Shown here: in pieces, positions 1-64,000 of the stretch
Layout of the letters: each line of letters opens with the position of its first letter
Numbering within the stretch: position 1 is the first letter of the stretch
Origin: the human T2T-CHM13v2.0 reference genome, Homo sapiens
Assembly: GCF_009914755.1 (NCBI RefSeq)
Contig: NC_060936.1
Strand: one strand, 5' to 3'
Length of the DNA: 64,000 nt
Position numbers and translations under genes: made by a program
Notes under the pieces: model-generated
Database searches by the model: none
What the model saw: the letters and a program-made list of their open reading frames with translations, nothing else
What the model was told of the DNA's origin: nothing

Positions 1-139
1 AACCTCCTCCTGCCTGTCTTGCTGTGTTCTGGGTGCGGCAATGCAAATGTTGATCAGAATAGTCCCCACCCTTAGGACTTTACCATCCTGTTCTTCACTA
101 GAATGTGATTAGGCCTGGGAGAATTAGATGAGATGGGGA

Positions 140-1071
<932 letters not shown>

Positions 1072-1294
1072 CTAGGGAAGCTTCAGGAAGGGGAAATGAA
1101 ACTGTGTTAGAGTTCCCCCAGGATAAAAATGGGTTATAAAAGGAGGAATTGCAGCAGAGGAAAGTAGTTTGTGCAAAATACTTAGACCTATGTTCCCTAG
1201 AGGACAAGTCATTCTGTAAAGGCTAGGGTAAAGCTAATCTAACAGGGAACTTGATTTACTTGCTTGCGGTTAAGAGAACAGGCTGACATCCATA

Positions 1295-1730
1295 GTTTTG
1301 TTTCTTAGATTGTATGTTTCAGTTCCAGAATTTCTATTTGACTCTTTTTTATAGTTTCTGTTTCTCTGCTGAGATTTCCCATCTGTTTATTCATTGTGAG
1401 TATATTTTCCTTTATAATACTGAATGCAATAATAATAGCTGCTTTAAAATCCTCATCTGATAATTCCAAAGTCTGGATCATTTCAAGGTTGGTCTACACA
1501 AATTGTCTTTTCTCTTGAAAAGAAAAGAAAAGACTTTTTTCTTGAAAAGAAAAGAACATGGGCCCCATGTACCTGGTTGTATGTCAAATAATTTTGGATT
1601 GCATCTTGGGTCTTATGAAAGTTATTTGTGAAGACTTTGGACTCTGTTATATTTCTGCAAAGAGTTTTGTTGTCTTGTTGTTAAACAGAGGATTGAGTTG
1701 CTTGGGCTGAACCTTCAGACTGTCTCTCTT
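1295..1730 (-). mobile_element. Ancient L1M fragment
   Basis: T-rich sequence resembling antisense L1 (tctctgctgagatttcccatctg). Confidence 0.55.
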
Positions 1731-2622
1731 GGAGTTTTTAGATATGTGGAGATAAAAAGGGGCTGGTGACAGGGAGAGCAAAGGTCATTGTCATCCTGTT
1801 TCCCTGACTTGCTGCCTTCCTCCTGAGAGACAGCATGCCCAGAAGAGGAACTCCCTCTCGGGATACAGATCTGCTTATCCTGGGGAGCTTTAATGTCAAG
1901 GAAATGTGGTTCGTTAATGGCTGCAGAGATTGATCTCTGTGCTCTCTGAAGCTGTCTAATATGCTGTGATTTTCATGTCTAGCCTTCCACAGGGCAATAA
2001 GATAGGTCTTAGCTCTCATTAGCAAGCTTTGTGCTTTAAAGCCCTAAGAAGGAGCTACAAAAATTTAATGAAAGTTGAGTGTAAATGGTATAACCATTTG
2101 AAAAGCATTTTGGCAGCATCCAGCAAAGCTTAGGCTGTGCACACTCTGTAAGCCTGCAGTCTCTCTCCTAAATATATCCCCCAGAGCCATGTCTCTCAAA
2201 CTCTTCAGATCATGACCCACAGGAAGAACATCTATATCCCAATCCTGCCGGCACCTATGCATGCAGACACCACACCTCTGAAGCAAAAGTGCCATGACAT
2301 ATTACTTACTATGTGTGATGCATTTCTAATACTGTTTTTTCCTATTATTTTTAATGCTGGGCATGGCTCACCAAATTGATTTCAATACTTATTAATGGCT
2401 ACAACTCTCATTTTGAAAAATACAACCCTTGAGAAACAAGGAGACGTGGACAAGAGTATTCCTGCAGCATTGTTCATGATGGAAACAGGAAACAACCTAA
2501 GTAGCCATCAACAGGAGTATAGACAAATAAATATTCATACAAGGGGACATTACACCGTAGTGAAAGTGGATGGACTACTGCGGTGTGTGTCAGCGTGAAT
2601 GAAGTTAGAAATTGTAATATTA

Positions 2623-3117
<495 letters not shown>

Positions 3118-5270
3118 CTATTGTTTTGTCTGGTGACCTTTTCTTTCTTAACCTAGTGGAGAGTGTGTGGCTCTTTGCTGTATTACTCCCTAAATCTTTT
3201 TGATCATCTAAAGTTCTTATTTTTAAAAAAACTCTAATGAAAGATCACAAGATTGCAAAACTGGTGCCAACTTTTCTTTCTCAATATTCCAGCTGCCAAT
3301 ATGCCGTTTTGCCTGCGGTTTGAGTAGCTCCTGCCACATTCCAGCCCTTGTGAACTGAGAATTTGCTCAAACCCTTTGTAAAATTTTAAATTACAGACGC
3401 CGTATAGAGGAACCAGAGCGCTCAGCCACTGTGACCCCACGCCCGTCTCATGTTGCCCATTATAACGTATTAATTTATATGGGAAAATGTGTAGCATACC
3501 CCTTGGCCCTGGGCCCATAACTGAGAAAGACTGCCCCGAAACACGCAGTCTTTAGTGCTTTTATATATTTAATGGCCTAGGGAATGAAGGAGGGGGTGGG
3601 ATGGGGGCGTGGGGCAGGGAACTCAACGATTTACTCTGCCCCCAGCCTTTTTCCCTCCCACAAATGCTTTCCAGTTCTCTTTTTAAAAGTTTCATGGTGA
3701 ACCAGTGAATAAATACCCCATAGTGGGCTGGCCTTTAAAAACAACAAAACTAGGCTACTGTGGAATAAATTATTGCCTTAGCAGCTAAGACACCTGAGGG
3801 AGGGGAAAAAAGAATGTGTGTATGTAATTGAGTGTCGTTGGAGAGCAAATTAAGGTGGTGTGTGTCTTGTTACTTAATGGCCCAGCTTAGGAGGGTTCTG
3901 GAAGGTTTCCAAAAACAGGAAATCAGGCCCCACTAATGTGCATGAAGAAAGCTGAGAGGGTCAGTGGAGGATGCAGGCACCCCGCAGCCGACGGCAGACC
4001 GAGGCAGGAAGCCCGTCTCACCTTTACCTGGCTTTCTTGTGCCAGCGAGGGTGACGTCCAGGAATGCCACGGTTCCCCTGTGAAACTGCTTCGTCTCATT
4101 AGGGAACACCTGAGTGCCGGCCTGTCCTGCCTTCATTCCCATCCTACCAGAAATCCAATTTGGTGATCTGTCTTCCAGGTGTGTGATCCTGGAGTTCTCC
4201 ACCCTCTAAGGCCTCACTGGCACAGGCACAGAACCCGAGAACCTGGGTTGTCTTCTCAGGTGGCTGAGAGAAACACAGGCAAGTGCTTGATCATGACAGG
4301 ACGTTCACATCAGCCTAAGCTCTGTGCCCCTAGGACGTACAAGAGGCAGGGATCCCTGAGAAAGAAAAGGGGAGACTGACAGTGCAGAATATAGAAATGA
4401 CAAAGAGAGGAGACAGACTGCTTAGGTGCGAGGTTCGGCCCTGAGGATAACCTTGGCCAAGGGTAAATTTGCATATTCCCTGAACACGACAAGCCTCCAT
4501 TCCCGAATCTGCACGGGGTCGGGGGAAATGATAGTAGCTGTCTCATGAAATGAACAAGGATGAAGGGGAACTCCCAGAGCAAGCCCTCAGCCAAGCACCT
4601 GGCTACTCTGAGTGCTCCAGAAACACCCGCTTTATCATTGTTGGAAGGGAACAGAGCGGACCCTACAACCGGGGAGGGTGTGGCTGGCCGCAGGATGGGC
4701 AGGTAGCAAGCAGCCCACACCGCAGTCTCTGGCCTGCTGAAGGAGTGGGCACCATTTTTCTCTGCATCCTCTTTCTGTAAAAGGCGGGGCAGCACCAGGC
4801 AGATGCTCAGTGCATCTCGCTCAAGGCCCATTCCAGAGTTTACCTGCCAGGGGAATCGAATTCCCTGAACAACATAAAACCGACTTCTAGCTGTTTCTTT
4901 CCGCAAACCCTTCACCCCTGGAGTGGACTTATGAATGCAGCGTGTTTTTATTTTCCCTAACTTAGCAGCCCGTTTTTGTCCTCTGTTTCTTCCTCCACAT
5001 TGTTCCTGGTAGACAGGAGAACAAAGTTAAAAAGACCCACAATATGAAATGTCACCAAGGATGGGAGCAGCCGCAACGGAACATTTACTTGTTGCTGTTT
5101 GGGGTGCAAAGTGATGTAACCCAGCAATCCCACTGCTGGGTATTTCCCCAAAAGAAATGAAAGCTCATCACACAAAGGCTTATGCCTTTACTCGTAATGG
5201 CTCCACCCTGGAAAAAAAACCCCACTTCCCCATCAGTAGAGACATACGCATAATAAAATGTATTCGTTGA

Positions 5271-5567
<297 letters not shown>

Positions 5568-5774
5568 GTATTTATTGTTTATCTGAAATTCAAACTTAAT
5601 TGAGTGTCCTGCATTCTCTGGCAACCCTGTTTGTGAGGAACTCGCAGAATAGCTGCAGGGAGGCGGTGGTGGGATCCACAGCAACACGTGAAACATAAAT
5701 ACACAGTAACAAACATGAAATATACAATAATAGAGACATGGTACCGTTTGCTGAGAAGTTACTATGTGCAGAGG

Positions 5775-6295
5775 GTCTAGTGGTTAAGAACAGAGGCTGC
5801 TTAGGTTGGAATCCCAGCCCTGCTACTTTCAAACTGTGTGATCATTTTGTGCCTTTGTCTCCTTATCCGTAAAATGGGTGTAAAAATTGTACCTACGTCC
5901 TAGGGCCAGGTATCGTGGCTCACGCCTGTAATCCCAGCACTTTGGGAGGCTGAGGCGGGAGGATCACTTGAGACCAGGATTTGAGACCAGCCTGGGCAAC
6001 ATGGTGAGACACTGTCTCTACCAAAAAAATAAAACAGAAACAAATATGCCAGGCATGGTGGCACGCACCTATAGCCCTAGCTACTCAGGAGGCTGAGGCA
6101 GGAGGATTGCTTGAGCCCAGGAGTTTGAGACTGGCCTGGGCAATATAGTAAGATCCTATTTCTACCAAAAATAAAATAAAATAAAATAAATAGTACCTAT
6201 ATCATAGGACTGCTCTGAGGTTTAAATGAGTGACAGGTATAAAGCACTTGGAATAGTGCCTGACACATAAAAAGTGCTCAGAAAATTTAGCTTTT
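5775..6295 (+). mobile_element. MIR interrupted by an AluJ-like element (5903-6190)
   Basis: MIR core motifs on both sides; TSD-like aaat(t/a)gtaccta..tc(c/a)tagg. Confidence 0.8.
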
Positions 6296-6353
6296 TATAG
6301 CAGCAGGTTCATATTAGCTAAAGAAAATTGCTGTAAATTAAAAAGTTGTTTCA

Positions 6354-6647
<294 letters not shown>

Positions 6648-7254
6648 GTTTCTTCAGATGAATTCACCTAAACTAGGGGCCAAGTTTAATGGAGAACAGT
6701 TGGGGAGGAAGGTTTTGCCTGAGACTTTATGTTGAAAAATGAAACAAGGTTATAAACATTTATCAGATGACAATTGCAATAATGTACTAAGCCTTAAAAT
6801 TCACAAAAGAATAACTCAACAAGGTTTTGGGAGGTGTCATTTTTCTGGCAAAATTATGAAGTACCGTAAGAGAATGTCCTTTCTTTTGGCAACTCCCATG
6901 GCCAGGCCTTAAAGCAGTTCCCTTCTGAGGAAGTGGCCCAGGACGACACGTATCCCCTGGTGGGCTCCTGAGGCCACCGCAGCAGCAGCACCTTATCAAT
7001 TTTCTCCTCAATTGTCAACCATTCTCCCTCATTGACCCACCTTTGCCGGTGGCTTCCAGTGGAAATCAGGCCATTTTCCAACACTGCTTTCACCAACTTC
7101 TTGAAATCGACATTTTTGCCCAGATTTGTTGTTTCCTTATGCAGCCTTTTTTACAAGGTTTCTGCGTTGCTTGGTTGGCTTTTGGAGACATGGGTAAGAA
7201 AGTGACCATAAGATGAGTGGACAATGAATAACAGGATGACGTTGAGTTACCACT

Positions 7255-8080
7255 GGGCCCAGCGTTTCCACTGCTAGGTTTATGCCCAAGAGAATTGAAA
7301 ATGAAGGACTCAAACAAGCAAAAACACATCCAAGCAGCACCATTCACAGCAGCCTGAAGGTGAATACAGTCCATCTGCTGAAGAATGGAAACGCAAATTG
7401 TGGTCTGTCTCTTTAGTGGAGTATTATTCTGCAATGAAAAAGGAATGAGGCTGGGTGTGGTGGCACATGCCTGTAATCCCGGCACTTTGGGAGGCCGAGG
7501 GGGGTGGATCGCTTAAGGCCAGGAGTTTGAGACCAGCCTGGGCAACATATTGAGACATGATCTCTACAAAATAAAAATAAAAATAAACAAATACGCCAGG
7601 CATGGTGGCATGTACCTGTAGTCCTAGCTACTTAGGAGGCTGAGGCAGGAGGATCACCTGAACCTAGGAGTTCAAGGCTGCAGTGAGCTATGATCACACC
7701 ACTGCACTCTAGCCTGGGTGACAGAGCGAGACTGTCTCTAAAAAGAAAAGGAGTGAAGGATTGATGCCTGCTACACGGTGGATGGACGTCAGAAACATCG
7801 TGCTAAGTGGAAGAAGTCCAATGCAAAGGACCCTGTATTGCCTGATTCCATGTATACAAAATGTCCAGAATAGGCAAATTCGTGGAGAGCAGATGTGGTT
7901 GCAGGGGCTGGGGGAAGAGGGAAAGGGGAGTGGCTGCTGGCAGCTACGGGGTTTTCTTTGGGGTGGAAAATGTTCTGAACCTAGACAGAGGTGGCGGTTG
8001 CACAACATTGTAAATGCCACTGAATTGTTCACCTTTAAATGGCCAATTTTGTTATGTGAATTTCATCCCAATTGAAAAAA
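7255..8080 (+). mobile_element. L1MB-like 3' fragment interrupted by an AluJ (7449-7745)
   Basis: ccactgctaggtttatgcccaagagaattgaaa ... tgccactgaattgttcacctttaaatgg; Alu dimer inside. Confidence 0.8.
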
Positions 8081-8634
8081 CAAATAACAGAATGGTCAAG
8101 TGGGGCCTCGTTTGACAAGAGGACAGTACATTGGTGAACGTGTTCTTGGGATGATAACATTTGCGCCTCACCTTGGAAGACGGGGAGCAAGCAATGGGGG
8201 CTGAAACAACGAGGACCCTTGTCTTCCACGTTGGCCCCTGGGAGCTTCTCAGCCAAGTCTGGCTCTGGATGGACCCCAAGATGAGTCCAGAATCCAGGAA
8301 GGTTGTGGACCTAACAGGGCCACGCGGTAGCCCAGATTTCATGGGGTCTGGGCTTGGGCTGTGGCTGTGGATGGGACTGGCCTCCACGTGGCCTCTTGTC
8401 CTCCTCCTGTGAGTTCAGGTGGGCGTGGGGGGTGCCCAGATTGGGGACTGCCACATTTGCTCTTTCCTATGAGGGAGGGACAGGACGCTGAATCCTGTCA
8501 CATCTCCTGATGGGCTTGGTGGCCTCAGGGATCCGGAAGCAGGCTGCAAGGGAGCAAAGACACCCGGGGAGCAGATGAGAAAGACTCGGACGGGAGCCAG
8601 GAGCCTGAACTGCAGCCGCAGGCAAAGCTGTGCT

Positions 8635-8820
8635 GACACTGGGCTCCGTCCTCATCAGCCATGTGGCCTGGGGCAGGTCCTTTAGCCTCCAGCCCCTCAG
8701 TGGCTGCACCTGTGACATGGGCACGGTAGCAGCACCAAGCTCCTCCAGGTGTCGTGAGGGTTCAGTGAAGTAAGGTTTGCAAAGCACTCAGCCTCAGAGT
8801 TATTACTGTTGTCACTGTTG
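8635..8820 (+). mobile_element. MIR
   Basis: catgtggcctggggcagg...cacctgtgacatggg...aaagcactcag. Confidence 0.6.
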
Positions 8821-9279
8821 CCATTGCTCCTTTACAACCTCAGGTGCCACACACTAAGGAATGAAGGCCTTTTCGGAACCATTTTTGACCTGAAAAGTCC
8901 ACAGAAGCTGCCATCAGCCTCCTGCGTCCGCACATGTCAGACTTAAAGAAGGGAGCGGTGCAGATGGAGCCCGGTGCTTGCTCATTTTCCACTCCAGCCT
9001 GAAAAAGCTCAAGTGTGCAAGCAATTACAGGCGAGAGGAAAAGACCATCCACTCCCTAGACTAAGAGAGGAAGCAATTAGGGAGACGGTTGCCGAGGTGT
9101 TGGCAGAGAGAGCCCCAGAGAAGGGCGGGGCAGCTGTTGGAGCTGAAAGAGGAGGGATACTGAGGCTGGCAGCTGTCCTTGGAAGCTGGTCTGCAGGGGC
9201 TGGTCAGGGAGGGAGGAGGAGGGAGGGGACCCTACTTCAGCAGTTTGGAGGCACCCCAGGAAGGTGAAAGGCCGGATAC

Positions 9280-10085
<806 letters not shown>

Positions 10086-10411
10086 CCACCACCTTAAGTC
10101 ATGATGGAGTGGGTGTTTATTCAGTTTCATCTTGGCTTTTTCTTGGTGTGAATGAAGTTTGTGGAAAACATACAAGAGGCTGGAATGGGGAGACCCTTTA
10201 AAGCTGTGGGTGTCAGCCCTGGCTATATTGGGACACCCAGGCCACACCCCAGACTTGGCAAAAAGGAATGTCCGGTGTCCCACTGCCCCAGCCACAAGGG
10301 CTGCCCTGCAAATCCTGAACACAGCAAGCTCCTTCCTGCCCTCGGGACCTCTTACTGTTCCCGCCGACAGGAAAGTGCTTTTCCCAGATGTGGGCTGCCT
10401 TGCTCGCTGGT

Positions 10412-10850
10412 TGTTTTTTGTTTCTTTGTTTTTTTGAGACAGGGTCTTGCTCTGTTGCCCAGGCTGGAGTGCAGTGGCACGATCACCACTCACTGCAGTC
10501 TCGACCTCTCAGGCTCCAGCAATCCTCACTCTTCATCTCCCATCCCCCTCCCCAGGTAACCACCTATCTGTCCTCCCAGGCTCAAGCAATCCTCACTCTT
10601 CATCTCCCATCCCCCTCCCCAGGTAACCACCCATCTGTCTTCGTCTGTAGGATTTACCTGTTCTGGACATTTCATATAAACAGAGTCATATGGTGCATAT
10701 GCTACATGGCCCTTTATGTCTGGCTTCTTTCACTCACTCAGCATCATGTTTCCAAGGTTCATCATCATAGCACGGATCAGGGCTTCATTCCCTTTGTGGC
10801 TGATGATGCTCCACTGTGTGGAACATTTATTTGGGCTGCTTCAGTGTCCA
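10412..10850 (-). mobile_element. Truncated Alu arm (10412-10527) fused to an L1M 3' fragment
   Basis: ttttgagacagggtcttgctctgttgccc... then ttctggacatttcatataaacagagtcat. Confidence 0.75.
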
Positions 10851-11457
10851 AGGATCTTAGCGGGAGAAAATCCCAGATACTTAATCCACAAGCTCAGGAA
10901 TGTCAGGGGTAAGTCCTTCTGGAACATTCATCTAATTGTCAGTGGGCTCAAGGTGGAGTTAGCTCAACCTGTTGGCATAGACCACAGCCTCCAAGTGTCC
11001 AAGAGGCACACGATTAGAAAGTTGGACCTGTGAATGGCACTGACTGTGGGACATGTTTGTCCCTTACGAGAGGCCACTGGAGTGAGTCTGTAAGAGGAAA
11101 TCCCTCCTGTTCAAGCAGGATACCTTCCACCGGAGCCTGCAGGGAGAATGAGCTAGTGAGACCTCAATCATGGAGGCTCTCATCTCGTGGCCTCAGTCAC
11201 AACACGCCCAGAATGTCAACTCCACACCTTTGCTGCCGCTCTGATCTTCCCCCGAGAACCGGGTCTGTTTCCCAGCACAGCGATCAGATCCCATCCCCTG
11301 CAGCCTCCTCACAGCCTGTGAGTCCCAAATGTACCTCAGAGTCTTCCCACCCCAAAAGCGTCTAGGTCTTGACACCACAGTCCCCTTGTGGCCCAGGCTG
11401 GAAAACTGTAGCTATGCTTTCTTCTTTTTCCTCCTTCCCAGATTCCTCCTTTAGTAG

Positions 11458-11897
<440 letters not shown>

Positions 11898-12433
11898 CTC
11901 GCCTACACTCTTTTTGCAGAATCCTCAATGTCTTCCTTATCTCCTGCCTTGGACCAATTCCTCCTCTCTGCTGCAAATTTAATAGTCTGGACTTAAGGAT
12001 AGCTTTTTTTTTTTTTTTTGGTTTGTTTGCTTGTTTGTTTTTTAATGTAAAGGACAAAAAAAAGAGTCACCAACTTTTACTAACATTTTATTTTGCCAAC
12101 TAAACATGCCATAAAAAAGAATGACTGAACTGTATCTACAATGCCTGCCACTTAATGAAAAGAGATGATTACACAAAATGCATTGTAACCCGTCCCAGAT
12201 GAAACCCATCAAACCCAGCAAAACCTCTTGACGTCCTTCTTTGTCTCACTTCACCTGAGGCTGAACAACCTTTGCCCAGTACTGAGGAATGATGGGCATT
12301 TGGAGCCACGGGCGCATGGAATATGATCCAAACTCCAGCATCACTCCCAAGACAGCTGCCTGTGTGAGAAGAGATGAAGAATAAGAGGATAAGAGAAAAA
12401 GCTAAAGTGACATTAAAAAAAGAGAGAGAGAAG

Positions 12434-12736
12434 GGCCAGGCGCGGTGGCTCACGCCTGTAATCCCAGCACTTTGGGAGGCGGAGGTGGGCAGATCACTTG
12501 AGGTCAGGCATTCAAGACCAGCCTGGCCAACATGGGGAAACCCTGTCTCTACTAAAAATAAAAAAAAATTAGCTGGGCGTGATGGCGGGCGCCTGTATTC
12601 CCAGCTACTCGGGAGGTTGAGGCAGGAGAATCGCTTGAACCCGAGGGCGGAGGTTGCAGTCAGCCGAGATCGCACCATTGCACTCCAGCCTGTGTGACAA
12701 GAGCAAGACTCTGTCTCAAAAAAAAAAAAAAAAAAA
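12434..12736 (+). mobile_element. Alu (AluS)
   Basis: Full dimer; TSD-like aaagagagagagaag. Confidence 0.95.
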
Positions 12737-13099
12737 CCCAAAAGAGAGAGAGAGAAGGAGAGAGTTGAAAGGGGAGGGAGCAAGAAAAAAAGAGAGAGAG
12801 AGAGCGCGCTGGGTAAGGGATGAGGAAGTCATAAGGAAACTAATGCTATGAGATGAAGTGATGTTTGGACGCAGAAGAAAACCAAGTGCGTGAGAGCAGA
12901 GAGCAAGACTAAGGCTCTGCCCAGGTTGCAGGAGGAAAGAGAAACCGATGAACACAGAATGAATGAATGACATTCACGACAGTGTCTTTGTAACTGGAGA
13001 AAGTATGACTGCCAACAAAAACAATACACCAAACATTGTGATGGAAAGAAAATCTCGTCCTGTTTTAAAGATGAAAACGGTATTAGAAATTCACAGCTT

Positions 13100-13100
13100 G

Positions 13101-13145
<45 letters not shown>
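13100..13145 (+). repeat. (GC)n(AC)n microsatellite
   Basis: gcgcgcgc followed by an uninterrupted CA run. Confidence 0.95.
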
Positions 13146-13149
<4 letters not shown>

Positions 13150-13409
13150 CAGGCAGCAGAGGAATGGGAGATAGTTCAATGTCATTGATCTCACTTTACA
13201 CAGATACGATTTCATTCCTGACCTTGATCATGACAGAGAGGCTTGAATGTTTCGTACTTAAAGCCTCGTGTTCGACAAAAAACCATTTGACATCCTTAGA
13301 GGGAAAAGGAAGAAAATAGTTTCCACATATAGAGAGTACTAAATAGCGGAGATTGCAAAGAGAACTAAAACACAACAGAAAACAAGATGAGAGAAGGAAC
13401 ACTTAGCGG

Positions 13410-13620
13410 ATTAGTTAGGAAAATAAATAAAAATGGATTAAACGGCACAAAGATGAACTCTAGCACAAATGGGAAAATCCAACATCCAACTACGTGCCTT
13501 ATAGAAGGAACATGCCTAAAATGAGGTGACACCGAAATACAGGGAGGGACAAAAAAATGCGTCTGGCCGCTGCAGAAGGGAAAACAAGACGGACAGATAC
13601 TGAGGGAGATAAGTGAATAC
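13410..13620 (+). mobile_element. Ancient L1 ORF2 endonuclease-region fossil
   Basis: Degenerate matches to the L1 EN motifs NGLN (aatggattaaac) and PT.C.L.ETHLK (ccaactacgtgccttatagaaggaacatgcctaaaa). Confidence 0.45.
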
Positions 13621-14244
13621 GTCATCAATCAGTAAAGCCAATGAAGCATTCAGCTTTTCAGAAGACGGAGACTTTGAAGGAAAAGGCGTCAGATGGATCA
13701 TTCTGTATTGATAAAATCACTTTGCCCCAAATAATTCAGCCTTGATAGATGCAGAAGACATAGGCTGAAACCCACTTGAAAATCTGATCTTCATCCCTCT
13801 CTCTCTCTCCCTCCACCCAGCACATGTCTGAGTCCTTAGCTCTGACAGTGAACTTTATATTTTTTCACAAGTCTTTAACTCAAAGATTTTTTTCTCTCTC
13901 TCTCTTTCCAAGGAACTTCTATTCAGAAACCATTCCAGGCACTTGGAATTCGGAATCTAAATATCCCTGACGCAGCCCCAGGCCCTAACTGCCCCCCGCC
14001 CCTCCCCGGCCGCCTGCCACGGCCGTCATATCTTATTTTTTCTTACCATCTGTCCTCACCGCTCAGTCCTAATTCCCCGAGCTGCTTGCCCTCTTCCTGC
14101 CCCAGGCATATTGTGCTTATTCACGAAGCCGGAGCTTTCTCTGGAGATAAGAAATAAGTTCATCCTTCCTGTTCACCGTTCAACCACACACACCCTCTGG
14201 GGATTCGAGAATGCTGAAGTGTTAAGCAATACAGTTGTCAAAGT

Positions 14245-15010
<766 letters not shown>

Positions 15011-15257
15011 TGGCTTTCCTCCCCTCAGCATGTGGAAATCCCCCTTTCTAAGGGCTGGGGCTCCGATTACGTGCAGGTGGAATAATGCAGGATTTTACAG
15101 TGGGCAGGACTCTAGTGCCCTGAGTTTTGCTTTTCCATGGAGTCTGGAGACAGTGGCCCTCCACGATGGACCGTTAACTTCAGTGACTGGGATTCTCCCC
15201 TGTCATAGCTGCCTGTCCACGGGGATGAGGGGTCATCACAAAGTATCTCAGACGCTG

Positions 15258-15972
<715 letters not shown>

Positions 15973-16970
15973 AGAGCAGGTGTTTCCTGGAAAGTGTGTG
16001 GTTCCCTCTCGGCTTATGAAGGGAGTATGAGCCATATCTGGGTTGATAATGGGCTTTGCTGTTCTCAGAGGCAAAGGCATAACTCTCTCTGGGAGTACTG
16101 CTTTTCCTGGGGGGATTCCGTCAGAACGGAGCTGGCCTGGGGATCAGGCAGTGGGATCCCCAGGCCGGCCCCGAGCCATGCATTTCTCTCCTGGGGGTCC
16201 GCTGGCTCCGGGGCAGAACACAGGCCTGTGTGGTCAGCTGAGCTGGGCCCTGGGGGCCAGGGAGACCTCACTCACGCCTGGCCTGCCTTCCAGGCAGAGG
16301 AACGCGGAGCAGAGAGGACCTCTGTCCCTCACACACCCCTCACCGGGCCCGGGGGGCATGTGCTGCCCCAGACCGAGCAGAACTGGTTCACAACAAGGCT
16401 CCCAGAATGACCCTGGGGCCACAGCGGCTGCTGCTCTGCTAGGGGTGCGTGGAGTTTGGTTGGTGTCCACCTACTTGGCTCAGGTGTCTCCAGAGGGCCC
16501 CAACTTCCTCCCTGCCTGGCTTGGGTCTAAAAGAAAACACCAGAAGTTTTCAGGCACCCTGGCTCAGCAGCCGCGAACCAGGCCTGGCCCCTCAGCTGAC
16601 CACACTGGGCCTCTGCTCCCTGGAGGCCAAGTTGAGAGACTCTCCCAAGAGTGGAGGCCACTCCCTTTAGCCCCTCGCAGAAGTTGCTGCCTCCTGCTCT
16701 ACTGGTGTGACTGCCTGGCTCTGTCTTCCTTTCCCTCCTCCACCTCAGAATCTCTCTCCAGCCTCCAAATATCCCCTTCCTCACCCCATCGGTTAGGTGA
16801 GCAGGCCATGGCCAGGCTGCTGGTGCAATTCCATTCCATCTTTAGCCAGCTGTGTGGCCTTGGGTGACAAGCTCGACCTCTCTGTGCCTTGGTTTCCCTG
16901 TCTCTAAAGTGGGGCCACAGTGCCATGGCCGAGCAGCACGCCTTAGAAAGAGCTTCTCTCTGGAGATGTA

Positions 16971-16973
16971 TTT

Positions 16974-17021
<48 letters not shown>

Positions 17022-17216
17022 TTCTTTCTTCCTTTCTTTCTTTCTTTTCTTTCTTTCTCTCTCTCTCTCTTTCTTTCTCTCTCTTTCTTTCCTTTCTTTT
17101 TCTTTCTTTCTTTTCTTTCTCTCTCTCTCTCTTTCTCTCTCTCTCTTTCTTTCTTTCCTTTCTTTCTTTCTCTCTCTCTCTTTCTCTCTTTCTTTCTTTC
17201 TTTTTTTTTTTTTTTT
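16971..17216 (+). repeat. (TTTC)n/(TC)n tract, the expanded tail of a minus-strand Alu
   Basis: Contiguous with the Alu at 17217-17488; both are enclosed by TSD-like gatgtatt(t/c)tctt. Confidence 0.9.
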
Positions 17217-17488
17217 GACAGAGTCTCACTCTGTTACCCAGGCTGGAGTGCAGTGGTACAATCTCAGCTCATTGCAACCTCCGCGTCCCAGGTTCAAGTG
17301 ATTCTTGTGCCTCGTAGCTGGGATTACAGGTGCACGCCACCACGTCCAGCTAATTTTTGTATTTTTGGTAGAGACAGGTTTTCACCATGTTGCCCAGGCT
17401 GGTCTTGAACCCCTGGCATCAAGTGATCCTCCCACCTTGGCCTCCCAAAGCGCTGGGTGGGATTGCAGGTGTGTGCCACTGCGCCCAG
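17217..17488 (-). mobile_element. Alu with a small internal deletion
   Basis: Antisense dimer; reads gtgcctc^gtagctgg, lacking agcctcccga. Confidence 0.9.
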
Positions 17489-18221
17489 TCTGAAGATGTA
17501 TTCTCTTGCACCTCAAGTTCTCTCCTGCCCTTCTCTCTCCATGTCCTAATTCCTTCAGCTCTTCACTTGGTCACTCATTCACTCAACAAACGTTTGTCAA
17601 GCATTCGCCTCATGTCAGGCGGTAAAGCTCCAGGTGATAAAGATACAGAGATGCCCCCGCCACCTAGGCCCCACCTTTGTGAAACCCACAGCTGTGTAGA
17701 GGACAATTTCAGAGCCTCGCCTATCCCTGGGGATCGCTGCCCCATACCCACCGGCGTCTCCCTGCGCCTGGTGTCCCCGTCCCCTGGCCCCTCGAATTCT
17801 CCTGGTCTCCATGACCAGGAAGAGACCCCACCCCCCACTCTGGTTCCCTGTTTCTCAGCCCATAAGGAAGTTTCTTCCATGCAGTGGGGTCCACTCAGGG
17901 GGACCAGGGGCTTGCCTCAGGGGCCCCTCCCTGGCCCCTTTGTGGTCCTGCCATATTCTTCATCTCCTTCCAGAAGCTTCTTGCCGTTGTCTTTCGGGAC
18001 ACGGCTCTCCTCTTCTGACCTCTAAACTTGCCCTCTTTGCGATCTCAGCCATTTCTGGGGCTGACCTCCCATAGGGCTGGCCCTGGCTGCGTGGAGACTG
18101 AAGTGACTCCAAAGCTAATTTGCCTGGTGCCTCACTGAGCAAAAAGCCCTTCCTTCTAGAAGCTTTCTTTCGTCTTCCCAACGGTCCTCGGGGAGACTGA
18201 CTTACCGAAGATCAAATGTGG

Positions 18222-18592
18222 CAGGGGTTCTTACACATGAGTGTGCATCAGAATTCCCAGAGGGCCTGTGCAAACACAGATCCTGCCCCCGCCCCGACAG
18301 GCCTTGGTGGGGCCTGAGAATCTGTATCTCTAGCAAGTTCTCAGAGGTTGCTGATGTTGAAATAAGTGCTAGGTGAATGGCACTGCAAGGTAAACCTGGT
18401 CTTCCTAACTCCACCATGTCAGTGACACTAAGCTTGTTCCACTGGGCATCACGGGGGTGCTTGATCAGCCATGGACTTCCAGCTCCATCCCTGGAGATTC
18501 TAACTCAGTTGGCCTTGGGAGGGGCCCGGGGGACTGTGTTTCTCATCAGCTCCTTGGGTGATTCTTGACATCGGGCAAGTTTGGGAACTGCC
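18222..18592. mobile_element. Two MER5-family (hAT) relics
   Basis: tgcatcagaattccc...ggggcctgagaatctgtatctctagcaagttc; second copy gattctaactcagttggcc...gtgattcttga. Confidence 0.65.
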
Positions 18593-18845
18593 CAGTGTCA
18601 TTGCCAGGAGCATGCCAGGCCCCTCCACCTGGAAGTCGTCTGGTCCCCTAAGCTTCGGATTTCCAAGCCAAGCTCATGCTCTTGTTTCTTGAAGCCTTGC
18701 ATATCTTCCTCTGCCTGTGCCTCCCCATTCGCCCAGTTCCCTGGCTCCAGATCTCAGCCCCTGCTTCTCCCCGCCACACCACATGGGGTCAGTTGCCAAC
18801 ATGTATCCACAATCTTACCCAAGTACATCTCCCATCCACTTCCTC

Positions 18846-19136
18846 CTTTTTTTTTCAGACAGAGTCTCACTGTGTTGCCCAGCCTGGAGTGCAGTGGTGA
18901 AATCTCGGCTCACTGCAACCTCCACCTCTCGGGTTCAAGCAATTCTCTGTCTTAGCCTCCCGAGTAGCTGGGATTTCAGGTGCCCCCCACCATGCCCAGC
19001 TGATTTTTGTATTTTCAGTAGAGACGGGGTTTCACCATCTTGGCCAGGCTGGTCTTGAACTCCTGACCTCAGGTGATCCACCTGCCTCGGCCTCCCAAGC
19101 TGCTGGGATTACAGGCGTGATCCCGCCGTGCCCGGC
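18846..19136 (-). mobile_element. Alu (AluS) within an L2 fragment
   Basis: Antisense dimer; TSD cttcctccttttt. Confidence 0.9.
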
Positions 19137-20009
19137 CTTCCTCCTTTTTATTCTTGCTCTGTCGTCTTGGGTCAGGCCTTTATCAGTTATTGCTAGGACT
19201 AGTGCAGTAGCCTCTAACCAACTCTCTTCACTTCAGTACCACCCCCTCCAGTCCATTCTCTCTACTGTTGCCTCCCTTAACCCCCTGCATGCTGCACCCT
19301 GGGTGCAGGCCCAGCCCCAGCTCAAAGGGCACAAGGCCAGAGTGTGGCCCGACAGCCCAGGGAACAGCAGGTCCTCCACTGGAGACTAGTGTATGACCCA
19401 ATGCCCAGCAAGAGCAGGGTCTGGAAACGAAGGTGTGCTCCGCTCTGGGCTCTGAGTGGGGGCTTTCCTCCAAAGGTGGGACAGGGGCTTGGATTCTGTG
19501 AAAGGGGCCACACTCACTTCCTCAGAGCAGCCCAGAGCAGACATCCCCACCCTGACTCTGCAGTGGCGACCCCTGTGTTCCCAGCTCACTTGAAAACAAA
19601 ATAATTTTTATTTTAAGAAATACAGGACTGGTGTACTTGCATGGGGAGAGAGTGTGGATGCTCCTCAAGCTAGCGAGGAGGGCTCGGTGGCTCCTGAGAG
19701 GCTGGTACCTGCTGGTGGCTGTTTGGTCACCTGTGTGCTGCCCTGGGGTTTCCTGATGTCATAAACATGGGAGGGTGCTTTCTCATCCAGGCCTCCTGGG
19801 CTGGGTTCTGGATGATTCCGTAGGTGCTTTAGTCACAGTGTTGGGACACCAGACGCCGAAGACAGTCTCCTTGTAAACATGCCCGAGGGTCTGAATGACA
19901 TGGAGCATCAGACAGTCTTGGGAGACCCTCGGCCCCAGGGGACAGACTCAGAGCAAGCACCTCTTCACAGGTGACAAGCCGCACCATTTATGGCACCCTG
20001 GCCAAGCAT

Positions 20010-20230
20010 CAGACACTGTTCTGGGGCTTACACATATTGGAAATCAATTTGTCCCCACAGTGGCCCAAGGAGGCAGGCATGGAAAATGACACCCATTTTA
20101 GAGATAAGGAAACCGAGGACAGAACGGTTAGGTAACTTGCCCAACAACACACAGAGAGTAAGTCATAGATATGAGGTTCAAAACCAGGCAGTCTAGGAGC
20201 CCAGGCATGTAACCACTGCACTGTGTGGCC
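20010..20230 (-). mobile_element. MIR
   Basis: cccattttagagataaggaaaccgagg...aacttgcccaac. Confidence 0.75.
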
Positions 20231-21094
20231 TGTCTACCAGTAATACTGGAACTTTCCCACTGAAGAAGACACAGAGAACTGTACCCTCCTACACAGACAA
20301 ACAAACCTGCAAACACACACACTAATAAAATATTCCTACCTTAGGCAACCTACATCGCAGGGGCCCAGAGAGTTCGTTGCTGCTGTTTGCTTTCTCATTT
20401 CATTTTAAAATAGTTTAAAACTCACAGGAAGTCACAAAAATAGCAGAGTTCCCTTACCCCAGCTCCCGCCAGTGACAGCACCTTTCCTGCCCACTGCCCA
20501 TTGTCCAAATCAGGAAATTGACATGGCTCAATATTATTAACTGAAATACAGGTCTTATTTGGATTTCACCAAAGAGCCAAAAGAAGTGAAAGTGTGATTG
20601 AATAGCTCAGGCTGTTGGTTGGAACTCACCAAATGTTAGGAGCCAGAAGGATTTTAAGACGCACCGCCTCTGTGTCCATCCTCTTACAGAACATCGTGGT
20701 GAGGGTGGAGTGTTGGGAACACAGGTGAGACACGGTGCCTCTGAGGATCCTGGATTCCACTGCCGGGTGTGGAGGGACCATGCGGCCCTGAGGGTCTCAG
20801 GACATTGGGAACTTGCTCAGGATTTCAGTCCAGAACCTCCTGCTTCTCCGTCTGTCCATAGCATCCCAAAAGCCATGGAGTAAGAGTGGGGACCAGGAGG
20901 CGGGAAGTGGGGGTGGTCATTGGCTTTGCTGCAGGTGTGGGTCCAGCCGCTCGGGGCTTCCCCTGCTCCAGGTGGGAGGCTGCTGTGAACACACACAACA
21001 GCAGCGAGAAGGAGCTCCCCGAGAGAACAGTTGTGTCTTGGCGGTGTCCTCGAAAATAAATCTCGAAAGTGCTTTTCAAGAATGGAGGTGTCAT

Positions 21095-21850
21095 TTGCAC
21101 ACAGATCCATGAAATGCGCAGATTTTATGTGTACAACTTATGGGGATTTGAGAAAAGTATACGCCTGGGTAAATAACACCCTAATCGAGATTTAGAACCG
21201 TCCATCGTTGCCTGCCTCTTCTAAATCATCCCTCCAGGTGTAACCACTATGCGGACCTTTGTAGAATTTCCCATAAATAGAATCACAGCGGGTTCCCTTT
21301 TGTGTCTGGTTCCCTTCATCATCGTCGGACACGTGAGGCGCCCCACGCTGTTGGGTATATCAACACTCAGTTCATCATTACTGTTCACTGCACTTCTTAG
21401 TACAATTACACCACGGTATGTTTATCCACTCATCTGTTGATGGATATTTCGGCTGTTTCCAGGTTCAAGCTGTTGCAAAGAAAGCTTCTATGAGCATTCA
21501 TGCACAGATCTTTGTGTGGACATAGGTGTTCATTTCTCTCGAGTAAATTCGTCTAATGGATTCTCCTGGGGACAAGGCAAAGGTAAAAGCTAACCCTAAT
21601 TCTAACACTGACCCTAATCCTAACCCCAACCCTAACCCTGAGCCTAACCATACCACTAGCCCTACCCTTAACCCTACCCCTAACACTAACCTTAACCCCA
21701 ACCCTAATCCTAACCCCTAACCCTAATCCTAACCCCTAACCCTAACCCCAACCCCAACCCTAACCCTAACCCCAACTCTAACCCTAGCAAAAGTACGTTT
21801 AACTTTGATTAATAAAAAAGAGACTCCAGCCTTTTACTAACTAGGCTATG
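21095..21850 (-). mobile_element. L1M fragment split by the telomeric array
   Basis: tttatccactcatctgttgatggatatttcggctgtttccagg...tttgtgtggacatagg...; resumes after the array with gtacgtttaacttt. Confidence 0.75.
21590..21786 (-). repeat. Interstitial telomeric sequence, degenerate (CCCTAA)n on + / (TTAGGG)n on -
   Basis: ~30 hexamer-like units including perfect CCCTAA and variants CCCCAA, CCCTGA, TCCTAA. Confidence 0.9.
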
Positions 21851-22913
21851 ACAGAAACTCATAATTTAAAATAGCCTAGAAAGCATTTGTTTTTTGTCTT
21901 TAGGATGCAGGTTCTGATATTTTGGGGGTAGATTCATTACCCTATGTGACCAGTTATATTGGTTCTCAATCAATTGAGACCCACCTACCAGTTAAAGGTG
22001 AGGAGAAGATTTTCATGTGGGGAAAAGCTAACCTGGAATTTAAAATGTGTATTTATGGCCCAGAGATGGGAGAGCTAGAGAGTACCTAAAAGGTCACTGT
22101 GATGGATTAAGAGTCTCCTTGACTCAAATTCAAGTCTACCCTAAACCTCAGACTGTGACCATGTTTGGAAATAGAGTGTGCAGGTGTGATCAGTTAAGGT
22201 GAGGTTGTACTGGAGTAGGATGGGCCCTAAATCCAATTCTATTCTCATGGAGTTCCTGGGATTGTTGCTGTAGCCCAGCCCCTCTGGGCACCAGGGTCCC
22301 AGGAATGGTACAGGTGAAGCGCAGCCTATATAGCTTATCCCAGAGAAACAGAAATAATTTGTTCTAAATAGAATCTGACAAGCAAGAGCTCAGCTTTCCT
22401 TAAATCGTTACCCATCATATTGCTTCCTAAGACACTGGATTGAGTTTCCGAAGCCAAGTGGAGGCCCTGACAGTTGGGAAGTCAAGCTTCTGGGGATGGG
22501 ACAGGAGCCTCCTATGACCCCAGACGAGAGAAGAGTTGAAACCTGGCCTTTCCTAATGTGTTGGGCAAGACCAAGCTTTATTTTACCTGTTTCAGCAAAA
22601 ACTCTCATGAGAAAGTCCTGAAGGTCCTCCCAAGCCCCCATCTTAACTCAGGGTCCACATTTTCACCTTCATGGCAGGATGTTTCTCCTCTAAAGGAACT
22701 TCTAATACTTTTCCCCTTGTAAACATCTTCAGAGGGCCGCCCTAATTTGTGTATTATGTTGGTGCATGTCTTTGTTGATATTTCTTCCAATGGTGTGTCT
22801 GTGGCTCTGTCCTGCGGTGGAGGGTTAGTTCAGATCTCTTTGAGTCATCCAGTGATAATATCAATAGCAACAATGGCAAACACTTATGGAGAGCTTTCCT
22901 TGGTAATGGCTCC

Positions 22914-23282
22914 TGTATTAGTCCGTTCTCACATTGCTATAAAGACACTACCTGAGACTGGGTAGTGGTAATTTACAAAGCAAAGAGATTTGATTGACTC
23001 ACAGTTCTGCATGGCTGTGGAGGCCTCAGGATACTTACAATCATGGCGGGAGGTGAAGGGGAAGCAGGCACCTTCTTCACAAGGTGGCAGGAGAGAGGGA
23101 GGGGGAACTGCCAAACACTTTTAAACCATCAGATCTCATGAGAACTCACTCAGTATCACAAGAACAGTATGGAGGAAACTGTCCTCATGATCCAATCACA
23201 TTCTACCAGATCCCTCCCTTGACACATGGGGATTACAATTTTAGATGAGATTTGGGTGGGGACACAGAGCCAAACCATATCA
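22914..23282 (-). mobile_element. THE1/MSTA-type solo LTR
   Basis: TG...CA termini (tgtattagtccgttctcac ... gagccaaaccatatca) with 5-bp TSD GCTCC. Confidence 0.9.
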
Positions 23283-23354
23283 GCTCCCGTCATCCCCACT
23301 AATACCCTCCTCTCCCAAACCACCCCAGTCAATCTAACTAACAATAGTGGGCTT

Positions 23355-23830
23355 GCTATGGAACAGCCCCTGCAGATGTCCATGTTCTAATCCCAGACCC
23401 TGAGTCTATGTTACCTTCCATGGCAAAGGGGACACTGCGGATGGGAGTAAGCCAAGGATCCTCAGATGGGAAGATTCTCCTGGAGTATCTGGGGTGGCCC
23501 GATGTCATCACAAACATCCTTAGAAGTGACAGTGGGAGACAGGAGGGTCTGAGTCAGAGAGAGCCTGGGGAATGCCATGCTGCTGGCTTTGAAGACAGAG
23601 GAAGGGGCCAAGAGCCAAGGAACACAGGCAGCCTCTGGAAGCTGGAAAAGTCAAGGAATGGATGTTCCCCAAAAGCCTCCACCAGGAACACAGCCCCGCG
23701 GCGCCTGGATTTTAGGCCCATTTCCCACTTCTGACCTCCCGAATGATGAGAGAATAAATGTGTGGCTTAGCGGCTTTAAGCCACTACGTTTATGGGAATT
23801 TGGAACAGTAGCCACAGGAAGCTCATCCCT
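23355..23830 (+). mobile_element. MLT1D-like LTR
   Basis: atgttaccttccatggcaaagggg...ggctttgaagacagaggaaggggcca...ttaagccactacgtttatgg. Confidence 0.8.
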
Positions 23831-24379
23831 TATGCAAACCCAACTTGCAGATGAGTCCCTCGGTCCCTTTTCCTGACAGCTGCCCCTAACCCTCATCCAC
23901 ACAGATCCTAGACCCACCGCTCCTCCCATGTGTCAGGAATGTAACCGAGCGTTTCGATTCCTTCTCTTTTCATCTTCATACCTGTCTTAGGTATTTTAGT
24001 TATTGTTCCCATTGACAGATAAAGGAATTTGGCCCAGGAACTTTGACTCTCTCCAAAGAGGAAGCCACCTTTCTAGTCTCAGGTAGACTCCCTGAGTCAT
24101 GGCCACTGGGAATCTTTGGTCTGGGGGCCTGAGATCTGAAATCAAGGTGAGATCCCCAGACCTTGGAATGCATCTTTCTCCTCCAGCCCCATGCCCAGAA
24201 CGTGCTGAATTTCTCCTTCCAGATGCAGTGTGGCCCCAGCTAACCATGTTCCTCCCTTGGTTTCTCCATCTCATGTGCGCATGTCTGAATTCTAGCACCT
24301 ACACCAGGCTATACATCTTTCTGTACACACTCAGGCTTTACCACCAGAGTGTGAGGCTTTGGAGGGGGAAACACGCTTT

Positions 24380-25190
<811 letters not shown>

Positions 25191-25374
25191 CCATCCCAGC
25201 ACCAGTGTAAGCCCAGGCCCCTCACCACCTGGCAAATATTTAAGTAGATAAAGAAGTGCCCCAGCAAATAGAGCATTCACAACATGCAAAATTGTTAGCC
25301 TGAAAGGAGGGGAAGGCTACGAGAGACGGAGGTCTCTTTCTTTTCCTGCTTTTCCTGGTCCTTTTCACAGGACT

Positions 25375-26110
25375 TGCTAAGGTTGTTGGGACAAATCACC
25401 ATGACAAGGAGGCCTGAAGCAACAGAAGTTCATTGTCTCACAGTTCTGGAAGCCAGAGGCTGAAATTGAGGGGTCCACAGGGCCACACTCCCTCCGAAGT
25501 TCTCTACGGAATAATCTGTCCCGGGCCTCTAGCCCAGCTTCCGGTGGTTGCTGGCAATCTCTGCCGTTGCTTGGCTGGTAGCTGCGCCACTCCAATCTCT
25601 GCCTCTGTCTTCATGTGGTGTCCCTCGTGTGTCTGTATTCTCTCCTCTTCATCTTCTTCTTCTTCTTCCTTTTTTTTTTGACAGGATCTTGCTGTTTTGC
25701 CCAGGCTGGTGTGCAATGGTAGGATCTCTGCTCACTGCAACCTCTGCATCCCTGGACTCAAACGATCCTCCTGCCTCAGCCTCCCAAGTAGCTGGGACTA
25801 TAGGCATGTACCACCACACCTGGCTAATTTTTGTATTTTTTGTAGAGACAGGGTTGCACCACGTTGCCCAGGCTGGTCTCAAACTCCTGAACTCAAGTGA
25901 TCCACCTGCCTTGGGGTCCCAAAGTGCTGGGATTACACTCTCCTCTTCTTGTAAGGACAGTCCTTGATCAGGGCCCACCTAACCCAGTACGACCTCCTCT
26001 TCACTTCATCACATCTGCAAAAATCCTCTTTCCAAGTTAAGTCACATTCGTGGGTACCTGAAGCTAGGACTTGAGTATATCTTTAGGGGACACCATTTAA
26101 TCCACTCCAG
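25375..26110 (-). mobile_element. MLT1B/C LTR with a minus-strand Alu (25670-25936)
   Basis: caacagaagttcattgtctcacagttctggaagccag...ggggacaccatttaatccact. Confidence 0.8.
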
Positions 26111-26981
26111 AGCCCTTATTTGCCTGTCATTTGTCCCTGTGTGTGTTCCTGTGTATGTGTGCATGTGTGTGTGTGTATTAACTCACGGGAGTTCACCTCA
26201 CTGTCACGTCCTTCAGCACGTAATAGGGCTGTGTTTCTCAAACACCCCAGGCACAAAAGCTCACCCTCAAATGATGTATGTGCAGGCTGCCAGCAGCATC
26301 ACAAAACCGTGTATCTGAGTCTTCTCCCAGAATGAGCCTGGAACGAGACTCCCCGAGTCTGAGAGCCACGGCTCAGGGCTTTTTTTTGCTCATTTCCTTC
26401 CTGGGAGACACCAAGTCAACATGCTGGGGTGCCCTTGTCCTCGGGCAGGGCTGAGAGAATATCGTTCAAGAGCTCCAAATGTCTCACTCTCCCCACCAGC
26501 TCCACAAAAGGGGGATTCAGAGCTCCGGTGGGAAGCAGACAGGTGGAGCATGTAAGGGGCTGTCTGCTGAGAAGAATGTGGCAATTCATCCTGAGGATCC
26601 GTGAGCTGGCTGGGGCAGTGGAAATTGGGCCCGATCTGCAGAGTGGCCCAGAGGGGCAGGGAAGCTGGCATGGGTTACCCAGAGCCTCCAGGACATCATC
26701 CCCCTTGGGAGGAGGCAGACTAGCCTGGACCAGGGCTCACTGTAGAATAAAGTGAATGGTGTCCCAGGACTCAGCATCAGGGGCCTTTGCAGCCTGGTGT
26801 CCTACCTGCCCAGCGCTCAGCTGATGGGGAGGCTGGTAAGGCTGCAAATGGCGTTGGAGGGGGCCCACCTCACCCATTCCTGACGGATAGTGGAGATGAA
26901 AGGGTTAGCCCTTCTCAATTAAATAAAGAACCTCTTTGATCATTATTTTGAAGGATTCAGACACTGTTTTTCACCATGACT

Positions 26982-27708
<727 letters not shown>

Positions 27709-27847
27709 GAAGACAAAAAATTAAATCGGAACAAATCATTTTAATGTTCAGAATATTTGATTATTAATTTCTTGGGCAAAATCTTGCCCCAAAGTGATCT
27801 CAGGGAAGCTTCATCCTGTCCTGCAAGAAGCTTTCCCTAACACCTTT

Positions 27848-28240
27848 GTATCAGTTTTCCATTGCCACAATAATGCCACGTAATGGTCGTAAGACCTCAG
27901 TTCATTGCACACACTTATGGAATCAGTGAGGGGCCAGTTTAGTGGCTTGACTGTCTGGCTGGGCTCACTCATGTGTCTGGGGGCCAGCTGACTGTTGACT
28001 GATCTAGGCTGACCTCAGCAGGAGTGACAAGGACTAGCCTGGGCAAGTTCCCATGGTGATGACAGAGGCCCACAAGAGCAACAGGAAACCTGGAAGGCCC
28101 CTTGAGGCCTAGCTGGGAACTGCTACACCACCATATCTACCTCAGTTCTATTGGCCAAAGCAAGGCACATGGGTGGGCCCAGAGTCCGGATAAGAAAGTG
28201 CTGCAAGGTTCTAAAGCAGAGATCTTGGGTCTGGGACAGG
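27848..28240. mobile_element. MLT1F/G-like LTR
   Basis: tgtatcagttttccattgcc...gggctcactcatgtgtctgggg...ctattggccaaagcaagg. Confidence 0.65.
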
Positions 28241-29430
28241 GACAAAGATTCAGAGCCATTGTCATCACCTAACACAACTGCCTCTCCTCAAAGACCCCTG
28301 AGCTCCAGTGTGGCTCAGTGCTTCAGGACCCAGTGAATTCTATATTTTCTGAGACAGGTCACAACTTCTGGTCCACAAGCTCAGACATGCCGCTCTCCAA
28401 AATAAATTCATTTTTCTCTAACTCAATTTCTGTGCGAAGCCCCCAATCCACCTCTTGGCAGAACAGAACCTCAGCCAATATAGGGTCATTTTGTTAAAAT
28501 CAGAATGTTCTGGGGGCAGTTTATGGTATCTCCTTCCATTCCTTAGTGGGGTTGGGTTTGAGATCTACAAGGTCTTTGGGGATATTGAGCAGGGAAGCCC
28601 TCCGACATTTGCTGACATTTCCAAATTTCCTGTGTGGACTGGGTCGCTGGTCCCACAGTTTAAGGGGCCCCTTTCTTTCCTAGTCTTCACTTCAAGTCCT
28701 TGTACCTCAGGACTGCCAGGCCCTTCTGGGGGAGGGGAGGGCGGGTACTCCCCAGGGACCCTCAGATACTCTCACGCCAAACTCTGGGGCCACAGGGCAC
28801 CCATGGGAAAGAATACGGACCTACTGCCCCACTCCTCAGAGTGTTTCTGATCCTGTGCAAGCTGGTATGAGGAAACTTCTAGAAAACAAGGCTCTGGTCT
28901 TCTTGGTTCTCAAGTCCCGGGACCACCTCATCTCAGCATGGTGTTCCGAGCCTGAGATGGAGTACAGGAGGTGGGGAGCAGCCCCTCTCTGATGTCCTGG
29001 CTAATTGCCTCTGTGATCCCCTTCTCTGAGGAATTTCCATTCTCTCTTGGCAAGAGTAGAGAGAGGGCTGTATTGGCCCTGGGAATATCCAATCTCCCAT
29101 TTAGGCCCAAATCCCAACTTTTGATGCTCAAGAGACAAAAATTAATATCTTTTGTTCTTCTCTGTATTTCTGCTGGAACAACCCTTCCCTGAAGTTGTAC
29201 TAGCAGAAAACCAGGGAAAGGAGTTCATATTTCAAACTATGGCCGCATCATATTTCTATGAATGGTAGTACGGGACTGGGCCTTATCCATCACCCAGGGA
29301 GGCATCGTAAGTGGTGGGAAAACCTGGATCTGGATGACCTCAATTCCAGTCCTGGCTCAGCCACTTGCAAGCTTAACGTCTCTGAGCTTGCATCTACCCA
29401 AGCAGGCTTGCAGCAGATCTGAAAAATGCA

Positions 29431-30230
<800 letters not shown>

Positions 30231-30629
30231 GTGGCTGTGAAAGTCCTTGTGAATGGAAAGCGCTGGCAGAGGGGAGACATCACTCAGTCCAGCCACGCAC
30301 CACCAGTGCCAGAGGTGGAGCCCAAGCTCCAGCAGGAGAGACACCTGGGTTCTAATGTCACCTTCGCTGCTGGTGAGCACAGGAACCTCAGGCCTGTCAC
30401 CCCACCTCACTCAGCCTCTCTCCTCCTCTATAGAAATCATCCCTGCCCTCGGGCTGATGGCAAGGTTCAATGAGATGATGCGTGTGATGTGGTTAGCGTG
30501 GACCTTGTCCAGGGTGGGCCTGAAAACATTTAGTGGTAAAGACAAAGAAGAAAGGGCAGCCAAAGAGGAGTTACCTTGTTCCGAGTATGAGTGACCTCCA
30601 GTTATACAGAGATTGGCAGGTGCTAGGGA

Positions 30630-30712
30630 GGGATGGATGGATGGATGGATGGATGGGTGGATGGATGGACAAACAGATGGATGGATAGATAGATAGATGG
30701 GCGGACAAACAC

Positions 30713-30754
<42 letters not shown>

Positions 30755-30933
30755 TAGATAGATACATACATACATACATAGATGGTAGATAGATCAAGAT
30801 AGATAGATCAAGACAGATGATAGATCAAGAGATGATAGATCAAGATAGGCAGATGATAGATCAAGATAAATGATAGATACATAGATAGATCAAGATACAT
30901 GATAGATAAATAGCTAGCTAGATGGGATAGATA
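30630..30933 (+). repeat. (GGAT)n/(GATA)n compound tetranucleotide repeat
   Basis: ggatggat..., a pure (GATA)n run at ~30715-30752, then gatagatcaa variants. Confidence 0.95.
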
Positions 30934-30939
30934 CTTCAA

Positions 30940-31490
30940 GGTACTTGGATTAGAAATAGTTTCTTAGACATGTAGAATACAAGAATATCCGTTGCAGTTT
31001 TATTCATAACCCCAAACTGGAAATAAGCCAAATGACCACAAGCTAAAGAATGGACAAAGCATATGATGGTATATTCATACAAAAGAATATCATTCAGCAA
31101 GTAAAAGAACAAACTACCAACACACTCAGCAACACGGGTGGATTTCAAGAGTATTATGTTGGCCAAAAAAGAAGCTGGGCACAAAGAGCCCACGTTGTAA
31201 GGTGCATCTACAGTTGATCCAGTTATTCTACATCTTTGTTTAGGTGAAAAAGATGAAGCTTAGTTCGTCTTTAGGCACAAATCATCAGTGATGATGAAAG
31301 TCAACATAATGGATGCTCTGGGGGTCGCCACCTGGGAGGGGGAGCGAGGGAGCCCTTGGGGCGTGGGCGGTGTCCTGTGCTTTTACCTGGGTGGTGGTCA
31401 CGTAGGGGCATATTTGTAAAAACGTACCAAGCTACACCTTCACAGTGTGTGCCCTTTACCTGTGAAAATTGCACCCCAATAAGAATGAAG
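30940..31490 (+). mobile_element. Old L1M 3' fragment
   Basis: ttattcataaccccaaactggaaataagccaaatg. Confidence 0.65.
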
Positions 31491-31906
31491 AAGATAACAA
31501 GAAATGGTAGATTCTACACCCGGAGCCCACAGAGGGACTTAGTTAAGTGTTTGAGGAAGGAAGATAAAGGGGGTTGCCAGGTGTGGGTTCTGGTGTTACT
31601 GAGCCTCCCAGTGTCCTTTCCAGATCCTGGGAGCTGGCGAGCATCTCCAGGATCCTCAGGTTCGTCCCAGGAGGATAAGCAGCCTGTGAGTCGGTGCTGT
31701 CCCTGGCTAACGGCTTTCCTGGGCTGCCTCCACAACCCAGGACCTGCCACACACAAGCAAGGTAGGGAGGACAGCCTCTCCTGTACCCGAGCCCAGCAGG
31801 GAAGCCACACCCTCCCCGTCGGGCTTCTCCTGCTGTTGGCCCTGGGGACTTACCCAGCAGGGAAAGCCACCTCCTGCCCAAGCTGCCCCTACAGTCCCGA
31901 TCTCCG

Positions 31907-32186
31907 CCCCCTTCCTCCTCTTTCTCCTCCCCTTCTCCCCTTCTCCCCTCTCTCCTCCTCCTCTTCTTCCTCCACTTTTCCTTCCCTCATCCTCCTCTCC
32001 TTCCTCTTCCTCCTCCTTCTCCCCCTCTCCTTCCTTCTCCTCCTCCCCTTCCTCTTTCTCCTCCCCCTCTCCCCTCTCTCCTTTTCCTCTTCCTCCTCCT
32101 CCTCTTCCTCCTCTTCCTCCTCTTTTCCTTCCCTCTTCCTCCTCTTCTGCCTCCTCCTCTCCACCCCCCTCCTCCTCCTCTTCTTC
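31907..32186 (+). repeat. Polypyrimidine CCT/CT-rich low-complexity tract
   Basis: ~280 nt with only about four purines. Confidence 0.95.
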
Positions 32187-33407
32187 ACTGGGGAGGAAGA
32201 GACCATACAAGTGTCCCCGCCAACCTGCGGTCACGTGGCCTCCGTCAGCACAGGGCCCTGGCACATCTGTTTCCTCCCACCCTCCAGCTAGGACTGCTGA
32301 GCAGGGCAGTTTTCAGAGCACGGAGCTGGAGGGAGGGGCCTGAGCCAGGCAAGTGTGGCCTGTAAGGCCCTTGGAGACCCCGGAGCAGCCGTGGGCCACA
32401 CTGTGGCTTGCCCCTAGACTCAGGGCCCCAGGGGCTTTGTGCAAACAATGCTGAGGGAGAGTGGCCAATTAGGGGTACCCTCCTGGCTCCCCAAACTCCT
32501 GCTGAGCCTCTCTCTCGCTGGTGCTGGAGCTCTCGGGGTCCATGCTAATATGGGTAGAAAAGAACCTTCTGGAAGGCATGTTCAGCATCCCCTTACCACC
32601 CAACCTGGAGCCAGGCATGAAGAATGATGGTGGTCAGGGAGGCAGCTGCTGTTGAGCTGACTTTGAACTTGAACTATTTTGAAATCCAGCTCATAAATTT
32701 CCAGCCCAGCCCGGGGCCTCCCCTTCGGGTCTGGGTGTGGAATCTGTCGAGGGGCCCTGGGTCTGCAGCACAATGCCGCATTTACAGAGCTGCGCTGCCA
32801 GTGCCTGAGTGTGTGTGTGAGTGTGTGTGTACCTGGGGACAGAGTGTTTGTGCACGGTGCCAAAGGGAGGGCCCCGCACATCTGGAAAGTGTCAGGTTTA
32901 ATGCCCAAAGCCACGGGCCCAGGTCAGCTAAAAGTACATGTTTGCTTCCAGCCGCAGCTGTGCAAACTCCCGCTGCTCGGGCTGTGCTGGGCTCAGTCAA
33001 GTTCCCTCAAAGACAGTGGCCCCTTTGTCAGACTCCATTCCAATCCCCCGTTTCAAAGTCACTGGCCTGCCACGGGGCCCCCTGCCACAAACAGCTGCGG
33101 GGCAGCATCTGTCTGAGGCTGCATTCATTCCACCAGGAGAAGGAAAATACAGCAATTTAGGGTCTCGAATCTACGGCTCATCCAACAGACTGCACCCCTC
33201 CCATCCCTGTGAAACCTCTCTGTCTCAGTGGTCACACACCCGCCACCTTGGTCCTCATCAGGGCACAGCACAGCCGATGGCAGATGCAGCCCTTGCCCGC
33301 GGGGAGCTGGTTGTGCTCCATTTGCTAAATTGTGGTTGTCGCTCGGAAAATCGTCTCCCTGCAGATGTGGTTTGGTTTATGTTTGGAGGCTGAGAGGAGC
33401 ACAAACC

Positions 33408-33530
33408 TGTGTGTGTGTGCATGTGTGTGTGTGTGCATGCGTGTGTGCATGTGTGTGCGCGTGTGCACGCGTGTGTGAGCGCGTGTGTAAATGCACTCAT
33501 GTGCATTGGCGTGCACACACGTTCGTGCAT
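33408..33530 (+). repeat. (TG)n/(CG)-mixed alternating purine-pyrimidine repeat
   Basis: gtgtgtgtgcatgtgtg...gcgtgtgcacgc. Confidence 0.9.
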
Positions 33531-34059
33531 AAGAGATGGGGGTAGATTAGGAACAGTGGGAGAAAACCAGTATCAGCCTGGGCTCGCCCCTCAAGCAGAG
33601 CTGTAGCTGAAGGCTGGTGAGAGGCCGTGTGTGGGAATCGGGCCCAGGAGCAGGGCTGGGGCTGGGAAGTGAAGGAGGGGGCGCCCATGAACAGATCCTT
33701 AGGGGCTGGTGCAGCATCCAGCGGGAGCTGCCCAGGAGTCTCCTGAAAGCAGCCGCAGAAGTGTTCCCCCGCAGATGAAAAGGGAAGCATTGTCTATCAG
33801 CCGCTGCCCCCCATTGGTCACAGGGCGGGGAGGGGGGCTCTGTATATGTCAGCCCTGCCCTCACACTCCTGGGTTTCCCAGGCAGGGGGTCCAAGCAGGT
33901 TCTTGCAGGTACAACACACACCGCAGCATCCGCAAAACCCTGGGGGAGGAAGCAAGAGGTGCGGGGTGTGCACTAAGGTGAGAGCCATCCCATGGCACCT
34001 GCGGGGAGCTGCTCTCTGCAGAAACGGGGTAAAACATGGGTCGAGAGGAGCCCAACGGG

Positions 34060-34296
34060 GCACGGGAAGGGGCCCAGGCAGCCAGCGTGGGTCCCGGGCA
34101 GCCAGCATGAGTCCAGCCAGCGTGGGTCCTGGGACAGCCAGCGTGGGTCTCGGCTGAGCACAGGAAGGGGCCCCGGGCAGCCAGTGTGAGTCCTGTCAGC
34201 GTGGATCCCAGGGCAGCCAGTGTGGGTCCCGGGCAGCCGGCATGAGTCCTGAGGCAGCCAGCGTGGGTCCCGGGCAGCCGGCGTGGGTCCCCAGCC
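34060..34296 (+). repeat. Degenerate ~20-bp minisatellite (GGGCAGCCAGCGTGGGTCCC), ~10 copies in two higher-order blocks
   Basis: Repeated cagccagcgtgggtcc units; both blocks start with gcac(g/a)ggaaggggccc (~34060 and ~34158). Confidence 0.85.
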
Positions 34297-34739
34297 TGAG
34301 CCTGCCTGCTCTGCCTTTTGCTGGAATGTTGCTCTCCCCACAGCTGCCGGCCTGTGGGAGCCAAGAGCTTCTCCCTCACCAGCCAAAGAAGAGGCCAGGA
34401 GCTTCTCCCTCACCAGCCAATGGGTTCTGGGGCATTCCAGTCTTGGACCTTCTCCCCAAGGAGGACTGACAAGGGCTGGGGAAGCTCACCAGGGCACCGC
34501 CCCTCAGTGGTTTCCCAGCAGCCCTGGAAGGAAGCGCGCATTGTTTGCACAGCTGGTTATTTTTCAGGTCGAGAAAACGTGATGCGATTGGCAGTCAGTG
34601 TCCTGGGGGTCTGTCTGCTCTGGGGGCTGGGTGGGTAGCACCCTAACCAGCTCTGGTCTCCCTCCACTGCCCAAGTTACAATCGCCATCGATGCCCCTCT
34701 AGTGGATGCACGTATGATGATGACGGCGATGACAATCAC

Positions 34740-34910
34740 CACAGCTAACACTGCGACAGCACTCACTTTGTGCCAACCACTGTTTGACATGCTTCCCACA
34801 TACGAACTCACTCAGTTTTTACAACAACCCTATTTGGTAGATGCTGTTATGAGCCCCATTTTACAGACAAGGAAACTGAGGCAAGGGAGGCTAAGTCACT
34901 TTTCCAAGTA
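34740..34910 (-). mobile_element. MIR
   Basis: ccccattttacagacaaggaaactgaggc. Confidence 0.8.
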
Positions 34911-34938
34911 ATAAATAGTATGTTAGATGGCGATCTGT

Positions 34939-35402
34939 AGGGAGAGGCCAGTGGCTATTTTGAACAACAATACAACCTACCAGCTATATGTTATGACATA
35001 CATGAACAGTGGACTCCACCTCCTACCTCTTTAGAAAATTGGGATATTTTCCCAATACTACAGTGTCTGGAGTTATCAAACTAACAGCAGTTCAATTGTC
35101 TCATCTATCAGCATTCTGACAACTCTAGGGTATAATCTGGATATTTATGGGGAGACCCTGACCTACCGGGCACTTGCAGGGGTGGGTGACCCCAAAAATA
35201 TCCAAATTATATTCCAGAGTTGTCAGAATGCTGATAGATGAGATGAGTGAGCTGTTGCTGCTTTGATAACTCCAGACACTATAGTATTGGGAAAATACCC
35301 CAATTTTCTAAAGAGGTAGGAGGTGGATTCTGCTCTTCAAGTACATAGTAATATGTAGCTGGGGGGTTGTATTATGGTTCCAAATAGCCACTGCCCTTCC
35401 CT
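34939..35402. repeat. Long imperfect inverted repeat (arms ~214 bp, spacer ~37 nt)
   Basis: 35015-35080 is the reverse complement of 35262-35327 (64/66). 35099-35126 is the reverse complement of 35216-35243 (28/28). The outer arms align at lower identity. Confidence 0.95.
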
Positions 35403-35760
35403 GGGGCTGCATCCCACACTTCTGTATGTCCTTGCTCCGTTGATAGCAGGCTTCACCATGTGACTTGTTTTGGCCAATAGGTATGAACAAAAGAAACATG
35501 CTTCACTTCTGGGCAGAATCCCCAAGAGCTACCATGAGGTCCTCCGCTTCTCTTTTCTCCCTACCACAAGACTGACATGACTCCAAGAGGGACTGCTCCT
35601 TTAGCCTGGGTCCCTAGAATGAAGATTGATATGCAGAAAAACTTCAGCCAGCCTGCAATGGACTTGTGGGGTTAGCAATAAGCTTTTGTTGTTATAAGCC
35701 ACTGAGAGCCAGGGGCTGTATGTTACTGTGGCAGAACTTAGCTGAAGCTGACTAACACTG
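35354..35760 (+). mobile_element. MLT1H/G-like LTR
   Basis: catgtgacttgttttggccaatagg...agcctgggtccc...ttgttataagccactgag...ctgactaaca. Confidence 0.75.
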
Positions 35761-35859
35761 TTACTAACAGAATCATTTTCAAATGTAGAAAATAAAAGTG
35801 GTCTCTGAAAGCTGCTATGAGTTCACATAGAACAAGTCACACCTGACAAATGCCTTTTA

Positions 35860-36290
35860 TATATTTGATAGGGTTACACGAGTGATACAGAGAGGAATTT
35901 TGTAGTATAAGGATATCTGAAGTTCAGCTTGCATTATCAAAAACTTTGCCTCTGTTTCCCATAAATAAGATAGAGAAATGTGAGCTGGGTAAGAGCATGA
36001 TTAAATGGTTTCATAACCATTACAGTGAGGAACCAAGAAGGGCTGATTTCATGTGGCTGATGCCAACCTGCTGAAAGGTCTCTAATGGTATGTCACAGGG
36101 CTCTACCCTTGTTTCACTCAGTTCAGTGTTTTCATTAATGATTTTTCACAAGGCCTTCAAAACCTAGGCTGATCACATTAAAAAATGATACAAAGCTGGG
36201 GAGAACAGTCTGGTAAACCATGAAATATTTTTGGCAGAGCAGAACAAGATGAATTGTAACAGAGATGAAACAACGTCTTAAAAAACCAGA
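35860..36290 (+). mobile_element. L3/CR1 reverse-transcriptase fossil
   Basis: Degenerate translations GMSQGSTL (36087), FSVFIND (36122) and DTKLG (36187) match the CR1 RT motifs GVPQGSVLGP.LF.IFIND and ADDTKLG. Confidence 0.75.
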
Positions 36291-36292
36291 AG

Positions 36293-36682
<390 letters not shown>

Positions 36683-36944
36683 TCATTGAGCACTCCCAGT
36701 GTATCAGACAGCGTGCCAAGGACTGACTTGACACAATTCCCTCATTGTATTCTTCCCCAGGATCCTGAGTAGTTCATGCTGTGCTTTAAATAAGAGGTAC
36801 ATTCATTGAATCACCTATAGGAAAAAAAAAATCAAAGCATGTAACTTTTTCCATAAAGAAACTCCCAGGAGTTAGAGACCACTCTTTCTGGAATGCAATG
36901 GCATTTTCTATTATTTCTTCTTAAATGCTTTTAGATTAAGGATT

Positions 36945-37260
36945 CTGTTTAACTCAACAAATACTTACTGAACTCCTACTATGTGTCCAACATTCTTCCA
37001 GGTACTGGGAACGGGTTGGTGAATAACACAGGTAAAATCTCATCCACCGTGGAGTTGCCTGCCAAGGTAGAAGACACAAAAAAGAAATGAACCCTCTAAT
37101 TTTTGGTGGTGATTCATTCTGTGAAGACCATCAACAGGGTGAGAAAATACAGAGTGACTGGGGAAGGGGGAGGGGTAATTATATGGGAAGATCAGGGAAG
37201 GCTTCCCTGAGGAGGTGACTTTGGGCCGAGCCCTAACAGGTGACAAGAATCCAGCCACTG
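36945..37260 (-). mobile_element. L2 fragment
   Basis: actcaacaaatacttactgaactcctactatgtg...gggaaggcttccctgaggaggtgac. Confidence 0.75.
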
Positions 37261-38710
37261 GTTCCAAGAAAGACATTCCCTCATATTCTACTTCCCATTT
37301 GATTAGAAGCCTGCACAGGGAAAGAAACGGAAAAAAAACAAACCCAGCACCCTACTTCTTGAGCCCAGGAGAGGGAAACAATGATAAGACACTCCTAGGT
37401 GTCCAGAATTCTCTCAAGCAGGGGCTCCCCTGGGGCCCGGACATCAGCAGATACCAGGAACCTCATTGTGCACTGAGTCCAGCACAAGTACAGAAAATAA
37501 ATCTGAAACGGGTATTTTCCTCAACTTGGATTATTTTTGCAGTGATCGCGTTTCCTTGTATGTTAAGAAACCTTGGGAAATTATTTGCTTAACGGGAGCG
37601 CTCAGTATTTCTCAAAGTCTTTTTTTTTTTCAATCTTCTTTCCCTTTGCTCTTGCTTTCCTTCTCTTTGTTTGAGTTTTGAGCAAAAACTTCCTGCCCGC
37701 TGTGATATTTTCCCCATGAATGTCACCAAACTAAGTAGGCTAGAAAAACAGTTGTAGGAAATATGAGGAATGGCCAGGAATCAGGGTAAACAGCAGCCTG
37801 GGAACCTTCCAGAAGAAAGTGCAGTCAGCGACTCTGACCTCGACTCCTGTCAGCAAATTACTCCAAAATCAAGTTGGCCATTTGAGTTCCATGGACGGGT
37901 TCCCCTTGCAAGACACTGCTTCTTTAAGTCCCTTGGGCAGGAAGTGGCGATTCCAGAGGTCCCCCTTGGCATGTCCTTGAGGGAACAAAGAAAGGGACAC
38001 ACTTCGGACCCCATCTGTGTGTGAAGTTGGTGATGGGGCATGACCATGATCCAAAATTCACCCGGCAATATTAAAGCTGGCCTGGGTCTGAACTCATGAA
38101 AGATAATGATTTGAATTTCAAAGGATTAAAAGAAGCTCATGGAAATGATGATTAAGCCCTTGAACATTAAAAAAAAAAAAAGATTAATTCTGAACCAAAG
38201 AGCTGCAAAAAAAAGTCAAATGTGAAGGGAAGAATGTCAATTGTGCCCTTAGAAAGTCTTGCTGGGAAAAAATACGGAAAGTAAAAGAAAAAAAATCATT
38301 GTCATTTTTCTGCTCTAAGAATTACAGCAGAGTTCCCAAGCCTTGTTAAATTAAGATAAAATTAGCTTATTGCATTTTTATCATTTTAGATTTATTTTTC
38401 AAGATGAAGTTCCAACGAAACCTCTTTTTTCTCTCTCCTTTTAACAATATGTGAGCTATGACTCCATGTCAAGTAGCTTGGCTTCAGGTGCCCTTTTTCT
38501 GGTACCTATAACCCTTGGAAAAAATAAAGCCCTCCTGTTCTTCCTTTAATGGATTTGTCTACCAGACTGATGTCACTGAGAGAATTCTTTCATGTCCCTG
38601 TCCTGTTGCCAGCAGTTGGCATCTAGACTCCACTGAGCTGAGGTCCCCTTCTTCTAGAATCTTCTGCATGAAGAAAGAGCCCCTTCTTCTCACCTTCTTT
38701 ATCTCTTCTA

Positions 38711-39520
38711 TATTGGTCAGGATAAGTGACAGCAGCTACTGTAACAAACAACCCCTGCATCTCAGTGGCTTATGGCTCAGCTGTCAGCCCGAGGGTTCTG
38801 CTCCACACAGTCATTCACGCACCCAGGCTCCCTCCATCTTGTGGCTCCACCCTCCTTGATACCCTCGGAGTCCTCTTTATTCAGCCAGTGGATGAAGAAG
38901 GAATGCGAGGGTGGTTTCTATGGGTCTGGTAGTAGTGCACATCCATTCCACTCACATTGTAGTGTTCAGAATTCAATCACATGGCCGCACCTAACCACAC
39001 AGAAGCCTGGGGAATTTAGTACAGTGTGGTTTCCTGGAGGAAGAGAAGAACTTGAAAACCAGTGAACATTAGTGATCTTGCCACATTTGCTACTTTTTCT
39101 TTCTCTCTTTGGTATCACCTCCCTGTTCTAGTTCATCTCTACATTGATATACCTGGCTAAGGCAGTTCAGGCTGCTGGAACAAATGACAATAGACTGAGT
39201 GGCTTAAACAACAAACATGTATTTCTCATATTTCTGGGGGTGGGGATGCCCAAGATCAAGGTGCTGGCAGAGCTAGTGCTTGGTGAGGACTTGCTTCTTG
39301 GCTTGTAGGCAGCCTCCTTCTCACTGTATCCACATATGATGCAAAGTAGAGAGTGACAGGAAGCTCTCATGTCTCATAAGGGCACTAATCCCATTCATGG
39401 GGGCTCCACCCTCATGACCTAATCAGCTTCCAAAGGCCCTACCTCCTAAGACCATCATATTAGTCATTGAGATTTCAACATATAAATTTGGGGAAGGGGG
39501 ACAACACAGACATTTCATAA
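38711..39520. mobile_element. Adjacent MLT1 LTRs (MLT1I/J-like ~38711-39085; MLT1A-like ~39160-39520)
   Basis: ctgtaacaaacaacccc...; ggcttaaacaacaaacatgtatttctca...ggcactaatcccattcatg. Confidence 0.7.
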
Positions 39521-39675
39521 AAATAAAAAAATAAAAAACACACAGGCACTCATGTTTTTCCCTACATAGCAATAATCCTTTTTCTTACTAAACCTCCTAG
39601 ATTCTGTTGACCAAGTTGGTCTTCCTTGGTTCAGAACAGCCTGAGTGTCAGAAATGTCAAGTTACATGAGCATCC

Positions 39676-39763
39676 ATGTCCATCCATCCATCCTTCCATC
39701 CATCCATCCATCTATCCGTCCATTCATCCTTCAGTCCACCCATTCATCCATCCATCCATCCAT

Positions 39764-39799
<36 letters not shown>

Positions 39800-39800
39800 C
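39676..39800 (+). repeat. (CCAT)n microsatellite
   Basis: Repeated ccatccat. Confidence 0.95.
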
Positions 39801-40184
39801 TACTTATCCAGACAATATAGTTAATGATCCCCCATGTGCAAAAGCATGGTGTGATGTGCCGTCCAGAAAGAAAAAAAGCATAAGGCGTGCTTTCTGCCTT
39901 TGAGGAGTTGATAATCCAATTGGGGACATAAGAACTAAGCACACACAAAGCTAGCAAAGACACCAGGCCCAGGCATGTGGAGACGAGCAGGAACCACTGA
40001 GAAGCAGAGGCCTTGCGGGCTGCTCCCCATGCGCCTGCACCCCCCTTTGTCCAGACACACAAGGATGTGTCTGGGAGTTCTTCCCTGGTGCCCTCCATGA
40101 ACTCTCTTCCTCAGTTCCCTCTCGTTCTCCACGGTTGGTCTCCTCGCCCTCCCATACCCATTTCTCTTGCCTTTCTGTGCTTCT

Positions 40185-40640
40185 TTTTCCCCACCCATCT
40201 CCCCAAGCCTCTCTTCACCTTCTTCCTGGGACACAGATGCCTCCAGAGTGTGCCAGCCTCAGAGCCTTTGCAGGAACAGAGGAAGCCTCAGGGCCTTTGC
40301 ACCTCTGTTTCTCTGCCAGGACACCCTTTCTCAGGCTCTTTGCAGAGCCGGCCCCTTTTCCCCACCAGGCTCTCGGTTCAAAAGCCACTTCTGAAGGATA
40401 TTTGTGGCCCGGCCTCTGCCGTGGAAAGCCGCTCCACGGGTCTTTCTCTGCCCCATCACCCATTTTATTTTTATAGTATTTATAACTCTCTGAAATTACC
40501 TCATTTAATTATTTTCTTCCCCCAATCCCCACCCCAGACTGGATGTCCCCCAAGAATGAGGACCAAGTATGACTAGTCCCTGGCTCTGTCCCCCATTGAC
40601 CGGCACACAGTAGGTGCTTACTCATCACTGCTGATTGAAG
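40185..40640 (+). mobile_element. L2 fragment
   Basis: gcctcagggcctttgcacct...ggcacacagtaggtgctta. Confidence 0.7.
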
Positions 40641-41797
40641 GGATGACAGACAGCCCCCTTCCCCTCCCCTCCTTTAGCATCTCAGGACTGCACCAGGAGC
40701 ATCACTGAGCCCTGGCCACTCCAGGACCCTGCCCTCCGGCTGGGCCTGGTCCCCAGACTCTGCCCTTTCTGGAGCTCCGGGCAGCGTGCCAGGAGCCTGG
40801 AGCCTTGCATTAATTCCTGCTCAATGCCCTTTGTCTTCACTTTCAGCTGAAAAACCACACAACCAGAATATTTGCCTGGACTTGCGTCTTCCTTGAGGAA
40901 TGAATGGAAATGGTGTGCGTTTGCCACGCTCTCTGGCGTACTCACCCTGTGGCATTTCGGGGGCCAGTGGGCCCCTGGAAACTGTGCTTCCTCCTTGCCA
41001 TCTCTGCATTTTCATCAGCTGGGAAGGACTCACTCTCTCTCCTGAATGCCTTTCAGCCACTTGGCTCTTACCTGGCTGAACTTCATGCTATATATACTTT
41101 TTTAAATTTTTAAACATTTTTTTGCATGACTCAAGTGAGCATCAGAACATCCTATATTACTTTTAATGTGCACAGATGTCCTTCTGGTAATTTACTCAGC
41201 TGTAGTTCAAAACGACTGTTCCATTAATAAGTTTTGTTTTGTTTTTGCCATGATGGCTCTTGAAAAACCACAGCACTTTTTGGAGCCCTCCTTTTTTTTT
41301 TTTTTTTTTTTTTTTTTCAATATAACAACTTGTTTATCCCCAAACCTGCTAAATCAACAAATGATGTTTTGGCATTATGGATTCAGGCAGACACAGTCAC
41401 CAATTTATGTGACATCACAGTTTCTAGTCAGACAAAATAACTGGAAAGCAATCTGGATGGTGTGCCACATTTAGAAGATCTCAAAACATTTGCTTTGCAC
41501 AGATTCGCCAAGTGAGAGGCATGCAGAGGGGGCAGTGCTCACACTTTTCATCTGCTGTGCACGGGCGCCATTTCCACGAGTGTCACGCACTATTGTGTTA
41601 TCCAGAAAGGTATATGTGTTTCACTTTAAGCATTCTACAACTTGGGAGCAAGAGAATTGTGAACCCCTAAAAAGCTGAAAAACGATAAAGAAAGTGGTGT
41701 AGAAAGGTGGGTGTATTGAAGGGGATTTCTTGAAGGTAACTCTAGACTCACCCTATACCACCCGCTACTCACCCTATACCACCCGCTACCCACTATT

Positions 41798-41882
41798 GCA
41801 GGGGTCGGCCAACTTTTTCTATACAAGGCAAGATTGCAAATAGTTTAGTCTCTGCAGACTATGCGTTCTCTGTTGCAAAAGG
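41798..41882 (+). mobile_element. MER58-like (hAT) fragment
   Basis: caggggtcggccaactttttcta...tctctgttgcaa. Confidence 0.65.
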
Positions 41883-41989
41883 AAAACATAATAGTCATAG
41901 TATCTGGGGCTATCGTCTAGCACAAAGCTCTTTACCAATGCATCAGCTGGGGTTTGTGGAGTTTAAGCCTTGTCAGGGAGCAGGATATC

Positions 41990-43177
41990 CCCAAGATGTC
42001 AAAATATCTCCCCAGAGCTTCCTGATAAATCACAAAGGGAAAGCTACCTTGAGCACGAAGAAATGAGGTGGATACCACCTCCACCCAGTGATCATCCCTA
42101 GCATGACCAACAGTGGGACAAGCTGACGGGATGTGCCTCCTGAAGTTGATGGCGCAACATGGACCCTGAAAAATTCCTGCAAAATTGTTTAGCCTACATC
42201 GAATCCTGAGACAGCAATCAGACAAATCCAGATCATGGGATGCTCTACAACTGGCCCAAACTCGTTAAAACTAGCCATGTCAGGAAAGGCAAAATAGGCT
42301 TGGGGTCTGTTAGGGTCGAAGAATTAAAGAGATGTTACTACACAGAACTGGGATTTCACCCTGCTGGCCAGGGAAGACATGGCTGTGCCACAGTCTCACA
42401 GACTCAAGCAGAAGACACAAGACTCCTGGGTCAGAGACAAAGGATGTTATTACTCACAATAATCACAGAAGCCAGGGGGTCAGCATGTTCTTGAGCCAGT
42501 TCCCCAGCTCTGGTTTCCACAGGGCCACTAGAAGGGGCCCAGGTGACCCTTGCACATGCAGCTGTTTGCACGACAGGGGAGAAATCCAGAGTGTAGGGAA
42601 CCCGAATCTTTCACAGTGGGTAATAAGCCTGCCTGAACTTTTCTCCAGAGGGAACCATTATTTTTATTACAGTGGACAGGAAGCATGCCTATCCTTTGAT
42701 TTGAAGAGAGACGCTATCTCTACCTTTCAAAACTGTTCTCCCTACAAACGTTATTGAAATGATAGCCCAGAATGAAGGGCGGCCAAGGCCTCTGTTTGCA
42801 AGATGGGAATAAACACGGGAGACTCATGAAGAATTGTCTCCTAATAGTGACAACGAAATGCAATGTGTGTGATCGCTTCTCTGCCTTTTGGCTAAGATCA
42901 AGTGAAATGCAACGTGTGTTTGAGCCCTGGGTTGAGAAAGAAAACAGCTTTAAAGGACATTGTTGGGAAAATTGGGGACATTTTGATATGGAATATAGGT
43001 TATATAATTGTATCAATGTTAAATTCCCTCAGTATGATCGCGGTATTGTGGTTCCATATCATCTTTCTTCTTAGGAGGTGCCGTTGAAGAGTTTTGGGGC
43101 AAAGGGGCATGATGTTTACCACCAATTTTTACATAGTTCAGCAAAACACAAAACAAAATAAACAGTACACACACACA

Positions 43178-43234
<57 letters not shown>

Positions 43235-43300
43235 ATATGTCAACACCCAACAAACCCAAATGGTACTTGGGTTTTCATTACATTATTCTTGCAAAAATTC
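41990..43300. mobile_element. L1MC-like fragment interrupted by an ERVL-type LTR (~42333-42846)
   Basis: caatcagacaaatccag...aaatgcaacgtgtg...tgtatcaatgttaaattccc; inner LTR-like gactcctgggtcagagacaaagg. Confidence 0.5.
43181..43229 (+). repeat. (GA)n microsatellite
   Basis: Pure GA run of ~24 units preceded by a short CA run. Confidence 0.95.
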
Positions 43301-43419
43301 AGGGGGACCCAGCTTCCCCCAAGAACACACAGCTGGCTCTTGGCCAAGCCTGGCCGGGAGCGACCTTCTTCTGACTTTACGGAGTGTGTTTTCACTACAC
43401 TCAGTCTCTGATTTTATCC

Positions 43420-43526
43420 CTGCCCTGGCTTAATTAAGTGCTCTGAAGACATAAATAGGTTTTTTGTTTACTCAAGCTTGGGAGAAGCTGGCAGAAAAGG
43501 CCTTTTCAGCTAAAAGCTCCTTACAG
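43420..43526 (+). promoter_or_regulatory. Putative alternative promoter upstream of the non-coding exon
   Basis: TTAATTAA (43430-43437) overlapping TAAGTG (NKX-type), TATA-like CATAAATA (43450-43457), forkhead TGTTTAC (43465-43471). Confidence 0.4.
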
Positions 43527-43603
43527 CCGGAAGGTGTGAAGCGGCAAGTTTCCAGCCGGGAAGAAGCCTCTCAGCCGTAGGCGTCTTTGCCCGGAGCTGT
43601 GAG
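43527..43603 (+). other. RFLNA: Upstream non-coding exon of RFLNA (alternative first exon or internal read-through exon); 5' boundary uncertain
   Basis: Perfect donor GAG|GTGAGT at 43604, candidate acceptor ctccttacAG at 43525-43526, local CpG enrichment, no ATG in the exon. The ~6 kb offset from the coding exon fits my recollection of an upstream FAM101A start. Confidence 0.65.
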
Positions 43604-44432
43604 GTGAGTCCAGCAGCCCCACTGTGGAGTGGGAACGGGAGGGGCTGCGGGAAAGCCAAGCCAGGACGCTGGGTGGCAGACCGTTAGAACAGCTTTCATT
43701 ACTCACTGAAAGCACTGGGAATCTGGAGGCTGTCCTGGACACGCACATACAAATGGCAGCAGAACGTATGCCCAGGTCAAAGGCACTTTGAATTCATTTT
43801 GTCCCCGCTTCCCTGTCTTAGTAGGGCAGGTGGTCAAGAGCTGGTTTTATGAGTGGACACCCAGGGCATGGGCCCTGACCCCCAGACAGCTGCCCAGCAA
43901 AGGCGGGCTGCAGGCTCCGAGAGGACACGGGCTAAAAATGAAGAGGTGAGTCACTGCTGGAGCTCTGTCCAGGCGTGGACATCTGTGGTACAGCTGGGGA
44001 CTGAGCAAGGGCACTGCGGAAAAGTCCCTCGGGTGAGACAGGCCACCGGGGAACATGCGACTCCCCGGGGCAGGGAGGCATCCCTGGGCCAGGCACTAGG
44101 ACCTGGCCTGCTGAGGATGCAGAGTCCCAGGTCTCACGGTTGTACAGTCACCGGGACCTTCACTCTGAAACATTTGACCACATGCCCGGCTGGACAGCTC
44201 AGACAGGGCCTGTAAGGAGCGTGTGATCAAGAAGCCACTCTTCTTGCCTCTGTTCTCGCCGCCCCTTTGAACTCCTCCACTTCAACTTCTTCTGTGGCTA
44301 CTTTCAAACCCTCAGGGATGTTCAGTGTTACTTCTGCATTCCCTAAAAATAGGCAAGAGCCCGGGGCTCTCCCTAGGAAAGACAAAGATTTCGCTGACAC
44401 CGCAGTTCTCTCGTCTTTTCTTCTTCTCAAAA

Positions 44433-44875
44433 GTGTATATGCATATGTGTGTGTGTATGTGTGTAGATGTGTAGACATGTGTGTATACGTGTGTGGGTAC
44501 ATGTGTGTATATGTATGTATGTGCATGTGTTAGTGTGTATATTTGTGTGTCCATGTATGTGCATTTGCATATGTGTGTGCATATGTGTATGTGTGTATTT
44601 GTGTGTTTGTGTATATGTGTGCATATGTGTTTACATGTGTATATGTAGGTACATGTGTGTATGTGCATACATGTGTATGTGTATATATGTATTTGTGTTA
44701 TGTGTGTGCTTGTGTGTACACATGTGTATTGTGTATGCATCTGTGTGTATGTGTGTATATTTGTGTTTATGTGTATATACATGTTTATGTGTGTACATGT
44801 ATATGTGTGTGCATATGTGTGCTTGTGTGTATGTGCATATGTGTTTATGTGCATGCATAAGTGTGTGTGTGTCTA
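44433..44875 (+). repeat. Long TG/TA-rich alternating purine-pyrimidine tract
   Basis: ~440 nt of gtgtatgtgtgcatat-type units. Confidence 0.95.
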
Positions 44876-45439
44876 AATGTATTGATTATCTTGGTGATTT
44901 CACACAGAGAGGCATGAGGTGTGGTGATGAGAGCAGGGCCCAGCTGAGCCTGCGAAAATTTCCCTGGCACCATGCTGAGGCTTGTGCCTGGCGTGCCTGG
45001 AAGCATACCCCTAATATGCTTATATTTAATCTTCATTCACTACCTTTATTATCATCCCTGCTTTATGGATGGGGACACTGAGGCACAGAAAGGGCAGGCC
45101 AATTGCCCAGATCACACAGCCGGGACATGGTAGGGCCAGGGTTCAAACCCAGGCAGCCGAGCGTGCACATGGCAAGGAGACCCCTTCCTTGTCTGTAAGC
45201 CTCCTTGGAAGGCGAGCGGCCTCCAATGCGCTCAGATGGCCTTGTTTCAGGGCTCTCTCTGCAGGTCACAGAAAAGCCTTGCAGTTGTCAGGCATGACGA
45301 CCTCAGTCCTCCTGCCTCCATGTCACGGTCCACTGGGACCCACTGACAGCCTTCCCCCACATCCACCCTAGCAGCCTCCAGTTTGGCTTTCTACTTAGGA
45401 TAGGCTGTGTGACCTCAGGCAGTCACTTAACCTCTCTGA

Positions 45440-46120
<681 letters not shown>

Positions 46121-47114
46121 TGAAAAGCCAGTGACTTCAGAAGCTTGTGGAGGAAGGTCTTCCTTCCCAGGGGTGTATGGTGCATACATATGCATACACC
46201 CTTCTCCCCTTCTCTCCAACACGGGACCCGCTCTTTACGACCCCTTGTCAGGGATACCCCAATACCTCTTTTCTATTAAATATCTACTTTCTCTGCCCAA
46301 TTTTTCTCTGCCTCCAAACTCTCCTTTCTTTCATCCAACTTTGTTTATGTGCATATGTGTGTATATGTGAGGAACTTTGGAAGCGATTTGGATCAGATCA
46401 TTCTTTACCTGCTTCAAAACCTCTGCAGATTCTCCCATCCCTGGCAGATAAAGCCCCAATCCCTTAGCACAGCATAAGGGCCTCCGTAGACCTAGTACCT
46501 TCTTCCCTCTGCCCTTCCTACAGCGCTGGGCCTGGAGCAGACACCCCGATCTTGAAAGACCCCCTTTTCTGCTCCTCAGGCCTCACATTTCAAGTCCCTT
46601 TTCCTTCTGAGACTGGCCACAAGAGCCTCCTGCCCTGCCCACTGGCTAGCCCCTGGCTCAGATGAATTTATGGAAATTTCGTCTTTTCCTCCCCTCTTTG
46701 ACATTTGCAGACCATCTGGTGCTGTGAGAAATAGAAGCTTCCACAGTACCGGCTTTCAATTGAGGGGCGGTCCCCAGCCCACAGCAGCGGATCTGAATAG
46801 GTCAGAGGTCACGGTCACTGGGGCCATCAGTGTGGGCTGCTCTCTGGGGCTTTGACATTTGTAGTGCACTCATGTTCTGCCTGCTGTCTGGTGTGCACAT
46901 ATCTCTGACGGTTATCCACACAGGGCAGCCTGTTTCAGGGGAAACTTCCAGAACCCAGGTGGGCATAGTCATGAAGGCACTCTTGATAAGCGGGCTTCTA
47001 GATCAAGATGAATGGCACAAGGGGGCCAGGATTAGTAGAGTGGGGCAAGGGACTTTCAGGACATCGCCCAAACACAGAAATCACCACAAATGGTATTTCG
47101 CTGCAATGTTTTAA

Positions 47115-47505
<391 letters not shown>

Positions 47506-48779
47506 TGAGACTCCACCTTGCCCGCATCCTGCCCTGCCCTGGGTAGCTATTGTGGCCAAGGGGTCATTAGTCCCTGAGATAAGAAGAAATTAGTTCTTGC
47601 CGAAGACTTTCTCCAGGGAAGCAGAAGACTACTGGGTCTGGGTGGGTGAGCATTTGGGAAATGTGAATTTCCATGTGTCTGTGTTCCAGAAAGAATGCCC
47701 CCTCCCCCCACCGCTTTCGTCCTAGTCAGTGACAGTAGTTCAGCCAGTCATTCTGGTCAAGTGGCCCAAGGGCTGAAGAGGGCCTGGCTTGCCTAAGAAT
47801 TGAAGCAAATGGAATCCGTAGTCCCATTGTTTTTTTCCCAGAATGTTCCAAATATTCAAACCTCTGGTTAGTTTGGTCTGTTTGGGCAGCAGACTTCCAG
47901 CGTTCTTTCCTGGGCGACATGGAAATGGGCTGTAAATTCACCTGGTGACAGGTGCATGCCTGTCACCCTGTGGGCTCTCAGGAAGCGGCCCCACCCTCTG
48001 TCAGTGTCCGGCATGCACCTTACTCCTGCTGCTGCAGGGCCTGCGCCCTGCTGTTCCCTCCACATGGTGCGCTAATTCTCACTGCTTGGCTATTCAGATC
48101 TTATCTTTGAAAATCGCCTCCTCCAAGAAGCCTTCCCTGAACACTCCAAAGCCTTAAGTTGTCCCTTTGACTATTCTTGGTTGCAGCACCTCATTAAGTT
48201 CCTTCCCTTAGACTCACAGCCTTAGCTTCCTGGTGCATTGACAGGCTCCCTCATCAGACTGGGCCCTCCACAGGGCAGGGGCCTGCTGTCTTACGCCTGC
48301 CCGTTCTGAGGTCCGGCCAAGGCTGGGTGCGGAATGGGAGCCTGAGAACATCTTCAAAGTGCTGCCCTCAGTTTGGGGGTGTCCAAAGAGCGGATTCTGA
48401 CACCCGGCTTCCCGCCCCTGATCTTGGGCTTTCTGCTGTAAGCTGAATGGAAGTGAGTGTGTCTGGGCACACTTTCACCCCTCCTGGAGTCTACCTCTGC
48501 TCTCTTCGCCCTATTAGCCTCTCCCACATTCCTGCTTTTCAAAGCAGTCCGTGGACACCCCCAGCTGCCCCGCTTGCAGAATGGAAGGATGGATCCTCAG
48601 GAGTGGGGTGGGGGGCGTCTGTGTGGCTGGGCGCTGGAAATGCAGACATCCTTTGCCAGGCATCTGATAAGAAAACAGTAAGGAAGGGAAACACGTGTTC
48701 TTCTCTCTTGGGAGGAAGGAAAAGAAGGGAAAGACCGGCAGGACCCTTGTTCATGAGCGAGGACCTGCCTGGAAAAAAT

Positions 48780-50010
48780 GCAGGAACAGCCAGATGCCGG
48801 GGGATTCCCGGAAGTGCTGCTCATCGCCCCCGCCGCCCCCCACCCACAGGTTCCACCCAATGCTTTCCACCCTTAAGGCCCAAAGAGCTGGCCCTGGGTG
48901 TGCGGGTAACCGAGACGCCAGTACTAGGGCTGTGGTGGCCCTCCTCCCCATCGATTGTAAGTTACAGAGAAAAAGAAAACTCTAAAATAAAGTTTCTCAA
49001 GCTGCTTTTATTGGGACTTCAAATGAGATGGAGAAAACCTCCAAGAGCACCACGAAATAGGATGATGATGATTACTCGTATGTCTTGGGATGACTTGGGG
49101 ACCCCACAAGGCACCCTCGGTGCGCCAGTGTGGTGCTTGTTCCGGGAGTGGGGGACACACGCGCCTCGTGGGACTCCAGCTGCTGGCTGGGCGCGCAGTG
49201 CCCAGGAGCGGGAGGGCCTCGGCGGAGGCGCCGGGCCGGGGCTGTTGCCCACCGCGCAGGCCGGGGCGGGGAGAGGAAGGGGGAGGAGGAGGCGCCTAGA
49301 AAAGGAGGCGCGGGCCGGGGAGGTGCGGAGAGGGCCGGGCGGCAACGTGCGCCTCGGGGCTGGGCCGGCCTGCGGGATCGCAGCGCAGCGCAGAGGCGAG
49401 GCCGGGCCCGGCGGGCGGGAGCCGCGGAGGGCGGAGGGCGGAGGCCGGCGGCGCTGGCAGGAGCGCGGCCCACGGCGGCGAGCAGGCTGCAGGCCCGCGG
49501 GGATCCGGGGCGCGGGGGGCGCCGGGCCTGATCGCCGCCTCTCGCGGTGCCCGCAGGTCCCCGGGCGCGCAGCTCTCGCCCCGCCGCCGCCTGCCCCGGG
49601 CCCCGGAGCGCGGTGGAGAAGCCCCCGGAGGAGCGGGGGGCCCGCGCCCCGCGCCCCCCAGACATGGTGGGCCACCTGCATCTGCAGGGCATGGAGGACA
49701 GCCTGAAGGAGCAGGGCCGGGAGGGCTTGCTGGACAGCCCCGACTCCGGGCTGCCCCCCAGCCCCAGCCCCAGCCCGCCCTTCTACTCCCTGGCGCCCGG
49801 CATCCTCGACGCGCGCGCGGGGGGCGCCGGCGCCTCCTCGGAGCCCCCGGGACCCAGCGAGGCCAGAGCGGTAAGGAGGCGCTCTCTCTCCCAAACGGGG
49901 GACCGCGTGGGCGGGTGGGTGAGGGCTGCCCCCAGAGACGCGCGCCACTGCAGCAGCAGGACGTGCCTCCTCCTCTACCTGCCCCGCAACCACGAAGGTG
50001 GCCAGTGACA
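48780..50010. promoter_or_regulatory. RFLNA: CpG island / RFLNA promoter with GC boxes and G-runs
   Basis: Very high GC and CpG density (core ~49140-49950), several GGGCGG/GGGGCGGGG SP/KLF-type motifs, directly upstream of and overlapping the ATG exon. Confidence 0.9.
49664..49870 (+). CDS. RFLNA: Refilin A (FAM101A), first coding exon: codons 1-69, phase-0 donor; remaining exons lie beyond the window
   Basis: Strong Kozak gacATGg at 49664 inside a CpG island. 207 nt translate to MVGHLHLQGMEDSLKEQGREGLLDSPDSGLPPSPSPSPPFYSLAPGILDARAGGAGASSEPPGPSEARA, which I recognise as the refilin A N-terminus with its DSG(X)3S motif (DSGLPPS, 49742-49762). Followed by canonical donor GCG|GTAAGG at 49871. 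Confidence 0.95.
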
Positions 50011-50303
50011 GCCACGCTTCTCAGGTGGGGACCAGGGTGTGTAGGGGGAGGTGATCCAGGCTGACCCCGGACCTGGAGACGGCTCCCTGGCGGTGGGCCT
50101 CCCTCCAGAGTGATTCTTCCTATTGTCAGTAATAATGGGGGGCTCATGGGGCGGGGTAAAGGACGGTCCGAAATTCCCAAAGAAGTTGGCTGTTGGCTAG
50201 GTGGGCTTGCGCCCAGAGGCCCAGCATGTTGCAGACATCTGGACCCGGCCCCTCTGCTGCTCCGGGTGCCCTGTTTACTGTCCGGGCGCTGCCAATGTGA
50301 AAG

Positions 50304-50308
50304 CCTTT

Positions 50309-50352
<44 letters not shown>

Positions 50353-50379
50353 TTTCTTTCTTTCTTTCTTTCTTTCTTT

Positions 50380-50440
<61 letters not shown>

Positions 50441-50443
50441 TTC

Positions 50444-50494
<51 letters not shown>

Positions 50495-50540
50495 CTTTTC
50501 TTTTCTTTTCTTTTCTTTTCTTTTCTTTTTTCTTTTTTTT
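50304..50540 (+). repeat. (TTTC)n/(TC)n/(TTTTC)n compound microsatellite in RFLNA intron 1
   Basis: ~237 nt pure pyrimidine run with no adjacent Alu. Confidence 0.95.
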
Positions 50541-51749
50541 AAATAACCAAACCCAGACAGGATTCCTTCCTTCCCGGGATGTTAAGGCATGTTGACGTGG
50601 AGCTTAGGCGGGAGGGGGAGGCTGGAACCTCGGGTCAGGAAACTCAGGAGTTTGTCTCCTGCCAGACTAAGTCCAGCCTGGGGGTGGACTCCGGTGGGGA
50701 CCCAGCTTGGCGCCTTGCCTGAGACTGGGCACCCCCCGGCAGGCGGGGAAGCATATGGGCCGAGCGGGCGCCTTTGCAGCCTGAGGAAATGACAAGTTGA
50801 AATGAGTGATTGCCCATCCCTGCCCGCTCTCTGGCTGCGCCCTGCCCACCTTAACAGCTTTACTGCTGGGGCGTGTGTGCTGGCTCCACTCCCCTTTCCT
50901 GGGGCCCCGGGGATTCTTGCCTGGCACTCACAGGGCAAAAAAGGCCTCCCCGCCGCTGAAAATCCTCCTCCCCACAGCGGAAAGGAGCGGCTCCCCGGCC
51001 TCAAGCCTCAGGATATGACCTTCATTCGTGCCTTGCTTGTTTCTTAGCCTGGTGGGTCCCAAACTTGGTCGCCCATTGGAATCACTTGGAGAATCTTTAA
51101 AACCCACCCACACTCACCGCCCAGATAGTCTCACTGAATTGATAGGGGGTGCAGCTCGGCATCAGGAGGGTTTCAGTCTCCCTGGGTGATTGTACTGTTC
51201 AGCAAAGTCTGGGAGTCACTATCTTAGACCAAATCATGCAGCAAATTTGAACTTTGGTCTCTTTATGGGAGCCTGGCGGGTGGAAGGGGCAGTGAGGACT
51301 TCCAGGAGTTGATAGAGGTGACCAGGGCTGTTTGAAGTGAACCTGATCTTGCTGTCTAAAGGGGGCCAGCTTTCCTGCCAGAGCCTCTGGGACTTGGCAC
51401 TGTCGCCCATTTGAGCTGCACACTTTGGGACTGAATCCCCGTGGTGCCTTGCACAGTGGGGCTTGGAGAAAAACGACCGGGAATCCGCCTTCTCCTTGGT
51501 TCCTTCCATGACCCAGAAGCCTCCTTACAGAGGGTTTTCTGGAAGCGTTCTCTGCCATCCGGGCCAGCCCGTGGCTGCCGCAAGAATAGCATGGCTGGCT
51601 TACTTGTCTTGGCTCTTCTACTTGACTTTATTTTTTCCCCTTCCTGCTCACTAGATGCCAGGTATGAAACTGTGTTGCCCTGATCTTCTAATTTGGCTTA
51701 AAAGCAAAGCCCGGGGCTGTTTCCTCATGGGTTATGATACTTGGCATTT

Positions 51750-51980
51750 AGATAGCTCATACCGTGTGCCAGGATAACTGTCCTAAGCTCTTTATTTACA
51801 CCAATTCATTTAATTTTCACTATATTCCCATGAAGCCTACACTCCAATTAGCCCCATTTTCCAGAGGCGGAAGCCAAGGCACAGAGGAGGTTAGCAACCT
51901 GCCCAAAGTTGCCCAGCCAGGAAGCGGCTGTGCTGGGCTAGACCCAGAGAGTCTGACTGCAGAGTCTGCCCTTCAACCTC
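51750..51980 (-). mobile_element. MIR
   Basis: ccccattttccagaggcggaagccaaggcacagaggaggttagcaacctgcccaaag. Confidence 0.75.
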
Positions 51981-53669
51981 ATATTATCCCCCTTTTCACT
52001 GTGCAGCTAATTAACTACCTGTGATTTTTTTTTATTGGAAAACAAAATGCCTGTGTACCTACCAGGTTTGAAGGGCTGCTTTCAATAAAAGGGAGAAAGG
52101 ATTGCCTGGCGCCCACTCTTCTCAGCTTTGGGGCTTGCCGCTGTGGCCATGCCCACCCACCCATCGCCCACCCCACAGGGCGCCCCACCTCCCCGTTAAC
52201 TCCCGCTAAACTTTGCTGAGCGGTGTTTAACCGCACCCTGCTCACTGACGACTCAGGGAGAGTGCTTTTTAGGTGCAAATATCGGCACCCCATACTGTCT
52301 CAGGACAAAGAGGCGGAAACCTGTGCTGCGCCTCGCGGCTGAGGGTTTCCAACACCCGAGGAAGAGGATGGGGTGAGCGGTGCCGGGTTTCCATGTGGGC
52401 CTCAGGTTCAGACCGCGTTTGGCAGGGTGGGTGTCTTTGTTCCACTATCCAGTGAACGACACCACCTTTCTGATAAAAGTTGGTGGCATATGCCTCAGCT
52501 GCTGGGATGGACTGCAGTCCCGCCCTCAAATCTAAGCCACTGAGGTCCTCACCACCTTGTCACCTACTTTAGGAGGCTGGACGGACGTGCATGTTAAACC
52601 TGCCTACGCTTCACTTCATTAAAGAGGCCCCCCCACTTTGTTTGAATAAGCTGGACTTGCCTCCTGGACGCCCCCCACCCACTAAGGCAGGGTATCTGGG
52701 AAGCGGCTGGCTGTAAGATCACTCCCCAAGACATCAAAGGCCCTGGGGGCCAGGCTGGATATGAATGAACCCCCTCCCCACTCACCATGGGCTTTTTGTG
52801 CTCACTCTTGGAGCAAAGGTGGGAACATTCCCGATCACTCCCAAGCCAGACGAAGAGCTGGGAATCAGGCATTGGTCCCCCCAGTACTTACTGAGCACCT
52901 ACTGTGTGTCACGCTCTGTTTGGGGCCATGGAGGACACAGCAGTGAACAAGATGCTGACGGTCCCTGCCCTCATGAACTGGCATCCTAGCGGAAGAGACA
53001 CAGCCACCAGCTGAACTATGTGTGGCAGCAGCAGGTGGATGGAGAAGTGTCCTTAAGGCCAGAAGCTGGGTGAGAGGTGAGCTTTAGGCAGGTAGACAGG
53101 GAGGTGGTGGTTAATAGAAACCCACACACACTCAGGGTACGAACTTTACAGTTCTAGGGCTGAGATGTGCTCAGTCCGAGACAATGGCATGTGCAAAGGT
53201 CCTGAGGCACAAGCAAGCTAGGCATGGCCTGTTCGGGTGATGGGTGCACAAAAATCTCAGAAATCACCACTAAAGAACTTATGCATGTAACCAAATGCCT
53301 TGAGGAGCCACAAAGAGGCAGGGACCACCGGAGGGCCGGGAGAGGCCAGGTCAGTGACTTCTAGGTGAAGCTGAGGCCAAAAGTTAAAATTCCATTTGGT
53401 CTTTTAAAAACTACTTGTGACTGTTCTATTTTTATTTTTAAAAAGCCATCATGAGCTTCCATTCCACACTCCCCAAATTAGAAACTCAAATGAGAGACTT
53501 GAGTGAGGAGGGTGCCCGTGCGGGACGCAGAATGTGGCCATTTTGCATCAGTGTAGGGCGTGTCTCCATGCGGGCAGGGACCTGTCTCCTGTATGGCCCA
53601 GGACAGCAGAGCCTGCCCACTGGGCCTGGTGGCAGAGGAGATTGTCTGTCAGCTGCATTCAGCCCACAG

Positions 53670-54099
53670 TTTTTTTAAATTTATTTTTTAATGTTTTCTT
53701 TCCATAGGTTTTGGGGGAACAGGTGGTATTTGGTGACATGAGTCAATTCTTTAGTGGCGATTTGTGGGATTTTGGTGCACCCACCACCCAAGCAGTACAC
53801 ACTGAACCCAATTTGTCATCTCTTATCCCTCACCCTCTTCCCACCCTTTCCCCTGAGTCCCCAAAGTCCATTGTGTCATTCTTATGCCTTTGCATCCTCA
53901 TAGCTGAGCTCCCACTTATAAATGAGAAATACAGTGTTTGGTTTTCCATTCCTGAGTTACTTCACTTAGAATAATGGTCTCCAATTCCATCCAGGTTGCT
54001 TCAAATGCCATGATTTCATTCCTTTTTATGGCTGAGTAGCATTCCATGGCGTATATATATACCACAGTTTCTTTATCCACTCTGATTGATGGGCATTTG
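53670..54099 (-). mobile_element. 5'-truncated L1PB 3' end
   Basis: Poly-T then ggttttgggggaacaggtggtatttgg...; TSD tcagc(c/t)cacag at 53659-53669 and 54100-54110. Confidence 0.9.
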
Positions 54100-54891
54100 T
54101 CAGCTCACAGATATTTAAAGCGGGGTGGGTGAGTAACACAGCTGCTGCCTCTGCTGCCTTTGAGCTCCCAGGGCCTGGACTGTCACTGCAGATTGAGCAA
54201 ACACCCATTGCTCTTCTCCTCCTCCCTGCCCTGCCCGGCAGAGCTGTGGGCATTTAGGGGTTGGCATCGTGGAGGAATGAGGATGGCTTTGAGGCAGATC
54301 TATCTCCCTAAGTGAATATGGGCAGTTCGGAGAAGTAGCCCTGTGCCATCTTACTGCACTCAGGGAGGCTGAAAGTGGCATTTGGGATCTTCCATTGTGT
54401 TCTCTGGGGTTCATGTTCAAATGAACAGCCCCCCTGTGGCAAGCAAAGGACTCAGCCTGTTATGGGGCAATGGCAGGTGGTGACAGATCTGAGCTGTTGC
54501 TGCCTCCCAGATGCAGAGACGGGGCCTCTGGCCCTGGACTGCACCCACAGCTGGTGGCCTGGGCTCTGTCACCTTCAGGGCTCCTTCCCTCCATCCAGCC
54601 TCCCTCAGTCTTGTTTATGCAGTGGGTGGATTTCTGAAGAGTGTACGTGAGAGCTTCCCTAAGGAAGACGTGCTGGATCCCTGGACCCACATTGCAAGAG
54701 AAGCCATCCCTAAGAACTCCCCTGGGGGCCCAGCTCTTGGAGGCCGCCTGAGGTCTCAGCCATCCCTTTGGACCTTGGCTGGGACCCTTGGGACTCTTGG
54801 ATTTTCTCATTTCTGCTTCTTGTCTGTGATGGTGAAACTGAGTATGAGAGAGGAGAGGGAAGGGAGCTAGGGAGGTAGTGCTGAGGTTGGG

Positions 54892-55338
54892 AAGGATGGA
54901 TGGATGGATGGATGGATAGATAGATGGATGGATGGATGGATGGACAGAAGAATGGGTGGATGGATGGATGGATGGATGGATCGATGGGCAAATAGATAGA
55001 AGGATGGATCGATGGGCAAATAGATAGAAGGATGGATGGATGGGCAGAAGGGTGGATGGATGCATGGATGGATGGATGGATGGATGGATGGATTGACGGA
55101 TGGATGGATGGATGGATGGATGGATGGATGGATGGACAGAAGAATGGGTGGATGGATGGATGGACAGAAGAATGGGTGGATGGATGGATGGATGAATAGA
55201 TGGGCAAATAGAAGGATGGATGGATGGGCAGAAGGGTGGATGGATGGATGGATGGATGGATGGAAGGATGGATGGATTGATGGATGGATAGATGGATGGA
55301 TGGAGGATGAATGGATGAACAGATGGCTGAACAGATGG
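54892..55338 (+). repeat. (GGAT)n repeat with higher-order units
   Basis: ggatggat runs punctuated by recurring cagaagaatgggt and gggcaaatag(atag)aag units. Confidence 0.95.
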
Positions 55339-56164
55339 ACTCAGGAAAACAGGGATCGGTCCCCATGGCCCCCTGGCAGGCTTACAGGTGTGTTCCTGTG
55401 AAGGTGTCTGAGCAAGCTAAGGTGGAAGACAGCCAGGTATGTCAGGACAAGGTGGGAGGGAGAAGCCTGTTTGCAGAAAGGGAGGCTGTGAGGAGGGAGA
55501 GGAGGGAAAGCCAGAAGCCCTGCGCCTCCTTCCAGCCGCGTCTGCTCGATCCCGGGTGAACTGGCCTCCAGTGGAAATTCAGCAAAGTGTCTGACAGCCC
55601 CGGTCTCCGGGGCAGGCTTACCCAGCTGAGAAACTCAGCTATATCTGCAGCTTTAGTGTGAAAAGAAGACAAATAGGCTCACGGCCTTCCAGGTGCTCTG
55701 GAAACAAGGGAGCCACCTGCATGGGGAAAATGCTGCCAGACAGACTGGGGGCAGCTTTCCCGGAGACAGCTTTCCTGGGGGCAGGTGTGGACTGTCCTGT
55801 CTGCCCTCCAGTGCTCGGCCTCCCTGTGGGGCACGGTACATGGACTGTGGACACTCCTGGTGTGCCATCTGTATCTTAGGATGCACAGGAATCCAGAGGG
55901 GATATTTGTCCACCTTGCAGCAAATCCGGCCTTTATAAGGGCAGGGTCTGGGTTCGCCATTTTTTTGTGTACAGAGATGGGTGTCCCCTATCTGGGAGGC
56001 CGCCTGGCAGTTGTGAGTGGTTGAGAAAGGACAGTGTTCTGAGTGTCTGGGGGGAAGTGGGAGACCCTGCCCCAAGCCCCGCAGCCTGTGCAAAGTGATT
56101 CTTGTGCCCTAGGTTGACGGCCCCCACTCTGTTATTGGCTGGCAGAGCTGTGGGTCCCTGCACT

Positions 56165-56590
56165 CACTTCCCAGAGCTGCCGTGACAAAGTGCCACAGAC
56201 TGGGTGGCTTAACACAGAAGAAATTCATCCTCTCAGAGTTCCGGAGGCCAAGAAGTCTGAAATCGAGCTGACGGCGGGGGCACGCTCCTCTGGAGGCTGT
56301 AAGGGGGTCCGTCCCACCTGCCTCTCCTAGCTGCTGGCCGCATCACGCCAGTCTCTGCCTCTGTCTTTATGTGGCCTTGTCTCTGTGTGTGTCCCCATGT
56401 CCAGATTTCCCTCTTCTTAGAAAGACACCAGTCCTTGGATCAGGGTCCACCCTAATCTAATCTGACCTCATCTTAACTTGATCACATGTGCAAAGACCCT
56501 CTTTCCAAATAAGGTGACAGTTGCAGGTACCAGGGTTTAGGACTTGAACTTATCTTTGTGGGGGACACAAGGCAGGCCACACCCATCTTG
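56165..56590 (-). mobile_element. MLT1B/C LTR
   Basis: gtgacaaagtgccacagactgggtggctt...ctttccaaataaggt...ggggacaca. Confidence 0.8.
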
Positions 56591-57086
56591 CTGACTTGGG
56601 TGCACCAGGCCTGCCCATCTCAGGAGGGAGCCCAGCTGGAGCACTGCCTCCGAGCTGCGACGTTCGAGTTTGTTCACCGTTTCTCTGCCTTGGGTGTCAG
56701 ATCCTGGGCTCGTGGGTTCCTTGCTGGGCCCTTGATAGTTCATGGCTCTCCATATGGCCTGATCCACTCGGGGTCTCCTGGGATCCCCCCCAAGCAGACT
56801 GTGTCCTTTCGATAATCACATTCAGGTGCCCCATAGTGCCACGTTGGGGGAGATCGAGAAAGACCCACCCCTGCGCCGGCCCCCTGCCCCAGGATTCGCC
56901 AATAGCCAAGGCTGTCATCAGAAGGGTGGGAATTCTTGGTGCTTAAATGCCCCTCCTTGGTTCATCTTCCTCATGGGTGATGGTCAAGATTAACCTTAGC
57001 CCAGCCCGTGCGCTTTGGTCTCAGATTCCCAGTGTATATCCCAGACGATCAAGTTCTGACAGCAGCAGGGGTTCTCACCGCCAGGG

Positions 57087-57242
57087 AGGTCAGGGGCCGA
57101 GGTCAGGGGGCCGAGGTCAGGGGCCGAGGTCAGGGGCCGAGGTCAGGGGCCGAGGTCAGAGGGCCGAGGTCAGGGGCCGAGGTCAGAGGGCCGAGGTCAG
57201 GGGCCGAGGTCAGGGGCCGAGGTCAGGGGCCGAGGTCAGGGG
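57087..57242 (+). repeat. 13-14 bp minisatellite (AGGTCAGGGGCCG) x12
   Basis: 12 AGGTCA copies separated by GGGGCCG (8x), GAGGGCCG (2x) or GGGGGCCG (1x). Confidence 0.95.
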
Positions 57243-59784
57243 TAGCTGTTGCAAGGCTCCATGTGGCTTTCATAAGGACGCCTCTCCCGCGGCCCGTGTG
57301 GGGCTCCCTGGCTATCCTGCTGTCTCCAGGAGCAGCAACGGGGGAGGGGGGGGTCTGGGTACCTCCTCCTGCCTCCCACTCCTGCACTGATGGGCCGCTA
57401 GTTGGCTCCTGGGTGAAAGCTCATGGTTCAGCGAACTGCGCCATAGTATCTGTGGATGGCGCTGTGTCGCCCAGGCTGTGCCTCCCTGTGAGTCCCTGCC
57501 CAGCCAGGCCCAGACTCCAGGTCTGGCAGGCTGTCACTGTGAGGCACTGAGCTCTCGACAACAGAGCGGCTATCTTTCCTCGCCGGCCTGTGGGCTATGG
57601 CCTGTGCAGCAGCCAGGAAGGTGGGGAGCTCCGAGGAGCCCCTGTGTACTTTGACTTCCAGCCAGCGAGTGTTCATCCCCACCCCAGCGGCTCCCGGGGA
57701 AGGCTCCTGGGTGAAGCGGGTGGGGCCTGGTGGGCCCTTGGCGAGTGTCCACAGGACCCAACACCCTCCAGGGCCCGTCCTGCCCCCCACACTGTCCTGC
57801 TGCCCAGAAGCCTGGGAGTAAGCCCAGCCTCCCCAGGCCACAGCAGGCTTGCCCCAGACCCTGGAAGGAGCTGGGAACCTGGGCCTGGGCCATCCCTGTT
57901 TTCCTAAGCTGGGAGGGAAGCATGGCATCTGGGTGACCCTCCTGTGTGCCCGAGAAGCACTTGTTCTCCCCTGTCCCAACATCCCAGAGCTTCCAGGCGG
58001 ATGCTGAGCCCCCCAGGAAACCACCAGCCTGTGTCTTGGGCATCCCTGATGGTCCCCCAGCCCCAGGATGTGGGCCTTGCCGATGGCACAGCCTCGTTTC
58101 ACAGATGAGCAAACCGAGGGCAGACGAGGGCATCTCACCGGATTCTGTCTAGACCAGAACAGGAGCCCGGGCCTGTGGGAGGGCGCTGCAGCCTCACAGA
58201 CCGGCTGGGGGTGGGGGTGGGGAGCGGGCCTGTCTGGGGGCTTCCCGTGCCCAAGGTGGCCGCATGGCCAGGGCAGGTGAGCAATGACAGGTCCCCGTGT
58301 GCATGTGCCCGACCCCTTCCCTGGCCCTCCCCTGCCTTGCCAGCCCCCGTGGGACTGTGTGTGACCCAGTCTTCGGCAGTATCTCGCTCCCGCGTGGCTG
58401 GAAAGTCGGACTTCAGGGCCGCAGTCTGCCTTCTTGGCCGCGAGAGGCACTTCCCTTGCCCACTCCCCAGGCTGGCTGGAGTCCACAGGGCGCCACGACC
58501 GTTTCGATGTTCGAATAGCCCTGCAGCCAGAAAGACGAAGCTGCGAGCCTCAGGATGAACTGGTGGCTGCCACCATCTTCCCTTGGTGTCCAGCCCTGCA
58601 GCTCCGCGGGAGTGTCCTGGGCCTTGGCGGGGACTTCCCGAGCCGTCTCACCGCCCAGGCCCACGGGACGCCAGCCTATATCGGTCTGGGCTTTCACGGC
58701 TTCTGGTGTCTCCTGCCCAGCGCTTCCAGCTTGGGTGGACTTTAGGTGTTTTTTCAGCGGGACCCTTTGGCAAATGGTGCCCGGAGCTCTGGCTTCCCGG
58801 GCCAGCCTGTGAATTAGGCCTTGTCTGCTGCTGGCAGCCAGGTGGGGAGCGGGACCGGGCGGAAAGGGGCTGCCTTTGTCGGCGCCCACGTTCCAGGTGT
58901 GGCGGTATCCGGAGGGTTTGGCAGTGTCTTCATTCCGGGTTGACCCAAGAGAGATGCCGGGGCGGGGGCTCTGCCACAGCACAAAGGCTTTGCCTCTGAA
59001 ATAAGCCCTCCCTGCTCGATGGGTGAGGAGTTAGCCTTTCCTGGCAGCGCGTGGGTGGGTAACGGCAGCAGCAGGCTGCCTCTCTCTCCCTCCAGCCCTT
59101 CCACTTGTCTGGACAGAAGAAACACCTCCCCAAACCTTAGTGCTCATGTTTATGTCCCCTTCCACACTGGTGTCGTCCTCTCTCCTCCCCTGTGGCTACA
59201 TGTCACCCCCTCTTGCGGGAGAAGGGCCCTGGGGGTTCCTGTGCCTCATCTCACTCCCACAGGGCCCAGCACACAGTAGGTGCTCAGCAAACAAACACCT
59301 GCACGCACTTGGGAAAATGCCGAGCTTCAGATAACATCTTTTGGGGAGTGTGTATTATTTCTAGAAACATGGAATCATATAGAGTCTTGCAGCTGGGGTC
59401 AGTGTTGACTGAACGGTGAGCCATAGAAGATGAGGATGGGCCTGTCTTGTCACTGCCTTGTTTTTGTGAAGTGATTGTTCTGAAATGATGCTTGCTTGCT
59501 TCTGAAAGTAAGAAGTGTTGTTTTAGGTTAGAAGGGTGTGAGCTATACCTCTGTCCAGGGAGGTACCTCCACCCCAGACCTTCATGGGAAAGGAGGATCC
59601 CTCTTGCGGGCCCACTGGCACCCAGTGCCACCCCTGGGTTGGGCGCTGTTCCATGTGGCTGCTGGCTCTGACTCAGCTGTGCCGAAGCCTGGGAGGCGGG
59701 TCCTCCTAACGGCCCACTTCAGAGACGTGGAGGCTGTGGTGGCCCAGAGACGGGAAGTCATTGGCCCAAGTCACACAGCTTAGC

Positions 59785-60200
59785 AGTCTCCTTGGCTGCT
59801 GCAGCCAATTACCAAACACAGAGTGGCTTCAAACGGCATGAATTTGTTATCATCTTCCAGCTCTGGAGGTCAGGAGTCCCAGAATGATAAGCGTCAGCAG
59901 GACTGGTTCCTTCTGGAGGCTCAGAAAGAGTCCATTCCTGTGCCTGTTCTGGCTCCTAGAGGGGCCCGTGCTCCTTGGCTTGTGGCCCCTTCCTCCTCAT
60001 CAAAGCCGGCAGTGCAGCATCTTCTGGCCGTTCTCTGACTCTGACCCCCTGGAAAGCTGTGATGACATCAGGCCCACCTGGATGACCCAGGACCATATCC
60101 CATCTCAGAATTCTTAATCACATCTGCAAAGTCCCTTTTGCAGATATTCCCAGGTCCTGGGGGTTAGGGTGTGGACAGCTTTGGGGGCTGTTGTTCAGCA
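59785..60200 (-). mobile_element. MLT1 LTR
   Basis: ggctgctgcagccaattacca...tctggaggtcaggagtcc...aatcacatctgcaaagtcc. Confidence 0.75.
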
Positions 60201-60949
60201 TGCCACACCCAGGAAGGGAGCAGCTGCCTCTCTTTTGGGCCACTCACTCCGTGTCAATGCCAGGGAGAGATGGGGCCACCTCGAGGCCAGCTGCTGGGGG
60301 CTTTGAAGAATCTCCTGCTTCTTCAGTCCTTGATCCTCTCCCTGTGGTCCTCAGCCCTTGTTCTGGGGTGACCGTGACTAGCAGGGATGGGGCTCCTGGT
60401 GATGTTTGTCCACAGACTGCTGCCAAACTTGAGGACAGGTATGGGCCCATACTCGGGGCTCTCTGGGTTGGGGCAGGGACTGCTTTGCAGGTGTGGGGTC
60501 TCCCCTCCCCATAGTGCAGGGGCGGAGAGGTGCCAGGTCCTGGGCTTAGAGGTGATAAGGACTCCAGCCTTAGGGAGCTGCTTCTCTGGGGGTGACAGAC
60601 ACGCAAAGGGGTTATCGCGATGAAGGCCAGTAGATGGGTGCTCCCGTGTCCCCACAGAGGATGCCCCTAAGACTTGGAGAGGACACTGAGTTGGCTCTCA
60701 CCAGCCCAAGCGAGAAGCAGCCAGTGCAGCAGGGAACAGCGGGAACACCGAGGCAGCCTCGGGTCACAGACAAGGGGCCGAGACAGGAACAGGCAGAGGC
60801 CCGAGTGGGAATCCTTGAGCCTGTGTCGGGGGAGCCTGGAGCTGAGGGGGCAGCGATGAGACAGGCCCCTGGGCATGAAAGGCAGTGGAGGAGCGAGGGT
60901 GAGGGCCCGGGACCTGGAGCCGCACCAGCAGCGTTCCAGCCCTGACCTG

Positions 60950-61130
60950 CCTCTTCCAGCTGTGTGGCCTTGGGCAAATGACTTAGCCACTCTGGGCCTC
61001 GGTTTCCACATGTGGAAAATGGGGGTGCTGCCAGCAGCTGCGTGCTGGGGTTTTTTATAAGGATCAGATGAGTAGGATATGTGGCGAGTGCCCAGAATGG
61101 TGCCCGGCACAGTGAGAGTGCAAAAAGCTC
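60950..61130 (+). mobile_element. MIR
   Basis: agctgtgtggccttgggcaaatgactta...gcctcggtttccacatgtggaaaatgggg. Confidence 0.75.
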
Positions 61131-62089
61131 TGCATCCTCATTGTCCAGGCAGGTATGGGGGCGGCGGGGAGGGGACAGATGTAGGAGATATCAAGCTAGG
61201 TCCCTGCAGGACTTGGCTCTGAGTTCACAGTTCCCGCCCAGCCCGATGTCCACCCTCCACTCCCTCTGCCCGAGGCCGGTGTGCATGTGGTCACCATGGT
61301 TATAGGCTTGGCCCTCTGCGGCCCAGGCACGAGCACCAGTCTGGAGGAATAGGGTCCCCACCACCTGCTGTCCCCCGTGGGAGCCAGCTATCCCCTCTTC
61401 AGCCAAGAACAAAGCACTGAGCATCACCACGCACTAGACGCTGGGGTGTAAGGGATGCAGACCTTGCCTCCCCATCCGCGGGGGCATCGTGATCTGGGTA
61501 GGGCCAGAGAGCAGGGAGAGGGCCGCAAACCTAGAAATAAATGCGTAAGCAAAACCTGCTAAGTGCCGTGTCCCAGTGACGGGGTCAGGGAGGTGTCATG
61601 GCCGCTGCGCACGGTGCCCCACTGCCTCAGTCTCCAGTGGCCGTGAACCCTGGCTGCCCACTGCTGGCAGCTGTCCCCTTTCCTAGAGAGCTGTCCTTTG
61701 GGGGAAAGGGAGCTTCTTCCCCCAGGAGGTGACTCCCACCCCCAGGAGTGGGGCAGCCAGTGACCAGCAGCCTGCTCTCCCAGCTGGGACCAGTGCTGAG
61801 GCAGTCACACTCCTGCGCCCCTGGTGTGATGGGGCCAGGCTGGTCACAGCTGTGCCGTCGCCTTGCCTGGCTGACACCTGCTTAGCCCCTCTCTCCCATT
61901 CCCCTGGAAGGACTCCCCTCATAAACTGGTTTCACAAGATTTCCCATCCCGAGTCCCTGATCAAGATGGGAGGAGGCCAGGCTGGGGACCCACGGGTGGT
62001 CTCAGCCAGCCCCGGTGCCTTCACGGAGGGCTGGGCGGCGCAGGCCCCAGGGTTCGGGCTTGTCGACTTTTAGCATGTGGTTCTCTTGT

Positions 62090-63140
<1,051 letters not shown>

Positions 63141-63289
63141 TGAGGGCCTCTGCACACAGCAGGCAGTGGTCATTTGGGGCTGGGGCCGGCCCGCCGGCTG
63201 GAACCTCACCCACAGCCTGCGTCCCCCTAGGGTGGCCTGTGCAGGGTGCTTGCTGTGACAGTGAGCGTGTTCTGGATCTACCCCGGCCA

Positions 63290-63415
63290 GTGCGACAGCT
63301 GCCAGCGCGTGGCGGGTGCGACTGAGGAATGGCGTTTTTCAACCTACTGAATCGTAATGAATTTAAGTTGAATAGCCCCGTGCGGCTAGTGGCCCCTGTA
63401 TTAGAAGCCCTAGAA
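63290..63415. mobile_element. MER3/Charlie-like hAT relic
   Basis: actgaggaatg...aatagccccgtgcggctagtggcccctgtatta. Confidence 0.5.
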
Positions 63416-64000
63416 CAGGGTCCCAGGGCATGGCCTGCATGCCAGGGGGAGGCAGGGCTGAGGGCGTGCGGGTGTCCTGGGTGCTGTTTGTGGCTGTGTG
63501 GCCCTGGGGCCCAGTGGGGGCACTCCAGGACCTGTGGGCCCTGGGGCCACAGTGGACTCTGCTTCCCCCCCACCGATCACATCCCGAGTGGCACTGCACA
63601 GGGAAGCACTCCCTGATTACCTGGTGGTCAAACCCTTCTCGTGCCCTCATTGCCCTGTCGACCACAGCCCTCCTGACAGTTGGAATCTTAGTCCACTGGT
63701 GGGACACTGGTGGGAGCAGTGGGGGATTCAGGCAGCAAGCTGCGACGAGGCCAGGAGAGCCTCTGTTTGCCACCATGGCAGCAGTACAGAGCGCAGTGCC
63801 GGCACACAGTGGCGCGCAGTGGGTGAGCTGAACGAAAGGCGTTCTGCTGTGGCCGCGAGCATCTCTTCGCATCTGCACTCATGCTTTCTCCAAAGCTGTG
63901 CTATTCATACGCTCTGGGTCTATTATTCATAACCTCAGTGATGAACAAGCTATCTGAAAAATAGGCGGGTTATTTAAAGCCCCGCCCTTCACCTCCCTGA

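What the first reader, a model, noticed from the sequence alone, without database searches (positions are those of the whole stretch)
34939..35402. ~464-bp fold-back palindrome with a near-perfect core: candidate long hairpin RNA or cruciform upstream of RFLNA
Seen: the left arm 34939-35152 is the reverse complement of the right arm 35190-35402 around a ~37-nt spacer. Two blocks are almost perfect (35015-35080 vs 35262-35327, 64/66; 35099-35126 vs 35216-35243, 28/28), while the outer ~70 bp and the segment between the blocks are clearly more diverged. Both core mismatches are A-C on a + strand transcript and G-U wobbles on a - strand transcript, so a - strand RNA would form an uninterrupted 66-bp helix. 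The outer right arm overlaps the start of an MLT1 LTR, and only that start is mirrored on the left. Inference: this is an inverted duplication that post-dates the LTR, not the terminal inverted repeats of a DNA transposon, and the uneven identity suggests arm-to-arm gene conversion or selection for pairing. Established: duplexes this long are substrates for ADAR, Drosha/Dicer and PKR, and closely spaced inverted repeats can extrude cruciforms. A small nested hairpin (ttggga-tattt-tcccaa) sits inside the left arm.
Basis: partly seen in the sequence, partly recalled or inferred. Interest (0 to 1): 0.8.

Follow-up and report, generated by a model that had tools for sequence, protein, structure and literature searches.

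The report
Old fold-back duplication beside an LTR
A 464-base stretch upstream of RFLNA is a real, one-off inverted duplication that copied part of an old retroviral LTR and its neighbouring sequence; it can fold into a long hairpin, but nothing seen here shows that it does anything.

Summary
The palindrome is real. The arms are 34939-35158 and 35184-35402, 185 of 220 aligned columns match, and the spacer is 25 nt. Both near-perfect cores are exactly as reported (64/66 and 28/28).

It is not a palindromic transposon:
- The outer ~50 nt of the right arm is the 5' end of an MLT1-type LTR that runs on to 35758. Six other genomic copies of that LTR show this.
- The left arm carries a mirrored copy of that LTR start only.
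- Both arms share a private AGCTGG insertion.
- The interior has no other copy in the T2T genome.

So this is a local inverted duplication made after the LTR inserted.

Outside the cores the arms differ at 32 of 120 sites. Changes are roughly equal on each arm, the transition:transversion ratio is ordinary (21:13 over all 34 differences), and neither RNA strand is favoured. That looks neutral and old.

The cores differ at 2 of 94 sites. The 66-nt run is unlikely under even divergence (permutation p = 0.005). Later arm-to-arm conversion, by template switching or heteroduplex repair, is my preferred cause. Selection is not excluded, because no orthologues could be examined.

No Rfam family matches and no paper I searched mentions the locus. 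It is a plausible ADAR substrate inside the ZNF664-RFLNA readthrough intron. Interest is modest.

The parts
34939..35158 (.). Left arm of the fold-back (the derived, inverted copy)
   Evidence: Reverse complement of 35184-35402, 185/220; 214-nt ungapped register at 84%.
35159..35183 (.). Unpaired spacer / hairpin loop, 25 nt
   Evidence: Distance between the arms; unpaired or weakly paired in all folds.
35184..35402 (.). Right arm (original orientation, continuous with the LTR)
   Evidence: The LTR homology runs on from inside this arm to 35758.
35015..35080 (.). Core block 1, left copy (partner 35262-35327), 64/66
   Evidence: Longest run with at most 2 mismatches; permutation p = 0.005.
35099..35126 (.). 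Core block 2, left copy (partner 35216-35243), 28/28
   Evidence: The longest perfect run (29 columns) is not significant alone, p = 0.15.
35081..35098 (.). Diverged 18-nt patch between the cores (partner 35244-35261), 8 substitutions, 6 of them transitions
35354..35758 (+). MLT1-type (MaLR) LTR. Its first ~50 nt form the outer right arm.
   Evidence: Collinear with L010 over 35367-35758. L005, L006, L007, L009 and L011 match the body and end at 35753-35758. Five more copies share the 5' end. Other copies lose similarity about 13-25 nt upstream of the shared motif, which starts at 35375.
34939..34989 (-). Mirrored copy of the LTR's 5' end, forming the outer left arm
   Evidence: Matches L010 (81% of 42), L037 (82% of 50), L040, L052 and L054 in the opposite orientation to the right-hand LTR. 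Shares the private AGCTGG insertion with the right arm.
34759..34908 (+). SINE fragment (MIR-type by recall) abutting the left arm; marks the left breakpoint region
   Evidence: Two related copies in the window, at 20086-20144 and 60969-61121. Their 3' continuation does not align significantly to the palindrome.

Best explanation
This is a single-copy, ancient local inverted duplication (a fold-back).

Origin. A stretch of about 220-240 nt was copied in reverse complement and placed about 25 nt upstream of itself. The copied stretch was about 170 nt of unique sequence plus the first 50-65 nt of an already inserted MLT1-type LTR. A switch of the replicating strand to the opposite template, or snap-back repair of a break, is the most likely cause.

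Later history. The two arms then diverged independently and neutrally. A central tract of about 112 nt (35015-35126 and its partner) was later rewritten from one arm to the other. Intrastrand template switching or mismatch repair of an arm-to-arm heteroduplex could do this. It left the 64/66 and 28/28 cores, with an unconverted or re-mutated 18-nt patch between them.

Consequence today (inferred, not shown). When the ZNF664-RFLNA readthrough intron is transcribed, the + strand folds into an imperfect hairpin of about 220 bp. That hairpin should be bound and edited by ADAR. There is no evidence that the cell uses it.

Shown here: the duplication, its polarity relative to the LTR, its uniqueness in the genome, and the uneven identity.
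Inferred: the mechanism of duplication, the conversion, the ages, and the RNA consequences.
For: 1. The palindrome is real and far beyond chance.

2. The outer arms are LTR sequence.
- L010 is collinear with 35367-35758, and in the opposite orientation with 34939-34980.
- A 19-mer from this part gives 45 genomic hits against 7 for the reversed control.
- Loci were returned for 28 of the 43 hits at other places. Five of the 28 (L037, L040, L047, L052, L054) are LTR copies that align from the same 5' end through to the LTR body.
- Upstream of that end the other copies are at random-level identity to each other (0.26-0.29), while the two arms stay 0.60-0.90 identical.

3. Both arms carry an AGCTGG insertion that none of the 6 other copies has.

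4. The interior is unique in the genome. DNA searches with the left arm and with the right interior return only the locus itself. Three core patterns with mismatches allowed show no excess over reversed controls: 5 vs 4, 0 vs 0, 62 vs 51.

5. The non-core parts diverged neutrally.
- 32/120 sites differ, K2P 0.34.
- In 38 usable LTR columns, 5 derived states are shared, 4 are right-arm only and 5 are left-arm only.
- Over all 34 differences the transition:transversion ratio is 21:13, and wobble compatibility is 13 on + against 8 on -.

6. The cores differ at 2/94 sites, K2P 0.022. The 66-nt run has permutation p = 0.005.

7. Published mechanism. Template switching can create reverse-complement repeats and repair the pairing of existing stems (PMC8794818, abstract read). 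It also homogenises imperfect inverted-repeat arms (PMC8604942 and PMC13100816, abstract openings in the listing).
Against: - No orthologue from any other species could be examined, so conversion cannot be told from purifying selection on the cores.
- The ages rest on substitution rates recalled from memory.
- Template-switch events described in print are mostly far shorter than 112 nt, let alone about 230 nt (my recollection of PMC5453318; only its listing was seen).
- The 28-bp core is not significant alone (longest perfect run, 29 columns, p = 0.15).
- The 18-nt patch with 8 differences sits awkwardly inside a single conversion tract.
- The DNA search is insensitive to old repeat families. 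It returned only 8 non-self matches for the LTR part. A low-copy ancient family covering the interior is therefore not strictly excluded without Dfam.
- The left edge abuts a truncated SINE whose 3' remainder was not found. The left arm may once have been longer and been trimmed by a deletion.
Confidence: 0.6

Rival explanations
1. The cores are kept alike by selection. The hairpin, or a DNA element inside it, would be functional: for example a structured intronic dsRNA that recruits ADAR, Staufen or Dicer, or a symmetric protein-binding site.
For: - The 66-nt run with 2 mismatches is unlikely under even divergence (p = 0.005).
- The helices are as long as those of edited non-repetitive dsRNAs. 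Here they reach 31 bp (+) or 66 bp (-), against a median longest helix of 30 bp for 4,597 edited non-repetitive dsRNAs. Loops under 100 nt are typical of that class (PMC11838218, Table 1 and text passages read).
- The site lies in a transcribed readthrough intron (hub table).
Against: - Outside the cores there is no sign of selection for pairing: ts:tv over all 34 differences is 21:13, wobbles are 13 vs 8 across strands, and both arms drift equally.
- No Rfam family matches. The best hit overlapping the palindrome is 23.7 bits against a gathering score of 90.
- No RefSeq functional element lies here (hub table).
- ZNF664 and RFLNA are absent from the 5 supplementary files held for a study of immunogenic dsRNAs (PMC12695637).
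- In the dsRNAscan survey conserved dsRNAs are short and weak (median 65 bp, -42 kcal/mol), unlike this one (PMC11838218).
Confidence: 0.15
2. The uneven identity is a chance fluctuation or a local mutation cold spot. This would be one old duplication with no later conversion and no selection.
For: - The longest perfect run alone is unremarkable (p = 0.15).
- The blocks were picked out after looking at the data.
Against: - The permutation test for the 66-nt run gives p = 0.005.
- 2/94 against 32/120 mismatches is a very large contrast over short distances.
Confidence: 0.07
3. It is a copy of a palindromic non-autonomous DNA transposon (a MER/MITE-type family) and the arms are its inverted repeats.
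For: - The size and overall symmetry resemble such elements.
- The genome search tool is weak on old families (only 8 non-self LTR matches).
- No Dfam library was available.
Against: - No other copy of the interior exists in 3.1 Gb.
- Three core patterns show no excess over controls.
- The arm ends are the 5' end of an LTR that continues on one side only, with a private insertion shared by the arms.
- No direct repeat flanks the arms (read).
Confidence: 0.03
4. Two independent MLT1 insertions lie head to head, with the similarity between them incidental.
For: LTR-start sequence is present in both orientations.
Against: - The roughly 170 nt inside each LTR piece is also mirrored at 84-100% and is unique in the genome.
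- Both LTR pieces share the private AGCTGG insertion.
Confidence: 0.01

Closest known systems
Template-switch mutations and inverted-repeat homogenisation (Loytynoja & Goldman 2017, PMC5453318; Monttinen & Loytynoja 2022, PMC8794818; PMC8604942)
   Same: They produce a reverse-complement copy next to its source, can create a hairpin in one event, and can later repair or homogenise an imperfect stem. This fits both the origin and the near-perfect cores.
   Different: Described events are mostly tens of bases (recalled).
Large sex-chromosome palindromes with arm-to-arm gene conversion (PMC8600007, PMC8327919, PMC8981503; abstract openings seen in the listing)
   Same: Inverted repeat arms around a spacer, kept alike by conversion between arms.
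   Different: Those have arms over 8-10 kb, over 99% identity along the whole arm, carry genes and lie on X or Y. This one is autosomal and non-coding, has 220-nt arms, is 84% identical overall, and has only a short homogenised tract.
Predicted and edited intramolecular dsRNAs of the human genome (dsRNAscan, PMC11838218)
   Same: About 220 bp, 84% paired by identity (88-90% with G-U), ΔG -318 kcal/mol (+ strand fold), short loop, intronic. These values lie within or above the range of edited non-repetitive dsRNAs (median 144 bp, -185 kcal/mol, 87.5% paired).
   Different: Most edited dsRNAs are pairs of independent Alu copies about 2 kb apart. This one is a single duplication with a 25-nt loop.
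Palindromic non-autonomous DNA transposons (MER/MITE families)
   Same: A few hundred bases, two-fold symmetric.
   Different: No dispersed copies, no target-site duplication, and the ends are borrowed from an LTR.
Fragile quasipalindromes, such as closely spaced inverted Alu pairs and PATRRs (review PMC7999016, passages read)
   Same: Closely spaced inverted repeats that can form hairpins on single-stranded DNA.
   Different: Per the review, risk rises with arm identity and falls with spacer length. Inverted Alus stalled forks in eukaryotic cells with a 12-bp spacer but not with 52 bp. This element has 84% identity and a 25-nt spacer, and its estimated age (tens of millions of years, inferred) suggests it is tolerated.

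Membership tests
Local inverted duplication (fold-back / quasipalindrome) | The two arms are reverse-complement copies of one contiguous local sequence | tested here: met
   185/220 identical in one register with a single 1-nt gap.
Local inverted duplication (fold-back / quasipalindrome) | The copied segment cuts across a pre-existing element that continues on one side only | tested here: met
   The LTR runs 35354-35758 on the right. Only its first 50-65 nt are mirrored on the left.
Local inverted duplication (fold-back / quasipalindrome) | The arms share private changes absent from other copies of that element | tested here: met
   AGCTGG insertion in both arms and in 0 of 6 other copies. Five shared derived states in 38 columns.
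Local inverted duplication (fold-back / quasipalindrome) | An outgroup species has the unduplicated state | not testable with these tools
   No other eukaryotic genome is held.
Palindromic non-autonomous DNA transposon (MER/MITE) | Dispersed related copies in the genome | tested here: not met
   Only the locus itself is found. Patterns give 5 vs 4, 0 vs 0 and 62 vs 51 against controls. The search is weak for low-copy old families.
Palindromic non-autonomous DNA transposon (MER/MITE) | Terminal inverted repeats of the family flanked by a target-site duplication | tested here: not met
   The arm ends are LTR sequence. No direct repeat flanks 34939 and 35402 (read).
Palindromic non-autonomous DNA transposon (MER/MITE) | Match to a curated repeat library (Dfam/Repbase) | not testable with these tools
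   No such library is on hand.
MLT1-type (MaLR) LTR, for 35354-35758 | Collinear similarity to dispersed copies with common 5' and 3' ends | tested here: met
   3' ends coincide at 35753-35758 in L005, L006, L007, L009, L010 and L011. The 5' end is shared by L010, L037, L040, L047, L052 and L054.
MLT1-type (MaLR) LTR, for 35354-35758 | Assignment to a named subfamily | not testable with these tools
No library call supports it.
Known structured RNA family (miRNA precursor and others) | Rfam covariance-model score at or above the gathering score | tested here: not met
   The best hits overlapping the palindrome are mir-2009 at 23.7 bits (gathering 90) and MIR781 at 22.6 bits (gathering 88).
ADAR-edited long dsRNA | Long, mostly paired intramolecular helix with a contiguous stretch of about 30 bp | tested here: met
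   + strand: 193/214 paired, longest helices 31 and 29 bp. - strand: 188/214 paired, longest 66 bp. The threshold is taken from PMC11838218.
ADAR-edited long dsRNA | Transcribed, with A-to-I sites on both arms | not testable with these tools
   Only the annotation of a + strand readthrough intron is available (hub table). No RNA-seq or REDIportal access.
Large gene-converting palindromes (X/Y type) | Arms over 8-10 kb with over 99% identity throughout | tested here: not met
   Arms are 220 nt and 84% identical.

The most novel reading that the evidence does not exclude
The roughly 112-nt centre of an otherwise decaying inverted duplication of roughly eutherian age (an inferred date) has been kept pairable, by repeated template-switch homogenisation or by selection. 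The hairpin would then be used as a long intronic dsRNA upstream of RFLNA that yields small RNAs or serves as a dedicated ADAR or dsRNA-binding-protein site. It would be a natural, non-repeat-family example of a long hairpin maintained in the human lineage.
Probability: 0.1. Interest if true: 0.6.

Novelty: new member of a known kind. Interest (0 to 1): 0.3.

Why it matters
If the reading is right, this is a clean, datable example of how a long hairpin arises in one step from ordinary sequence, with an LTR edge serving as a built-in marker of polarity. It would also show how part of such a hairpin can later be re-homogenised.

It could serve as a small test case for template-switch or arm-to-arm conversion models at the 100-nt scale. 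It is also a candidate non-Alu ADAR substrate.

It does not change how any pathway is understood, and no effect on RFLNA is indicated.

Tried and rejected
- **Rfam scan of 33500-37000 at E up to 1.** Nothing near a gathering score in the palindrome. The other hits are Alu-type sequence at 36418-36564.
- **Palindromic transposon family.** Rejected and on the LTR-edge argument.
- **Composite pattern linking the LTR-start motif to a downstream LTR motif.** It found only the window and L010, so it added no further copies. The 19-mer search did better.
- **Searching for the missing 3' part of the flanking SINE inside the palindrome.** The aim was to recover the pre-duplication junction. No significant match, so the junction is unresolved.
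- **Strand preference from G-U compatibility.** 13 vs 8; by my own arithmetic the two-sided binomial p is about 0.4. Rejected as evidence for a - strand RNA.
- **Nested hairpin at 35039-35055.** A 6-7 bp stem; by my own arithmetic about 0.08 such stems are expected by chance per arm. Not pursued.
- **Locus-specific literature.** required any 2 of 5 terms (ZNF664-RFLNA, ZNF664-FAM101A, RNA editing, inverted repeat, dsRNA). 5,851 papers matched, and none of the 15 listed contains either gene name. This does not show that the locus is absent from print.
- **Supplements of PMC12695637.** The 5 files held have no RFLNA, ZNF664 or FAM101A.
- **A Fisher test** used 33 instead of 32 non-core mismatches, so I do not quote its p-value.
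- **An ungapped anchored comparison** had the right-arm anchor 2 nt off. It was redone correctly.

Full report
**Observation**

- The repeat finder reports arms 34945-35158 and 35184-35397: 214 nt, 84% complementary, 25 nt apart.
- A gapped local alignment extends them to 34939-35158 vs 35184-35402, with 185 of 220 columns identical.
- The two near-perfect blocks are exactly as described: 35015-35080 vs 35262-35327 is 64/66, and 35099-35126 vs 35216-35243 is 28/28.
- Folding 34920-35420 gives -318.1 kcal/mol (+ strand RNA), -313.2 (- strand RNA) and -168.6 (DNA). The z-scores are -27, -27 and -25, and no shuffle comes close.
- The two core mismatches are A-C on the + strand and G-U on the - strand. 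The longest unbroken helix is 66 bp on the - strand and 31 bp on the + strand.
- The only correction is the spacer, which is 25 nt rather than about 37.

**What the outer arms are**

Sensitive BLAST of the region against loci fetched from the same genome gave the first clue. One locus (L010, contig 10) is collinear with window 35367-35758. The same piece of L010 also matches 34939-34980 in the opposite orientation. Five other loci match only the body of the element and stop at 35753-35758.

A 19-mer from the shared part gave 45 genomic hits with at most one mismatch, against 7 for the reversed control.
- 43 of those hits lie at other places, and loci were returned for 28 of them. The other 15 were not fetched.
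- I dropped 23 of the 28: 15 are copies of two unrelated segmentally duplicated sequences, and 8 show nothing beyond the motif.
- The remaining 5 (L037, L040, L047, L052, L054) align with L010 and the right arm from a common 5' end through to the LTR body. L047 was chosen by eye and gave no BLAST hit.

Upstream of that 5' end the other copies fall to random identity with each other (0.26-0.29). The two arms of the window remain 0.60-0.90 identical there.

The element is therefore a dispersed LTR that starts at about 35354 and ends at 35758. Its first 50 nt form the outer right arm, or about 65 nt counting the weak extension to 35416. The outer left arm is a mirrored copy of that start only. 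Both arms also carry an AGCTGG insertion that none of the six other copies has.

**What the interior is**

The genome holds no other copy of the interior.
- DNA searches with the left arm and with the right interior at E up to 10 returned only the locus itself.
- Three patterns from the cores, with 2-3 mismatches allowed, showed no excess over reversed controls: 5 vs 4, 0 vs 0 and 62 vs 51.

One caveat applies. The DNA search returned only 8 non-self matches for the LTR part, so it is weak on old families. The pattern searches argue against a family of hundreds of copies, not against a handful.

Together with the LTR edge and the lack of flanking direct repeats, this rejects a palindromic transposon. 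It also rejects two independent head-to-head LTRs.

**History of the arms**

| Segment (left-arm coordinates) | Mismatches / columns |
|---|---|
| LTR part, 34945-34989 | 7 / 45 |
| Outer non-LTR, 34990-35014 | 10 / 25 |
| Core 1, 35015-35080 | 2 / 66 |
| Patch between cores, 35081-35098 | 8 / 18 |
| Core 2, 35099-35126 | 0 / 28 |
| Inner, 35127-35158 | 7 / 32 |

- Non-core K2P distance is 0.34 and core K2P is 0.022.
- In the LTR part, 38 of 51 columns were usable. Both arms match the majority of other copies at 24 columns. They share a derived state at 5. The right arm alone is derived at 4 and the left alone at 5.
- The other copies were found with a left-arm motif, which biases that count slightly. 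Even so, the picture is of two arms drifting equally, with about as much change after the duplication as between LTR insertion and duplication.
- Over all 34 differences, transitions to transversions are 21:13.
- Of the 21 transitions, 13 leave a G-U on the + strand and 8 on the - strand. Neither strand's RNA is favoured, and selection for pairing has left no mark outside the cores.
- With substitution rates I recall (about 0.15-0.17 per site on the human lineage since the eutherian radiation), 0.17 per arm puts the duplication very roughly at that age. The core's 0.011 per arm corresponds to about 10 million years, with a wide error because it rests on 2 sites. These dates are inference.

**The cores**

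Permuting mismatch positions gives a run of 66 or more columns with at most 2 mismatches in 0.5% of trials. The longest perfect run (29 columns) is reached in 15% of trials. So the unevenness is real but rests mainly on the 66-nt block.

I favour a later arm-to-arm conversion across about 35015-35126. Template switching during replication is documented to create reverse-complement repeats and to fix the pairing of existing stems (PMC8794818, abstract). It is also documented to homogenise imperfect inverted-repeat arms (PMC8604942 and PMC13100816, abstract openings in the listing). Arm-to-arm conversion is well known in large palindromes (listing).

The 18-nt patch with 8 differences, 6 of them transitions, may be an unconverted island or a later mutation cluster. 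I cannot tell which. Selection on the cores remains possible, and telling the two apart needs orthologues, which no tool here holds.

**Function**

Nothing examined here points to one.
- No Rfam family reaches its threshold.
- The hub table lists no functional element at the site.
- One search returned 5,851 papers holding any 2 of its 5 terms, and none of the 15 listed names ZNF664-RFLNA or ZNF664-FAM101A. The supplements held for a study of immunogenic dsRNAs do not mention the genes.
- The site lies in the intron of the + strand ZNF664-RFLNA readthrough transcript (hub table).

On that strand the hairpin has 193 of 214 positions paired and helices of 31 and 29 bp. In the dsRNAscan survey, edited non-repetitive dsRNAs have medians of 144 bp, 30 contiguous bp and -185 kcal/mol, with an excess of loops under 100 nt. 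There are 4,597 of them among 5.1 million predicted dsRNAs (PMC11838218, passages and Table 1). This hairpin is therefore a credible ADAR substrate but not a rare kind of object. That survey would class it as repetitive, because its arms touch an LTR.

As DNA, 84% arm identity and a 25-nt spacer make it a weak candidate for cruciform extrusion or fork stalling. Risk falls with arm divergence and with spacer length (PMC7999016, passages). Its estimated age suggests it is tolerated.

**Verdict**

- The functional suggestions are untested, and the strand argument does not hold.
- This is a new example of a known kind of structure, and interest is modest.

Noticed in passing
window 36418-36564: Alu-type sequence: sub-threshold hits to Metazoa_SRP (38.7 bits, gathering 70), mir-1268 (41.4, gathering 83) and mir-3135. 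An ordinary SINE about 1 kb downstream of the palindrome.
   Followed up: no
window 34759-34908, 20086-20144 and 60969-61121: Three related old SINE fragments (MIR-type by recall). The first is cut off at or just before the left arm of the palindrome, and its 3' remainder was not found nearby.
   Followed up: partly
window 35081-35098 vs 35244-35261: Between the two near-perfect cores lies an 18-nt patch with 8 substitutions, 6 of them transitions and no indel. It is denser than the 27% seen elsewhere outside the cores. It could be an unconverted island or a later clustered mutation.
   Followed up: partly
L036, L041, L042, L049, L055-L061 (contigs 1, 3, 4, 9, 13, 14, 15); further hits on contigs 20, 21, 22, 24: The variant TTGTTCATAATATCCACTG of the search motif sits in a nearly identical sequence repeated at many places, in the low coordinates of contigs 13, 14, 15, 21 and 22 among others. 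This is a segmentally duplicated block unrelated to the LTR.
   Followed up: no
L026-L029 (contig 1 at 121.2, 143.05, 144.2 and 205.5 Mb): Four places share the same one-mismatch variant of a 19-mer from the core. This probably reflects duplicated segments of contig 1 rather than relatives of the palindrome. Their flanks were not compared.
   Followed up: no
L038, L048, L050, L051 (contigs 2 and 9): A second unrelated duplicated sequence carries the motif variant TTGTTCTAAATATCCACTG, with near-identical flanks at four places.
   Followed up: no
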